A stretch of DNA of 64,000 bases from an uncultured delta proteobacterium (lineage in GTDB: Bacteria > Myxococcota_A > Polyangia > Fen-1088), in the NCBI GenBank assembly GCA_963796685.1, contig CAWCMR010000011.1, forward strand, positions 160,001-224,000, given 5' to 3'. Below are positions 1 to 64,000 of this stretch, piece after piece. The notes under the pieces are model-generated. The model searched no databases and was not told the DNA's origin. It was given only the letters and a program-made list of their open reading frames with translations. A program made the position numbers and the translations under genes. Numbering within the stretch: position 1 is the stretch's first letter; every line of letters starts with the position of its first letter.

Positions 1-14
1 GTGTAAAACCCGCA

Positions 15-925
15 ATGGCCTCGGAGACGATGTTGGATCTGGGGCGCTATCACCTGGCCGCGCTGGCACGGGACGCGTGAGTACCGGTGGGCTTTGCCCA
101 GCGGTACTCATCGCGGGAGATTGAAAGAACCCTCTCAGGGTTCTTTCATAGATTGCCGGGACCAAGGCATTGGCCAGCGCATTTCAGCCCGTGCAGGACG
201 AGCTGCAAGCAGCGACCACAGCGCGCGTGGAAGCCGAAAAAGCGATGACCAATCCGCGTGTGGCTGTGCGCTTCGCCGAGAATGCGGTGGAGCGTGCGAT
301 CCGTCAGGTGGCGCTGCTCGCCCACGGGGCGGACAACAACGCCACCGGTGGACCGGCGTTCAAGGCGTTGTTCCCGAATGGCCTCGACGCCGAGCTGCGC
401 CCCATCGGCGCATCCCAAGTCTCGGCAGCCGTTACCTTGCGCGAGCGCCTCGACACCCAACCGGCCGCAGCCAAGGTCAAGGCGCAAGTCATGGACGACT
501 TCGACAAGGCACTCGCCGCCTTCAGGTTGGCCATTGACGCCCGCCAAGCCGGCGAGACCAAAGTCAGCCAAGCCCGTGCCACCGAATTCGGCGCGCGCGA
601 GCGCTTCGTCTCTGCCTACGACAGCAACATCGGAGCCATCAGGCAGCTCTTCCCGCGCGACCGCGCCCAGCAAGACCGGAACGAAGGCGGAATCGCGCCC
701 AGCCACGCCTCGAACAACGGCGGAGGCGGTGATACACCGACCCCACCCACACCGGCGACCGACACTAGGAGCAAGCAATTCCGGCCTTCACGGGCCGAAA
801 CACGTGGAAACCGTCTCCTGGTCCACCCAGCAGGCGGTGACCACTCTGGAAATGGCCGTTGGGCCGACCTAGGTGGCATTTCCCGAAGTGGTGGATGCGC
901 AGTGCGGCGGCCCAGGTGGGGGTGA
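15..925 (+). pseudogene. Myxobacterial-type hypothetical protein interrupted by a 77-80 bp insertion
   Basis: Frame from 15 reads MASETMLDLGRYHLAALARDA then hits TGA at 78. The frame resuming at 155 (AGTKALASAFQPVQDEL...) joins in frame if 78-154 is removed. The true start may lie before the window and the C-terminal end is uncertain. Confidence 0.55.
78..154. mobile_element. Small double-hairpin insertion (REP/PATE/MITE-like)
   Basis: Hairpin 1 is tgagtaccg-gtgggctttgccca-gcggtactca (78-110). Hairpin 2 is tgaaagaaccct-ctc-agggttctttca (122-148). The element sits inside a reading frame and breaks it. Confidence 0.55.
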
Positions 926-1095
926 CCGTGGGGGAAAGGGGAGATGGGTGGACCTAGGTGGGGCTGCCCGCGGGGGAAGGGCAGGGTGGGTGGACCCAGG
1001 TCGGGCTGACAGCGGTGGGAATGGGAGATGGGTGGACCCAGGGGAGGTTGACCGGGGGGGGCCAGGGGAGGGTGACCACAGGTGGGGGAGGGGAG
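818..1095. repeat. Degenerate G-rich tandem repeat, ~42-bp period, ~6 units
   Basis: Core gggtggacc(t/c)agg at 946, 988 and 1030, exactly 42 bp apart; more degenerate copies near 861 and 904. Confidence 0.65.
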
Positions 1096-1205
1096 TTGTG
1101 GTGTTGCGGCGATGGAACGTGTATTGCCAGCACTGGCCCATCGACAAATCGCTTGTCGCTCGACTACCAGCAACACGAATCGACGAGTCCGAGCAGGACG
1201 GAAGG

Positions 1206-2702
1206 TTACGCTGGAAAAGCGGTACGTCGCCGCGACCGACCGGACACCCAGTCATCTGCAATTGCCTGCGCTCCGTCGTGGTCCCCGGACAGTAGCTTTG
1301 TCACAGCCTTGCGGTAGGCGTTTCGGGCTCCTGAGAAAGTGGCTGGAACCGGCAGAGGCAGAGCGGCCAAGTCCCTTGGTTCAAACTTCAGCAGGCCATC
1401 TGCGTAAATCCGCCCTACCTTGAACGCCGCAGTTCTCGTGCGAGATGACAGCAATGCAAGACTCCACGCTGCCATTTCCTCGATCGTCTTGGCGCTCTTG
1501 AACCGCACGATGTAGAGAGTGTTCGTGGCAGCCAATCTAGGCATGGTCCGGAGCGAGAGCCACGGCCCATGGATGGACATTCCGCTGAGAAACCCGTCGA
1601 TACGTGCAGGCAATGGTACCCGGTACCACGGATCCCGCTGACTGACCTTGAACCCCCTGCGATGACAGCCGCCGCGTTCCTCTTGAAGCGAAAGGTAATC
1701 CTTCACCTTAGGGTGCCTGCAAACATTGGGCGAGGGGTCGAAGAGCCAGATTCTCTCTCCACTTTCGAGATGGATGTTCCACTCAATTGGCCCTATTTCG
1801 GCAGCCCGAAGCTGTCGGGCCTTGGTCAATACCGGTCTAACTGCGTCTAGTGGAAGCCCCAAGTCGCGCCTCTCGCTTTCCTTCAGCAGGAAGAAGTGAG
1901 CATCCCCTGTTACGCCTCCAATGAGAACCTCGGCCACGTCCCCGAACCGACGTTCGCAGGAAGTGCGGACACCGCATTCCTTTGTCGCAGGTTCTACTGC
2001 TTTGGGCGCTGGATGACTGAGCGACGCGGCGAGTTCGGCCGCTGTATCGCAGTCACGCCGACCGAAATGAACGTGCGGTTCGCCAAAACCACGTCCGACG
2101 ATGACGATGCACCCGTCTTGAACATCACCGAAGAGTCGATCTCTCGTCCGGAACACGTCAAACGAGCGAAACGCCCGAGGAATGCGCTCCCTCATGACTG
2201 AGGCATAGTCGGCGTGGTCCCAGGACGCCGGTAGGATGAAGCCCAGGTGGCCCCCCGTGCGAAGTCGCTGGAGAGCCCTGCAGAGAAACGCAACCCAGTA
2301 GTTGCTGCGCAAACGAATGCGCGATCCATTGGGAAGGCTCGTGACGAGTGCAGCGTCTCTCAGTCGTTTGGGAACCCGCCCTAAGGAGAGGTACGGCGGG
2401 TTGCAAATGATTCGATCGAAGAGATGATCCGAGATGTCGGCCCAAGCGACAAAGTCGACGCCCCTTCTCGTATGCGCTAGGCCATCAGCAAGCGACGAGC
2501 ATCTTTCGATATCGAACGCATGGATCCGCTCGCGGGCAACACCGGCACCGTGAAGCGCACGAAGAAACGCCCCCGTTCCAACGCAGGGGTCCAACCACCT
2601 ATCCGCGGGGCCGCCGTTGAGCGCCCGAACGAGTGCTGACGCGAGCGGAGGTGGTGTGTACACCGTCGCAGAAGAGAGCTTATCGAATGCAAAAGAGATC
2701 AT
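1206..2702 (-). CDS. N6-adenine DNA methyltransferase (N-6 DNA methylase / Eco57I-like MTase domain)
   Basis: SAM-binding motif I WLDPCVGTGAFL, catalytic NPPY, N-terminal VYTPPPLA and C-terminal GLLKFEPRDL; gamma-class motif order. Confidence 0.9.
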   Translation of the reverse strand: MISFAFDKLSSATVYTPPPLASALVRALNGGPADRWLDPCVGTGAFLRALHGAGVARERIHAFDIERCSSLADGLAHTRRGVDFVAWADISDHLFDRIICNPPYLSLGRVPKRLRDAALVTSLPNGSRIRLRSNYWVAFLCRALQRLRTGGHLGFILPASWDHADYASVMRERIPRAFRSFDVFRTRDRLFGDVQDGCIVIVGRGFGEPHVHFGRRDCDTAAELAASLSHPAPKAVEPATKECGVRTSCERRFGDVAEVLIGGVTGDAHFFLLKESERRDLGLPLDAVRPVLTKARQLRAAEIGPIEWNIHLESGERIWLFDPSPNVCRHPKVKDYLSLQEERGGCHRRGFKVSQRDPWYRVPLPARIDGFLSGMSIHGPWLSLRTMPRLAATNTLYIVRFKSAKTIEEMAAWSLALLSSRTRTAAFKVGRIYADGLLKFEPRDLAALPLPVPATFSGARNAYRKAVTKLLSGDHDGAQAIADDWVSGRSRRRTAFPA

Positions 2703-3424
2703 TCCTTCGCCACAAAGAGAGAGGTTGGCGGCATCGCGCGCTTAAGCACCACCCATGGTGAGCCTGCACTGTTCTTCAGTTCGTCGGTCTGCCATCTTGC
2801 GTACGCGGAAAGGCGATGCCCCTGCAGTGTGCGCCACCGTAACTGATGGTGGCTTTCTTTCGCGGCGAACTTCTCCCATTCTTCTTGGAACAGTTCCCCC
2901 AAGACAAACTCAACAACTACCATAGGCGTGGCAGGCAGGATTGGAATGCGCGGCACCGGTATTCCGCACGTGTCATGGATGTGCGAGTGAAAGAAGCAGC
3001 CTGGCGCGTCTCTTGCCCCAAGCTCCATTTTCCACCTCGTCAGCAGTGCCCCCTTTGCTTCGGGTGTTCCTCCGAACAGCGCGACGGCGGTTGAGGCCTT
3101 TCCCACAACGTAAAGATCCGGAAGATGCGAGTTCTTCTTGTGAGGGATACACGTGATCTCCCAGGTTGTCGCAATCTCCGCAAAGACTGGCTGTCCCGTG
3201 GCTTTGTCGTACTGAATGCTTGCCGCCGTAATCAGTGGATCGTCCTCCGGGATAGAGAGCACTCCCGTCCTTCTCGAGTCGCGAATCCGAGTCAAAAGCG
3301 AGCGGTACTCGCGCAGAACTCTTTCGGCTGTCGGGTAAAGAAACGATCGAGGCAATGACGCGACAAAATCGACTTCGGCGATTGTGTCTACGAAGCGATA
3401 CTGAAGTTCGCCCACCCCTGGCAT
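2699..3424 (-). CDS. Hypothetical protein with FHSHIHD...PRIP motif (candidate effector of the operon)
   Basis: 241-aa ORF whose stop overlaps the MTase ATG (ATGA) and which starts 5 bp after the receiver gene; no family confidently recognised. Confidence 0.75.
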   Translation of the reverse strand: MPGVGELQYRFVDTIAEVDFVASLPRSFLYPTAERVLREYRSLLTRIRDSRRTGVLSIPEDDPLITAASIQYDKATGQPVFAEIATTWEITCIPHKKNSHLPDLYVVGKASTAVALFGGTPEAKGALLTRWKMELGARDAPGCFFHSHIHDTCGIPVPRIPILPATPMVVVEFVLGELFQEEWEKFAAKESHHQLRWRTLQGHRLSAYARWQTDELKNSAGSPWVVLKRAMPPTSLFVAKE

Positions 3425-3429
3425 GGTGC

Positions 3430-4557
3430 TCAGATCTCGGCCTTCTCGCGGTCGTCCTCGACTACCAGCGCACGCAGCCGGGGGTGCTCACGAACGTCGC
3501 CCAGCAATACCCACGCGGGTTCAGCGTAGGCCGGCCAGTCGTCCGGTTGAATTCTGACTGCAGCAGAAACCGGCACTGCGGGTTCAGTTGGTCTCAAGTC
3601 GACATCAAGGCATTGCACGGAGTCTTTGGCCTCTAGCCGCGCAGGAGGATGACCAGCGATACCTTCGAGTCGTTCGTGGAGCAACCTAAGATCAAACGGC
3701 CGCCCGGCAGTAATGTTCCACACGAATGCATCCACGCCCGGTCGCCACCAGTGTTTCCCCTGGAAGTCTTTGAGTATCCCCGTGTATCGGAACGGCAAAA
3801 GGGCCATTGAGAGCTCAGATCCGTCATCTTGAAGGTCCGCTTTGACCGCCATGGGATCGAGACGGAGGCGAATGGCGAGCCGGGAAGCGTCCATCAAGAA
3901 GCACGGGTACGGCAGGATGCGGTGGAGCATCCAGCGAACGAACGCTAGACCATGGCTGTGGCTCGACATATTGTGAATGGGCGGATGGCACTGCTCAATC
4001 TCGAGCCATGCACTGTCTCTCCACTCGGATTGCGACAGGCCGAGGAGTGATTCGACGGAATCCCGGAGTCCAGCAAAGTCGTCGGGGCTCCAATCCTGAG
4101 GAAGGAGTGCGACGGCTTCCGCTAGCGACAACACCTGAGAGTGGAGTCTATCTGCGTCCTTGTAGAAGACCCACTCGAGGTCATGCGCGGCTGCCAGAAC
4201 ATGATTCCGCAACTCAGTTGGGTGCCCCAAGCTTAGGTCTCCTGGGTGGCCGGAGTGGAGAGCGAAGGCCACCGGCGCTTGACTCTTCTTCCGCTTCAAG
4301 TGGTCTTTCAGAAGCGCTGCGAGGCCAAGACCGGAGTGCACTTGGCATGCAAAAGGAAGGTTGTCGCGCTCCGGCCAAACCTCGAGCCGAAGGTCCAGAA
4401 GGACTAGTTGCCTCCCCAGAAGATCACGCTCTTCAAGTTCCTGCGGATGAAGCGCTGTTACCTTGGCGGCATCGCCGAACTCCGCCTGCAGGGCAGTCCC
4501 GACCGTCGACTCATCATCAGCCACCAGAATCTTTAACGGTGTTTGCGCAATAGCCAT
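3430..4557 (-). CDS. Response regulator receiver-domain protein with extended unknown C-terminal domain
   Basis: ILVADDE acidic pocket, LVLLDLRL phosphoacceptor Asp, FALHSG and VFYK motifs; ~240 further residues with no recognisable HTH. Confidence 0.8.
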   Translation of the reverse strand: MAIAQTPLKILVADDESTVGTALQAEFGDAAKVTALHPQELEERDLLGRQLVLLDLRLEVWPERDNLPFACQVHSGLGLAALLKDHLKRKKSQAPVAFALHSGHPGDLSLGHPTELRNHVLAAAHDLEWVFYKDADRLHSQVLSLAEAVALLPQDWSPDDFAGLRDSVESLLGLSQSEWRDSAWLEIEQCHPPIHNMSSHSHGLAFVRWMLHRILPYPCFLMDASRLAIRLRLDPMAVKADLQDDGSELSMALLPFRYTGILKDFQGKHWWRPGVDAFVWNITAGRPFDLRLLHERLEGIAGHPPARLEAKDSVQCLDVDLRPTEPAVPVSAAVRIQPDDWPAYAEPAWVLLGDVREHPRLRALVVEDDREKAEI

Positions 4558-4562
4558 TGGTC

Positions 4563-6926
4563 CTACTCCGCGAAAGTAATCTCAAGCGCGGTCACGAATG
4601 GCCGAGAGGATGGCGCCACGAAGTGTATCTCAGCGCCGTACTGATCGAGAATGCCTCGCGTGATTGGCAGCCCCAGGCCCATGCCTTGGCCGAGCACGGG
4701 ATCGAGTTCAGTGGTTGTCGATTCAAACGGGAGGAACCAACGCTCCCCCTCGGTGGGCTCTATCCTCTTCCCGGTATTCTCTAACAGGACGCGCACTCCA
4801 CCTTGATCGATGATCGAGGCCGTCGCCCGAATGCGTCCCCCGTCTCCGGCCGCCTTCACTGCATTGGTGAGCAAGTTTGAAAAGACCGTTGTTAGCTCAG
4901 CAGGGAACATGGGCGGCGTTTTGAGGTTTTCCGGGATAGCCGGCTCGATTCCTATGTTGCGCTTCGTGGCCGACCCTTCCACCAATTTGACCGCGGATGC
5001 AAAGCGCTCGGCGATGTTCAGCCGCACCCTCCGCCTACGTGCATCGGGAGTAAGGATGTCCGTAAGGTAGGACGCATGCCGCTCGAGGCTATGGCGAAGG
5101 TCCACCAGGGTGGCGTGAACGGTCGCGAGTTGCGTACGGGCCGAGGTCGGTAGACCCGGGTCGTTCCGAATGCGAGTCAATGCGGTGTCTGCGGCGCGGG
5201 CGACGCCCAAGAGGCCACGAACCTCATGGATGAAGCTACCCATCTGCGTGCCGACCGATGCAAGAACCCGGAGCATCGCTTCGTCTCGGCGGAGAGATTG
5301 AAACGTCGAGACGGCCTCATCGTAGAGCGGAATTGCCTTTGCGAACTTCTGGACTGCTGCAGCGAGATCGCCTCCCCCTGCGAGCCTTTTGGCCTCTCGG
5401 GTGAGCTCGACTGCCATCGCTGCAGCACCGGTCGCCTCAGTTGCCGGGCTCTCGGGACCATGAGTGTTACGCGATCCACCTTCGGTTGCCGTTTCGTTGT
5501 CGCGTGACGTTGGGTCTCTCCCTGCACGTCCAGACTGGCGTTCCTTTCGCCGCTCCGCCCTTGTGGCCTCTGAGGAGGCCGCGCGAACGCGGGTCGAGAG
5601 GTCGATGGCCGTACGGACGATGTCGACGAGTGCGTGGTAGGTGTCGTCTGGGACAAAACCCTCACGATTCACGAGCATCTCGAGGGACTTAGCGCCGTCT
5701 TCAATTAGGAGGACCGCCCCAAAGTAGTGGGCGTTGGGTAGTACGCTGAGTATCTCTTCTTGGACAGGGTCCTCCCCTGGGGCGGCATGCTTCAGATCCA
5801 ATTCGCCAGAACGTCTGGTGTATGCAGCATCAAGGCCCAGCCAGTCATTTCCAGTCTCACCGTAGGGAAGGACGCGGAATCCCTCCATGAATACTCGAAT
5901 ACCGGTGGTAGCGCGCACCCATGCTTGAGCGGTTTTCGGTGCGTTCAGAATTCCTTCTCGGACCAATATTCGGGCCTGAAAAAATGGGCCGAGTTGCTGA
6001 TTTGGATGAGCAAAGTCGTACGAACGCGTTTCCGCGTCCTTGTTCTTGTCGCGCGTTCGCACTGTCGGGGAGATTAGGACTCTGACCGGCTGCTTTGGGC
6101 TGGCTTCGATTTCGATGATCCAAGAGGCAGCCTCGAGCAAGGCTTGCCAATACTCGTCTCCGCCGCTGAAGTCACCTTCGAGAAGCACGCGAAATGACGG
6201 ATCCCTGCTGCTAGAGTCACGCACTCGCGGTTCCGCGAAGAGCGGCTTGGTCTTCAGAACGGACCTGGGCGGCGGCTTGATGAGGGACGCTGGTGGCTGA
6301 AAGCTCTGAACCTCCGCTAGGAACCGAGTCAGGGCAGCATCGCTCCACCTACGCCTCAGGTGGCGTAATTCGATTCGCGTACCACACTTCACTGAAGTGC
6401 GAACGGCGGAAGATCTCACCGATAGCGCGGCGTCCTTCTTCTTGGGTTCACCCGAGTCGTCGAGCTCGGACTGCTCAATCTTCTCAAGCGTTTCGTAGTT
6501 CTCGATGCTGTCCCAGTTGATTACCGCTTCGACCGACCTGCGGTCAGTGTTGGGCGTGGTCGACCACGGAACCGAGGAGACCTTGAGCGATCGCGACAGC
6601 TTATGGGCCGCAAGCCGACCTATGCCCTTCGCACCGGTGAACCTTCGCCCCCATCGCGTCGACCTGCGGTCCGTCGTATCTTTGGCCCTAGATGCGATAC
6701 GAAGGAATCCGTTCTCAAACTGTTCCGGAGCCATGCCTGTTCCGTCGTCCTCTATACGGATGATTCCGCCTCTGCCCGACCGAAGAGATTCTCCCCAAAC
6801 GACGACCTCGGATGCGTCGGCGTCGTAGGCGTTCTTCACCAGTTCGACCAGCGCAGTCGAGTCCCGCCCGACGAGCAGTGCGCCAAGTTCGCGGAAAAGG
6901 TGTGTATCAACGGAGAAACCGGCCAT
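4563..6926 (-). CDS. MORC/HSP90-like GHKL ATPase fused to a C-terminal histidine kinase
   Basis: N-terminal ELVKNAYDADA, IEDDGTGM, TGAKGIGRLA, GTRIEL; middle GFRVLPYG..NDWLGLD and REGF; HisKA GSFIHEV; HATPase NLLTNAVKA and GMGLGL. Start taken at MAGFSVD (6926). Confidence 0.88.
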   Translation of the reverse strand: MAGFSVDTHLFRELGALLVGRDSTALVELVKNAYDADASEVVVWGESLRSGRGGIIRIEDDGTGMAPEQFENGFLRIASRAKDTTDRRSTRWGRRFTGAKGIGRLAAHKLSRSLKVSSVPWSTTPNTDRRSVEAVINWDSIENYETLEKIEQSELDDSGEPKKKDAALSVRSSAVRTSVKCGTRIELRHLRRRWSDAALTRFLAEVQSFQPPASLIKPPPRSVLKTKPLFAEPRVRDSSSRDPSFRVLLEGDFSGGDEYWQALLEAASWIIEIEASPKQPVRVLISPTVRTRDKNKDAETRSYDFAHPNQQLGPFFQARILVREGILNAPKTAQAWVRATTGIRVFMEGFRVLPYGETGNDWLGLDAAYTRRSGELDLKHAAPGEDPVQEEILSVLPNAHYFGAVLLIEDGAKSLEMLVNREGFVPDDTYHALVDIVRTAIDLSTRVRAASSEATRAERRKERQSGRAGRDPTSRDNETATEGGSRNTHGPESPATEATGAAAMAVELTREAKRLAGGGDLAAAVQKFAKAIPLYDEAVSTFQSLRRDEAMLRVLASVGTQMGSFIHEVRGLLGVARAADTALTRIRNDPGLPTSARTQLATVHATLVDLRHSLERHASYLTDILTPDARRRRVRLNIAERFASAVKLVEGSATKRNIGIEPAIPENLKTPPMFPAELTTVFSNLLTNAVKAAGDGGRIRATASIIDQGGVRVLLENTGKRIEPTEGERWFLPFESTTTELDPVLGQGMGLGLPITRGILDQYGAEIHFVAPSSRPFVTALEITFAE

Positions 6927-7445
6927 CTGGGGGGTAGCGTACAGCAAGTCCCTGTGGCTTGCGACGTTTCTGGGCCTCGTTTCTGGTTCTCGTCTCCCGG
7001 GGGGCGACGGTTCCTAGTCAACGCGAAGCAGGTCAAGTCACTGGCATAACTACTCGGGTAAACCGCTACCAGCGACGCAAGCGCCAAACCAGCATCCTGG
7101 GGGCAATGCTCCCATGCCGACGATGCCGTGAAGACCGACGCAGCCGACGGCGACGGCGCCGGTGAACAGGGCCATGGAAGGGGGACCAGCAGCACCACAC
7201 CCGAGGGTGGTTCTCGAGGCTGGTTCCAGAGGTTTCGAGGAAGACACCGACAGAGTGGAGCAACCGTATTCGAGCACGCGAGCCATCGAGGCGGCAGCGT
7301 GGAAACGGTGCCACAATCTTCCGCGCGGGGCCTTGGCCCCATACCCGGGGCTCCTTGTGGTTCAGGTGGGAGAAGCACTCCGGGGCTCGCACTTGTGGTA
7401 GGAATGGGTTCGTCGGCCGGGATGTACGTAGCATCGGAGGGCACG

Positions 7446-9173
7446 ATGGTCGCAGGCACCGCGAAGAGGATCGGTCTTGTCATTGCTTCCACCCTTGCCG
7501 TCGCCGCATGCGGTGGTTCCTCGCTGAGAACCAGCAAGGCCAATGATTCAGGGACGAGCTCACCCGATCTTGGGGTGCAAGGCGATCTGGCGGCTGACCA
7601 CAATCCCGCCTACAAAGACGTGGCTGCTGACGTGGCTGGCATCATCCCCGATGCGGGATCCGCCGCTGATGCGGGCGTCGTCGCCATCGATCTCCGTCCG
7701 GATGCACCTCTCGTCAACCGCGACAGCGCGAGCCCAGATACTACCCTCATCGAGAAAGATGCTGCGAACGACGCCGCGGGCAAGCAGGACGTTGCTGCCA
7801 AGAAGGATGTCTCTTTGGACGGCGGTGGGGCGCCGGTATGCACGGGGACGCTCTTGTTCGGCGGCCTGCCCTTGGTGGAAACCGGGTCTTCCCCGAATGC
7901 GCTGGTATCGGGGGATCTGAACGGCGACCGCAGGCTGGACCTCGTGACAGCGAACGTGGGCACGAGCACGGTAAGCGTGCTGCTTGGTGACGGGACCTTC
8001 GCCGGCAGGGTGGACGGTGCGACCGGAGGACATCCAACCTCGGTGGCGCTCGGGGACTTGAACGGCGATGGCAAGCTGGACCTTGTTGCAACGAACGACT
8101 CGAGTACCCTGGGCGTGCAGCTCGGGAACGGCGACGGAACCTTCGGCACCATCGTGGGCTACCAAGACGTGTTGCCGAATTATGTGTTGATGGGTGACTT
8201 GAACGGTGACGGCAACATGGACTTGGTTGGGGCAGGACCTTGGTTGACTGTCTTGCTCGGCAGAGGCGACGGAACCTTCGCGACCACGGTGCTCGACACG
8301 AGCCTGGCCGCGGAGGCGGCGGCGCTGGGCGATCTCGATGGCGATGGCAAACTGGACGTCGTGGTGACGGCCACAAATCCGGAGGCGGTGAGGGTGTTGC
8401 TGGGCAAGGGGGACGGAACCTTCGTCGCCAAGGGGGACTACGCCATGTCGGCCATAGCGCTGGTGCTGGGTGACGTGAACGGCGATCGGAAGCTCGACCT
8501 CGTCCTTGCCATCCCTGATTCGAAGGTCATGCGCGTGCTGCCGGGCAAGGGCGATGGAACCTTTGCCGCGAGCAGGGACTATCCAACCGGCGGCACCCCA
8601 AGCGCGTTGGTGCTGGGGGACGTGAACGACGATGGCCACCTGGACATCCTTGCCGCGAGCTACGAATCCCAAAGCGTGAGCGTGCTGCTGGGCAAGGGCG
8701 ATGGCACCTTTGCAGCGAACACCGACTATCCGACTCCGAACCTCCCGACTTCCGTCGTGCTCGGTGACTTGAACGGCGATGGCGACCTAGACATCCTGAC
8801 AACGAACGGCGCCTTCGACGACGCCCTTGGCATTCTGCTTGGAAATGGGGACGGGACCTTCACCGCCAAGGACGGTTACCCAACCCTGCCTGACCTGACT
8901 CCGAAATCAGTGGCGGTGGGCGACTTGAATGGCGACGGCAAGATGGATCTGGTGACGGCGAACCACACCGGCACGGTGAGCCTGTTTCTCGGCAAAGGGG
9001 ACGGGACTTTCGCGACAAACGTGGACTTCGCCGCTGCCTCCATATGTCTACCCTGTGACGGCGGTCCGGACTCGGTGATGGTGGGCGACTTGAACGGTGA
9101 CGGTAGGCTGGACATCGTGGTCACGAACGAAGGCTCGGACACCATGAACGTGCTGCCCAACTCGTGCCAGTAG
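7446..9173 (+). CDS. FG-GAP/VCBS repeat lipoprotein
   Basis: Lipobox LAVAACGG followed by about nine GD(L/V)NGDGxxD...LLGxGDGTF repeats. Start taken at MVAGTAKR. Confidence 0.85.
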   Translation: MVAGTAKRIGLVIASTLAVAACGGSSLRTSKANDSGTSSPDLGVQGDLAADHNPAYKDVAADVAGIIPDAGSAADAGVVAIDLRPDAPLVNRDSASPDTTLIEKDAANDAAGKQDVAAKKDVSLDGGGAPVCTGTLLFGGLPLVETGSSPNALVSGDLNGDRRLDLVTANVGTSTVSVLLGDGTFAGRVDGATGGHPTSVALGDLNGDGKLDLVATNDSSTLGVQLGNGDGTFGTIVGYQDVLPNYVLMGDLNGDGNMDLVGAGPWLTVLLGRGDGTFATTVLDTSLAAEAAALGDLDGDGKLDVVVTATNPEAVRVLLGKGDGTFVAKGDYAMSAIALVLGDVNGDRKLDLVLAIPDSKVMRVLPGKGDGTFAASRDYPTGGTPSALVLGDVNDDGHLDILAASYESQSVSVLLGKGDGTFAANTDYPTPNLPTSVVLGDLNGDGDLDILTTNGAFDDALGILLGNGDGTFTAKDGYPTLPDLTPKSVAVGDLNGDGKMDLVTANHTGTVSLFLGKGDGTFATNVDFAAASICLPCDGGPDSVMVGDLNGDGRLDIVVTNEGSDTMNVLPNSCQ

Positions 9174-9203
9174 ACATCCGTGGATGTCGGGTGGAGGACG
9201 GGA

Positions 9204-9405
9204 CTACGCGGCGAAGCGCAGAATCTCGACTTCGGCACCGGAGCGCACGGCCAAGTCAGCCACGGCGTAGACCTTCAGCGCGACCTCTTCGGAGAGATAG
9301 TACTCCTCGACTTTTCCGGGTCGGACGACATGCAGGACCCGCCCGGCGACGGTCCCCGGCAGAAGGGCGCTAGGATACGGCCGACGGTTCGGATCCTCAT
9401 GTATA
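9204..9405 (-). pseudogene. Fused remnant of a DUF4258 / YgiT-type (MqsA-like) toxin-antitoxin pair
   Basis: Minus frame reads HEDPNRRPYPSALLPGTVAGRVLHVV (DUF4258-like) directly into EEYYLSEEVALKVYAVADLAVRSGAEVEILRFAA* (YgiT-like C-terminus); no start codon and no Cys pairs. Confidence 0.5.
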
Positions 9406-9406
9406 A

Positions 9407-9484
9407 AACGTGACAGCCCCTCACCCGCCTCGCTACGCTCGGCGCCCTCTCCCCGCTGCGCGGGGCGAGGTGTCTTCAGGTCAG
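9407..9484. repeat. REP-like palindrome, left half of doublet
   Basis: cccctcacccgcctcgctacgctcggcg...cgctgcgcggggcgagg...ttcaggtcag; near-identical to 32703-32786. Confidence 0.7.
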
Positions 9485-9703
9485 GACGCTGGCGAATCGA
9501 GTTGTGAACATGTGCTTCTGCCTGCGCTCAAGGGGAGCACCTTCGGGGTTTTTCCTATTTGTGCGTCTTGGTTCCGGTCCCGTGCATCGAACGATAGCAG
9601 TTGCCTAGGAAACGAGGTTTGCTACCTTCCCATCTTCCGGTTTCAATCCTGGTTGGGCATGATCGCGAAGTGACGCCCGGTCGGGCCAAGCAAGGAGGGA
9701 CAA

Positions 9704-10106
9704 ATGGATACACAGTTGGTCGAGATCGCTCAGAGCTGCCTGTCTGCCGCGTTCGATGGAACCTGGGACTTCCCCACCATTGTGCGGACACTGCTCGCAG
9801 CCGGGTTCGAAGGGTACGACGTAGACTATCGACGAGGCACGTTCACCTACTTTCTGCCCAGCGGCGCCGGTGTGCAGCTCGGCCATGCCCAAGACGGAGG
9901 GCTCGGTGGCGGCGGAGTTCAAAGCGTCCGACGTCGAACGGGCAGTGCGAGAGGCACAGAGCAAAGCGCCGGGGTACACCTATTCAGGTTTCTGCGCGAA
10001 AGTGAAGACGGCAGGTTGCGCGGGGTATATGGTCTCGTTCCTAGGCAAACGCGTCGTGTACTTTGGGCGAACCGCAGAGACGCATGTCGAGCACTTCCCG
10101 AAGTAA
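9704..10106 (+). CDS. DUF1398 family protein, split by a +1 frameshift near 9881
   Basis: MDTQLVEIAQSC...FEGYDVDYRRG in one frame continues as AMPKTEG...GCAGYMVSFLGKRVVYFGRTAETHVEHFPK in the next; sequencing error or recent pseudogene. Confidence 0.75.
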
Positions 10107-10175
10107 GCCCTCGAAGGCGAGATTTGCGCCCCGGCCATCGAGTATCCTCCGCTGTGGCTGCGTACCCTAACCCTC

Positions 10176-10262
10176 TCAGCCCAAGGGCACTTCGGGACCA
10201 CCCCACCCACCACCAACCCCCGCGGCTTCGACGCGCCCTCGCCCGCTGCGCGGGGCGAGGGG
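10176..10262. repeat. REP-like palindrome, right half of doublet
   Basis: tcagcccaagggcacttcgggacc...ccccgcggcttcgacgcgccctcgcccgctgcgcggggcgagg; matches 32783-32878. Confidence 0.7.
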
Positions 10263-10325
10263 ATCGGAGGGCGCACGTGCGTAGCAACTTCTTGAATTCT
10301 CGGCACCTTCAACCCGTTCGGTGCC

Positions 10326-10988
10326 CTACGAGGCCGTGGCTCCTTTGAGGAAGACGAAGTAGTCGCGATCTTCACCCACCACGTGGCCATGGATGGTCTC
10401 GACGATGACGAAGTTCAAGACGGCGGCGACCAAGATGGAACTGTCGTTCGCGCGCTCACACAGCTCCTGTGCGCGAGCCAACAGCGTGCGATGTCTGGCG
10501 GCGTGGCCTGCCAGTCCTGGATAGCCCACTTGTTTTAGAATGCGTTCCTCCTGCTGGAAGTGGGCTTCGGCGGATTGTACCAGCCGCAACAGGCTCACTT
10601 GCGCGTCTTGCGTCTTCATGCCTGGCCGCGTGGTCAGATCGAGGAGTTGGTTGCAATGGCGAAAGAGCTCGCGGTGCTCGGCATCGATGAAGGCATTGCC
10701 ACTGGCGAAGCTCGCGTCCCAGTTCAGGTTCACCAGGCCCGAGCTGCTGTCGGCCACAGCCACCGGGGTCGGGGGCGGCGTCGCGAGTCGACGCGAGTGA
10801 ACCACCTGGTTGCGTCCCGACTTCTTCGCCAGGTACATAGCCTCGTCGCTCGCCTGCAGCAGGTCGCGGGCGCTTTCGGCGTGGTCGGGGAAGAGCGACA
10901 CGCCGATGCTGGCCGAAATCTCCAACTGCACAGTCGTGCGGGGCTTTCCAAGCCGGCTGTTCCTGTTCTTGTCCCGTCCGTGCTTCAT
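10326..10988 (-). pseudogene. 5'-truncated diguanylate cyclase (GGDEF C-terminal part) fused to a bacteriohemerythrin domain
   Basis: ISASIGVSLFP...DEAMYLAKKSGRNQ without the GGDEF loop; hemerythrin ligands AEH, HFQQEE, HAARH and HVVGED present. Confidence 0.75.
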
Positions 10989-11120
10989 GCTTCTTCTGCG
11001 TCATGCACGAAGATTTGCCTCGTCACGCGGTGAATCTCCCGCTGGCGTTGGTGCATCCCAGACTAGCGGGCCACGGGCCGGGGTTGTTCGCGCGACATCC
11101 GAAGATGCGAGAGGAGAATC

Positions 11121-11759
11121 ATGAGTAAGGTATTCGTCAACATCGGGCTCAGCCTCGATGGCTACATGGCACCGGAAGGAATGACCATGGAGCATTGGGA
11201 CACGCCTGAGTACAAGAACTGGGGCACCAAGTGGGGGGCGCTGATGGCGTGGATCCTCAACCAACAGTACTTTCGCCAGAACCTCGCGCTCGGAACAGGG
11301 GGAGAGACCGGCCCGGTCAATGACCTGCTTCGCAGCACCACGGAGCGCATCGGTGCCAACATCATGGGCAAGCGCATGTTCGAGCAAGGCGAGCGCGCCT
11401 GGCCAGAGAAGGCTCCGTTTCACACGCCGGTCTACGTGCTTACCCATGAGAAGCGCGAACCGTGGGCGCGCCCGGGTGGGACGACCTTCTACTTCGTCAA
11501 TAGCGGGCCCGTGCGTGCGCTCGAGCTGGCTCGGGAATCCGCGGGCAGTCGCGACATTCGTATCGCGGGTGGAGCGGATGTCATCCAGCAGTACCTGACC
11601 ATGGGTGTCGTTGACGAGCTGGAAATCGCCTTGGCACCCGTGTTGTTCGGCAGTGGGCGGCGTCTCTTCGAGAACCTGGGCGAGACCGGGCCGCGGTTTC
11701 GCATCGACAAGGTTCTTGATGGTCCGGCAGCCACACACGTGCGCTACGTGCGTCAGTAA
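11121..11759 (+). CDS. Dihydrofolate reductase / RibD C-terminal family protein
   Basis: SLDGYMAP, IMGKRMF, IAGGADVIQQYL, APVLFGSGRRLF; RBS gaggag upstream. Confidence 0.88.
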   Translation: MSKVFVNIGLSLDGYMAPEGMTMEHWDTPEYKNWGTKWGALMAWILNQQYFRQNLALGTGGETGPVNDLLRSTTERIGANIMGKRMFEQGERAWPEKAPFHTPVYVLTHEKREPWARPGGTTFYFVNSGPVRALELARESAGSRDIRIAGGADVIQQYLTMGVVDELEIALAPVLFGSGRRLFENLGETGPRFRIDKVLDGPAATHVRYVRQ

Positions 11760-11766
11760 GGGCGGC

Positions 11767-12327
<561 letters not shown>

Positions 12328-13068
12328 CTACATCCCCAACTTCACGCGCTGAAGCCCCATCCGATTCTGCACCAAGGGGTCCGCGGGATTGCCATGGTTG
12401 ATGTACGGAGGCGTATCAATCCACGCCACGATCGCGTCTGTCCCCTGATGGGCCATCGCGTACGACGTGATCACGCCCGCTTGGGCGATCGGCGTGGGTG
12501 CCGCCATGGGCACGCCGGCAGGTGATAGGCGCGCGATGGCGAGCTGACTGAGCGCGCCGGTGTCCGGGGCCTCCAGGACCACGGTGTCTTCGCCGATCGA
12601 GAAGAGCGGATAGGCGCCGTAGTCGTTCGTCGTATCGAGCTGCAACGGGCTGCCAAGCAAGGCGCCCGCCTGCGAAACGTGCACGAAGAGCGTCTGCGGG
12701 TCGGTGGCCAGCGAAAGGTAGACCATGGCGATTTGCGTTCCCGACCAGGTCATGGTGACTGCGTACATCTGCTGCCCGGAGATGAACGAATCGGTCCTCA
12801 GGCTGTCGTCGAGCGCGAGGTGCATCAGTTGAATGCGCTCGTTGCCGCTTGCAAACCCGACGTCCGCTGCGACTTCGAATCCATCGGCGACATAGACGGC
12901 CGACCATCCGTAGGAGAGACTGCCGACCAGATGGTCTGTGCCGATCGCGCTGCCGTCGGCGCCGACCCGTTGCAGGTGTAAGTTGCCTGTCGTGGCGGAT
13001 GAAGTGGCTTGCGGTGCGTCGCTCCACGAAAATAGGGGTCCTGCGCCGGGCTGTTCGGTGAGCTGCAC
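12328..13068 (-). CDS. Hypothetical beta-rich secreted-type protein, probably an N-terminally truncated fragment
   Basis: Coding-like frame stays open to ~13180 but has no signal peptide or clear start. Confidence 0.5.
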   Translation of the reverse strand: MQLTEQPGAGPLFSWSDAPQATSSATTGNLHLQRVGADGSAIGTDHLVGSLSYGWSAVYVADGFEVAADVGFASGNERIQLMHLALDDSLRTDSFISGQQMYAVTMTWSGTQIAMVYLSLATDPQTLFVHVSQAGALLGSPLQLDTTNDYGAYPLFSIGEDTVVLEAPDTGALSQLAIARLSPAGVPMAAPTPIAQAGVITSYAMAHQGTDAIVAWIDTPPYINHGNPADPLVQNRMGLQRVKLGM

Positions 13069-13345
13069 GCCATATGAGCCCGGGTAGTCGTGCGAGCCAA
13101 TGACAGCGCCCGTGGCATCGAGGGCTATGAGCGTCGTCTTGGTCGGACCGCCGGCACTTTGGATGCAGGAGAGAGGTGGCCGTTACAAAGGGAACAAAGG
13201 AGGCTCCGTCGAAGCAATGTTCGTCACCCAGGTTCGTCGATGCCCGCCCACCAGGCGGACTTCTCCGGGAAGGGCGCGGTAGCTGCGCCAAAACCGAGCA
13301 CTTGCCCGATGGGTCACAGGCTTGTCGGTAGGCGCGGCTTCACTT

Positions 13346-13402
13346 CCCCTCACCGGCCGCGCTTCGCGCGTCGGCCTCGCCCCGCGTGCCCGCGGGGCGA
13401 GG
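13346..13402. repeat. REP-like palindrome
   Basis: cccctcaccggccgcgcttcgcgcgtcggcctcgccccgcg...cgcggggcgagg; same family as 9407 and 32703. Confidence 0.6.
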
Positions 13403-13516
13403 CGATAGGGCCGCTGCGCGGCCCCTACAAGACAGCATCCGGGCTCACGCGGCGGACGAGGTCCGGGGCTTGGGCGGGGGAAAGACTGGCGGTGATAGCG
13501 CCGGCTTACGGGTCGG

Positions 13517-14065
13517 CTAGCGCTGCGATCTCTTTCCCGCGGTCACGTCGGCGTTGAACTGCGCCGACTGCCCCTTGGGCACCGAGAGGGTCTTCCAGGC
13601 GCCGCCGGCGAAGTGCTTGGCGAGGAAGACCATCTGACCGATGTGGTACGCATAGTGGGCCACCTGCCGGTTGATCGCCTGCATGACCGAGTGAGGCTCC
13701 CCGCGGATGGTGACGGTCCTCGTCAGCTCGGCGTCGCTGAGCGAGCCGAGCGCAGAGAACAGCACCGCCCATCCCCGCCCCCACAACTCCAGCAGCTCGG
13801 CGCGCGCGGCCGGCGGCGCTTCGAACTCCGAGTCGCGATTGCGGTCGGGCTTTTCCCCATCGGCGGTCAAGAAGTCGGTCCAGCGTGAACGCATGTTTCC
13901 CGCCAGGTGTTTGACCAGGATTGCGATGGAGTTCGATTCAGGGTCCAGTTGCGTCGTCAGCCGATCGTCCGGGCACTGGTCGATCGCGCCTTGACCGAGC
14001 TTCTGATACTGGCGGAAAACGGCGAGCGCATCCTTGACATACGAGGTGGTGAATTCGAGTGCCAT
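13517..14065 (-). CDS. DinB superfamily / DUF1572 protein
   Basis: NSIAILVKHLAGNMRSRWTDFLT.DGEK..RNRD.EF and HYAYHIGQ motifs. Confidence 0.88.
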   Translation of the reverse strand: MALEFTTSYVKDALAVFRQYQKLGQGAIDQCPDDRLTTQLDPESNSIAILVKHLAGNMRSRWTDFLTADGEKPDRNRDSEFEAPPAARAELLELWGRGWAVLFSALGSLSDAELTRTVTIRGEPHSVMQAINRQVAHYAYHIGQMVFLAKHFAGGAWKTLSVPKGQSAQFNADVTAGKRSQR

Positions 14066-14179
14066 GCGTACAGCATAGCTTGGTATCTTCCGGGTAACCA
14101 TTGCGTCCCGCGGTTGCTTCGTGCCGGAAGCGCGGGCACCTGCGTGGCTGGCTTGCTAGCCTCGGGCGAGGAGGACAGG

Positions 14180-14743
14180 ATGATGAAATTCAGTGCGCTT
14201 CTTTTCTTGCCCCTCGTGGCGGCATGCGGGTCGAGCTCGGAAAACGCGGATGCGACAAGCGCGGGTCACGAAGGCGATGGCGGTCTGGCCGTCGGCACAC
14301 GGGACGCCGCCACCGGTGCTTGCTCTGCTATTTCGCCGGCAGGAGCCGTATTTTCCTGGCAGGACAACGGTACGCCCGAATGTGCGGTGGTGGTCGAGGC
14401 CACGCGCATGACCAGCTCGACCCAGGATTTCCTCGAAATTGTCACCGGGACGGGCACAGGTGTCGGTGTCGGCATTACGGTGGTCGCCTATGGTTCGGCT
14501 CTCGAGGGAACCTACAACTGCAAGAGCGACGCGGGCATCTCGTCCCAATATGTGGACTTCGTCTATACGGGGCGATCAGGGCTCATGCTCCAGGATTGCA
14601 CGATCACCATCGTCAGCGCCGGCGCGCCGGGCGGCGTGAATGCCGTTGGAACCTTCTCGGCGGTTCTGACCTCGGCCACGGGTGGCACCACCACCATCTC
14701 CAATGGCGTGTTCAACACGCCCATCCCGGTCACCGGTGGCTAG
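14180..14743 (+). CDS. Hypothetical lipoprotein
   Basis: MMKFSALLFLPLVAACGSS lipobox; RBS gaggag upstream. Confidence 0.7.
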   Translation: MMKFSALLFLPLVAACGSSSENADATSAGHEGDGGLAVGTRDAATGACSAISPAGAVFSWQDNGTPECAVVVEATRMTSSTQDFLEIVTGTGTGVGVGITVVAYGSALEGTYNCKSDAGISSQYVDFVYTGRSGLMLQDCTITIVSAGAPGGVNAVGTFSAVLTSATGGTTTISNGVFNTPIPVTGG

Positions 14744-14744
14744 A

Positions 14745-15284
14745 CTAGGCCGCGCTGGCTCCGCCGGGCCCGCGCGACTCAGCTCTCTCTGCCAGCAGCA
14801 ACATGCTCTGGTAGGTGAGCACCTGCTGAGGAAAGAGGTCTTCGGTAATCCATCGTCGAGCCGAGCTGTCGAGGGCGGGCCACGCCTTGTCGTAGAAGCG
14901 GATACCCCGGCTCTCGCCGGCTTGCAGAACGCGTGTGGCCCACTTGAAGGTCATGGCCTTGGCCACGCCTTCGAGGAGAGCGACCACGCGGCCCCGCAGC
15001 CCGGAGGTGGCGACGGGCGTGCCGTCTCGTCGCAGGATTTCAGCGACCAAGAGCTGCACGCGCGCGCGATGCGATGCGAGGCATTCCTGGAGGTCGTCCG
15101 AATGAGCCACGGCGTGGCTTCGCCCGGGAGCCAGCGCCTTCTCATAGGCCTCGACCGCGGCCAGCTCGCCCCGCAGCAAGGCATTGAGAGCCTCCACTGT
15201 ACCGGACGGGCCGTCGCAATCCCACCGATCGGCCCGCTGACTTTGTTGGCTTACCCCAGAGGAGTCGTTCGAGTGCACATCCAT
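14745..15284 (-). CDS. Ferritin-like DUF2383 domain protein
   Basis: LNALLRGELAAVEAYEKAL...SHRARV...LQAGESRG four-helix signature. Confidence 0.75.
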   Translation of the reverse strand: MDVHSNDSSGVSQQSQRADRWDCDGPSGTVEALNALLRGELAAVEAYEKALAPGRSHAVAHSDDLQECLASHRARVQLLVAEILRRDGTPVATSGLRGRVVALLEGVAKAMTFKWATRVLQAGESRGIRFYDKAWPALDSSARRWITEDLFPQQVLTYQSMLLLAERAESRGPGGASAA

Positions 15285-15296
15285 GCCGCCTTGCCT

Positions 15297-15312
15297 TGCC
15301 AGATCCGTGCCT
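15297..15312 (-). promoter_or_regulatory. Possible sigma54 (-24/-12) promoter for the DUF2383 gene
   Basis: Minus-strand AGGCACGGATCTGGCA has GG-N10-GC spacing but is an imperfect match. Confidence 0.3.
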
Positions 15313-15492
15313 GCTCTCTCAATTCCATGGGCTCCGGGCTTGGAACCGGCGAATTCGTCACCAACTAGTAACAGACGGTGGGCGTCGTTTCCTTCTTGCT
15401 ACTGGTTGCAGGCGCGAATCCTTGGTCTATCCGCCTTCATCGAACAAGGGCCTCTGTCATGAAGACGCAAACTCATAGTCTTCATACCCACC

Positions 15493-16053
<561 letters not shown>

Positions 16054-16138
16054 CCCCATCGTCGTTACCAGAGTTCCGCGCGAAACCTTTCGCGGCTGCA
16101 CGTCATCCATGACGGACACATCACGCTTGGGAGGAGTC

Positions 16139-16618
16139 ATGGCCGAAACAGTGAACGCGATTCCCGATGGTCTTCACAGCGTTACGCCGAACCTCATTAT
16201 CAAGGACGCGAGCAAGGCGATCGATTGGTACAAGAAGGCGCTTGGCGCGCAGGAACTCTACCGCATGCCGGGACCGGACGGGCGTCTCATGCACGCGGAG
16301 ATCAAAATCGGCAACGCGGTGGTCATGATGACGGATGAGATGCCCGAGATGGGCGGCAAGGGCCCGCAGATGCTCGGGGGCACGCCGGTCAGCCTGACGA
16401 TCTACTGCGAGGACTGCGACGCACTCTTCAACCGCGCAGTGGGTGCCGGAGCCAGCGTGCGCATGCCGCTGGAGGATGCGTTCTGGGGTGACCGCTGGGG
16501 AATGCTGACCGATCCGTTCGGGCACGTGTGGTCCATCGCGACCCACAAGAAAAACCTCTCGGTGCCACAGATGAAGCGCTCCATGGAAGAGTTCATGGCC
16601 AACTTCAAGGCTTCCTAG
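16139..16618 (+). CDS. VOC family (PhnB/glyoxalase-like) protein
   Basis: IPDGLHSVTPNL, LMHAEIKIG, FWGDRWGMLTDPFGHVWSIATH. Confidence 0.88.
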   Translation: MAETVNAIPDGLHSVTPNLIIKDASKAIDWYKKALGAQELYRMPGPDGRLMHAEIKIGNAVVMMTDEMPEMGGKGPQMLGGTPVSLTIYCEDCDALFNRAVGAGASVRMPLEDAFWGDRWGMLTDPFGHVWSIATHKKNLSVPQMKRSMEEFMANFKAS

Positions 16619-16633
16619 CGCTCCCTAGCCAGG

Positions 16634-17773
16634 TCACGGTACCGTCGGTGGTCGGCGCAGGCGGATGGGGGGCAAGGCGGAGCGCGGCGGGCCGGCCGCT
16701 TCGGCCAGTGCGCGCGCGCCCCGCACGATCTCGTGCCGCGGAGAGAGCTTGCAGCTTGGATCGGTCAAGGTCATGTCGCCGGTCAGGTGGTACGCCTGGC
16801 AACGGCAGCCGCCGAAGTCGACCTGGCGATGGTCGCAGGTGCGGCAGGGCTTGGGCATCCATTCTTCGCCGCGAAAACGCGTGAAGGCCGGCGACGAAGT
16901 CCAGATGTCGGCGAGCGCGCGTGCCCTCACGTTGTCGAAGCCGAGGCCGGGCAGGGTGTGTGCGGCATGGCAGGGCAACACGCGCCCATCGGGTGCGACG
17001 ACCAGGTAGCGGCGACCCCACCCGTCCATGCAGGCGCGAGGCCGATCGGAGAAGTAATCGGGCAACACGGCGGCGATCTCCATCCGGCCTTCGAGGCGCG
17101 CGCGCGCCTCGGACACCGTGGCCCGAGCCTCGGCGATCATGGCCGCGGTCGGCAGCAGGTGCGGCCGGTTGACGAGCGCCCAGCCGAGATACTGTACGTG
17201 GGCCAGCTCGAGACGATTGGCCCGCAACCGTTCTGCCATGGCGATCATGTTGGGCAGACGGGGCAGGTTCTCCCGGTGCAGGACGATGTTCAACGTGAGC
17301 GGCAGGCCGAGAGCCCGGACCTGACCGGCCACCTCCTCCTTCCTGGCCAGCGCGTCCACGCCGGCGATGCGCGCGGCCGCGCCACCGTCCACGTCTTGAA
17401 TAGAGAGCTGAACGCCTTCCAGCCCGGCGTCGCGCAGGCGAGTCAGGGCATCACGGTCGGACGGGATGCCGCTGGTGATGAGCGTGGTGTAAAGGTCGCA
17501 GTCTCGCGCGGCCCGCACGATCGATTCCAGATCGGGACGCAAGAGCGGCTCGCCCCCGGTCAGGTTCACCTGCATGACGCCGAGAGCCTCCGCTTCGCCG
17601 AACACCCGGCCCCAGGTCGCCGCGTCGAGCTCCGCATCCATGGCGTCCAGGCGAACGGGGTTGGAACAATACGCGCAGCGAAGCGGACAGCGGTAGGTCA
17701 GCTCGGCCACCAAGGTGTACGGGCGCGGGGCTGCGGCGGCCGGGGCCACGGACGGGACAGCCTGGCCCGTCAT
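16634..17773 (-). CDS. pqqE: PqqA peptide cyclase, radical SAM/SPASM
   Basis: AELTYRCPLRCAYCSNP (CxxxCxxC), CMDGWG, LPCH, DFGGCRCQA; operon context. Confidence 0.95.
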   Translation of the reverse strand: MTGQAVPSVAPAAAAPRPYTLVAELTYRCPLRCAYCSNPVRLDAMDAELDAATWGRVFGEAEALGVMQVNLTGGEPLLRPDLESIVRAARDCDLYTTLITSGIPSDRDALTRLRDAGLEGVQLSIQDVDGGAAARIAGVDALARKEEVAGQVRALGLPLTLNIVLHRENLPRLPNMIAMAERLRANRLELAHVQYLGWALVNRPHLLPTAAMIAEARATVSEARARLEGRMEIAAVLPDYFSDRPRACMDGWGRRYLVVAPDGRVLPCHAAHTLPGLGFDNVRARALADIWTSSPAFTRFRGEEWMPKPCRTCDHRQVDFGGCRCQAYHLTGDMTLTDPSCKLSPRHEIVRGARALAEAAGPPRSALPPIRLRRPPTVP

Positions 17774-18078
17774 GCCTCGCCCTCTCCGGGCTCATCCGCC
17801 ACGAGAACGAGTCCCCGGCGAGCCAGCGCCGCCAGCAGCCGCGTCACGTCCTCCGCGATCCGCTCGCGGGTGACCTCGCGGTAAGTCTCGGCCAGTCGGT
17901 CCACGATCTCGGCCACGGTGAGCTTGGCCGTACACAACTTCACCACCTCGCTCGCCGAGCCCAGCAATTCGAAGCCGGTTTCCGGTCGTAGCAGGAACAG
18001 CTTTCCGCTGATGCGATCCCTTCGCAGACGTGCCCCGCGCGCCAGGCGCGGTCTCGACCCGATGTCGATCTCGGTCAC
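17770..18078 (-). CDS. pqqD: PqqA peptide chaperone PqqD
   Basis: RPRLARGARLRRD...LLRPE...VAEIVDRLA...DV; GTGA overlap with the pqqC stop. Confidence 0.88.
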   Translation of the reverse strand: MTEIDIGSRPRLARGARLRRDRISGKLFLLRPETGFELLGSASEVVKLCTAKLTVAEIVDRLAETYREVTRERIAEDVTRLLAALARRGLVLVADEPGEGEA

Positions 18079-18824
18079 GCGCGCATCGCCCCCGTCGCTG
18101 GTTGGGGGGGCGCGCTGACGCAGTCGAGGAGGTGCCACAGGATCTCGGTCTTGCGAATCAGGGCCGCCACGCACGCTTCCTGCTCGGCGCGGGTCTGCGC
18201 GTGCGCGACCACGAACGCGATCGCCTCCTCGGAGTCGCGGCGCGCGCGCGGCACACGGCTGCGAAAGTAGGCCAGCCCGGCCGGGTCGACGAAGGGATAG
18301 TGCTTTTCCCACGCGGCGATTCGCTTGGACATGAGATCCGGCGCGAAAAACTCCGTCAGCGACGAGGCCACGGCCACCACCAGGCTGCTGTCGCGAACCA
18401 ACGACACGTACGCGTCGCAGGCGAAACGCACGCCGGGCAAGACCTGGCGGCAGCTCGCCACCGTGTCGGCGTCCAGCCCCGCGGCCACCGCCAGCCTGAG
18501 CCACTCGGCCAGCCCGCCCTCGCCCGGGACGCTTCCGTCGTGATCGTGAATCCGGCGTATCCAGGCCCGCCGAAACGCGGGATCCTCGCTCTTGGAGGCG
18601 ATCAGTGCGTCCTTGATGGGGATGCGGGTCTGGTAGTAGTAGCGGTTCAGAATCCAGCGGGCGAGATCGTCGGGCGTGAGCCGCCCTTCATGCATCGCCA
18701 CGTTGAACGGGTGCAGGTCGTGGTAGCGGGCGGAGCCCTCGCAGCGCAGGCGCTCGATGAACGCGTCGGCTTCGAGTGGCGGGCCCAGTTCCCCACCCGA
18801 GGCGGGCCCGGATGCGGCGCTCAC
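18075..18824 (-). CDS. pqqC: Pyrroloquinoline-quinone synthase
   Basis: RYHDLHPF, NRYYYQTRIPIKDA, RIHDHDG, SSLTEFFAP. Confidence 0.95.
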   Translation of the reverse strand: MSAASGPASGGELGPPLEADAFIERLRCEGSARYHDLHPFNVAMHEGRLTPDDLARWILNRYYYQTRIPIKDALIASKSEDPAFRRAWIRRIHDHDGSVPGEGGLAEWLRLAVAAGLDADTVASCRQVLPGVRFACDAYVSLVRDSSLVVAVASSLTEFFAPDLMSKRIAAWEKHYPFVDPAGLAYFRSRVPRARRDSEEAIAFVVAHAQTRAEQEACVAALIRKTEILWHLLDCVSAPPQPATGAMRA

Positions 18825-19732
18825 AGCTCCATCTCCATGCCGTCGAAGGCAACTTCGATCCCTGCCGCGGTTGTTTCGGCGCGCTCGGGCGAGTCGTTTC
18901 GTAGCAGCGGGTTGGTGTTGTTGATGTGAATCAGGACTCGTCGCGCCGCCGTTATGCGGGCGAGATGGGAAAGGGTGCCCGCCGGGCCACCCACCGGCAG
19001 ATGGGCCATGTCCTCGGCACGCTTGGAGCCGACTCCAGCGGTCAGCAGCTCGGCGCTGGACCAGAAGGTGCCGTCGAAGAACACGACGTCGACCTCAGCC
19101 AACATCCGCTCCAGCGTGGTGGTCCAGGCGGCTGCCGCGGGCACGTAGGCGACGGTACGGTTGGCCGCGCGATCCCGGATCAGCAGCCCCACATTGTCTT
19201 CTTCGCTGGCCGGTCCGCGACCTTCCAAATGAATCGGGCGCTTGCCGGGGACCGGGAAAGCCGTGAGCGACAGCGCGCTGTCCTCGGCTCCCAACCCGCG
19301 CGAGACGCCGAGCGACAAGGTTCGCCACGTGGTCTGCCCCTCGAACCGCTCGAGCGTTCGGTAGAGCACATTGCCGTCCGTGAACCCGGCCCGCACCGCG
19401 CTCGTCGCGTAAAGGGTGAGGGGCTGCGACTCGCGCAGCGACAGGAGGCCCAGGCAGTGGTCCAGATCGCCATTGGTGAGCACGATGCCGGCAATCGGCG
19501 AATGGCGAAGCTGCCGCGGCCACAGCGGGGGAAAGCTCTCGATCTGCTCGCGAATCTCCGGCGAGGCGTTGAGCAGAAACCAGGCCTCCCCATCGGCGCT
19601 GAGGGCGATGGATTCCTGCCGACGCGACGCGCCTCGCAGACTTCCGGAGCGCACATCGCGACAGTTGGGGCAACCGCAGTTCCACTGCGGAAAGCCCCCT
19701 CCGGCGGCTGAGCCTAGAACGCGAACGCGCAA
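18821..19732 (-). CDS. pqqB: PQQ biosynthesis protein PqqB (metallo-beta-lactamase fold)
   Basis: VLGSAAGGGFPQWNCGCPNC, LNASP, FFDGTFW, IHINNTNP. Confidence 0.95.
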   Translation of the reverse strand: MRVRVLGSAAGGGFPQWNCGCPNCRDVRSGSLRGASRRQESIALSADGEAWFLLNASPEIREQIESFPPLWPRQLRHSPIAGIVLTNGDLDHCLGLLSLRESQPLTLYATSAVRAGFTDGNVLYRTLERFEGQTTWRTLSLGVSRGLGAEDSALSLTAFPVPGKRPIHLEGRGPASEEDNVGLLIRDRAANRTVAYVPAAAAWTTTLERMLAEVDVVFFDGTFWSSAELLTAGVGSKRAEDMAHLPVGGPAGTLSHLARITAARRVLIHINNTNPLLRNDSPERAETTAAGIEVAFDGMEMEL

Positions 19733-19750
19733 CGGCAGACGGCCCGGGGG

Positions 19751-19909
19751 TCAGAAGACTGCGGCTGCGGAGTCCTTGTCTTCTTTGGGCTCGGCATCGA
19801 GCACGGGGCCGCGCGGGCCCAGCGGCGGTTCATCGCCGAAATCAGACTGATAGCCACCGATTTCCGCGTTCATTGCGATCTCGACGAAGTCTGGCCGTTC
19901 CCATTGCAT
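19751..19909 (-). CDS. pqqA: PQQ precursor peptide with C-terminal extension
   Basis: MQWERPDFVEIAMNAEIGGYQ contains WxxP and ExxxY; RBS agggag 9 nt upstream; directly upstream of pqqB. Confidence 0.85.
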   Translation of the reverse strand: MQWERPDFVEIAMNAEIGGYQSDFGDEPPLGPRGPVLDAEPKEDKDSAAAVF

Positions 19910-20284
19910 GTTTGCCATCTCCCTGCTGTCAATCGAACCCGAGCGAAGCCCTGGCGAAGCTCCGGAGTCGCCACCTCTTACCCAGGCGAAAGCTACCATC
20001 CGCGGGCCGTGACGCACGGAAATTCAGTCTTGCTCTGCGAAAGGGGACGAACCTGGTCCGCCGCAATCGGGGATGCCCCACCCCTGGCGAGTGGAACGAG
20101 AACCCATCATCCCGTCGATAGCCGCAGAGCGTCGTGGCAGTGGCCGGAGTCGTGGCCATGGCCGCACCCGGTTGTAACTGCCGTCAGTCACCAGTCGCCG
20201 CGGTGAGCCAAACATCGAGAAGGATTGAACGAACCGCCTGCTTGATCGTGCCGAGGGGTTTTCGGGTATAGTGCCCGAACTGCG

Positions 20285-20460
20285 TCCGCCCGAGCCCATC
20301 CGTTCACCATCGAGGCGGCGTTCAACATAGATGATCAACTCCACAACCATCTTCCCGCGAGGCGACTTACTCGCTCTTGCTGCACACCCTACCTTGCGGG
20401 TGGGGTGCCCGTTCCATGGGTTGTTTGACCATCTCGGGGCAAGAACGAAACGTCGGTACC
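20285..20460 (+). ncRNA. ssrS: Putative 6S RNA
   Basis: Rod-like pairing (20329-20338/20425-20434, 20343-20350/20416-20424, 20354-20362/20392-20400) directly upstream of 5-formylTHF cyclo-ligase and rny, the usual ssrS position. Boundaries approximate. Confidence 0.5.
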
Positions 20461-20461
20461 G

Positions 20462-21088
20462 ATGCACCAAGCCGAGCTGTCGCTAAGGGAGGAAAAGCGC
20501 TCACTGCGGCGCGCCATGGCGGAGCAACGGGATGTGCTGCTGCAGGCTGAGCGGGAAGCCATGACCGCCCGCGCAGTGGAGAGATTTCTCGACCTGCCTG
20601 AAATTCGCGCGGCGCGCAGCGTGGCGGGATTCGTTTCCACCCGTTCGGAGATCGATACCGAACCGCTTCTCACCGAGCTTCGGCGCAGAGGGGTCGACGT
20701 CGTGCTGCCACGGGTCAGCACCGGCCTCATCCCACCGCGCCTGCGCTTCCACCGGGCGAAGACGCGGGCCGACCTCGTGTTCGGCATCTTCGGTTTGCTG
20801 GAACCCGGGCTCGATTGCCCCGAGCTGGCCGCTCAGGACATCGACGTCTTCATGGTTCCAGGGTTGGTGTTCGACAAGCGCGGCTCGCGCATCGGCTACG
20901 GCGGCGGCTATTACGACGAGCTGGCCGCCTATGTCCGGGCCCATCCCGATGCCACCAATGCCCGTTTCGTCGGCTACGCCTTCGACTTTCAATTGGTAGA
21001 GACCTGTCCCGCGGGGGAGTGGGACGTACCGCTAGACACCATCGTGACGGACGAGCGAGTCGTCCGCTGCCAAGAACCGATCGGCTGA
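20462..21088 (+). CDS. ygfA: 5-formyltetrahydrofolate cyclo-ligase
   Basis: VPGLVFDKRGSRIGYGGGYYD and WDVPLDTIVTD motifs. Confidence 0.92.
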   Translation: MHQAELSLREEKRSLRRAMAEQRDVLLQAEREAMTARAVERFLDLPEIRAARSVAGFVSTRSEIDTEPLLTELRRRGVDVVLPRVSTGLIPPRLRFHRAKTRADLVFGIFGLLEPGLDCPELAAQDIDVFMVPGLVFDKRGSRIGYGGGYYDELAAYVRAHPDATNARFVGYAFDFQLVETCPAGEWDVPLDTIVTDERVVRCQEPIG

Positions 21089-21096
21089 GGTAGGAC

Positions 21097-22656
21097 ATGA
21101 CCGCTGGAGCAATCATCGGCGCGATCCTGGCTGCTGCGGTGGCCGGGGTGGTCGCGTTCCTGCTTGGACGTCTGTCCAAACCCGACGCGGTGCCCGAAAG
21201 CGAAGAGGAACGCAAACGGGCGCTGGCGGCCGCGACCAGCGAAGCGGACGCCATCAAACGCCAGGCCCTGGTCGAGGCCAAGGAAGGCGCGCAGAAGATC
21301 CGCAGCGAGGTCGAAAGCGAGCTGCGTGCTCGGCGCCAGGAGCTGGACCGGAGCACGGCGGAGATCCGCGCGCGGGTGGAGGCAGCCGACCGGCGCGATC
21401 GTGAGATGAAGACCGAGCGCGAGAACATCGCGCGCAAGGAAAAGCAGCTCCAGGCGCGCGAGCAGGCTGCCGAGACCGTGGCCAGGACCGCGGCCTCCGC
21501 CGCAGCGGAAGCGCGGACGCGGCTCGAAAAGATTGCGGGTATGGGGGAAGCCGAGGCGCGCAAGCTGTTGACCGCCGAGGTCCAAGCCGAGGCGCGTGCG
21601 GCGGCGGCCGGCGAGGTCAAGCGTATCGAGGAAGAAGCCCAGGCGCAGGCCAAGCAGAAGGCGCAGCTCATCCTGGGCGCCGCGGTCCAGCGCTACGCCA
21701 GCGACTACGTCGCCGAACGCACGGTGTCCGTGGTGCCCTTGCCTTCCGACGACATGAAGGGCCGTATCATCGGCCGTGAAGGTCGCAACATTCGCGCCCT
21801 CGAATCGGCTACCGGGATCGATTTGATCATCGACGACACGCCCGAGGCGGTGGTCATCTCGTGCTTCAATCCCGTGCGGCGCGAGATCGCCCGCCTGGCG
21901 CTCACCCGCCTCATCGCCGATGGGCGCATCCATCCGACCCGCATCGAGGAGATGGTTCGCAAGGCCACCGACGAGGTGGAACAGCAGTGCAAGGAGGCCG
22001 GCGACCAGGCCGCCTTCGACCTCGGCATCGGCCGCTTGCACCCGGATCTCGGCCGGTTGCTCGGCAAGTTGCGCTTCCGCTCGGGAACCGCGCAGAACCT
22101 GCTTCAGCACTCCATCGAGGTCGGCTTCCTGGCCGGCACCATCGCGGGCGAGCTCGGCTATCCGGTCAAGATGGCCCGCCGCGCGGGCCTTCTGCACGAT
22201 ATCGGCTGTGGCGTGGACCAAGAGGTCGACGGCTCGCACGCCGTGGCGGGCGCGGTCATGGCGCGCAAGTTCGGTGAGACACCCAAGATCTGCCACGCCA
22301 TCGAAGCCCACCACGGCGAGGTGCCCGCCGAAGACGTGCTCGACCACATCGTGGACGCCGCCAACGTGCTGGCCAACCAGCGGCCCGGGGCACGGCGCGA
22401 GTCGCTGGAATCCTACGTGCAGCGACTGGACGATCTGGAGAAGATCGCGTCCGGCTTCGACGGTGTGGAACGTGCCTTTGCCATCCAGGCCGGGCGCGAG
22501 GTGCGCGTCCTGGTGGAGAACACCAAGATCAGCGACGAACAGGCGCGCGTGCTGTCCAAGGACATCGCCCGCAAGGTCGAGGCGCAGCTCGCGTACCCCG
22601 GCCAGATCCGCGTGTCCGTGGTGCGCGAAACGCGCGCCGTCGACTTTGCCAAGTAA
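21097..22656 (+). CDS. rny: Ribonuclease Y
   Basis: N-terminal TM helix, coiled coil, KH motif MKGRIIGREGRNIR, HD motif LLHDIG, AIQAGREVRV, YPGQIRVSVVRETRA. Confidence 0.95.
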   Translation: MTAGAIIGAILAAAVAGVVAFLLGRLSKPDAVPESEEERKRALAAATSEADAIKRQALVEAKEGAQKIRSEVESELRARRQELDRSTAEIRARVEAADRRDREMKTERENIARKEKQLQAREQAAETVARTAASAAAEARTRLEKIAGMGEAEARKLLTAEVQAEARAAAAGEVKRIEEEAQAQAKQKAQLILGAAVQRYASDYVAERTVSVVPLPSDDMKGRIIGREGRNIRALESATGIDLIIDDTPEAVVISCFNPVRREIARLALTRLIADGRIHPTRIEEMVRKATDEVEQQCKEAGDQAAFDLGIGRLHPDLGRLLGKLRFRSGTAQNLLQHSIEVGFLAGTIAGELGYPVKMARRAGLLHDIGCGVDQEVDGSHAVAGAVMARKFGETPKICHAIEAHHGEVPAEDVLDHIVDAANVLANQRPGARRESLESYVQRLDDLEKIASGFDGVERAFAIQAGREVRVLVENTKISDEQARVLSKDIARKVEAQLAYPGQIRVSVVRETRAVDFAK

Positions 22657-22700
22657 TCACGCTTTTTTGACGTGCGCCCTGTCCGGGCCAAGATCCAGCC

Positions 22701-23444
22701 ATGAACCACCGTTTCGTCATTCTCGGCGCGATCGCCTTTGCCGGTTGTAGCAGCCAGCCCGAACCCCTGACCCAAACCGAGTACTGCAACCAGTACGCGC
22801 AGGACGTGTGCGCTGGAATTGTGCCGGCTTGTCTCATGCCGCAGGCCGACTGCATGGCCGGTCGCCTCGCCGAGTGCACCGCCCAGGCGCAAGAAAACGC
22901 CGGCCGCGACTTCCTACCGCCGAACGCGCAGGTTTGTCTCGACAAAGTCAAAGCGGTCTATGGGAAGCTGAACCAGGGGGCGGTCTCTCTGAGCCCGGCT
23001 GATCTCGAGACCGTGGCTCTCGCCTGCGGCAAGGTCTATCGGGGGACGGAGCTGCCCAACGGACCGTGCGTCGCCGACGCCGACTGCCTCGATGGCCTCA
23101 TCTGCGACAAGGGTTACTGCGGAACCGCCAGGTTGGTTGCGCAAGGAGCCGGGTGCGCCAACATCGGCGAATACTGCCCGTCCGGATCCTATTGCAGCAC
23201 CACGAGCGGTGTTTGGATGTGCGCGAGCAAGTTGGGGCTCGGCGGCGCTTGCAGCGCCGCGAATCCTTGCCTGGAGAGCCTGCGCTGCGCGGGAGGCATC
23301 TGCTCCGTTCAGCTGGACATCGGCGGGGCTTGCTCCGTCGACCAGGACTGCAGCAGCGGCTTCTGCGAGCCCTACGCGCTCAAGTGCGCCCAGGACGTGC
23401 GCTTCGCCAACGGCAACCTCGATTGCCAGGCCATGGGCGGCTGA
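22701..23444 (+). CDS. Cys-rich lipoprotein (myxobacterial type)
   Basis: Lipobox AFAGCSS; many CxxxxDC-type repeats. Confidence 0.75.
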   Translation: MNHRFVILGAIAFAGCSSQPEPLTQTEYCNQYAQDVCAGIVPACLMPQADCMAGRLAECTAQAQENAGRDFLPPNAQVCLDKVKAVYGKLNQGAVSLSPADLETVALACGKVYRGTELPNGPCVADADCLDGLICDKGYCGTARLVAQGAGCANIGEYCPSGSYCSTTSGVWMCASKLGLGGACSAANPCLESLRCAGGICSVQLDIGGACSVDQDCSSGFCEPYALKCAQDVRFANGNLDCQAMGG

Positions 23445-23489
23445 CCGCCGATTCGACCGCTCTGCGCTCTCCTCGTTCTCTGCGCCCTC

Positions 23490-23720
23490 TCATTTTCCGC
23501 ACTCGCAGTCGCTCACCAACAGGATTTCCGCGCGCAGGGTAGCGGGCGACAGGCGCGTGGTGATGCAGATGCAGCGCTCGGCATCGCGTTCGACCGCCTC
23601 GGCGAAGTCCGCCAGATCGTATCTCAAGGAGGCCGGGTCCTTGGGGGTCTGTCGCAGCACCTGCGGCACGGTCAGTCGAAACATCTCTGCCAGGACCAAG
23701 GTCGTGAGCATCATGGTCAT
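23490..23720 (-). CDS. Small hypothetical protein
   Basis: MTMMLTTLVLAEMF...VSDCECGK with ggagag upstream; follows pfkA on the same strand. Confidence 0.4.
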   Translation of the reverse strand: MTMMLTTLVLAEMFRLTVPQVLRQTPKDPASLRYDLADFAEAVERDAERCICITTRLSPATLRAEILLVSDCECGK

Positions 23721-23797
23721 CTCTCCGTCGTGAAAGCGGGGCGAGGTTACTCCGATCGCGCACGCCTGGCGCAAGTCTCGTGGCGGTGGCGACGCGG

Positions 23798-24889
23798 TCA
23801 ATCGCCGAAACAGGTGCCCACGGCGCGGGCGGTGCGAACCAAGGGGTCGTCGGGGGCGACCTTGCGCTGCTTGCCGGCCACGCTCTGGATGGGAACTTCG
23901 CCCAGGTGCCCGTTTTGTTGCACCACGAGCTGGCCCTGTGCGCCGGCCATCAGGATCTCCAGCGCGTGGTGGCCGAACTGGGTGGCCAGCACGCGATCGG
24001 CCGGGGTTGGCGAGCCGCCGCGCTGAATGTGCCCGAGCACGGTGGCGCGTGCGTCCAGCTTGGTGCGCTCTTCGATGTCGGCGACCAGCTTGTTGGCGAT
24101 GCCGCCCAGGCGGATGGGATCCGGGCTGGTTTCCACGCGGCGCTGGATCACGACGTCGCCGCCCTTGGGTTTCGCCCCCTCGGACACACAAATGATGGAG
24201 AAGCGCTTGCCGCTCTTGCTGCGGCGTCGGAGCACCTCGGCGATGACGTCGAGGTCGTAGGGGATCTCGGGGATCAGGATCACGTCGGCGCCCGAGGCCA
24301 AGCCGGTGTGCAAGGCCAGCCAGCCGGCGTTGCGGCCCATGACCTCGACCACCATCACGCGGTGGTGGCTCATGGCCGTGGTGTGGATCTTGTCGAAGCA
24401 TTCGGCGGCGGTGTGCACGGCGGTGTCGAAGCCGAAGGTGCGTTCGCAGCCCTCGAGGTCGTTGTCGATGGTCTTGGGCACGCCAATGCAGTTGATGCCG
24501 CTTTCGACCAGGTTCGCGGCGCCCGTCATGGTGCCGTCGCCGCCGATGCAGACCAAGGCGTCGAGCTCGTTCGCGCGCACGTGGTCGATTACCCGGTCGG
24601 TGACGTCGACCCACTCGGTCTTGCCGCCTCTCTCGATGGCGAAGCGTTGCGGGTTGGCCTGATTGCTGGTGCCCAGGATGGTGCCGCCCTGGGTAAGGAT
24701 GTTCGAGACGTCGTTCCAGCCCAGCAGGCGCATGCGGTTCTGGATGAGGCCGAGGAAGCCGTCTTCCACGCCGATGACCTCGAGCTTGTACTGGTGCATC
24801 GCCGTCTTGGTCACGGCACGAATCACCGCGTTCAGACCCGGACAGTCGCCACCGCCCGTCAGCACCCCGATGCGTTTGATGGTCGCCAT
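23798..24889 (-). CDS. pfkA: 6-phosphofructokinase (group III type)
   Basis: TGGGDCPGLN, GGDGT, PKTIDND, EVMGRNAGW, LGHIQRGG. Confidence 0.95.
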   Translation of the reverse strand: MATIKRIGVLTGGGDCPGLNAVIRAVTKTAMHQYKLEVIGVEDGFLGLIQNRMRLLGWNDVSNILTQGGTILGTSNQANPQRFAIERGGKTEWVDVTDRVIDHVRANELDALVCIGGDGTMTGAANLVESGINCIGVPKTIDNDLEGCERTFGFDTAVHTAAECFDKIHTTAMSHHRVMVVEVMGRNAGWLALHTGLASGADVILIPEIPYDLDVIAEVLRRRSKSGKRFSIICVSEGAKPKGGDVVIQRRVETSPDPIRLGGIANKLVADIEERTKLDARATVLGHIQRGGSPTPADRVLATQFGHHALEILMAGAQGQLVVQQNGHLGEVPIQSVAGKQRKVAPDDPLVRTARAVGTCFGD

Positions 24890-25311
24890 GGTGGCGCGAT
24901 GCTAGCCCCAAACCTCGTTCTCCGTCTAGCAATCGACCTGGGTCGGTTGGTGTCATCTATCATCGTCCATGGTCTTCGCGCCCATTTTCCCTCGCAGAGC
25001 CCACCGCGCAGTGTTTCCCGCTTGGCAAGCGGCCTTAATCTTACTAAGTTTGCTCACCAATAGATTTGCGCGCAGATTCGCGCTCGCGTTCAGGGTATCC
25101 GTGAGTCCTGCGCCCAGGCGCCCTCTCTTCAGATCGAGGAGGATTCCTATTGATGCAACCCTTGCTTCGGCACCTATGCGCAAGCCGCGCCAGCACGATC
25201 GTGCCGCCTGCGCACGACGGCAGCCCTGGCGGTTCTTCTTGCCAGCAATAGAGCCTACGCTCCGACACTAACGAACCGTCCGACAACAGACCCGACGAGG
25301 AGGCCTTCCAG

Positions 25312-27118
25312 ATGTTGCGTGTTTCCACAGCGTTCGTCCTTTCTGGCTGTCTATGTCTAGGCGGTCTGGGTTGTAACCAAGCGACTCCGAGTGGATCGGG
25401 GGGAAGCGGCGGTTCGTCGAGTCACGGCGGGTCTTCCGGCAATGGCGGTTCGTCGAGCAACGGCGGGTCGTCGGGCAACGGCGGTTCGTCGAGCAACGGC
25501 GGGTCGTCGGGCAACGGCGGCTCTTCCGCGAGCGGCGGGTCGTCAGCCAAGGGTGGCAGCGGTGGGGCGGCGGGCAGCGGCGGGTCCTCGAGTGGTGGAT
25601 CGGGCGGCGGAAAAGGCGGCAGTGGCGGGTCGTCGGCCAAGGGCGGCAGCGGCGGAGTCTCCACCAGCGGCGGCACGAGTGGCGGATCCTCGGGCAGCGG
25701 TGGGAAGGGTGGCAGTGGCGGTTCCTCGGGCGGGGGTGGATCGGCCGGAAATGGCGGATCCTCGGGCTCCGGCGGCTCGGGCGCCGGGGGTGGCTCGGGA
25801 ACGTCCGTCTCGTGTACGTTCACGCAGTCGTCCTCGACGAGCGCGAAGATCGCGACCGTCGGCATCGTCAAATGGTCCACGACCCTGTCGAGCATGACCT
25901 CGGCGCACATCGATTTCGGGCTCGACACGAGCTACGGAATGACCGCGCCGATCGACAATCCCGGAACAGGCACCGTGACGACCCTGCTGCTCGGGATGAA
26001 GCAGTCGAAGACCTACCACTACCGGATCACCGCGACGAACAGCAGCGGCGACTGCGCGAGCAGCGACTACACGATTGCCACCGGCACGCTGGCGAGTGGT
26101 TTGCCGAAGATCTCGGTCACCACCAACAACAAGTCGGGCCTCTACGGTGGCTTCTTGATCACCGGTCAGTACCTGCAAAGCGGCGGCGGATCGCCTTCCT
26201 ACATCCTCGACGCCGACGGGGATATGGTGTGGGCCTTCAGTACCAGCAAGGACGTGACCGGGGCGGCGATGGACTACGCCGGGACGCACATGTGGATCAA
26301 CAGCGCCAACGTGCCGTGTGGCACGACCAGCGTGCACCGTGTGGCGATGGACGGCTCGACGGACGAGGATCTCGTCCTCCCACTTCACGGGACTCAACCA
26401 CCAGCTCACGGTCTTGCCCGATGAGACGGTGGCCTTCTACGCCTACCCGATGTCGGGGAGCCAGTGCCCGGGCATGACCAGTGGCTGCGACGACATCAAG
26501 GAATACTCGCCGAGTGGAGCCACCAAGACGATCGTGAACTCGGGCACCGCCGAGGGCACCAGCCCCACAGCGTGCCACTGCAACAACATCCAGTACTCCA
26601 AGGCCGACGACACCTTGGTCTTCTCCGATCTCGACAACCAGGTCGTGGTGAAGGTCAAGCGCAGCGACGGGTCGGTCGTATGGAGGCTCAACGGGAGCAA
26701 GTCCACCTTCACCGGTACCACCTCGCCGATCTGGAAGGGCGGCGAGCACGGGCTTCACGTCCTGGGGCTCGACGACCTCCTGATTTTCAACAACAACAGC
26801 AGGAACGTCGCCGGGAGCTTTGCCTCGGCGGGTGGCGACGGAAGCGGCTCGATCGCAACCGAGTTCAAGCTCGATCTGACCGGGAACAAGGTCTCTCAGA
26901 TTTGGTCGTACAAATCGTCCGACGGTATCCAGAACGACGTCATGGGCGATGTGCAGCGGCTTCCCAACGGCAACACGATCGTCGCGTACTCGACCCAGGG
27001 GGTGCTCCACGAGGTCGATTCGAGTGGCACGCTTCTTCAGGAGTTGAATTGGCCCCTCGGTGCATCCTTTGGCTATGTTCAGAAGCGTGCCAGCCTGTAC
27101 GGGTCGCCACCCAGGTAG
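25312..27118 (+). CDS. Gly/Ser-linker lipoprotein with aryl-sulfate sulfotransferase-like domain; frameshift near 26372
   Basis: Lipobox GGLGC, GGSS linker and FN3-like segment, then HCNNIQY, GEHGLH, IFNN and MGDVQRLPNGNT in the shifted frame. Confidence 0.7.
25426..25530 (+). repeat. Coding tandem repeat (GGSSSN/GGSSGN), 18/36-bp units
   Basis: ggcggttcgtcgagcaacggcgggtcgtcgggcaac repeated in tandem. Confidence 0.7.
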
Positions 27119-27149
27119 GTATCCACATTTCATTTCGGAGGCTCTTTTC

Positions 27150-28169
27150 ATGAAGAATCAATCCATCCTTTTCCTCGTCCCGTTCCTTGCGCTCGCGGCA
27201 CCGGCTTGTAGCGGTGGCGGAGGCGGCGGGAACGGAGGAAGCGGTGGCGGAGGTGGCAGCGGAACTTGCAGTGGGACCACGCTGATGGCAAGTACGGCGC
27301 ACGACTACGGGTTCACGAGCACGCTGACGTTTCCCCCGGTGAAGGTCAAGCCGATGACCAATCTGACGTTCGACTGGGGGAGCGTGACCACGGATTTCCT
27401 TGGCCATGACATCGATCCTAAGAAGGACCTCAACACCATCTTGGTTCTCATGTGGAAGCTCACGCTGCCCGACCTCCAGACCAAGCTGAACGCCGATTCT
27501 CTTCAGCAGCGCGATCTCGTAACCCTGCCCTTGCAGTACGCCACCGACGGCAACAACACGTCGGCGAAGCTCCTGGACTTCACGAACAGCGGCAACCCCG
27601 ATGCCACCACCATCCTCTCGTTCCTGGACGCGACCCAGTACGACCCGACCAAGTTCACCTATACGCTGATGGCGGCCACGGGCAATACGCTCGGCGAGGG
27701 GACCAAGATGATCCAGTCCTTCCAGGTCGACCCCTCTTCTTCGAACACGGCCGTTACGATGACGACGGATTCTACCCAGCTCACCTACACCGCGGATCTG
27801 CACAGCCTGACACCGACCGAGATCCCCGCGGGACAAGCGGGCATCACGCTCGATTGGAGCCAGATGACCAAGAACGCGCTTGGCAACGACTTCGTCGTAT
27901 CCAACATCACGAGAGCCCTCGTTGGTCACTACACCCAGACTCCCACCGAGATCGAGAGCCAATTCCTCGACATCGAGTTGATTGCGACCAAGCTCTACCA
28001 GGGTGATATCGGCACGGGAACCTCCGTCAACTTCTCGTCTCTGAAGACGGACGGTGGCGAGTCCTTCCAGGGAATCGACGATACCGGCACCTGGATGGTG
28101 GCGCTTCAGTGTGGCGGCTGCCGCAATCCCGCGCCCTGGTACCTGACCATCCTCAAGCCCTGCCAGTAG
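27150..28169 (+). CDS. Hypothetical lipoprotein with Gly linker
   Basis: MKNQSILFLVPFLALAAPACSGGGG; C-terminal CGGCRNPAPWYL; RBS ggagg. Confidence 0.75.
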   Translation: MKNQSILFLVPFLALAAPACSGGGGGGNGGSGGGGGSGTCSGTTLMASTAHDYGFTSTLTFPPVKVKPMTNLTFDWGSVTTDFLGHDIDPKKDLNTILVLMWKLTLPDLQTKLNADSLQQRDLVTLPLQYATDGNNTSAKLLDFTNSGNPDATTILSFLDATQYDPTKFTYTLMAATGNTLGEGTKMIQSFQVDPSSSNTAVTMTTDSTQLTYTADLHSLTPTEIPAGQAGITLDWSQMTKNALGNDFVVSNITRALVGHYTQTPTEIESQFLDIELIATKLYQGDIGTGTSVNFSSLKTDGGESFQGIDDTGTWMVALQCGGCRNPAPWYLTILKPCQ

Positions 28170-28177
28170 GGCTCTCG

Positions 28178-30514
28178 CTACCGGCGCTTGAGGAAGCGCG
28201 GGGTCAGGCGCAGCAACACGGACGGGAGGAAGGCCACGGTCGCCGCGCTGCTGGTGACCATGGTCAGGGCCACCAGCACGCCGAGCTGAACGTGGACCTT
28301 GAATCCCGAGAAGGTCAAGCACAGGTAGCCCCCCGCCACGGCGCTGGCCACGTAGGCAATGGCTTTGCCCGACGTGGTCAGGGCGATCGCCGTGGCCTCG
28401 CGCAGGTCGCCGCTGCGCTGGAATTCCTCGCGCACGCGAAAGATGAAGTAGACGGCGTAGTCCGCGCCGATGCCGACCGCCATGGCGGAGATTGCGGCCG
28501 TTCCCATGGACAGCGGGATTCCGGTCCAGCCCATGAGGCCGAGGTTCACCAGCGCCGCGGTGGCCAGCGGCAAGAGCACGAGTAACCCGCCGGCGAACGA
28601 GCGCAGCAAGAACGACGTGATGACGACGACCAGGATCGAGATCTGGATGAGGTTGATGGTCTTGCCCCGTACCATGGTCTCGTTCAGCGCGATGGCGTTG
28701 GTCACGCCGCCGCCGACGCGCGCCTTGACCGGCAGCCCGACGAACAGCCGCTCGGCCTCCGCGCTGGTCGCCACCACCAGGGCCTTCATGGCCCGGTAGT
28801 CATCCGTGCGCAAATAGGTGGTGATCACGGCGTTCTGAAAGTCGTGATCCACGAGACGGCTCAAATCCTTGTCGTCCCCGCCCATCGAGTAGAGCAACAG
28901 ATACTGCGCGACGCCTTGAACGGTATCCGGGAGAGTGCCCGGGCCGCCGTTGTTCAAGACCAGGCTCATTTGCTTGAACAGGTCGACGATGGACACGACC
29001 TTGCCGATGGGCAGCGGTTGCTTGGCGATGAAGGTCCCGAGCTGGTCGATCCGGTGCAGGACCTCGGGGTTCTTGATGGTGTCTGGGGCGTTGCCTTCGA
29101 TCAGCACCTGGATGACGCGCGTGCCGGCCAGGCGGGAATCGGCCATGCGGAAGCCGTGGATGGGGGCGTTGCTTTCGAAGAACTGGGCCCCGAGGCTGTT
29201 GTTGGTATCGAGACGCTCGACCCCGACCAGGGCGACGAGGATGAGACACACGAACACCCAGAAGATGGGACGCTCTTTGCCTCTGCGGATGATGCTCGCC
29301 AGCTTCTCCAGGATGGGGTCGAAGTACTCTTCGCGCTTCTCGCGCTCGGTTTGCTTGGGCGAGGGCGGCGAAAGCAGGATGCGCATGGCCGGGATGAACG
29401 TCATCTCGACGGTGAGCGCGGCCAGGATGCCGAAGGCCGTACACAGGCCGAAGTTCTTGATCGACGGCAAGCCGAAGGCGGCCAGCGAGCCGAAGCTGAG
29501 CGACGCGATGGTGCCCGCGGCGAGCATGACCACGCCGACCTTGGTGGTGGCCTCGATGACTGCGAGCCGGTTGTGCTCGACCGGCGACAGCTCGGGATGG
29601 GCCACCTTGGCACGACTGTATTCCTCGTAGTAGCGCTTGAGGATCTGCACCGAGTGTCCGGCGCCGATGGCCAGCAGCAGGATCGGGGTCATGATGTTCC
29701 ACGGATCCATGGGCGCCCCGATGAGCCCCATCAGGCCCAGCGCCCAGATCACGCCCATGATGGCCGTGACCAAGGGAACGATCATGCCCTGCAGGGTTCG
29801 AAAGGCGCGGTAGTGAAGATAGCCGATCATGCCGAGAGCCAAGAGGAAGAGCCCGGCCACGCGACGCGTGTAGATGAGCAGCCAGTAGAGGATGGTGACC
29901 GCGCCGGCGGGAAGGATCTCGAGCCCGGGCTCGCGCTCGGGCGCGACGATGCTCTCGATCCGGCCGTAGAGGTGCTTGGCGCCACCGGCCTTCTCGAAGT
30001 CGTCGAAGTCGACCAGGACCGAGGTCGCCCGGCCGTCGTCGCTGACCAGAAGGCTGGTGATGAAGGCGTTCGCCTTCACGCGCTCGCGAAAGGCGGCCAT
30101 CTCGGCATCCGTCTCGGGAACCTTGCTCGCCAGCGGCGTGATTTGTAGCGCGTCGTCGGTGCTGTGCACGTCCTTCACCCGGGGCGACATCAGGGACAGC
30201 ACGCTGCCCTCCTTGACGCCGGGCAGGCGCGCGAGCTCCTCGGTCACGCGTTTCACCTTGGCCAGAATCTTCGGCGTATAGATGGTTCCGCTCGACGGAT
30301 AGAAGCCGACGACGGTCATGTACTTGCCGCCGAACAGCTTCTCGACCCGCTTGCCAACCACCACCAGCGGATGGCCGGGCGGAATCTGGGAATCGATGTC
30401 CAGCATCAGATGCAATCGCGTGATGAAGAAGCCGAGCGTCAGGGTGACGGCCATGACGGCTGCAATCACAGTTTTCGGACGGCTCACGAGGGATGTCACA
30501 TAACGGCGCAGCAT
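28178..30514 (-). CDS. MMPL/RND family transporter
   Basis: Two TM repeats with LLAIGAGHSVQ and AVGIGADYAVYF and two periplasmic loops; start uncertain. Confidence 0.88.
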   Translation of the reverse strand: MLRRYVTSLVSRPKTVIAAVMAVTLTLGFFITRLHLMLDIDSQIPPGHPLVVVGKRVEKLFGGKYMTVVGFYPSSGTIYTPKILAKVKRVTEELARLPGVKEGSVLSLMSPRVKDVHSTDDALQITPLASKVPETDAEMAAFRERVKANAFITSLLVSDDGRATSVLVDFDDFEKAGGAKHLYGRIESIVAPEREPGLEILPAGAVTILYWLLIYTRRVAGLFLLALGMIGYLHYRAFRTLQGMIVPLVTAIMGVIWALGLMGLIGAPMDPWNIMTPILLLAIGAGHSVQILKRYYEEYSRAKVAHPELSPVEHNRLAVIEATTKVGVVMLAAGTIASLSFGSLAAFGLPSIKNFGLCTAFGILAALTVEMTFIPAMRILLSPPSPKQTEREKREEYFDPILEKLASIIRRGKERPIFWVFVCLILVALVGVERLDTNNSLGAQFFESNAPIHGFRMADSRLAGTRVIQVLIEGNAPDTIKNPEVLHRIDQLGTFIAKQPLPIGKVVSIVDLFKQMSLVLNNGGPGTLPDTVQGVAQYLLLYSMGGDDKDLSRLVDHDFQNAVITTYLRTDDYRAMKALVVATSAEAERLFVGLPVKARVGGGVTNAIALNETMVRGKTINLIQISILVVVITSFLLRSFAGGLLVLLPLATAALVNLGLMGWTGIPLSMGTAAISAMAVGIGADYAVYFIFRVREEFQRSGDLREATAIALTTSGKAIAYVASAVAGGYLCLTFSGFKVHVQLGVLVALTMVTSSAATVAFLPSVLLRLTPRFLKRR

Positions 30515-30691
30515 GACGGGTTCATGCAAATTCGCACGGACCTTGGTCACGCAGCAAGGGCAATTGCGGTGGATTTCTGTGCTATTCGTGGCTGTGTTCT
30601 ACGATCGGCGCGACAATTCCCGCGGTTGACAATGGGCGGAACAGAGGACCAGACTCGGGTGGTTTCCTTTCGTTGCTCAAGGAGGTTTCCG

Positions 30692-31888
30692 ATGCGAACG
30701 ATCCGGACCTCGCGACAGCGCGTTTGGCAGCGGTCCTTGGTTTTGATGGCCTCCGCCGGTATCGCATGTAGCTCGTCGGGTACGCAATCGGGCTCGCAAG
30801 GTACCGGAGGGGGATCGAGCTCGGGTGGCTTGGGGGGCAATGGCGGCGCAACTGGAAGCAGCGGTGGAGCCGGGAGCGGTGGTGGAGTGGGGAGCGGCGG
30901 ATTCGGAAGCGGTGGCGGTGGCGGTGGTGGCATCGGGACCGGCGGTGGCATCGGGACCGGCGGCGCGACTGGAACAGGTGGTAAGACCGGAACGGGTGGC
31001 GTTGCAGGAAGCGGCGGTGTTGTCGGAAGCGGCGGTGCTGTCGGAACTGGCGGCGTCGTCGGCTCCGGCGGTGTTGCGAGCGGTGGTGTCGTGGGAACGG
31101 GTGGCAAGAGTGGCAACGGGGGCGGCTCCGGAACCGGGGGTGGCTCCGGCGCAGGCGCGAAACCCAGCGCAGGCTGCAACGCGGCCACCACCCCGGCCGG
31201 CGGTCACGCCACCATCGACGTATCGGGCACCACCCGCGAGTACATCCTCACCCTTCCGGCCAACTATGATTCGAGCCATCCCTACCGCCTCATCCTCGCC
31301 TTTCACGGACGTCAGTACGACGCCCAATCGGTCGCGGATGGCGGCCCGCCAGGCAGCGGCCCTTACTACGGTATCCAGGCCGAGGCCAAGGACACTGCGA
31401 TCTTCGTCGCCCCGCAGGCAACCAGCTCGAGTTGGAGCAGCAGTGATGTGGCCTACGTCAAAGCGATGGTCGCTCTCTTCGAGTCCCAGTTGTGCATCGA
31501 CCAGAACCGCGTCTTCGCGACCGGGTTCAGCATGGGCGCCATCATGACCATTACCCTCGGGTGCGGCGTCGCGGATGTCTTTCGCGCCATTGCGCCCATG
31601 TCGGGAGAGATCTCGGGGACCTGCAGCGGCACGCAGCCCATCGCCTACTGGGCCTCGCACGGCACGAGCGATCCGACCATCAACATTTCCCTTGGGGAAG
31701 CCGCCCGCGACGCCTTCGTGACCCGCAACCACTGCACCACCCAGACCGTCGCCGGCAGCCCCGCGGGCTGCGTGAGCTACCAGGGCTGCGACGCCGGCTA
31801 CCCCGTCACGTGGTGTCCCTTCGACGGTGTGCACGAGCCCGCGCCCTTTGCCGGCACGGCCATCTGGGCGTTCCTTTCGCAATTCTAG
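30692..31888 (+). CDS. Gly-linker lipoprotein with alpha/beta-hydrolase (CE1 feruloyl esterase / PHB depolymerase-like) domain
   Basis: Lipobox GIACSS, REYILTLPANYD, LAFHG, nucleophile GFSMGA, HGTSD, FDGVH. Confidence 0.82.
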   Translation: MRTIRTSRQRVWQRSLVLMASAGIACSSSGTQSGSQGTGGGSSSGGLGGNGGATGSSGGAGSGGGVGSGGFGSGGGGGGGIGTGGGIGTGGATGTGGKTGTGGVAGSGGVVGSGGAVGTGGVVGSGGVASGGVVGTGGKSGNGGGSGTGGGSGAGAKPSAGCNAATTPAGGHATIDVSGTTREYILTLPANYDSSHPYRLILAFHGRQYDAQSVADGGPPGSGPYYGIQAEAKDTAIFVAPQATSSSWSSSDVAYVKAMVALFESQLCIDQNRVFATGFSMGAIMTITLGCGVADVFRAIAPMSGEISGTCSGTQPIAYWASHGTSDPTINISLGEAARDAFVTRNHCTTQTVAGSPAGCVSYQGCDAGYPVTWCPFDGVHEPAPFAGTAIWAFLSQF

Positions 31889-32647
31889 CTAGAGCTTGTC
31901 GGGAAATTCACGGGGCCAATCGCGATGTCGGGCCATCCCACGCCGCCAGCGCTGCCAACTTCCCGATTTTTCTCGTAGGGGACCACTCCCGCCCGTTTTC
32001 CGCTCATGCCTCCAGGGCAATCCCCTTCTTTCCGGCAACGCCCCGATACAACTTGGTGAGGTTCAGCCCAAGCACAGCTCGTTGGCCGCAGAGGCCCATC
32101 ATCGCGGTTGAGCGTGCCGCTGGGCGGTTGAATCCGTATTTGGAGCACTTGATGGTGCCAATCGACCCTTCGACCATCGCGCGCTCCCTGACGAGCCGGT
32201 CCTTCACCTTGCCCTCGACCTCCCACGGCGTCCGTTCCCGGGGAGCCAAGCCAATATCGCGAACGCCAAGCTTGCCGAGGCGCTCCACGTTCTCTCTGCT
32301 GTACCCACCACGGTCGTAGGCATAGGCACCTATTGGCTCTGCTTGACCGCTTGTGCGCCATGCTCACCCGGTTGGCTCACATGGCAGACCGGCCTTCCGG
32401 TTCAGCCCAGATCGGCCAGCGTGAGCGGTCGCGGTAGCGTGAGCGCCCAGCGTGTCGCGGCTCGCGTGCGCGATTTGCGTGAGCGTGCGCGGCCCGCGAC
32501 CCGCGGAGCGCTCCCGCCTATCGCACCACGCTTTTCGCCTGTCGCGTGCCGCCCACGAACACGCTCACCCTCACGCTCACGCGGCCCGCAAGCCGCTAGC
32601 CGCGGGCCGGCCCTTCGGGCGGCCCGCAATTACCCGACAAGCTCTAG
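31889..32647. mobile_element. Internally deleted IS5-like insertion sequence
   Basis: Terminal inverted repeats ctagagcttgtcgggaaatt (31889-31908) and aattacccgacaagctctag (32628-32647), one mismatch, CTAG at both ends; transposase remnant inside. Confidence 0.8.
32004..32361 (-). pseudogene. DDE transposase remnant (IS5-like)
   Basis: MAHKRSSRA start joined out of frame to AYAYDRGGYS...RERAMVEGSIGTIKCSKYGFNRP...LNL C-terminus. Confidence 0.7.
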
Positions 32648-32702
32648 ATATTTCCGTTCCAGTACCGCCGCCGGGCCGATGGCCCGGATCCTTTACGCAT
32701 GA

Positions 32703-32890
32703 AACGTGCCCCTCACCCGCCTCGCTGCGCTCGGCGACCTCTTCCCGCTCCGCTCCGCTGCGCGGGGCGAGGTGGTTTCAGGTCAGCCCTGCGGGCACCT
32801 CGGGTCCTGCACACCCTCTCCCTGGCCCCGCGGCTTCGCCGCGCCCTCGCCCGCTTCACTCCGCTACGCGGGGCGAGGTATTTCAGGGCA
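32703..32890. repeat. REP-like doublet (empty form)
   Basis: Two palindromes ending in gcggggcgagg separated by a short spacer; halves match 9407-9484 and 10176-10262. Confidence 0.7.
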
Positions 32891-32949
32891 GACCTGACAC
32901 CTTTCCACGCCGGACGCACGCAGCCCATCGGAACATCGGAACGATGACG

Positions 32950-33036
32950 GGTGGTCGTGGACGTAGACGGCTTACCGTGGTCGTGGCCGTGGCCGTGGCA
33001 ATTGCAACCGGCCACGACCACGACCACGACCACGAC
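32950..33036. repeat. (GTGGYC)n/(CACGAC)n inverted microsatellite hairpin
   Basis: gtggtcgtggccgtggccgtgg...ccacgaccacgaccacgaccacgac. Confidence 0.6.
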
Positions 33037-33075
33037 CTTCTGCGGCTATCGCGGGATTGGGGGTATATTCAACGG

Positions 33076-34596
<1,521 letters not shown>

Positions 34597-34707
34597 GAGG
34601 GCTGGCTGGGCCGAAAAGGCACGGTTTGCCGTGAAGCCTTTTCCCGGAGCAAGCGCCCGAAGCGCGCTTGCTGACTGCGCACACCGGCCAATGGCGCCCG
34701 GGCGGGT

Positions 34708-34722
34708 TGGCACCGGGTTTGC
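34708..34722 (+). promoter_or_regulatory. Sigma54 (-24/-12) promoter
   Basis: TGGCAC-CGGGT-TTGC, exact consensus, ending 15 bp upstream of the ATG at 34738. Confidence 0.7.
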
Positions 34723-34737
34723 GATAGGGCTAGGGTC

Positions 34738-35814
34738 ATGCGTCTCGAATCCGCCATCGTGCTGGTCTTGCTGGTGGGCTGCGAGCAAGGCCCGCCGCCG
34801 TTCGAGGAGCTGCCGCTGCGGGATGCGCTGCACGCCGATCCCGACGTGGTGGCTTCGTTGTCGGACAGCGCACGCGTGACACTGGCCGCACGCTTCGAGG
34901 CCGCGCGAGCAAAGGACGACCGCACCGACGAGGTTGCGACCGGCGAAGCGGGCTTACCCATCGCCATGGTGGCGGCGCTCGATGGCGTGCGCGTGCGCCG
35001 CAAGGCCGAGCCTTTGGCGGTGGGGATCTTGAGCAACGGAGCGGCGTGGTCCGTCCGGGAGCGCGCGTATCCGTCCCACGCGCCGGGGCTGCCGCCCATC
35101 GAGGGCACGCGCGCGGCGGCGACGGCGACCATGGAGGAAAGGTCTCTTCAGGGCGAGGCTGGCGCGGCGTTGCGTGCCCTCTTGGTCGCGTCCGGAGCCC
35201 ATCGTCTGTATCGCGTGGTCGGTTGGCCGGCGGGCGCGGTGGCCATCGAGGATACGGTCTATGTGAACGGGTCCTGGTTGGTCAGCCTGGCTCCTGCCGG
35301 CGCGGACGGAGGAGCTGCCGACGGAGCGGCCGAGCCCGGCATCGCGGCGGCTGGTGGTGTTCCCAACAGCGCAGCCGGCGCTGCCTCGCCTGGTGGAATC
35401 GCACCCGCGCATGTCGCACCCGTCGAGATCCTTCGTGGCGCCCTGACCTCGGCGAGTCGTGGCGACGCTGGCGTCGTGCAGCAGCCTTCAGGCGCCGCTC
35501 CTCAATCGTCGTCGTCCGGCGACGTCGCCGACTCGTGTGCCACGTGTGCCGCCGGTTGCGACACCGGGGATGGCGAGTCTTGCGACAGCGGCGACGATTC
35601 GTGCTCGAGCCCGAGCGATGACAGCTACGACGGCGGCGGCGATCCCTGCGCCACTGCCAGCGACGATGGTGGTGGCGATGCCTGTGCCGGCGCCGGCGAC
35701 GGTACGGACGCCGCCAGTTGTCAGCTCTCCCGTGGCGGCAGGCACGGGAGCTCCGGAACCCGGATGTGGCTGCTTGCGCCCCTGGTCTTTCTGCTGTTGC
35801 GGAGACGACCGTGA
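34738..35814 (+). CDS. Hypothetical lipoprotein with Asp/Cys-rich region and MYXO-CTERM-like tail
   Basis: Lipobox LLVGC; C-terminal SCQLS...MWLLAPLVFLLLRRRP. Confidence 0.7.
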   Translation: MRLESAIVLVLLVGCEQGPPPFEELPLRDALHADPDVVASLSDSARVTLAARFEAARAKDDRTDEVATGEAGLPIAMVAALDGVRVRRKAEPLAVGILSNGAAWSVRERAYPSHAPGLPPIEGTRAAATATMEERSLQGEAGAALRALLVASGAHRLYRVVGWPAGAVAIEDTVYVNGSWLVSLAPAGADGGAADGAAEPGIAAAGGVPNSAAGAASPGGIAPAHVAPVEILRGALTSASRGDAGVVQQPSGAAPQSSSSGDVADSCATCAAGCDTGDGESCDSGDDSCSSPSDDSYDGGGDPCATASDDGGGDACAGAGDGTDAASCQLSRGGRHGSSGTRMWLLAPLVFLLLRRRP

Positions 35815-36650
35815 GACCGTGGGCGGTTGCCTGGGTGTTGCAGCGGGGGTTGCCGGGTTGGCTCGTTCCCGATTACTTCAAGCTTGCGGTCATCGCGGCG
35901 CTGGCCGCGTCGGTTATCGCTCTTCGCCTGGCCGCGCACGACCGCGCGTCGGCATTGAACACCGCGCGCGCCATTGCCTGCGCGTACGTGGGCGCCCTGG
36001 CGGGCGGGTACGTGTTCGAGGCGGCGCGGGCGCTGCCCCTGGCGCTGGCCTCGGGCGTGTGGCGTCCCGTCCTGCATCCGGGGCGGGCCGCCTATGGCGG
36101 ATTGCTCGGCGCCAGCGGGGCGGCCGCGCTTTACTTGGCGGCCACCCGGCAACCCATCGTCGCGTTCTTCGACCGCATCGCCGTGGGGACGGGGCTCAGC
36201 TTCACATTCGTTCGCACCGGCTGTTTTCTCGCTGGTTGCGACTACGGCCTTCCCACGGCGCACGCCTGGGGCGTTCGCTTTCCACCCGGCAGTCTGGCCG
36301 CGCTGGATCATGCCCGCCGCGGCTTCATCCCACGGGGCGCGCCCAGCCTGCCCGTTCATCCCACGCAACTCTACGAAGCCGCTTTAGGCCTGGTGGCCGC
36401 TGCGCTGGCGGCCTTGGTGCTCGCGCGCGGGCGACGCAACGGCCGCGCGTTCTCGCTCGTCCTCGCTGTCTATGCCGCCGGCCGCTTCGCCATCGAATTC
36501 TGGCGTGGCGATCGGGATCGCGGACACGCCCTCGGCCTGTCGACCGCGCAATGGGTGTCGGTGGCGATCGGACTGGCGCTGCTTGTACTGGTGGTGCGTC
36601 GCCGGACCAGCCATATTGGTCGAACGGGCCAATCCTTCAGGACCTCTTGA
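35811..36650 (+). CDS. lgt: Prolipoprotein diacylglyceryl transferase family protein
   Basis: YGGLLG, RTGCFLAGCDYG, HPTQLYE, RFAIEFWRGD; GTGA overlap with the upstream gene. Confidence 0.82.
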   Translation: MRPWAVAWVLQRGLPGWLVPDYFKLAVIAALAASVIALRLAAHDRASALNTARAIACAYVGALAGGYVFEAARALPLALASGVWRPVLHPGRAAYGGLLGASGAAALYLAATRQPIVAFFDRIAVGTGLSFTFVRTGCFLAGCDYGLPTAHAWGVRFPPGSLAALDHARRGFIPRGAPSLPVHPTQLYEAALGLVAAALAALVLARGRRNGRAFSLVLAVYAAGRFAIEFWRGDRDRGHALGLSTAQWVSVAIGLALLVLVVRRRTSHIGRTGQSFRTS

Positions 36651-36730
36651 GATGCAAGTCCCTGAATATGCTTGTGCTTCACAAGTGGCGCGATTGTTAC
36701 TGTGGCAGTGCTCGGGGTCAACATGGTCAT

Positions 36731-37357
36731 CTAGTAAGGCCCCCGATTGAGCTCCCTCCATCGCTTTTGCGCGCCCACGAGTACGACGGCGATACCACCC
36801 AACTCGAAAATCCAGTTCAGCTTGAAGCTGAGGACTCGCTCGTTGAGCAGGCGGTCGATGTGGTGGAAAGACGAAGCGCGAATGAGCACGAAGATACCGA
36901 TGATGATGAGTCCAAGCCCCGCGAGTTTGGTGGATGCAGGAAGCGCTCTCGCGATGAAGAACATGAGCGTGGCCAAGACCGGCAAGCAAATCGCCATGGT
37001 CGCGATGAAGGCGACCTGAAACTTGAAGCGGATGCCGTACCAGCCCTCTGCCTTGGCGCGACCGCGCAGGAATTCCGTCATCGCGGTTTGCAGGTCGAGT
37101 TGCTTGTTGAGGCATAGAAAAAGTAGAACGCCAAAAATGACGCTCCAGAATCGCCTTTCCTCGCGCCTGATGCCGTCCGCCTGCGCGGAAAAACGGCCCC
37201 GTAGCCGGTAGCAAGACCACGTCGCGGTTGCGTAGGCCACCACGGTGAACCACCCCAAAAACGTGGGATCGCCGATACCAGGGGACCAATTTCCGACCCA
37301 ACCTGATCCCTCTGGCAGTGTGAAATCGACAGCGGCGAGCACGACAGCGGACACCAT
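36731..37357 (-). CDS. Conserved hypothetical membrane protein
   Basis: WSPGIGDPTFLGWFTVVAY, LNKQLDLQT, IRASSFHHID; about five TM helices. Confidence 0.75.
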   Translation of the reverse strand: MVSAVVLAAVDFTLPEGSGWVGNWSPGIGDPTFLGWFTVVAYATATWSCYRLRGRFSAQADGIRREERRFWSVIFGVLLFLCLNKQLDLQTAMTEFLRGRAKAEGWYGIRFKFQVAFIATMAICLPVLATLMFFIARALPASTKLAGLGLIIIGIFVLIRASSFHHIDRLLNERVLSFKLNWIFELGGIAVVLVGAQKRWRELNRGPY

Positions 37358-37510
37358 GACGGCTATTTACCCCGTCCTCTTCGAAAAGGCCGCACTGGTC
37401 AGATCGCCTCCGTGCGGCGATCCAACCCTTTGGGCGTGCCGCTCTGAAGCAACTGGCTGCGCTCTGCGACTTCGAGCAGCACAGCCGGTTGCGGCGGCGA
37501 TGATGGAAGC

Positions 37511-38653
37511 CTACTGCAGCTTCGCGGCGATGTTCTCGAGCAGCGTGGCGAGCTCGGCGCGATCGGCATCGCGTCCGGATTGCGCCGCGGCGATGGAGCG
37601 GATGGTGGGCACCAGGGTCTTGTCGGCGTACGGGCTGGTCTTGAGGATCTCGGCCAGCGCGGCCACCGCCGTCGCCCATTGCATGTCGGCGTCGGCAGCC
37701 GAAAGCTCTTCGGACAGCAGGGCGCTGGGCAGCGTGGTCGACATCTCGATGGCCGGCGTGGTGTCCACGGCGTCGACGGTCTTGTAGCGGACCTTGACCA
37801 GCACGAAGTCGTCGGCGCCGACCTCACGCGGCAGCGTCGAGGGCTCGCCGTCGTCGGGAACCGGCGCGCCGGCCGTCATGGGCACGGTGCCGCCGGCGAG
37901 CACGAGCTCGTAGAGCGCGGTCACGCGGTGGCCGGCCCCGACCTCGCCGGCGTCGACCGCGTCGTTGCGGAAGCTCTGGTCGGCGATGGCCCGATCTTCG
38001 TAGCCGAGCAGGCGGTAGGCCAGCACCCTGTCCGGGTTGAGCTCGACCTGCAACTTCATGTCCTTGGCCACGTGGGTGATGGTCGAGAGAATCTTCTCCG
38101 CCGCGTACTTCTGCGCCGAGGCCTCGTCAATGATCACGCTGTAGATGCCGTTTCCGGCATCGGCCACCTGCTCCATCATGGCGTCGTTGAGATTTCCGCT
38201 GCCGAACCCGAGCACGGTCAGGGTCACGCCGGTCGCCCGCTCCGAGCGAATAAGGCTGAGCAGCTCGGCGGTGGAGGACGGCCCCACGTTGAAATCGCCA
38301 TCGGTGCACATCACGATGTGGTTGATGCCGCCCGCGATGAATCCCGCCGTGGCCTGGGCATAGGCCAGGCCGATGCCGTCCTCCCCGGCCGTGCTGCCGC
38401 TGGCCGACAGGGCGGCCACCGCGGCGGCTATGTTGGCGCGCTTCTCCATCGAGGTCGGGGGCAGCACGACTTGCGCCGTGGTCGAGTACGTCACCAGGGA
38501 CTCGTGATCGCTGTCGTCCAGCTGGTCCAGCGTGGCCAGGATCGTCTCCTTGATCAGCGGCAGCTTGTTCGAGTCGGCCATGCTGCCCGAAACGTCGAGC
38601 AGGAAGACCAGATTGGTGGCCTTCTTGACGAAGGGGGGCGGCAGCGCAGCCAC
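37511..38653 (-). CDS. YfbK-like vWA / DUF3520 protein, 5'-truncated
   Basis: NLVFLLDVSGSM (MIDAS), TDGDFNVG, YRLLGYE, DAGEVGAGH.VTALYE; the usual N-terminal part is absent. Confidence 0.75.
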   Translation of the reverse strand: MAALPPPFVKKATNLVFLLDVSGSMADSNKLPLIKETILATLDQLDDSDHESLVTYSTTAQVVLPPTSMEKRANIAAAVAALSASGSTAGEDGIGLAYAQATAGFIAGGINHIVMCTDGDFNVGPSSTAELLSLIRSERATGVTLTVLGFGSGNLNDAMMEQVADAGNGIYSVIIDEASAQKYAAEKILSTITHVAKDMKLQVELNPDRVLAYRLLGYEDRAIADQSFRNDAVDAGEVGAGHRVTALYELVLAGGTVPMTAGAPVPDDGEPSTLPREVGADDFVLVKVRYKTVDAVDTTPAIEMSTTLPSALLSEELSAADADMQWATAVAALAEILKTSPYADKTLVPTIRSIAAAQSGRDADRAELATLLENIAAKLQ

Positions 38654-38964
38654 GGGTGGTTCCCGGATGCTTTGGCCAAGATCCAGAGGATCGAGGCGAC
38701 GTATTCAGGACACGTGTGTCGTGTTTGATGCCGCCCCACCAGAGGTTCTGGGACGAAGGCGGCAAGAAGATCGAGCGTGTGAGCGTCGGCGACAACATCG
38801 GAGTGCCCTGAGCGCTCGCACTTTGAAGGGTGGTTGGTCCGTGGTGCTGGTGAAAACCTGACAGATCCTGACCAAGAGCCGCACCAATGCTCGCGAAAAC
38901 ACGTCGAATCCTGGGCCTGCGGCTGGGGTCCCGGCCGGCACCCAAGTTGCACTTCGCCCGGCTC

Positions 38965-39531
38965 ATGCGAAGAACGGTTCTTGCCCTGTGCCCGCTTGCG
39001 GCTGTGCTCTTGTCGAGCCCGTTGGCGCGCGCCGGGGATCGCGTCCGCATCGGCGCGACCGCGACGCTCGCCAACGCCGGGTTTTTCAACGACCTGGGCG
39101 TCGCCACCTGGTCGCCGGGTGCCGATGTGCGAGTCGCCGTACCTCTAGCGGCTTGGACATCGCTGGGTTTGTCGGCGGGGTACCAGCACGTGGTCAGGGA
39201 GCGGCAGCTCGCGACCATCGGCGTCGCCCCTCGCGACGTGGGCCACCTGTGGCTGGAGTGGAGCGCCTATGCGCCACGGCTCGGCGGCCGCCTCGAGCTA
39301 GGCGGACGCCTGGCCCTCGGCCTTGCCCACGCGTTCACCCACGAGCTGACCGGCGGGCCGGCCGGGGCCATCTATGGGACCGCCACATACTGGGTCACGA
39401 GTTGGCTCGCCGGTGCCCTCGAGCTCGGCGGCGGCATGAGCATCTTCTCCACGACGAACGACCCGGATGGCGCCAAGCCCGAGGGACTTGGCCTGTCTTC
39501 CTTGAAGCTGGGCGTCCTTGCCCGCTTCTAG
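38965..39531 (+). CDS. Hypothetical exported protein, possible small outer-membrane beta-barrel
   Basis: Signal peptide ending ARA, amphipathic strands, C-terminal Phe (LGVLARF). Confidence 0.6.
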   Translation: MRRTVLALCPLAAVLLSSPLARAGDRVRIGATATLANAGFFNDLGVATWSPGADVRVAVPLAAWTSLGLSAGYQHVVRERQLATIGVAPRDVGHLWLEWSAYAPRLGGRLELGGRLALGLAHAFTHELTGGPAGAIYGTATYWVTSWLAGALELGGGMSIFSTTNDPDGAKPEGLGLSSLKLGVLARF

Positions 39532-39556
39532 TCGGCGATCGCTGGGCCCGGGTGTC

Positions 39557-39760
39557 CTACTTTCCGATCATCACGTCGGTGGATTTGACGATGGCGACGA
39601 CGGTGTCGCCGACCTTGAGAGACAGCCGGTCGATGGACGCGAGCGTGATGGTGGACGTGACGGTCTGACCGCCGATGTCCACCGCGACCTCGCCCATGAC
39701 GCTGCCGCGGACGATTTGCTTGACCGTTCCCCTGAGCTGGTTGCGCGCGCTGATTTCCAT
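39557..39760 (-). CDS. TOBE/Mop molybdate-binding protein
   Basis: MEISARNQLRGTV...STIT..S...L.LKVGD.V.AIVKSTDVMI. Confidence 0.9.
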   Translation of the reverse strand: MEISARNQLRGTVKQIVRGSVMGEVAVDIGGQTVTSTITLASIDRLSLKVGDTVVAIVKSTDVMIGK

Positions 39761-40158
39761 GACGTGAAAATCCCAGCCCGAGCCGTTCGAGTCAAGAGGC
39801 CGCGCGCGAGCGCGCAAGAGTTTACGGAACGGAAACGTGCGCCGCCGAGGACGCGACCCGCCGCCCGAGCAAACGCCGCTCGGACGCGGCCGACGTTTCT
39901 CGCCTGCTGGAAGAACACCGGAATTGGCGCGCGAGCTCCCCGGCGTGCGAGATCATCTCGCTCGGGTCGACGACATGATTCGGGGAAGGTAGGTAGCACG
40001 CGGCCAAGACGTGGAATCCCGGCTGTCTTCCGTAGTCCATAGACGGGGTTCGCGATGGGACAAACTGCGCCCACCCACTCTACTCACCTGCTTCTTCGAT
40101 GCCGCCTGTTCCTAAGAACGGATACCTACATGCCAATGTTAAGTGATAATAGACGAAC

Positions 40159-40635
40159 GTGTCCCAAGTCCGTTCCACTCCGAGCTTCGCAGGTTTGGCC
40201 CCGACTTCTGCTGGGGCCCGCGCGGCGGCGCGTGGATCGAGTCGGAAGCGCGATACCAAGTGCGAGCTCCTTCTTCGGCGTGAGCTCACTCGGCTGGGAT
40301 TGCGCTACCGGCTGACGACCTCGCTTCCCGGACGGCCGGATGTCGTCTTTCCCGGAGCCAAGGTCGCCGTGTTCTGCGATGGGGACTTCTGGCACGGCCG
40401 CAACCTTGACGAGCGGTTGAGCAGGCTCGAGCAGGGTCACAACGCTGCCTACTGGAGGGCCAAGATCAAAACGAACGTCGCGCGTGACTGCCGGGTCACG
40501 TCTGAGCTGGAGGCTGCCGGGTGGCTTGTGCTTCGCTTCTGGGAGGGTGACCTGAGGCGAAGCCCAGCCGAGCTCGCAACGCAGGTCGAGGCCGCAGTGT
40601 CAGCCCGAAGGTCAGGCCGGCAGTCTATCGAGTAG
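40159..40635 (+). CDS. vsr: Very short patch repair endonuclease
   Basis: DTKCE, LPGRPDVVF, VFCDGDFWHG, YWRAKIKTNVARD, GWLVLRFWE. Confidence 0.92.
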   Translation: MSQVRSTPSFAGLAPTSAGARAAARGSSRKRDTKCELLLRRELTRLGLRYRLTTSLPGRPDVVFPGAKVAVFCDGDFWHGRNLDERLSRLEQGHNAAYWRAKIKTNVARDCRVTSELEAAGWLVLRFWEGDLRRSPAELATQVEAAVSARRSGRQSIE

Positions 40636-41105
40636 CCTCGGGAGGTCGGCCTCCCATCCTGGTCCTGCGACAATCACGCGTGCCGATAGTCGACCGGGAC
40701 AGGTTCGGTGTGGTTCCAGAGAGGAGGTAAGGGAGAACTTGAATTCCCAGCGCTCAGTAATCGGGTGAAGGCAAGCGGCCAGCACCTCGAACTGGCTTCC
40801 TTCGTAGTATCGACTGCATGGATTGGATTTTGAGGCCCGCGTCTTTTGGAAATCTACGACGGGCCCATGCCGTACTTGATCTGGAACCTATGCTCGTCCG
40901 CCGGCCGCCCATCCTGTCGGTATTTGTTGGCTGTGAATGCGTAGCAGATCAGCTCGACAACGCGCCCGTCTGGAAAGGCGACCTTCAGCATGAAGGGCGC
41001 CAGCTTGGGATCCGGCCGTTCGATGACGCGCCCCCCGCTGGCCTCGATTGCGGCCTCAATTTGGGACACTACCGGCTCGCGTCGAATGACCGAATATCTC
41101 TCCAT
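40612..41105 (-). pseudogene. Internally deleted putative restriction endonuclease
   Basis: N-terminus ...YAFTANKY...RPADEHRFQIKYG joined out of frame at ~40865 to VVDFQKTRASKSNPCSRYYEGSQFEVLAACLH...LPA*; lies between vsr and the C5 MTase. Confidence 0.6.
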
Positions 41106-41221
41106 GCCGGGCGATCTTCGGGCGAGATGCCGAATAGGTCAAGTGACCGAGTGCAGCGGTTGGGACCTCCGCCGTAAACATGTACCGCGGAGCCCAATTC
41201 TACTAGACTACGACCTTCAGG

Positions 41222-42472
41222 ATGGCACGTCCCAAAGTACTCAGTCTCTACACCGGCGCAGGCGGCCTGGACTATGGCTTCGAGGCAGCAGGTTTTGCGA
41301 CAAGCGTTGCTGTCGAGATGAATCATGACGCGTGCGAGACTCTCAGGGCCGCTCGGAAATGGCCCGTGATCGAGCGGAACATTTTCGACGTTCCTACCTC
41401 GGAAATGCTGGAGGCTGCTGAAACCCGACCTGGCGAGATCGATGTTCTGATTGGGGGCCCGCCATGCCAGCCGTTCTCAAAATCTGGGTACTGGGCGCGA
41501 GGCGACTCGCTGCGACTCGAGGATCCTCGTGCCGGAACCCTGGGCGCCTACCTGCGCGTCCTGCAGGAGGCGCGCCCGCGGACGTTCTTGCTTGAGAACG
41601 TGGAGGGGCTCGCCTATCGGGGCAAGGATGAAGGACTTCGGCTTTTGCTCGGCGTCATTGATGACATAAACCAGCGCACGCGCAGCCGGTACCGTCCAGT
41701 CTTCGCTGTGCTCGGTGCAGCAGACTATGGGGTGCCGCAATTCCGAAACCGCTTCGTCATGGTGGCTTCGCGAGATGGCCACCAGTTTCGGTTTCCCGAC
41801 CCAACCCACTCGGACCAACCGAGCCTCTTCGGCGATGCCTTGCCGTACCGAACCGCCTGGGATGCGTTGGCCGATGTAGAGCCCGACCCCGATGAAGATC
41901 TTGAGGTGAAGGGAAAGTGGGCTGAGCTACTGCCATCCATCCCTGAGGGGAAAAACTATCTGTTCCACACGGATCGGGACGAGGGCTTGCCACTTTTCGG
42001 TTGGCGTCGGCGATACTGGTCCTTCCTCCTGAAGCTCGCCAAGAATCGCCCCTCCTGGACCGTACAAGCGCAGCCTGGCCCCGCGGTCGGGCCGTTTCAC
42101 TGGCACAACCGTCGGCTGTCAGTCCGAGAGCTGTGCCGCCTCCAAACATTCCCCGACGACATATGGCCAGTTGGAGGCCGCACGTCGGTCCAGAGGCAGA
42201 TCGGCAATGCTGTACCGTCGTTGCTCGCCGAGGTGATCGCTCGTGCGATCCGGGTACAGCTTCTGGGTCTGTCCCGCCCCAGTGGCACTCCGAAGCTGTT
42301 GCCACTGGCTCGCTCGCCCGTACCTCCCCCTGAACCGGTGCGCCCGGTTCCGCGCCGATTCCGGTCCCTTCAGGGCCAGCACGACCCTCACCCGGGCACA
42401 GGCAGAGGATACGCGGCCTGCAAACGTGGTGAACAGGGCGAGGCCGAACAGGCTGAGGCGTCCTTGTTCTAG
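41222..42472 (+). CDS. dcm: DNA (cytosine-5)-methyltransferase
   Basis: SLYTGAGG, GGPPCQPFS, ENV, YGVPQFRNR, RLQTFPD, QIGNAVP. Confidence 0.93.
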   Translation: MARPKVLSLYTGAGGLDYGFEAAGFATSVAVEMNHDACETLRAARKWPVIERNIFDVPTSEMLEAAETRPGEIDVLIGGPPCQPFSKSGYWARGDSLRLEDPRAGTLGAYLRVLQEARPRTFLLENVEGLAYRGKDEGLRLLLGVIDDINQRTRSRYRPVFAVLGAADYGVPQFRNRFVMVASRDGHQFRFPDPTHSDQPSLFGDALPYRTAWDALADVEPDPDEDLEVKGKWAELLPSIPEGKNYLFHTDRDEGLPLFGWRRRYWSFLLKLAKNRPSWTVQAQPGPAVGPFHWHNRRLSVRELCRLQTFPDDIWPVGGRTSVQRQIGNAVPSLLAEVIARAIRVQLLGLSRPSGTPKLLPLARSPVPPPEPVRPVPRRFRSLQGQHDPHPGTGRGYAACKRGEQGEAEQAEASLF

Positions 42473-42694
42473 TTGAAGGTCCTAGACGAGACTGGCTGCG
42501 GCCTGTCAGGACTCGCTCAAATTTCAATCGTCGCGGTCTTCGAGACCAGCGGTTCTCCTTCAGCCGGAATGCTCTTGTGCCCCTGGCAGGCACCAGATAC
42601 GCCGCCCGCGAACAAGAAGGCATTATTGCCATCGCCGAGCTGGCTGACAGCAAGGTTCGGCTTCCAGAGGAGCCTGGCCTTCACATCGCTTGGG

Positions 42695-43420
42695 TCAGGT
42701 CGACACCGTGGCTCCTGCCGAATGGTCGCGGCGCTTCTCCGATTTGCTCGTGTCCAGCTTCACCTCCGCCATGTACCCCCCCACCCAACCCAGCAGGCTG
42801 GCCAGGAAACACCTCATGCTGAGGTCTTCGGCGGGCTCGACGAGCGCACCCTGTACGCCGCCCTTTCCTGGCGAGGCCAGGAGGGCGGCTGCATCGAAGA
42901 GCCTCTCGTGCGTGAGCTTGTGCAGGATTTGTTCGTAGCACGTGCCGTAGGAACCCGATTCGGTGCGGTCTTCGAAGAGCATCACCCATCCGAGCCACGG
43001 CCTCGGTCGGGTCCTGCCGAAGGCGTCTCGCCGAAATGCCGTCCACATGTCTTCCGCCATCCCGATGGTTTCCTCGATGCGCGAGCTCGTGTCGCTGGCG
43101 AGCGGTGGCACCCGTTGCGAGGTGAATTCGATGGCGGCAACGGTCCGGCCCTGGTGCACCACCAGCATGTCCCATTCCTTGGTCGGACGGAAGAAGCCGG
43201 GGATCTCCCGGTCGGAGCGGACGTAGATGGTGGCCTCGTCAAGACCGTTTTCGCGCAGGACCCAGTCGACCAACTCGCAGAAGCCGTCCATTTGCTTGCC
43301 ACCGGTGACAGCGGAGCGGCGACCATGGTCCGTCCCGACCTTCTGTTTGCCGGACTGGGCCGCGAGCGTGCGCCAGTAGTGGGCGACGGCTTTGCGTAGG
43401 CGGTCTTCGAAGGGTGGCAT
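42695..43420 (-). CDS. PaeR7I/XhoI-family restriction endonuclease homolog, apparently degenerate
   Basis: RSAVTGGKQMDGF, IPGFFRPTKEWD and PRPWLGWVML present; the catalytic ExK reads EFT. Confidence 0.75.
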   Translation of the reverse strand: MPPFEDRLRKAVAHYWRTLAAQSGKQKVGTDHGRRSAVTGGKQMDGFCELVDWVLRENGLDEATIYVRSDREIPGFFRPTKEWDMLVVHQGRTVAAIEFTSQRVPPLASDTSSRIEETIGMAEDMWTAFRRDAFGRTRPRPWLGWVMLFEDRTESGSYGTCYEQILHKLTHERLFDAAALLASPGKGGVQGALVEPAEDLSMRCFLASLLGWVGGYMAEVKLDTSKSEKRRDHSAGATVST

Positions 43421-43430
43421 TCTGGTCTCT

Positions 43431-43697
43431 CTACACGCTCTGCCGACGCTGCTGAACGTGCTCGGGAACCAGCAAGCCGCGCACGGAGAGGTCTTCGTCC
43501 AGCTTCGGCCAGTGGATGCCAACCCCGCGGCCGATGAGACGCCAGTCGCCAAGAACCTCCGGGCTGGCGTCGCGCAGCTTCGGGAACCACTCAAGCGGCA
43601 CACAGACGGTCCGGCCGTCCTCGAGATGGACCACGAGATCGCCATCGAGGATCTCCACGCTGAGGGCTCGAGGTTGCTCAGGTGCCGAAATACTCAC
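43431..43697 (-). CDS. DUF2442 domain protein
   Basis: LVVHLEDGRTVCVPLEWFPKL...GIHWPKLDEDLSVRGLL. Confidence 0.88.
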   Translation of the reverse strand: MSISAPEQPRALSVEILDGDLVVHLEDGRTVCVPLEWFPKLRDASPEVLGDWRLIGRGVGIHWPKLDEDLSVRGLLVPEHVQQRRQSV

Positions 43698-43914
43698 GCC
43701 ATTTCTCCCTGAAATCGATGCGGTGTTGAATCACCAACAATCTAGCACGTCCAAGCTCGCGAGTCCTCAGTCCGACCGCGTCGGCCAATTCGACCGGCTC
43801 GATCCAGAATTTCGCGTAGCCATCCCCGCGCTCAACGTGCACGTGCGGGGGCTCGGTCCCTTCATTGCTGAAGAAGAAAAAGCGGTAGCCTTCGACCATG
43901 AGCAAGGTCGGCAC
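43678..43914 (-). CDS. DUF4160 domain protein
   Basis: GYRFFFFSNEG.EPPHVHV...AKFWIEP...W.EYFG; GTG start; overlaps the DUF2442 start. Confidence 0.88.
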   Translation of the reverse strand: MPTLLMVEGYRFFFFSNEGTEPPHVHVERGDGYAKFWIEPVELADAVGLRTRELGRARLLVIQHRIDFREKWREYFGT

Positions 43915-44007
43915 GTCCGAAACCGTATCACAAGCAGCTATCAGAAAGTAACCAGCGCTATGCGGGATGATGGGGTCTCCCAACGCCGGCCGAAGCGCTC
44001 GTCACCA

Positions 44008-44480
44008 TCCCTCACCCTGGCCGGATTCCGGCGTCCCGGGGCGAGGGGAGCGTTACCATGCCCAGCCTGCAACCGGTGGCGTGCATCGAGGGGACGAGCG
44101 CGGCCAGGGCGTAGAAGGGCTGGAGCAAGATCGCCCACCAATGCCGGGGACCGAGGACGTACCACGGTCGAAGTGCAGTCGTGATGCTCCTTCCATGGCA
44201 TCCCCTGTCCCCTCCCTGTTACCGAGACGGCCCCTCACCCTGTCCCTCTCCCCGGCTGGCGCCGGGGCGAGGGGACCTTGTTGTTGGATCTCCCACGGGC
44301 ATGGGCTCTTCCCGCCTTGCCCGAAAGTACCGTCGGTCGGCTGGCGCCGCTGGCGCCGGGGCGAGGGGACCTTGCTGTTGGATCTATCCTCGGGCATGGG
44401 GTCTCCTCGCCTCGCCCGAACGAGCTCCCTCGCCCCGCGTAGCGCAGCGAAGCGGGGAGAGGGCTGGGGAGAGGGGGAGC
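44008..44480. repeat. Cluster of REP-like palindromes with a 37-bp direct repeat
   Basis: ccctcaccct...ggggcgagggg units; gctggcgccggggcgaggggaccttg(t/c)tgttggatct at 44255 and 44349; inverted unit at ~44416-44478. Confidence 0.65.
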
Positions 44481-44487
44481 TCGCCGG

Positions 44488-45675
44488 TTACCGTTTGGTG
44501 GCGGCTGGCGGGTCGGCGTCTCGTTTGCGAATGCGCAGCGAGACGGTGCTGGGTGAGATGCTCACGACCTCGACGCCTGCCGGGGCGCTGGTGTGAACGT
44601 GGAAGATGTGGAAACCGCTGCTGCTGCCCGAGACGTCGATGTAGGCCTCCACCGCATCCGGCGCGGTCAAATCCAGCTCGCGGCTGGAGCTGCGCAACTG
44701 GACGGCGATGCTGGTGGTCCGCGGCGGGTCGAAGCGCAGGCCGTCGCTGACGCCGCGGATTTCCAAGGGCACCATGCGGCCGACCTCGTGCGAACGATCC
44801 GAGGCGATGGCGGCCCACGCGGTGACGACACCCAGAAAGATCAGCGGGTACGCGAACGCATCGAGCGCGCGACGGCGGCGTTCGGGCGCGCTGGGTTTGG
44901 TTGCTTTGTGGTTCGTGCACAGTCGCTCGATGGTGTCGCGCAGCTCGGTCTCGCCGGGCACCGGAACCAATTCGCCGTCGTAGGCGACCATGACGGTATG
45001 CCGTTCTTCACTGACACAAACGACGACGGCGTCCGTGACGCTGGCCAGGCCCAGGGCCGCGCGGTGCCGGGTGCCGTGGCGAGGGTCACCGGTCTCGGTG
45101 GCGAGCGGGAGGACGGCGCCGGCGCGCGCCAGGCGGTCGTTGACGACCAACACCGCGCCGTCATGCAGGGGGGCGGTCGAGGTGAACACGGTCTCGATGA
45201 GGGCCGACGAGAGGTGGGCGTCGATGGCGGTGCCGCCGCTGAGGTGCTCGCCGACCCAATCGTGACGTGGCAGGGCGATCAGGGCCCCCTTGCCTGCGGC
45301 GGCAAGCGCGAAGGCGGCTTCGGCGATGACCTCCGACGGACCCACCGGCAACTGCTTGCGGTGCCAGTTGCTGATCCAGCGTACCGGACTGACCCGACCG
45401 AGCCCTCGCCGGATCTCGCGCTGAAACACCACCACCAGCACCACGGTCGCCACCGCGCCGACCGCGGACAGGAGGTAGGAAGTCAAGATCAGCCCGAAGT
45501 GATTGGACACCCAGGAGCCCACGAGAAGGGTGACCATGGCGAAGGAGATCTGGACCGCGATGGTCCGGCGCATCCACGAGTAGACCCATGAGAAGATGGC
45601 GGTCAACAGCAGGATATCGGCGCAGTCCTGCCAGCGTATGCCGCGAATCAGCGTGGAGATGAATTCCCCGAACAT
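44488..45675 (-). CDS. cdaA: Diadenylate cyclase CdaA with a fused C-terminal YbbR-like domain
   Basis: Three N-terminal TMs, VVFQREIRRGL, LHDGAV, GTRHRAA, VSEE; then a TM helix and VPLEIRG...VEVVSISPSTV. Confidence 0.85.
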   Translation of the reverse strand: MFGEFISTLIRGIRWQDCADILLLTAIFSWVYSWMRRTIAVQISFAMVTLLVGSWVSNHFGLILTSYLLSAVGAVATVVLVVVFQREIRRGLGRVSPVRWISNWHRKQLPVGPSEVIAEAAFALAAAGKGALIALPRHDWVGEHLSGGTAIDAHLSSALIETVFTSTAPLHDGAVLVVNDRLARAGAVLPLATETGDPRHGTRHRAALGLASVTDAVVVCVSEERHTVMVAYDGELVPVPGETELRDTIERLCTNHKATKPSAPERRRRALDAFAYPLIFLGVVTAWAAIASDRSHEVGRMVPLEIRGVSDGLRFDPPRTTSIAVQLRSSSRELDLTAPDAVEAYIDVSGSSSGFHIFHVHTSAPAGVEVVSISPSTVSLRIRKRDADPPAATKR

Positions 45676-45848
45676 CGTACGACATCGTACACACGTGCAA
45701 CATTGTCGGAAGGGTTCTTTGTAACGATCTCGTCAAGGGGTCCTCAGGCGCCCCGCGGCGTCGCCGCGCTTGCCGCGGGATCAGGGTTTCGCTTGCCCCG
45801 ATTCTGACTACCGGCTATGGCGGTGGAACTGCCCAAAGGAGAAGGAGC

Positions 45849-46667
45849 ATGATGAGTAGCGCCGTGTTGGACGTTGCCCTGGGGATGATGTTTTGTTATG
45901 GCTCGCTCGCTTTCATTGCAAGCTACCTCTACGAGAGTGGCGCCTCGCTCTGGAAATTGCGTGCCAGGTCGCTCCTCGGCGGGGTCAAGGAGCTCCTCGG
46001 GGATCCGGACTTGAACGGGTTGGCCTTGGACATCTACAAGCACGCCCAGGTCAACCCGAGGCTGGGCGGACTCGACGGCCCCTTGCGTGCGCGCACGTTG
46101 CCCTCGTACATACCGTCGCGCTCGTTCGCCATCGCTTTGATTGATACCCTTCAGGGCGTTCCCGGCAACGTCACCGCCCTGCAAAGCAGGATCGACCAGA
46201 CCGTGAAAAACGAAAGGCTCAAGCGCCTCCTCACGGACATGGTCGATCGCGCGCAAGGGGACCTGGAGAAGCTGACCGACGAGGTCGCGCGCTGGTTCGA
46301 TGCGGGCATGGACCGGGTGTCGGGCGTGTACAAGCGCTTGTCCCAGCTCTGGACCTTCCTCATCGGGGTCGCTCTGGCGGCTCTGTTCAACATCGATACC
46401 TTGCGGCTGTTCAGCGCGCTTTGGCGACGATCCGGGCTGGCCAGTCAGACGGCCTCCGTCGAGCCCGCGACGGCTGCGGAGGCGGCCCGACGACTGGCTG
46501 AGCTGCCGCTTGGTTGGGGGGACGGGTACGAGCTCACCTATCTCACGTTCTTGGGGTGGATCTTGACGGCGTCCACGGTCATCTTCGGCGCGCCCTTCTG
46601 GTTCGATCTGCTGAGGAAGCTCAGCAACATCCGCGGCGTTGGTCTCAAACCGAACGAGAAAAGGTAG
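45849..46667 (+). CDS. Conserved hypothetical membrane protein
   Basis: LDVALGM, PSYIPS, WFDAGMDRVSGVYKR, FGAPFWFDLL; RBS aggag. Confidence 0.78.
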   Translation: MMSSAVLDVALGMMFCYGSLAFIASYLYESGASLWKLRARSLLGGVKELLGDPDLNGLALDIYKHAQVNPRLGGLDGPLRARTLPSYIPSRSFAIALIDTLQGVPGNVTALQSRIDQTVKNERLKRLLTDMVDRAQGDLEKLTDEVARWFDAGMDRVSGVYKRLSQLWTFLIGVALAALFNIDTLRLFSALWRRSGLASQTASVEPATAAEAARRLAELPLGWGDGYELTYLTFLGWILTASTVIFGAPFWFDLLRKLSNIRGVGLKPNEKR

Positions 46668-46758
46668 GAAGTCGTGGCCGAGGGCTCGATGAGCCCTTCC
46701 ATGGGAAACGATGCCACCATCTGGAGCGTCGGAGGCGATGCCGGGTCACAATCTGAAG

Positions 46759-48987
46759 CTAATCCTCGCACCCGCGGACGGCCGCGGCGCCGGGGAGCGG
46801 ATCGGGGCAGGTTCGACACTGCATTCCGACCTTGGTGCCGGCAGGGAGTGGGGCGGCGATGATTTCAGCTGCAGTACGCAAGACATCGATCATTTGTCCA
46901 TTTCCGGGGCACTTGTCGAAGTCGCTGGTCAACTGCCAGCAGTCGGCTGCGATACTGCCGCTTGACGCGCCGGAGGGGCACTGAGGAAGACCCACCGGAT
47001 CTTCGCTATAGGTTACTTGGATTGGGCTGTTGGGATTGGGATTGACTACCGGCACGCGGTAGGTCACGCGGCAGTCAGGTTGGACGCCGGGCGTGGCGCT
47101 GTCGGTGTCGAGCAACTTGTAGGGGACGCACAGGTTCTGAAGCTTCTTGGCGACCGCGTTGCCGATGGTCTTCATCGCGTCCGTGAAGTCGGGCTCGCAG
47201 ATGCTGAGCTTGAAACCGTTGGCGCCGAATTCGTCGACGAACGCGGATTCACGCAAACCACCCGTGGCGCCCCAGCCCGCCGCCGTGGCGTCGAAACCCG
47301 TGGCAGGATCCGTGGTTGCGGGCGAGGGCAGGTGTTTGGGGTCGTAGCAGACCGGCCAGTAATCGTACACGGTGGGATGCTGGGTGTCCGCGGCGTTGGG
47401 GTTGGGAACAGGGGCGATCTTGTATTGAGCGCTGGCCATGTCCGCATCGCTGCGCGGCCAGCCGAAGATGCCGGCGACGAGAATTTGGTTGTCCGGGTCC
47501 TCCTTGAGAGACTTGATTTCATCGGCGAGCCGATGGATGTCCTTGAGCGGGCTGCAGTCGGTCGGGACCGAGGTGTCGGTGCTGGTGCCAGAGCCATCGG
47601 TCGGGTTGGGACAACTGTCGGTTCTGGCCTGGCAATCGTTGAAGGGATGGCTGAAGGATGCGGTCGTCGGATACCCCGGCGGCGGGCTGGTGAGATTCTC
47701 GCCACCACAGCTATGGGCCCGGGTGGCACAACGCAAGCTGGTCGATTCTCCGCCCAGCTCGGGCTTGTCGCCGAACATACCGTCGCTCGTGGCCGCCGAG
47801 CAGTCGTCCTCGTCAGTCAGGAAGATCAGGCCGAGGTAGGCATTGGGACGCAACATCAGCTGCTGCTGCTCATTGCCTATCGTCTTCTCGACCAGGGCAA
47901 ATTCGAAGGCCTGGAGTTGGTGCTCTTCGCCGCAGCCCAGGGTACCAACGCCGCCGGCCAAACAGGCGAAGACGGTGCTGATGTCCCCGGTGTAGCTCAC
48001 CGGCTGCCCATGGGAATACTCGAGCCACAGCGCACTGGCGCTGGTCACACCGCAACCTTGCGCGTTGATCATCTGGAACCTGCCCAGATCGCCAAAGTTG
48101 CTGATTGTCCCGTCGGACAGGGTCTTGGGACCGCAGGCGCCGCTGCTATACGCGCCCCCGGTCCCGAGATCGCCGTCGATGATCGCAACGCGCAAGTCGG
48201 GCAGGCTGCCGTCGTTGGGATCCTTGAGCGCATCGATCAGCTTCGGGAACTGGGCGTTCAGCTTGCTGACCTTTGGGGCCATGGATGGCGAGTTGTCCAC
48301 CATGGTCACGATGTCGACCAGGCGAGTAGGCGCGATGCTGATGTACATATCCGTCTGCTGGCCCACCCCCGTCACGCCGCTTACCGATGGGTCGGCGCAG
48401 GTCATGCCCGCCCCCCCTTGACAGGCAATGGGCGTCGGCAGACCTTCAGGCCCCAAGAAGTCCTTGCACATACAAAGCTTCTGGCAGCAGACGGGACCCT
48501 TCACGAAAGGAATGCCGCAGGCGAAGCCCTGCACACACCGCTGGTCGAGAGGGTTGGTCGGGTCACGCAGCTCACCGTCGCAGTCGCTGTCGTACGAGCA
48601 GCCTGCAGAGCAGGTGGCTTGTGTGGGCGGATTGGGTATCGTGGCCGCTGTCGGCTGCACCACCGGCTTGAGACAAAGGTTGCTGGGACACTCGGCGGCG
48701 CTGGCGTTGTACACAGCTTGGGATGGCGACGCGCTCACCGAAAGATCGCACGGACGTCCGATCGCATTTGCGGCCGCGATGCTAAGGGTGTCGGTGGGCG
48801 CATCGGCATGTGCGCCGGCATCACTTGCTGCGCAAGATTCCCCGGCTGCCAGACACCGGTTCGTAGCCGTGCAACAGCCGAAGTCCGCTGCGCAGGGGCA
48901 GGGCTTGCCTTCAAGAGGAACACTACCCACGCAAGCTGCAAGCAACAGCGACAGCGAAGCCCAGAGAAGAGATTTTGCATGGTTCAT
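46759..48987 (-). CDS. Large Cys-rich lipoprotein with vWA-like domain
   Basis: Lipobox LLAAC, VDIVTMVDNSPSM, GCGEEHQL, FLTDEDDCS. Confidence 0.8.
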   Translation of the reverse strand: MNHAKSLLWASLSLLLAACVGSVPLEGKPCPCAADFGCCTATNRCLAAGESCAASDAGAHADAPTDTLSIAAANAIGRPCDLSVSASPSQAVYNASAAECPSNLCLKPVVQPTAATIPNPPTQATCSAGCSYDSDCDGELRDPTNPLDQRCVQGFACGIPFVKGPVCCQKLCMCKDFLGPEGLPTPIACQGGAGMTCADPSVSGVTGVGQQTDMYISIAPTRLVDIVTMVDNSPSMAPKVSKLNAQFPKLIDALKDPNDGSLPDLRVAIIDGDLGTGGAYSSGACGPKTLSDGTISNFGDLGRFQMINAQGCGVTSASALWLEYSHGQPVSYTGDISTVFACLAGGVGTLGCGEEHQLQAFEFALVEKTIGNEQQQLMLRPNAYLGLIFLTDEDDCSAATSDGMFGDKPELGGESTSLRCATRAHSCGGENLTSPPPGYPTTASFSHPFNDCQARTDSCPNPTDGSGTSTDTSVPTDCSPLKDIHRLADEIKSLKEDPDNQILVAGIFGWPRSDADMASAQYKIAPVPNPNAADTQHPTVYDYWPVCYDPKHLPSPATTDPATGFDATAAGWGATGGLRESAFVDEFGANGFKLSICEPDFTDAMKTIGNAVAKKLQNLCVPYKLLDTDSATPGVQPDCRVTYRVPVVNPNPNSPIQVTYSEDPVGLPQCPSGASSGSIAADCWQLTSDFDKCPGNGQMIDVLRTAAEIIAAPLPAGTKVGMQCRTCPDPLPGAAAVRGCED

Positions 48988-49045
48988 GTCGAAGAGTCCT
49001 CCAGTACTGGGAACGAACCGGCCTGTGCTTTCGGACAATCATTTC

Positions 49046-50578
49046 TCAGAAATGACCCAAGAACCGAATCTCGCCCAAGCCAACTTCAATCTGCGGCGAT
49101 GGCGGATCGTCCTGTGGCTTTGTTTTGCGTCCCGTGAGAATCCAGGTCACCACACCTGCGGTAAGCGCCGCTCCCGAAACGGCAAAGACCACCGCGGCCC
49201 CCACATTGCGCGCGTGAATGCCATCGTTGAGCTGGGCCGCTCGCAGTTGGGATGAGCCCGGTGCCTCGTCGCGCAGTCGCGAGGCATCCCAGAGCAGGAG
49301 CCCACCCGCCACCGCACCCGCGGCCGCGGCGACGCCGCTGGACCACAGCACGACCTTGCGCATGGAGATGGGCCGGGCAGGAGGCGGTGGGCGTTGCACG
49401 ACCACCAGGTCTTCCGTGGCGCGATCGAAGGGCAAAGAAAAAATCAGGCTGAAGGCGTGGTGGGCCGCTCCACGCTCCGTGACACGTGGATCGGCGAATT
49501 GCGAGGCCTCGAGCGCGAGGCTCGCGTCGGAGGCCGGCACGGTCAGCTCCTTGTCGTCTTCCAGGTTCCGCACGTAAAGAAGACTTGCGCCGCCGGGGCG
49601 CACCAGGCGAACCTCCCGTCCCTTGGCGTTGTGGAAATCCAGGAACCGCACGCCTCGTTGATCCTCGATCAGGTAGTGCGCCGAGGGGAAATCTTCGCCG
49701 ATGGCAAGCGTGCGCCCGAGCCCGGGTCTGAGATCCAGCAATTGCGTCGACGCCGCCGAGGCGCGGGCGAACACGTGCGGACGAAATTTCTCGTTCACGA
49801 TGGCCTGGTTCGCGCGATCGAGAAAGGACGAGATCTCGGCGTAGGTGATGCTTCCGTCGCCGTCCAGATCGGCCGCACCGTACAAACCCGAGCGCACTTC
49901 ATGGCTGAAGATGCCGGCCTGGAAGGCTTCCCACTCGTGGCTCTCGGTGCCGGACGAGGTGGACAGCAGCAGACCGAGATTCTTTCGCCGTCCCAATTCG
50001 GACGTGACGGAGAAGCCCTGCACTTTGCGGCGCTCGCCCCCCGGACCACGTTCACCGACCAGGAGGTAGGAGTAACAAGCGTCCACGATGAGGTGGTTCT
50101 GGTCCGCGGCGATGGGGTCGAGGATCTCCCTTGCGAGTTGATCCCCCGACAGCCGTGCGTCCTCCAGGGTCAGGTACGAGCTGTCCCCGTCCACGTTGCC
50201 ATGTCCGGCGTACAGCACGTAGAGCGTGGTTTTCACCCCACGTTCATGGGCCGTCGCGATCTCCGCGGCGAGCTCCGCGACGGCCTTGACGAGTGAAGCG
50301 CGGGTAGGCGGCAAGGACTCCGCTGCGGCCTGCGGCGACAAGGCCGTGGTCTCGCGATCCAGGCGCGCCAGCAACTCGGTCCTGGCGCCGAGCGCGCGAA
50401 ACAGCTCCTGGTATCGGACAGCGTCGTCGTCGGCATAGAGCAAGGTCTTGAGATCGGCGTCCACGCTGCGATTCACACCCATGATCAGGGCGAAAACCGC
50501 GTTGCGCGGTGGTGGCTCGGCCCCCCGGACAGGCCCCACCCAAAGCAGACACAGCGCTGTCAGGAAGAAGGCTCTCAC
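49046..50578 (-). CDS. Exported caspase-family (peptidase C14) protein with C-terminal TM helices
   Basis: Signal peptide, YAGHG, VDACYS, GAADLDGDGSIT; GTGA overlap with the anti-sigma stop. Confidence 0.85.
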   Translation of the reverse strand: MRAFFLTALCLLWVGPVRGAEPPPRNAVFALIMGVNRSVDADLKTLLYADDDAVRYQELFRALGARTELLARLDRETTALSPQAAAESLPPTRASLVKAVAELAAEIATAHERGVKTTLYVLYAGHGNVDGDSSYLTLEDARLSGDQLAREILDPIAADQNHLIVDACYSYLLVGERGPGGERRKVQGFSVTSELGRRKNLGLLLSTSSGTESHEWEAFQAGIFSHEVRSGLYGAADLDGDGSITYAEISSFLDRANQAIVNEKFRPHVFARASAASTQLLDLRPGLGRTLAIGEDFPSAHYLIEDQRGVRFLDFHNAKGREVRLVRPGGASLLYVRNLEDDKELTVPASDASLALEASQFADPRVTERGAAHHAFSLIFSLPFDRATEDLVVVQRPPPPARPISMRKVVLWSSGVAAAAGAVAGGLLLWDASRLRDEAPGSSQLRAAQLNDGIHARNVGAAVVFAVSGAALTAGVVTWILTGRKTKPQDDPPSPQIEVGLGEIRFLGHF

Positions 50579-51357
50579 GGACGCACCTCGAACACCAGGG
50601 TACGCAAGACTTCGCCGGCGGCGGTATCGGGTGTCAGAGGGCCGTGGGCGACCCTGTCCTCGACCGAGCGCACGTCGAGCGGCTTGTCCATGAACAGCGC
50701 GTATACGGTGAGCGACGGACCTTGCAAGGGCTGGCGCACGGCCTCGGGCAACTCCTTGAATCCAACTTGCCTCGTGATGGGTACGGCCGTCGGATTGTCC
50801 GCGGGATCCGTCCAGGCCGGGTGGTACCAGGCCACGTGACCGGCTCCATCGATGGCGAAGATCATGAGGAAAGACTTGCCCACTTCGTTGCGATAGGCAA
50901 AGGCCAATTCGTCCCCGGGGGAAACGATGTCCGTCGCGCGCACCGAGTCCTGTTCGCCTTTCACGCGGAAGACCGCAACCTCCGGTTTCTCCGTGCCTTC
51001 GATGGCCATTCCGCGTGCCGTGATCGCATGCCCTGGAAGCGTGGCGGGACGGGAAGAAGTGCCGACGAGCAACAAGATCACCGCTCCCACCATGGATGCG
51101 ACCCCGAGTCCCCATTGCAGGACACGGCGGTGAGGCCGCTTCGCCTCCGAGGGCAGACCGAGCGCCGCTGCCAGGCGCTCGCGCGGCGCGAGTCGCTCGG
51201 CCCCCAGCCTCTCCACAGCCAGATAGGACTCGTAGGCCGCGCGGCAGTCCGCGCACGCCGGCAGGTGGGTGCGCAAGCGTGCCTCGTCGGCCGGGGAAAG
51301 CCCCTTGCCAAAATGTCCGTCCACCAGTCTTCGCAAGTCATCGTGGCTCGTGCTCAT
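50575..51357 (-). CDS. zf-HC2 anti-sigma factor
   Basis: HLPACADC (HxxxCxxC), a TM helix, ARG and a periplasmic domain. Confidence 0.82.
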   Translation of the reverse strand: MSTSHDDLRRLVDGHFGKGLSPADEARLRTHLPACADCRAAYESYLAVERLGAERLAPRERLAAALGLPSEAKRPHRRVLQWGLGVASMVGAVILLLVGTSSRPATLPGHAITARGMAIEGTEKPEVAVFRVKGEQDSVRATDIVSPGDELAFAYRNEVGKSFLMIFAIDGAGHVAWYHPAWTDPADNPTAVPITRQVGFKELPEAVRQPLQGPSLTVYALFMDKPLDVRSVEDRVAHGPLTPDTAAGEVLRTLVFEVRP

Positions 51358-51920
51358 GGCCGTGTCCTCTTGCGCAGATACGCGCGCAGAAACCGCCGCA
51401 CCCGTACTTCGCGATAGGCGAGCGTAGTGCGAGGCATGCCGAGTCGCCGCGCGGCCTCGCGCTGATCGAGTCGTTCCACGAAGCGGGCCTCGAACAAAGA
51501 CCAAAGCTCCTTGGGCAGGCCATCGCGCTTGAATCGCCCTACGAAGAGGTTCAGCTCGGCTCGCTCCTCCATGCGCTGGGACATCGGGTCGACGAGCGGC
51601 GGTGTGTCGCGATCCTCCAGGTTCGTCTCCCGTCGGTGGCGCCGCCAGAAATCCACGGCCAGGTTGTGCGCGAGCGTGGCCAGCCAGGAGCGTATGGAGC
51701 CTCCCGAGAAATTCCGTCGCAGATCGCCCTTCGACAGCAGGCGAAAGTACAGGTCGTGCACGACCGTTTCGCGATCGGCCCCGCGCAGAACCCGCCCCAC
51801 CGTTGCATCCACGGTGTCATAGGTTTCGCGATACAGCAGCCCGATGAAATCGCGCTCCCCCGCGTGAAAACGCGCCAGCGCCGATTCGTCGTCTATGCTG
51901 AGAGGCGCCTTGAAAACCAT
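51354..51920 (-). CDS. ECF RNA polymerase sigma factor
   Basis: Region 2 SWLATLAHNLAVDFWRR; region 4 QREAARRLGMPRTTL; ATGA overlap with the anti-sigma gene. Confidence 0.85.
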   Translation of the reverse strand: MVFKAPLSIDDESALARFHAGERDFIGLLYRETYDTVDATVGRVLRGADRETVVHDLYFRLLSKGDLRRNFSGGSIRSWLATLAHNLAVDFWRRHRRETNLEDRDTPPLVDPMSQRMEERAELNLFVGRFKRDGLPKELWSLFEARFVERLDQREAARRLGMPRTTLAYREVRVRRFLRAYLRKRTRP

Positions 51921-52353
51921 GATGGGGAGGGAGTCGACATGGGCCACGTCAAGGTAACGAACGGGCCACACGGCTTGGACGAAGAAATCGCCTTCTTGGG
52001 GAGGAAAAGCAATCTCGTACTCCCGGCTTCCATCCTCTTGGGATAGGAGGCGGCGGCCCCGGATGGTGGGTCGTGACGAAAGACCCCGGGGCCGCCTGAA
52101 TCGGTTTGGACTATGAGCTTGGCGCCTCCTTTCTGTTGAAGGTTCGCGGGGACATGGGCTTCGGCGTCTCCTTTCGGATAGAGCCTCTTTCACGATCCGT
52201 GCCGAGGCGAATGCGCGCTTGGCCGCGTGGGTTCTCGCGGGGTTGCGAAGTCGCGCAATACCCCGTGGCACGCATCCACGGCGACGGCGTGTCAGATTGG
52301 CAGAACACGCGCCAATACCGGTCCATTCGAGACCGCGCGGTCCGTCGCTGCGG

Positions 52354-53775
52354 CTACTTCTCGCCTGTTGCCTGCGCGCGGAGGCCGGTCCGTGATTTCA
52401 GAAACTCGAGCAGATCGTTCAATTCTGCCGGCTTCATGTTGTTGGCGTAGGACGGCATGTTGTAGCCGCCGTTGAGAATCCGCCAGGTCATCTGGTCGTC
52501 GGTGAGACGTTCGCCGATCGTGGTCAGCTCGGGGCCGCGAAAGCCTCCGTCGTCGCCAATGCGGTGACAATAGATGCAACCCTTGTCGTGAAAGGTTTGT
52601 GCCCCTTGAAAAAGTGGGCCCTGGCTTGCACCAATGACCTTCACGCTCAAGGGTGCGGCCGTAAAATCAGGCGACCATGGGGCCTTGCTGCCTGCAACCC
52701 AGAGCGTTCCGACCATCAATAGGATCATCAACACGGTGCCGACCGCCCAAGGCCGGCGCGCGAAATGGCGCTCGCCGCCCGGGAAGAGGAAGGGCAAGCT
52801 GATGAGGACCAGACCAGCCAACAGGGGAGCCCCGACGATCACGTACGGTTCGAGCCCATGGGGCAACAGGGCCAGCACGGCGAAGTACCAAAGCAGGTAC
52901 CAGTCAGGCCGGGGCGATGCCTTCAGGATCGTGGGATCCGGCGGGCTGCCCATGGTCGGCGGTCCCAAGGCATAGGCAAATGCGCCGAGCACGACGATCA
53001 TGGCAAAGCCAAAAACGACGTCTCGCCACGCGGCATCCGGCCAAAAGGGACGTCCTTCACGCCGCAAGAGATCTTCGTACCATTTGCGGTACGTCTGGCG
53101 ATCGACCGGATGCCCGGCCCGGGGCGGCTCGGAGATACCGTTGCGGAAGACGAGATACAGATGAAGGGGCACGGCCGCGAAGATCACCGCGGGGATGAAG
53201 AAGACGTGGAATGCGAAAAACCGCGACAAGGTCGCCCCGCCCACGGTATCTCCCGCAAGGATGAAATGCGCCAGAGGCATGCCGATGAGAGGAACCCGCC
53301 CGGCCTGTTCGGCAGCGACGATGACGGACCAAACGGCATTTTGGTCCCACCGAAGCAGTTGCCCGGTGAAGCCCATGAGTACCGTCACCCCCAGCAGCAG
53401 GACTCCACTAAGCCAGCTCATCTCGCGGGGATACTTGTAGACCCCCATGAGAAAGACCCGAATCATGTGTACCCCGATGAACAAGATCATCGCCGAGGCG
53501 CCGAAGTAGTGCAGGCCACGCAGGAAGTTGCCAAGCCAGGCGTCGTGGCTGATGAACTGGAGGGTCTCGTACGCGTTGGCGGTGGAGGGCACGTACATCG
53601 TCGCCAGGGCAATGCCGGTGGCCACCTGGATAATGAACGCGGTCAGTGTCGCGCTGCCGAACACATACCACCAGTTGGTATCCGGAGGCACCAGGTGGTG
53701 CGCTGCCTTGCCTATCAGGGCCCCGGTGCCGGTGCGATCCTCGAACCACAACCAGATGTTCCTGAGCAAGCGCAT
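52354..53775 (-). CDS. petB: Cytochrome b (bc complex) fused to a C-terminal cytochrome c
   Basis: RGLHYFGAS, GVHMIRVF, YKYPREMSW, TLSRFFAFHVF, PDWY, heme c motif CIYCH. Confidence 0.9.
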   Translation of the reverse strand: MRLLRNIWLWFEDRTGTGALIGKAAHHLVPPDTNWWYVFGSATLTAFIIQVATGIALATMYVPSTANAYETLQFISHDAWLGNFLRGLHYFGASAMILFIGVHMIRVFLMGVYKYPREMSWLSGVLLLGVTVLMGFTGQLLRWDQNAVWSVIVAAEQAGRVPLIGMPLAHFILAGDTVGGATLSRFFAFHVFFIPAVIFAAVPLHLYLVFRNGISEPPRAGHPVDRQTYRKWYEDLLRREGRPFWPDAAWRDVVFGFAMIVVLGAFAYALGPPTMGSPPDPTILKASPRPDWYLLWYFAVLALLPHGLEPYVIVGAPLLAGLVLISLPFLFPGGERHFARRPWAVGTVLMILLMVGTLWVAGSKAPWSPDFTAAPLSVKVIGASQGPLFQGAQTFHDKGCIYCHRIGDDGGFRGPELTTIGERLTDDQMTWRILNGGYNMPSYANNMKPAELNDLLEFLKSRTGLRAQATGEK

Positions 53776-53782
53776 CGTGGCC

Positions 53783-54265
53783 TCACGTGGTGGAGATTGG
53801 AACCGGGCTGGTCAGCACTTCCACGCGACCGTCGCGCACGCGCACGGGGTACTGTACGAGTGGGCGGGGTGGAGGGCCTGCCGCGACGGTCCCGTCGTTG
53901 TAGTAGACGCCACCGTGGCAGGGACACATGAATAGATCGGCCTTGGGGAGCCAGCGCACGGGACAACCGAGATGTGTGCAGTTGACCGAAAATGCGGTGA
54001 ACCCGTCGGAAGCGTCTCGTCTGAGCCAGGCCGCCGAGGCGGCCGTCAGTCCCGACCACGGCAATGGCGAGGCGTTCTCGAACCTGACCTCGACCGTGGT
54101 GCCGACCTGGAACTGGTCGACCGACCCGACATTCCACCAACGCCGAGGCACCTTGCGCAAAAGCGGTGCCAGGAACGACCCGACCACCGGAAGTCCGATG
54201 GCCGTCCCGGCAATGCTTGCAAGGACGATGCTAAGGCGCGCCAGAAATTCGCGCCGCAGGATCAA
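53783..54265 (-). CDS. Rieske 2Fe-2S subunit of the bc complex
   Basis: Tat-like RREFL, CTHLGC, CPCHGG, GPPPRPL. Confidence 0.9.
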   Translation of the reverse strand: MILRREFLARLSIVLASIAGTAIGLPVVGSFLAPLLRKVPRRWWNVGSVDQFQVGTTVEVRFENASPLPWSGLTAASAAWLRRDASDGFTAFSVNCTHLGCPVRWLPKADLFMCPCHGGVYYNDGTVAAGPPPRPLVQYPVRVRDGRVEVLTSPVPISTT

Positions 54266-54471
54266 GGCGGATCCTCCTGGCGATGCTCTTGGGTGAGGTT
54301 CCTGATCCAACCCGACAGGCTGGCGACGACCAGAACCATCCCCACCGCAGAGATGATCCAGGTGGTCACCAGTCCCCACAAGGCGAGCAGGTTTCCAAGC
54401 GCGAGCGCCACCGGCCAATAGGTCGGCTCGGGCAAGGTGGCGGGTTTGGCGGCGTTCCAATCGTTTGACAT
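54262..54471 (-). CDS. Small two-TM protein, cytochrome c oxidase subunit IV-like
   Basis: LPEPTYWPVALALG...SLSGWI; operon context. Confidence 0.65.
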   Translation of the reverse strand: MSNDWNAAKPATLPEPTYWPVALALGNLLALWGLVTTWIISAVGMVLVVASLSGWIRNLTQEHRQEDPP

Positions 54472-54479
54472 TTTGGGGG

Positions 54480-55274
54480 TCAAGGGTGACGAGCCTCCTC
54501 TTCTTGGTACCATCGCAGAAGGGTGGCGAGGATTGCGGTGACGAAGATGACACTACCGAGGACCCACATGATGGCGCCCCCCAGACGCTGGTCCGAGATG
54601 GTGCTGAGTCCCCACCGTTCGCGAATCATCGCCAGGGCACCGAGCTCGTCGTGCGGGTGGGCGTAGCCGGCATAGAACGGCGTGGTCGAGAAGGCGAAGA
54701 TGATGCCGAGCAGGGCATTGGCGGTCGCCGCCAGCGCCAGGTAGGCAACCGCGAGGAGCGCGGGCATCCGGTGGCCGGCGATGGGCGTCAGGATGGGCCA
54801 CCACAGGATGGTACCGGTCACCAGGAACGTGAGATGCTCGAGGATGTGTACACGCTCGTCGGCCAGGGTCAGGTCGTAGAGGGAAGGCAAGTGCCAGATC
54901 CACAGGGTGCCGATGGCAAGCGGCCACGCGACGCCTGGCCGGCGCAAAATACTCTCGACCAGCGCCGCCGGCCGCCAGCGCAGAATTCGGCGAGTCAAGG
55001 CAGGGGAAACGCCGAGCACGAAGAGCGGCGGCGCGACGAACACGAGGAGGATGTGCTGCACCATGTGGGCACTGAACAGGTAGTCGTCCGCCAGGACGTC
55101 GAGGGGCGACACCAAGGCGAGCAACATGATGGCGACGCCCGCAGCGAAGTAGAAGGTCGACCGTTCCAATCGGAAACGGTTGGCCCCCAAGTATCCCCCC
55201 ATGAGCAGCGACGCGCCGGCGATCACGGACGGCTCCCAATCCCATCCTCTTCGCAGCAGGTCCCATCCAGTCAT
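54480..55274 (-). CDS. ctaG: Cytochrome c oxidase assembly protein (caa3 CtaG family)
   Basis: SPLD, LFSAHMVQHILL, WIWHLPSLYD, HILEH, DQRLGGAIMW. Confidence 0.88.
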   Translation of the reverse strand: MTGWDLLRRGWDWEPSVIAGASLLMGGYLGANRFRLERSTFYFAAGVAIMLLALVSPLDVLADDYLFSAHMVQHILLVFVAPPLFVLGVSPALTRRILRWRPAALVESILRRPGVAWPLAIGTLWIWHLPSLYDLTLADERVHILEHLTFLVTGTILWWPILTPIAGHRMPALLAVAYLALAATANALLGIIFAFSTTPFYAGYAHPHDELGALAMIRERWGLSTISDQRLGGAIMWVLGSVIFVTAILATLLRWYQEEEARHP

Positions 55275-55822
55275 ACGAATTTCCATAGGTAGACGACCCC
55301 GAATATCACCACCCAAACGACGTCGACGAAATGCCAGTAGAGGGAGATCCCCTCGGTGGCCCCCAGGCTCGGTTCCCGGGCATTTCGACCGAGCGAGAGA
55401 CCCAACAGAATCGAAAGCATCACCAACCCGACGAATACATGCAGTCCGTGAAAACCGGTCAGGGTGAAGAAGGTGGTGCCGAACAGATCCCGGCTGATGG
55501 TGATGTGATGGCGCAGGAGGTTGGCGTATTCGGTGCCCTGGCCGAACAAGAACACGGCGCCGAGCAGGATGGTCAGCAGCAACCAACAGGCGGCACGGCC
55601 GCGCCTGCGCGCCCGCAGGCCGACCCCGGCCCGCCACACGGTCACGCTGCTGGCGAAGAGGGCCAGCGAGAAAAGGCCCGTCCGGAGGACGTCGAGCGCG
55701 CCCGCGGCGTGCGGTCCCCGGCCACCCGAGAGATGAAAGAACATATAGGCAACCACCAGGAGGAGGAAAAAGTTTGCCTCGGATACGATGAAGAGGACCA
55801 TACCGAGCTTCGCAGGGTTCAT
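55271..55822 (-). CDS. ctaE: Cytochrome c oxidase subunit III
   Basis: FIVSEANFF, FFTLTGFHGLHV, YWHFVDVVW. Confidence 0.9.
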   Translation of the reverse strand: MNPAKLGMVLFIVSEANFFLLLVVAYMFFHLSGGRGPHAAGALDVLRTGLFSLALFASSVTVWRAGVGLRARRRGRAACWLLLTILLGAVFLFGQGTEYANLLRHHITISRDLFGTTFFTLTGFHGLHVFVGLVMLSILLGLSLGRNAREPSLGATEGISLYWHFVDVVWVVIFGVVYLWKFV

Positions 55823-56884
55823 GGCGACTGGGCCTCCTTCCCCGCGGGTTGGGAATGCGTCAGATCCCAAAGCGGGCGTCGTCCGTTGACGGGAGGAACT
55901 CGGTCGAAGTTGTGCACCGGCGGCGGCGAAGACGTGGCCCATTCGAGGGTCCACGCATTCCAAGGGTTGTCGCCAGCGGCGGCACCACGGCGCCAACCGA
56001 AGACCAGATTCACGATGAAGAGCAGGATCGCCGCCGCCAGCACGAAGGCAAACAGCGATGAGATGAGATGGAGGATCGGTAGCGGGGGACGGTTCTCGTA
56101 CGTGTACGCCCTTCTCGGCATCCCCACCACACCGAGCGCGTGCATCCCGAGAAAGGTCCCGTTAAAGCCGACGACCATGAGCCAGAAGTGCCAGCGACCG
56201 ATCCTCTCCGACAGTATCCGCCCGGTCATTTTGGGGAACCAATAGTAGAATCCCGCGAGCATGGCAAAGAGTGTTCCGCCCAGGAGCACGTAGTGGATAT
56301 GCGCGACGACGAAATAGCTGTCGGTCAGTCGGCCAGTCGATGGGAACCGCGGCGAAAGTCACGCCGCTGAGGCCGCCGATGGTGAACTGGACAAGGAACG
56401 CGGTGGCAAACAGCATCGCCGTGGTCAAGCGCAACGAGCCGCCCCACATGGTGGCGATCCAGTTGAAGATCTTGATACCGGTGGGAACCGCGATGAGCAT
56501 GCTGCTCGCGGAGAAGAGGTAGAGAACGGCGAAGTCCAGCCCGGTGGCGAACATGTGATGAACCCACACGGCGAAACTGAGAAAGCCGATGGCCACCGTC
56601 GAAGCCGCCATGAAGCCGTACCCGAAGATCACCTTGCGCGAAAAGACCGGAATGACCTCCGAAATGATGCCAAAAGCAGGCAGAACCAGGATGTAGACCT
56701 CGGGGTGGCCGAAGAGCCAAAAGTAGTGCTGCCACAGCAGAGCAGAGCCGCCGGTGGCCGGCGCGAAGAAATGGGCGTTGAGCTGGCGATCCATGAAGAG
56801 CATCACCAGCGCGGCGTTCAGGGCGGGCAGGGCCACGACGACGAGAAAGGCGTTGATGAAGACCATCCAGACGAACAGCGGCAA
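55819..56884 (-). pseudogene. ctaD: Cytochrome c oxidase subunit I, 5'-truncated, with a frameshift near 56330
   Basis: WLFGHPEVY, VWVHHMF, then TDSYFVVAHIHYV in the shifted frame; the N-terminal helices are missing upstream of 56884. Confidence 0.85.
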
Positions 56885-57116
56885 TCGAGGATTTCGCGAA
56901 GCGAATACGCGAAGTGCGGTTCGGGGATTCTCACCAGGACGAGAAGAGCATGTTCGGCGTTTCGCCTTCTTGCTACACGCGCGAACATGCCTGTTGCCGC
57001 CGGTGGAAGCGATCGCGCGTCGGGCTATCTGCTATGCCACGACCCAAATTGTGAGCTGGTTGTTGGTCTGATTCCTGGCGCCGCCGGCCGGCGTCGGGGC
57101 CACAGATCAGCGATGT

Positions 57117-57923
57117 ATGGTCCTTGCGGTGGCGACAGGTCAGAGGCGCGAGACAATCGTGGTGGTCGCCCATCCCGATGATGAAGTGCTGTGGCTGGGT
57201 CCGGTCCTGCCGAACGCGGCGACGGTCCTGGCCGCATTTTCGGTGGCAAGCGAGAACCCGGCTCTGACCGAAGGGAGGGAGGTCGTCCGGCGAGACTATC
57301 CCTACCGGAACTTCGAATTTCTGGGCCTGCAGAACGCCAGGGTCTACGGCCATTCCGATTTTCTGAATCGTGTGCCCGTCGAGTACGGCGTCACGCTCAT
57401 GCGTTCTTGTCCTCCGGAGCGTGCCGAGCGGTATCGGGCCAATTACTCGGCTCTCCTGGCCGGCATCGATCCCTATATGGGACCGCGAACCGAGGTCTAC
57501 ACCCACAACCCTTGGGGAGAGTACGGACACGAAGAGCACATTCAGGTCAACCATGCCGTGGTGGCCTTGGCGCAACGACACCGGTGCTCGGTATGGGCGT
57601 GGAACGGGTTGTCGAGCCAAGAACTGATCTCACGGGACGTATGGCTGAGGGCTCACTTCTACCCGGAAGACGACCTCGAGGGCGTCCCGTCCGTCGAGCT
57701 CGTGGTCGACCTCGACCGCTACCGGGAAATCCGGACGCTCTATCAGCGCCACAACGCCTGGACCTGGCACGATGCTTACCTTCCGCCCAACCCGAGCCGC
57801 TTCGTTCAGCTCGTCCGTGACGGTGACATCCTTGTTTCAGCGCGCCAACTTCGGTGGTCCCACCGTGCATTCATTGCCAAGGAGATCGTCTTCAGGAAGA
57901 CGAAGTACTACGCGCGGGGGTGA
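57117..57923 (+). CDS. PIG-L/LmbE-like deacetylase-family protein
   Basis: VVAHPDDEVLW and THNPWGEYGHEEH. Confidence 0.7.
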   Translation: MVLAVATGQRRETIVVVAHPDDEVLWLGPVLPNAATVLAAFSVASENPALTEGREVVRRDYPYRNFEFLGLQNARVYGHSDFLNRVPVEYGVTLMRSCPPERAERYRANYSALLAGIDPYMGPRTEVYTHNPWGEYGHEEHIQVNHAVVALAQRHRCSVWAWNGLSSQELISRDVWLRAHFYPEDDLEGVPSVELVVDLDRYREIRTLYQRHNAWTWHDAYLPPNPSRFVQLVRDGDILVSARQLRWSHRAFIAKEIVFRKTKYYARG

Positions 57924-58022
57924 GAGGCGGGTCCACGACGGTTCGCGGTCGGAGAGGTCCCGAGGTTGAGTTGCGACGTCGTGCAGCTCCGGTATCGCCC
58001 GACTCAAGTCGGGACGTGATCG

Positions 58023-59156
58023 ATGCGCATCCTCATGTACGCCAAGTCGCTGAAGCGAGAGGGCGGGACCGAGATCAGTGGCCTCCAGATCGCAAAGGCG
58101 TTGAGTGGGCGAGGGCATTCCATCGACTTGCTCTACGAGTACGACGGTGCCCTTCGATCGGAGTATCGCTCGTTCTGTCGGTCGGTGACGCGCTCTTGGA
58201 TGAGCTTGGACAAGCGCTCCATCCGAGATGCTGTCCGGCTCCTCCCGGCGATCGTGGCGGGCGCACGATGCCGTCCGAACGTGATCTACGTGCATCGCTT
58301 CCGCGATGTCGTCTGTGCGCGACTGACGGGCCTCATGGTGGGCGCGCCCGTCGTATGTCACCTCCGAGACACTTTTCACGACGGGACGACACTTCGGCTC
58401 CGCCATTGGGCGGATCGATTCATCGCCGTATCAGGTGCAACCTGCGACTCATGGGTGCGCGACGGTCTGGACGGCTCGCGTGTCGACGTGGTGCACACGG
58501 GGATCAATCCCAACGACTATCCCGGGGGGGGCGAGGCAGAGCGTGCGTCAGCACGCCAGATGCTGGGTCTCCCCGCTCACGGGTTTTTCGCGCTCTATTA
58601 CGGTCGGCTGGATGTCGACAAGGGCATCGACTTGCTACTCGAGGGGTGGCGCCGCCTTGGCATGTCGGCGCACGGGGGGCGCCTTGTGCTTCAGGGGCGC
58701 CCCGTGCTTGCCCGCGATCCTGAGCGTTACCTTCGAGGTCTGCAGGAGCGAGCCCCGGAGGGATGCCTCTGGTTCCCCATGGGCGATGACGTCATCACTG
58801 TTCTTCACGCCGTCGACGCCGTCGTGCTCCCGTCGGTCACCGAGGGCCTGAGCCGGACGGTGCTCGAAGGCATGGCGTCGGGTCGACCGGTCGTGGCAAC
58901 CCGTGTGGGGGGCGTTCCGGAAATCCTCACAGGCCCGTTTGAACGGTTCCTGTTCGAGAGCGGCGACACGGATGGTCTGGCGGATCGCCTCGCGTCTGTC
59001 GTCGAGTGGAGGCAACGGGAACCGCGCCTGGGCATGGAGTGCTCCGAGCACGTCGCTGCCAACTTCAGCATGCAACGGATGGTCCTGAGGATCGAAGACA
59101 TCCTCGGGGAGGAGGTCAGGAGCCGGTCCAGGATCCGAGTGCGTGCCACCGGATGA
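58023..59156 (+). CDS. Glycosyltransferase family 4
   Basis: YGRLDVDKG, PSVTEGLSRTVLEGMASGRPVVATRVGGVPE. Confidence 0.9.
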   Translation: MRILMYAKSLKREGGTEISGLQIAKALSGRGHSIDLLYEYDGALRSEYRSFCRSVTRSWMSLDKRSIRDAVRLLPAIVAGARCRPNVIYVHRFRDVVCARLTGLMVGAPVVCHLRDTFHDGTTLRLRHWADRFIAVSGATCDSWVRDGLDGSRVDVVHTGINPNDYPGGGEAERASARQMLGLPAHGFFALYYGRLDVDKGIDLLLEGWRRLGMSAHGGRLVLQGRPVLARDPERYLRGLQERAPEGCLWFPMGDDVITVLHAVDAVVLPSVTEGLSRTVLEGMASGRPVVATRVGGVPEILTGPFERFLFESGDTDGLADRLASVVEWRQREPRLGMECSEHVAANFSMQRMVLRIEDILGEEVRSRSRIRVRATG

Positions 59157-59334
59157 AGACTCTGGGGGTGGCCCGTGGACGGGACCTCCATCCCGCCGGG
59201 CGCCTGGACGCCGTGCTCAAGGACGGGATCATGCGTGTCGATGGTCAACATGGTGAGTTGTTCCGAGGATCGCGTCCAACCCCGTTCTGACGAGCCGCCG
59301 AGCTGATAACGAACGGAGCTGAACCCAGTCCGCG

Positions 59335-61371
59335 ATGGCATTGCCCCTGCCAGCACGTAGTGGCGATCTCTTCCTCACCAGGAAGGGAAGGCTCTCACGT
59401 GCCCGTGGACGGTCCAAGGGACCGCTCCACGGGGGGACACCCCGGAGTTCTCTGACCGAGCGGGAGGGAGCCGAGTCGGCCCAACGGTTGGACGATCGCC
59501 AAGGCATCATCCGCGCCACCCTCGCCAACCAGGGCTTTGAGATCGTCTTCCAGCCGATCGTCGACCTTCGAACCGGTGGTGTGGCAGGGGCCGAAGCCTT
59601 GACCCGCTTCGAGGAGTCGCCCGATCGTTCCCCCGACGTCTGGTTCGCCGAGGCCCGAGAGATCGGCCTCGGCGTGGAGCTGGAAATGGCCGCCCTGCGT
59701 CTGGCCCTCGGTCAGCTGAAACAACTTCCGTCCGGCCTGTACCTGTCGCTCAACGCGTCACCTGACACCATGATGTCCCGAGGAGTTCCGCGCTCCGTGG
59801 CCGAGGCCCCGGCCGAGCGCGTTGTGCTCGAGTTGACCGAGCATGAGCGCATCGACGACTACGAGCGGTTCGGACAGGCTGCCAGCGAGCTGCGATCCCA
59901 CGGGGTGCGACTCGCCGTCGACGACGCCGGCGCCGGATTTTCGAGCTTCCGCCACATCCTCAATCTCCGCCCCGACATCATCAAGCTCGACATCGGGCTC
60001 ACGCGGGGCATCGACGACGACCCGGCCCGTCGGGCCTTGGGGTCGGCCATGCTTGCCTTCGGTCTCGATGCATTCGGTGCCGCCATCGTCGCCGAAGGGA
60101 TCGAGACCGAGGGTGAGTTCAACACGCTGCGTGGCCTCGGCTGTCGATTTGGCCAAGGCTTCTATCTCGGTCGTCCCGGCAGGTTGCGGCTTCCTCGTCC
60201 CCAGTCCGACAGTTCTGCGCAACCACGACCCACCGGTAATGCAGTGACACCGCCGACGTTGGCCCCGAAGGCCCTCGCGGGCGGCGGTGACTCGGATCGT
60301 CGCGACCGGCGGAGTCAGCCGAGTCACGCGCCGTTGTTGGCTCCCGACGGAAGTCCACTGCGCACCGGTGTGACCACTGCGGGTGTCTCCGGCCCCGACG
60401 AACGACCACGCGACGCCCAGGACGAACTTCTCGCCCTCGTTGCTGAACTCGAGGGCCGGCCAAGAGGTGCGAAAGCAGCATGGAACGGGGATCGCTCGCG
60501 TCCGTCTCTTCCGCTAGACGCGCCGATCGCTCGAAGGAGGTGCTGCGTGGCCGCAGTATGGTTGGCCGCGGATGCCCGGTGCGGCCCTATCGCAAGGGGC
60601 CGCACTCGAGGAGGCGTCGTCGTGACCGACGAGAAAGACAGCGAGGTCCACAAGGCAGAGAGCCGGCTCGGGTCCTCGGTATGCCCGGGTTCCGGGGAGC
60701 GTGCGCCCGAGGAATACCAGCCCCGTGTCCTGGGGATCCCCACGGACTGGTTCGCGATCATCGGAGCGAGGCCCAGGCCCTCTGGGTTCCACGTTCGTCG
60801 ACTCGCCCACCCCGTGCGGTGGTGGAGATGGCGCCGTCAGGTGCGCCGCTTGGGGCCGTACGCGCCCGACTTCGACGACGGCGAGCGTTTCCGCGGCAAG
60901 AGCGAGGAAAGCCCACTCAACACGGCAGGTAGGGATCGCCGCTGCGACGAGACCCCGGCACGTGTGGGCCGGCCCGGCCCGAAGTGGGCGAGCCCAGGTC
61001 GCGTCATACGCTGCCCCCATGGCAACGACCCCAGGTGGAACGACTCGGACCACCAGGATCGCGACCTGGGTGACCCTCGCCATCGTCGTCTTTCTCGCTG
61101 CCGAGATCGGGTTGGCGGTGACCCAGTCCCCCCGTGTGCAGCCCCCGAGCCCGGCTGCAGCTGCTCCAAGGGGCCCTGGCCGCTGCCGGCGCATCGGACG
61201 CCTTTCACTACCGAGCGGTGTGGAGCGCCGGACGGCTTCTCGCAGATCGTGGTGGGAGACGCTAGGCCTTCTTCGGGATCGGAAACCGTCTCCGTGGGCA
61301 GTGACCGCTTCACCGTTGTCGTCTACGGGACAGGTGGCGTACTTCGAGGGCGTGGCCGCCGCGCTGCGTGA
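59335..61371 (+). CDS. EAL-domain c-di-GMP phosphodiesterase (domain ~59500-60180; true end probably earlier)
   Basis: FQPIV, EALTRF, ELTE, DDAGAGFSS, IKLD, AEGIE, QGFYLGRP; the long tail looks like read-through into separate genes. Confidence 0.7.
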   Translation: MALPLPARSGDLFLTRKGRLSRARGRSKGPLHGGTPRSSLTEREGAESAQRLDDRQGIIRATLANQGFEIVFQPIVDLRTGGVAGAEALTRFEESPDRSPDVWFAEAREIGLGVELEMAALRLALGQLKQLPSGLYLSLNASPDTMMSRGVPRSVAEAPAERVVLELTEHERIDDYERFGQAASELRSHGVRLAVDDAGAGFSSFRHILNLRPDIIKLDIGLTRGIDDDPARRALGSAMLAFGLDAFGAAIVAEGIETEGEFNTLRGLGCRFGQGFYLGRPGRLRLPRPQSDSSAQPRPTGNAVTPPTLAPKALAGGGDSDRRDRRSQPSHAPLLAPDGSPLRTGVTTAGVSGPDERPRDAQDELLALVAELEGRPRGAKAAWNGDRSRPSLPLDAPIARRRCCVAAVWLAADARCGPIARGRTRGGVVVTDEKDSEVHKAESRLGSSVCPGSGERAPEEYQPRVLGIPTDWFAIIGARPRPSGFHVRRLAHPVRWWRWRRQVRRLGPYAPDFDDGERFRGKSEESPLNTAGRDRRCDETPARVGRPGPKWASPGRVIRCPHGNDPRWNDSDHQDRDLGDPRHRRLSRCRDRVGGDPVPPCAAPEPGCSCSKGPWPLPAHRTPFTTERCGAPDGFSQIVVGDARPSSGSETVSVGSDRFTVVVYGTGGVLRGRGRRAA

Positions 61372-61792
61372 CCAACTCGGGCTCCCGGCCGCGTCGGCGT
61401 CGTTGTACGCGGGCACTTGGATCTCGCTGCAGCAGTCTGACGGGCCCTACCCATCGGTCGAAGGGGTGACCACGTCAGCGGCGTTGGCTCAGGTCTTGAT
61501 CGCTCCTTCCGCCACGTCGGCGCACCGCATCCACGGCGTGCTCCTGTCCCGGATCACGGGACGGATTCCTCACGGTCACGAAGTGACGGGCTCGGCGCGC
61601 CTTGACGTGCTGTCGCGCTCCAATCTCCCTGCGGTCTACTCCGCTCATGGAGCCGATGGCGGGCAACGATGGTCGACCACGATCACGTTTTCCCGCTGGG
61701 ACGTGAACTCGCCGGTCTCCGCCCCGGCGGCGGCTCTCCCGTTCTCGTATCTCCAAGGGTCGCCACCGGTGGTAAGGAAGACCCTGACGTGA
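61019..61792 (+). CDS. Hypothetical membrane-anchored protein (probably frameshifted internally)
   Basis: TM helix IATWVTLAIVVFLAAEIG; C-terminal TITFSRWD...VSAP is loosely LppX-like. Confidence 0.45.
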   Translation: MATTPGGTTRTTRIATWVTLAIVVFLAAEIGLAVTQSPRVQPPSPAAAAPRGPGRCRRIGRLSLPSGVERRTASRRSWWETLGLLRDRKPSPWAVTASPLSSTGQVAYFEGVAAALRDQLGLPAASASLYAGTWISLQQSDGPYPSVEGVTTSAALAQVLIAPSATSAHRIHGVLLSRITGRIPHGHEVTGSARLDVLSRSNLPAVYSAHGADGGQRWSTTITFSRWDVNSPVSAPAAALPFSYLQGSPPVVRKTLT

Positions 61793-61927
61793 TCGTCACG
61801 AGGTGGCAGCCGGGACCATCTCGTATCCGGTACCGGCGACCGAGCAAAATACCGGTGGGCCGATGAGTGTGCGTCGTGGCGGCCGTCTGAGCTCCGAACG
61901 AATCGATCCAAGCCGAATGGAGGTCCC

Positions 61928-62344
61928 ATGGACTGGAAACTGGAGCTCGTCGTCGTCCCCGTGGCCGATCAGGACCGGGCCAAGGCCTTCTACACCGAGA
62001 AGGCCGGGTTCGATTTGCACGTAGACCATCGGGCCGGCGATTTCCGGGTCGTCCAAGTGACGCCGCCTGGTTCGCCCTGCTCGATCGCCCTCATGAAGAA
62101 TCCCGAAGCGGCGGGCTCGGTCCAGGGCCTCCATCTCGTTGTCTCCGATATCGACGCCGCCCATGCCTCCCTGGTGGAACGGGGAGTCGCCGTGAGCGAG
62201 CTGTTCCACTTCGAAGAAGGACTACAGGTCTCCGGCCCGGATCCACAACGCGCCGACTACGACACGTTCTGCGCTTTCAGCGATCCCGACGGCACTGGCT
62301 GGATGGTCCAGGAGGTCGGAAGGATCAAGGCGACGGAGCGGTGA
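61928..62344 (+). CDS. VOC/glyoxalase family protein
   Basis: MDWKLELVVVPVADQDRAKAFY, TPPGSPCSI, FSDPDGTGWMVQE; RBS ggagg. Confidence 0.88.
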   Translation: MDWKLELVVVPVADQDRAKAFYTEKAGFDLHVDHRAGDFRVVQVTPPGSPCSIALMKNPEAAGSVQGLHLVVSDIDAAHASLVERGVAVSELFHFEEGLQVSGPDPQRADYDTFCAFSDPDGTGWMVQEVGRIKATER

Positions 62345-62409
62345 GATCCCTGGGGCGGCGGTGACGCATCCCGCCATGCCGGTACAATCCGAGCAATGGG
62401 TGTGACTCC

Positions 62410-62909
62410 ATGACCACGCATGGAAGCGACATCGACCGGACCGCGGAATGGGAGTCGCTGAAGGCCCGGCACCTCCGGCCCCTGGGCGACCGGCCGGCTT
62501 CCTCGGCACGGGGTCTGCATCACTTCGCCGTGCTCTGCAGCGACGTCGAACGAACCATCGCGTTCTTCCAGGGCCTCCTCGAGTTTCCCCTGGTCGAACT
62601 GTTCGAGAACCGGGACTACCGGGGATCGACCCACTTCTTCTTCGATGTCGGCAACGGCAACTATCTGGCGTACTTCGACTTCCCCGGCCTCGAGCTGGGG
62701 GAATACCGTGAGGTGCTCGGGGGCCTCCATCACATCGCCATCTCCGTCAGTCCCGATCAGTGGGAGCGCCTCGTGGCGAAGCTCGAAGCGGCCGGCGTCG
62801 ACACGTTCATCGTGGACGGCACCTCGGTCTACTTCCGGGGCCCGATGGCGAACGTCTCGAGCTGCTCTCGTACCCCCTCAACGACATGTACGGGACAGTC
62901 GTCGGATGA
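62410..62909 (+). CDS. VOC family protein, frameshift near 62842
   Basis: GLHHFAV, ENRDYRGSTHFFFDVG, LHHIAI, SVYFRGP, then DGERLELL...G* in the shifted frame. Confidence 0.75.
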
Positions 62910-62970
62910 TTCGGTCATAGCTTCGGAAGAGGCGGTTGCGAGCCTCTCCGGGCGATGCAAGAGTGCCGAC

Positions 62971-63701
62971 GTGCCGAAGAACTACTTCGACGGACCGATA
63001 GCAGCCGAGTATGACGCGACCTCGTCCGCCATGTTCGATCCGCGGTGTCGACGCAACGGTCGCCGTGCTGGCGGAGCTGGCCGGGACGGGAGCGGCGCTC
63101 GAGTTCGGCATCGGCACCGGCCGGATCGCGATCCCCTCAGCCGACGTGGCGTCCGCGTGCACGGGATCGATCTCTCGCCGCGCCATGGTGGCGCAGCTGC
63201 TGGCGAAACCTGGCGCCCACGAGATCGGCGTGACGATCGGCGACTTCGCCACCACCCGGGTGGCCGGCACCTTCACGCTCGCGTATCTCGTCTACAACAC
63301 GATCATGAACGTCACCTCACAAGCCGAACAGGTCGAGTGCTTCCACAACGTCGCGGCACATCTCGAACCGGGCGGTAACTTCGTGATCGAGGTCGGCGTC
63401 CCTGATCTCCGCCGCCTACCACCGGGCAGACCGTTCAAGCGTTCTGCGTCAGTCCGACCCACGTGGGTTTCGACGAATACACCGACATCGTCGCGCAGAT
63501 CGTTACTCCCATCACTACTGGTTCGTCGACGATGAACTCGCAGTGTTCTCCGCGCCGTTCCGCTACGTGTGGCCGTCGGAGCTCGACCTCATGGCGCGCA
63601 TGGCGGGACTGACGCTGCGTGACCGCTGGAGCGACTGGGACCGCGACCCGTTCACGGGCGAGAGTCACACCCACGTCTCGGTCTGGGAGAAGGGGGCGTA
63701 G
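62971..63701 (+). CDS. Class I SAM-dependent methyltransferase with several frameshifts
   Basis: ALEFGIGTGRIA, YLVYNTIMN, HLEPGG.FVIE, PFRYVWPSELDLMAR and HVSVWEK spread across frames. Confidence 0.72.
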
Positions 63702-64000
63702 CACTCAAGGTGCCAATCCCAAGTTCGGAGACATCACCCACGGCGTAGCCGGAATTGGACCGGGTGAGGAGGTGGATCTCTTGACATGCTCGCTCGCCGG
63801 GTCCAAGGTTCAAAAATCGTCGCCGTCATGGGAGAGCCACCAACCAGTTCGATGGAGGAAATCATGAGTTCCACTGCCAGCTTGATCACGCTTCTTGCCT
63901 CCGTCGCATTCGGCCTGGTCGTGTTCGCCGTGATGGCCAGGCTCGGACCGCGAACGCCCTCTTGATGGGGCGCCCGAGGCGCCGATCTGGCCCATGGTGG

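Follow-up and report, generated by a model that had tools for sequence, protein, structure and literature searches.

We find that an uncultured delta proteobacterium carries a compact four-gene cassette that joins a GHKL–histidine kinase fusion, a response regulator, an orphan protein and an N6-adenine DNA methylase. We put at about one half the probability that this is a transferred anti-phage (or anti-mobile-DNA) cassette, Ambrosia-like with a different effector; a defense role as such is likely. What can be read from the DNA is a set of parts with intact catalytic motifs, a fixed kinase–receiver–orphan order, a patchy spread and a defense neighborhood. The class is not new, because a 2021 paper already set out its architecture (PMC8011034), which was then validated by the report of Ambrosia in 2025 (bioRxiv 10.1101/2025.09.30.679545). 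The novelty supposed by a sequence-only reading of this DNA therefore does not hold for the class, and through these two reports the cassette partly matches a characterized system. New are the orphan in the place of an HNH nuclease, the absence of a detected XRE regulator and a separate kinase clade. The exact cassette was not found in the literature searched, which turned up the paraMORC papers and the Ambrosia preprint.

Cassette architecture

All four genes lie on the minus strand of the window (the whole 64,000-nt stretch of DNA that was analyzed), and open reading frame (ORF) coordinates confirm that they are co-oriented, with gaps of 5 bp and 5 bp and then a 4-bp ATGA overlap. The cassette is less GC-rich than its surroundings, as had been observed: its GC content is 0.591, compared with 0.654 in the left flank, 0.630 in the right flank and 0.646 in the whole genome, and 1.2% of 2507 same-size genome windows have this value or a lower one. 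Scans with Pfam, PADLOC and NCBIfam models detected no HNH or PD-(D/E)xK gene within the cassette, in agreement with the sequence-only reading. A sigma-70-like promoter for the cassette was looked for and not found. Across 39 loci there is no conserved fifth gene, the remaining ORF clusters being shadow frames or present in at most four loci.

Gene 1 (4563..6926; 787 amino acids from the ATG at 6926, the ORF finder's own start being the TTG at 6947) encodes a paraMORC GHKL(+S5)–DHp–HATPase_c fusion that is probably a sensor kinase. The two GHKL domains claimed previously are matched by Pfam (HATPase_c_3 at 24-149 and HATPase_c at 677-773), and the protein lacks a transmembrane segment, since its maximum hydropathy over 19 residues is only 1.1. 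The claimed HisKA domain had no Pfam match; a DHp region is instead suggested by the H567-E568 motif and by NCBIfam ZraS/AtoS models that match over 554-770. Conservation among 34 sequences is 90% or higher for the residues of the ATP pocket (E28/N32/D35, D60-G62-G64 and K100-G101-G103-R104) and of the kinase part (H567-E568, N684/N688 and the G2 box). The kinase G1 box usually has the form D-x-G-x-G. Here it reads N-T-G (717-719), and because this is non-canonical, kinase activity may be altered. The N-terminus (4-198) also matches the BbrUII/HgiDII restriction-enzyme family at E 8e-21, far below the family cut-off, and PADLOC REase_II models match the protein as well.

Gene 2 (3430..4557; 375 amino acids) encodes a response regulator with a receiver at about 6-152, followed by a conserved output domain of roughly 220 amino acids that bears an 'RWW' motif. 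It has no Pfam match; its predicted model (pLDDT 95.5) resembles receiver domains (Foldseek probability 1.0; VIA Z 12.8, rmsd 2.3 over 114 residues), which filled the fold-search results to the exclusion of the output domain. The phosphorylation site is almost invariant among 115 family members (D14 and D15 in 113 each, D55 and K133 in all 115, S/T102 in 114). It is likely that a His-to-Asp relay works from gene 1 to gene 2. The output domain is homologous to receivers from Bacteroidota and archaeal cassettes (hhalign probability 96%), and contains a weak HTH_17-like segment at 222-244 (probability 9%; its score of 20.5 was reached by none of 40 block shuffles, whose maximum was 18.2). No gene 2 relative was found on viral contigs.

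Relation to Ambrosia and paraMORC systems

By analogy, the cassette appears to be a relative of Ambrosia with a different putative effector. Ambrosia (AbrR-AbrA-AbrB-AbrC-AbrD) is an anti-phage system of Pseudomonas aeruginosa. According to the accessible text of the preprint (bioRxiv 10.1101/2025.09.30.679545), it is distributed in Gammaproteobacteria and induced upon infection, phage blocking requires every gene and the receiver Asp, no host toxicity is seen during defense, and phages grown with the methylase are still sensitive even though the methylase is essential. As described there, Ambrosia shares with our cassette an N6 methylase (AbrA), a HATPase/histidine kinase (AbrB), a receiver with a phospho-acceptor Asp (AbrC; D55 in gene 2) and an effector directly after the receiver, the position held here by gene 3. 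Its order of methylase, kinase, receiver and effector also occurs at 17 of 39 loci in our dataset. AbrC also has a winged-HTH output domain, to which the weak HTH_17-like segment of gene 2 may correspond. The differences, on the same description, are an HNH endonuclease (AbrD) where the cassette has a 241-amino acid orphan, an upstream XRE regulator (AbrR), and a distribution in Gammaproteobacteria where orphan-type cassettes span about ten phyla. We found no XRE-type match in 146 upstream frames at 30 loci or in two window frames, while the XRE of a Deinococcus control was detected; the search took up to five longest frames of 55-200 amino acids per locus, so that some XRE genes could be missed.

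This comparison rests on the description of Ambrosia, with an HNH locus of Deinococcus gobiensis that has the Ambrosia layout (XRE-MTase-HK-REC-HNH) serving as a proxy and not as a named Ambrosia. A gene 1 profile matches the kinase of that locus at E 8e-55, and in a kinase tree made by a quick method the gene 1 clade is separate from two HNH-type cassettes. When a genuine Ambrosia copy was sought, the 25 listed of 76 matches included no Pseudomonas plasmid.

Two further groups of systems are similar in part, as far as the accessible text of each source goes. The 2021 paper predicted a two-component-like pair, HEF_HK (PF19191) and Response_reg_2 (PF19192), as a paraMORC derivative, and proposed such pairs as regulators of restriction-modification (RM) genes (PMC8011034). 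Like the cassette, the pair consists of a soluble protein with HATPase_c_3, DHp and HATPase_c domains and then a receiver, with a methylase alongside. It differs in that the methylase is mostly C5 rather than N6/TaqI-like, there is no fixed third gene, and the Response_reg_2 receiver is about 580-600 amino acids long and has no similarity to gene 2 (E 1.1). Neither PF19191 nor PF19192 matched genes 1 and 2 at E ≤ 0.1, and PF19192 was not among the 25 families listed for 115 gene 2 members and was not found in the host genome. ParaMORC GHKL ATPases have also been proposed to work in RM systems (PMC2292703). Those operons share an N-terminal GHKL+S5 with intact ATP motifs and an adjoining DNA methylase, but their C-terminus is a nuclease or TIR domain where gene 1 has a histidine kinase, and the cassette differs further in that no SF2 helicase was found in it.

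An orphan family in the effector position

We favor, with some confidence, gene 3 (2699..3424; 241 amino acids) as the effector of the cassette. It stands for a putative effector family that numbers 561 or more representatives at 50% identity (E ≤ 1e-3), has no named family or fold and could be a new enzyme class. Nine positions are invariant (W88, P141, G142, H146, P158, R159, P161, E177 and W183), and E/D134, Q180, Q201, R204 and K228 are further conserved. The predicted model is alpha/beta (pLDDT 92) and had no Foldseek match in the PDB at E ≤ 1e-3, none in BFVD and no clear match by VIA, where RWD-domain and Mediator chains scored best (Z 4.7). An E2/RWD-like enzyme using Cys143 was considered and dropped, because no more than 119 of 147 representatives retain Cys143. 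Family searches matched no nuclease and fold searches gave no clear match, a result still compatible with a nuclease, and HNH was absent from gene 3 and 58 family members in the same Pfam scan that detected the HNH of the Deinococcus locus. That gene 3 is a nuclease is a tentative suggestion, drawn from its conserved polar residues and its position. We also dropped the idea that genes 2 and 3 are a split 600-amino acid Response_reg_2 protein; against one such protein the gene 2 profile scored E 1.1 and that of gene 3 had no match. A predicted complex of the gene 2 and gene 3 proteins scored 0.24 against a mark of 0.32, a value that counts neither for nor against their binding.

Gene 3 is homologous to orphans of Bacteroidota and archaeal cassettes, and may have a more distant link to DUF2290 (PF10053). 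A PADLOC DUF2290 model matches it at E 0.0038 over residues 146-198 only, and the two have in register a short common pattern of an acidic residue, a His, Arg-x-Pro and a helix with aromatics. Pfam DUF2290 matched none of 58 family members at E ≤ 0.1, and direct homology is not significant (probability 0.2%; its score of 13.3 was reached by 24 of 40 shuffles). A borderline, tentative connection passes through the three sequences of family B alone, which score 33.9 with the gene 3 profile (reached by 0 of 25 block shuffles) and 28.2 with DUF2290 (reached by 1 of 25). The third genes of loci L191 to L193 have an R-x-E...H-x-Q pattern in common; their similarity to gene 3 is weak (20.8, where shuffles reach 18.6), and their scores with family B and DUF2290 fall within those of shuffles. 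The literature searched, as far as accessible, gives no function for DUF2290, which the gene 3 family may help to explain. A helicase with DUF2290 forms an anti-T7 system (PMC9122126, accessible part), a setting that differs from the cassette, which is without a helicase partner.

Conservation, mobility and defense neighborhood

The kinase, receiver and orphan are one unit. The gene 1-2-3 order is kept at 39 of 40 genome loci anchored on gene 3. At metagenome loci anchored on the receiver (67 distinct loci from the best 80 of 208 matches), gene 3 comes next in all 51 with room downstream and gene 1 comes before in 42 of 42. A phylum-wide profile search found gene 3 in 3 of 300 other genomes, each time with genes 1-2 adjoining. 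On one Clavibacter plasmid, genes 1-2 and the methylase occur with no gene 3 match. Among distant kinase homologs, the third slot is occupied by an HNH nuclease at L154 and L182, by an unnamed 200-amino acid protein at L184 and L185, or by gene-3-like orphans at L043, L155 and L177, and is therefore an exchangeable effector slot.

Cassettes of this type occur in about ten phyla and on plasmids, whereas gene 2 was found in none of 40 relatives of the host, including 12 of the same genus. This patchy spread, together with the low GC content and plasmid copies, suggests a mobile, horizontally transferred cassette. PADLOC matches (E ≤ 1e-8) make up 26 of the 116 nearest flanking ORFs at cassette loci and 4 of 113 control ORFs (Fisher P = 2e-5), the controls all coming from one genome and related loci not being independent. 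The predicted enrichment in defense islands is thus borne out, and the proposal of a conserved, mobile, defense-associated unit with intact phosphorelay residues is supported. Ambrosia, which shares the kinase, receiver and N6-methylase core, protects against phage and depends on the receiver Asp.

The methylase and how the cassette may work

Gene 4 (1206..2702; 498 amino acids) encodes an M.TaqI/Eco57I-like N6-adenine DNA methyltransferase with motif I (LDPCVGTG, 37-44) and NPPY (101-104). It matches Pfam Eco57I (E 6e-8), PADLOC MTase_II (E 1e-47) and M.TaqI (E 5e-9), and its profile matches the methylase of the HNH-type locus L182 at E 8e-70. The four-gene synteny predicted previously holds for genes 1-2-3 and less strictly for the methylase, which is present at 34 of 39 loci, in at least two subtypes and three positions.

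These data bear on a classical RM system, in which the methylase marks self, the GHKL motor and gene 3 (as an unrecognized nuclease) cut unmethylated sites, and the relay only times expression in the manner of a controller. The BbrUII/HgiDII and REase_II matches of gene 1, the full target-recognition region of the widely retained methylase and the proposed RM role of paraMORCs are all consistent with it, and the relay could stand in for an XRE controller, which the upstream search did not detect. We nonetheless consider it unlikely. In Ambrosia as described, phages were not protected by methylation of their DNA, three loci (L005, L028 and L035) have no methylase although 3.8 kb or more of sequence flanks them on either side, the methylase varies in subtype and position, and the sister kinases of L191 and L192 adjoin C5 methylases. 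The first two of these observations also leave the earlier suggestion that the methylase marks self unsupported. The methylase is more likely a sensing or targeting part; that of Ambrosia, as described, is essential without protecting DNA.

For the Ambrosia-like cassette that we prefer, the dimeric paraMORC GHKL-S5 part of gene 1 would act as an ATP-gated DNA clamp in place of a sensor domain and would respond to DNA associated with infection, probably in concert with the methylase or the mark that it leaves. The clamp response would lead gene 1 to autophosphorylate at His567 and pass the phosphoryl group to Asp55 of gene 2, whose HTH-like output could then act on DNA to raise cassette expression, recruit gene 3, or both. 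Gene 3 would stop phage replication, most likely as an enzyme that attacks nucleic acids and has His146, Arg159, Glu134 and Glu177 at its core. What prokaryotic MORC ATPases sense has been a question since 2008, and a compact four-gene variant with no separate regulator is well suited to show whether a phosphorelay can be driven by a MORC clamp. A more speculative and on balance doubtful reading places gene 3 with its Bacteroidota and archaeal homologs, and perhaps with DUF2290, in an undescribed superfamily of defense effectors that attack nucleic acids in a His/Arg-dependent way and have a fold absent from the PDB; in this cassette, the effector would be activated by a MORC clamp wired directly to a His-Asp relay that reads DNA methylation state.

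Detocs is a defensive two-component system with a kinase-to-receiver relay against phage, a sensor unlike gene 1 and a nucleotide-degrading effector fused to the receiver; to our knowledge, it has no MORC domain and no methylase. A comparable abortive infection, with gene 3 a toxin restrained by gene 2 until the phosphorylation state of the relay releases or holds it, so that the infected cell dies or stalls, is improbable here. Genes 2 and 3 are almost never apart, a small uncharacterized effector behind a receiver suits a toxin, and the distant, borderline link is to DUF2290, which works with a helicase in anti-T7 defense; against this, no host toxicity was reported for Ambrosia in the text available, and the constant methylase suggests DNA recognition rather than a general toxin. 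A non-defense role, as a selfish or regulatory methylase module whose cytoplasmic two-component pair controls methylase expression with gene 3 as relay adaptor or phosphatase, would fit the RM-gene regulation proposed in 2021, the 90 of 116 flanking ORFs that are not PADLOC matches and the lack of an enzyme match for gene 3, but has a similarly low probability given the HNH nuclease in the third slot of homologous cassettes, the several-fold enrichment of defense neighbors and the phage protection described for Ambrosia.

In the window, the next neighbors of the cassette are not defense genes, with the exception of a deaminase–HATPase_c_4 gene about 1.7 kb past the methylase.

Conserved linkage of the four genes

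The four genes on the reverse strand of the window form a cassette that is a real feature: gene 1 encodes a paraMORC GHKL-histidine kinase (4563..6926), gene 2 a receiver protein (3430..4557), gene 3 a 241-aa orphan (2699..3424), and gene 4 an N6-adenine methylase (1206..2702). The sequence of the window bears out the four open reading frames (ORFs), their order, and the junctions (5 bp, 5 bp, and ATGA) described in the sequence-only reading. The GC dip that it noted is likewise present: the cassette's 0.591 falls below the genome value of 0.646, and only 1.2% of 2507 genome windows are as low. Pfam places two ATPase domains in gene 1, HATPase_c_3 N-terminal and HATPase_c C-terminal. Its view that gene 1 lacks transmembrane segments also holds, with none convincing in any protein (19-residue hydropathy peaks of 1.1 for gene 1 and 1.6 for gene 3).

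Four-gene synteny was one of the suggested checks, and its core is strongly conserved. Searching the genome collection with a gene 3 profile yielded 40 loci, 39 of which have the order gene 1-gene 2-gene 3; the other is a weak gene 3 match standing alone. The methylase was found in 34 of the 39 but not at a fixed position (17 upstream, 16 downstream, and 1 convergent). Of the five loci without it, two are cut off upstream (one duplicates L035, itself among the remaining three), and in the other three the sequence extends 3.8 kb or more to either side. No fifth conserved gene was found among cassette loci. Judged by record title and partly from the kinase tree, the hosts come from about ten phyla (Planctomycetota, Myxococcota, Gemmatimonadota, Acidobacteriota, Actinomycetota, Chloroflexota, Pseudomonadota, Rhodothermota, Latescibacterota, and Poribacteria).

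In the opposite direction, metagenomes were searched with gene 2 as the anchor. Of 208 matches the best 80 were used (67 distinct), which are the closest relatives and thus biased toward the cassette's own subtype. Within this sample, gene 3 directly follows gene 2 in 51 of 51 loci that run on for 500 bases or more past it, gene 1 lies ahead of gene 2 in 42 of 42, and where the downstream sequence reaches 1600 bases or more the methylase occurs in 29 of 30. When 300 other genomes of the host's phylum were searched by profile, three carried gene 3, always adjoining genes 1 and 2, with the methylase in two within the short stretch covered. The exception to this linkage is a Clavibacter plasmid (L041:5144-11110), where a methylase and homologues of genes 1 and 2 are followed by an unrelated 193-aa ORF and no gene 3 match was found.

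Among 34 aligned homologues of gene 1 (787 aa), the first ATP pocket (E28, N32, D35, D60, G62, G64, and K100-G103-R104) is at least 90% conserved, as are the H-box H567-E568, N-box N684/N688, and G2 box. Its G1 box, N-T-G, departs from the usual histidine-kinase D-x-G-x-G. Gene 2 had no match in a Pfam scan; its predicted structure (pLDDT 95.5) resembles receiver domains in structure searches, and D14, D15, D55, S/T102, and K133 are retained in 113 to 115 of 115 sequences. Family matches identify gene 4 as an M.TaqI-like N6 methylase.

An exchangeable third gene

The gene 3 family comprises 561 representatives at 50% identity. The best 150 of these are 200 to 294 aa long and hence carry no fusions. 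Invariant residues are W88, P141, G142, H146, P158, R159, P161, E177, and W183. The confident structural prediction (pLDDT 92) shows helices packed against a long antiparallel sheet and has no clear fold match in either PDB or BFVD.

The loci of distant kinase homologues (19 in 650 sampled genomes, and three plasmids) hold HNH proteins (L154 and L182), unnamed 200-aa proteins (L184 and L185), or orphans that we call family B (L043, L155, and L177) after the receiver; the third slot is therefore exchangeable. L184 and L185 comprise a C5 methylase, a paraMORC kinase, a short receiver, and the 200-aa protein, for which a Pfam scan gave no match. A sister kinase clade (L191-L193) has 400-aa receivers and 230-aa third genes with an R-x-E...H-x-Y-x-H-x-Q pattern; C5 methylases lie near the L191 and L192 kinases.

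Profile comparison indicates that family B and gene 3 are homologous (hhalign probability 43%, E = 3e-4, score 33.9, with shuffles reaching at most 19-21), and family-B receivers share the gene 2 output domain (probability 96%). A Hymenobacter plasmid cassette (L043:6590-13173), flanked by a Piwi-domain gene and a Schlafen gene, and L177 both have the order kinase, receiver, orphan, N6 methylase. On a plasmid of Halomicrobium sp. LC1Hm, a 269-aa family-B ORF that is not annotated in the record immediately follows the receiver (L155:9352-10161), and the cassette type thus reaches Archaea. Gene 3 would represent a family of effectors with no known fold, extending from bacteria to archaea.

A link between gene 3 and DUF2290 (PF10053) is a lead. 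The same His motif aligns between family B and DUF2290 (score 28.2, reached by 0 of 40 column and 1 of 25 block shuffles), and the direct gene 3-DUF2290 profile score falls within shuffles. The DUF2290 model of PADLOC, a defence-gene model set (E = 0.0038 for gene 3), and ESM Atlas scores of 0.82-0.85 both hint at a likeness.

In a quick, arbitrarily rooted tree of 36 kinases, 16 of the gene-3-type sequences and the Clavibacter kinase form one group of 17 (SH-aLRT 100). A 98% branch places family B and L191-L193 with this group, away from the HNH-type cassettes and most of the C5-type ones; the HNH-type kinases are long branches.

Mobility and defence neighbourhood

Gene 2 was absent from all 40 of the host's relatives searched, including 12 of its genus (74-99% complete). 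Rhizobium and Clavibacter plasmids carry cassette copies; none were found in viral contigs. The suggested defence-island enrichment was seen at 35 loci when the nearest two ORFs per side were scanned (117, less a methylase belonging to one locus itself): 26 of 116 match PADLOC (E<=1e-8) versus 4 of 113 control ORFs chosen likewise from 20 evenly spaced stretches of the host genome (Fisher p 2e-5). Matches include type I restriction-modification (RM), Druantia-like helicase, GmrSD, Septu PtuB, AbiEii, and HNH, with generic ones such as Mfd and IstB also counted. Because a single genome supplied the control ORFs and kin loci are non-independent, this enrichment is support, not proof.

Known systems and likely mechanism

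Soluble HATPase_c_3-DHp-HATPase_c proteins with a receiver have been described beside C5 methylases (Bellieny-Rabelo et al. 2021, PMC8011034); the Pfam models from that study (PF19191 and PF19192) have no match in the present cassette. The anti-phage system Ambrosia (bioRxiv 10.1101/2025.09.30.679545) combines XRE, N6 methylase, HATPase kinase, REC-wHTH, and HNH. Its expression rises on infection, and defence needs all five genes and is lost in D60A. Our cassette shares a three-part core with Ambrosia as described, but lacks its HNH and XRE features (no upstream XRE in 146 frames of 30 loci; a control XRE was detected), and on that description is therefore not a member. By analogy, it appears to work like Ambrosia without belonging to it.

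To the observed parts, motifs, linkage, mobility, and context of the cassette, we add a mechanism whose every functional step we infer mainly from Ambrosia, and whose whole chain is the most likely reading, at a probability of about one half. The MORC clamp of gene 1 would sense infection-associated DNA, phosphate would pass from His567 to Asp55, the HTH-like output of the receiver would act on DNA so that the effector is induced or assembled, and gene 3 would attack phage nucleic acid. The methylase would take part in sensing or targeting and not act simply as a mark of self. Classical RM, with the methylase marking self, has in its favour that paraMORCs have been placed in RM-like operons (Iyer et al. 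2008, PMC2292703), but seems unlikely; in Ambrosia, phage from methylase-bearing cells were unprotected. Abortive toxin release, with the third gene as the toxin, is somewhat less probable still; no host toxicity was seen for Ambrosia. A regulatory module outside defence, a role that a kinase-receiver pair could also play, is equally improbable, defence genes being enriched around the loci of such cassettes. The minimal layout of the cassette makes it suitable for testing what a prokaryotic MORC senses.

Flanking features

The only defence-like neighbour near the cassette in the window is a 499-aa gene with a cytidine-deaminase-like domain and HATPase_c_4 (L131:17978-19474, reverse strand), which lies some 1.7 kb past the end of the methylase and may belong to the cassette's island as a second defence gene. 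Just past the methylase stop codon lies a degenerate G-rich tandem repeat (861-1087; 42-bp spacing, about five copies, 70-89% identity). A 251-aa forward-strand ORF (170-925), with no match in Pfam or NCBIfam, converges on the cassette. Outside the cassette, the divergent forward-strand gene at 7128-9173 encodes an FG-GAP repeat protein that is probably secreted.
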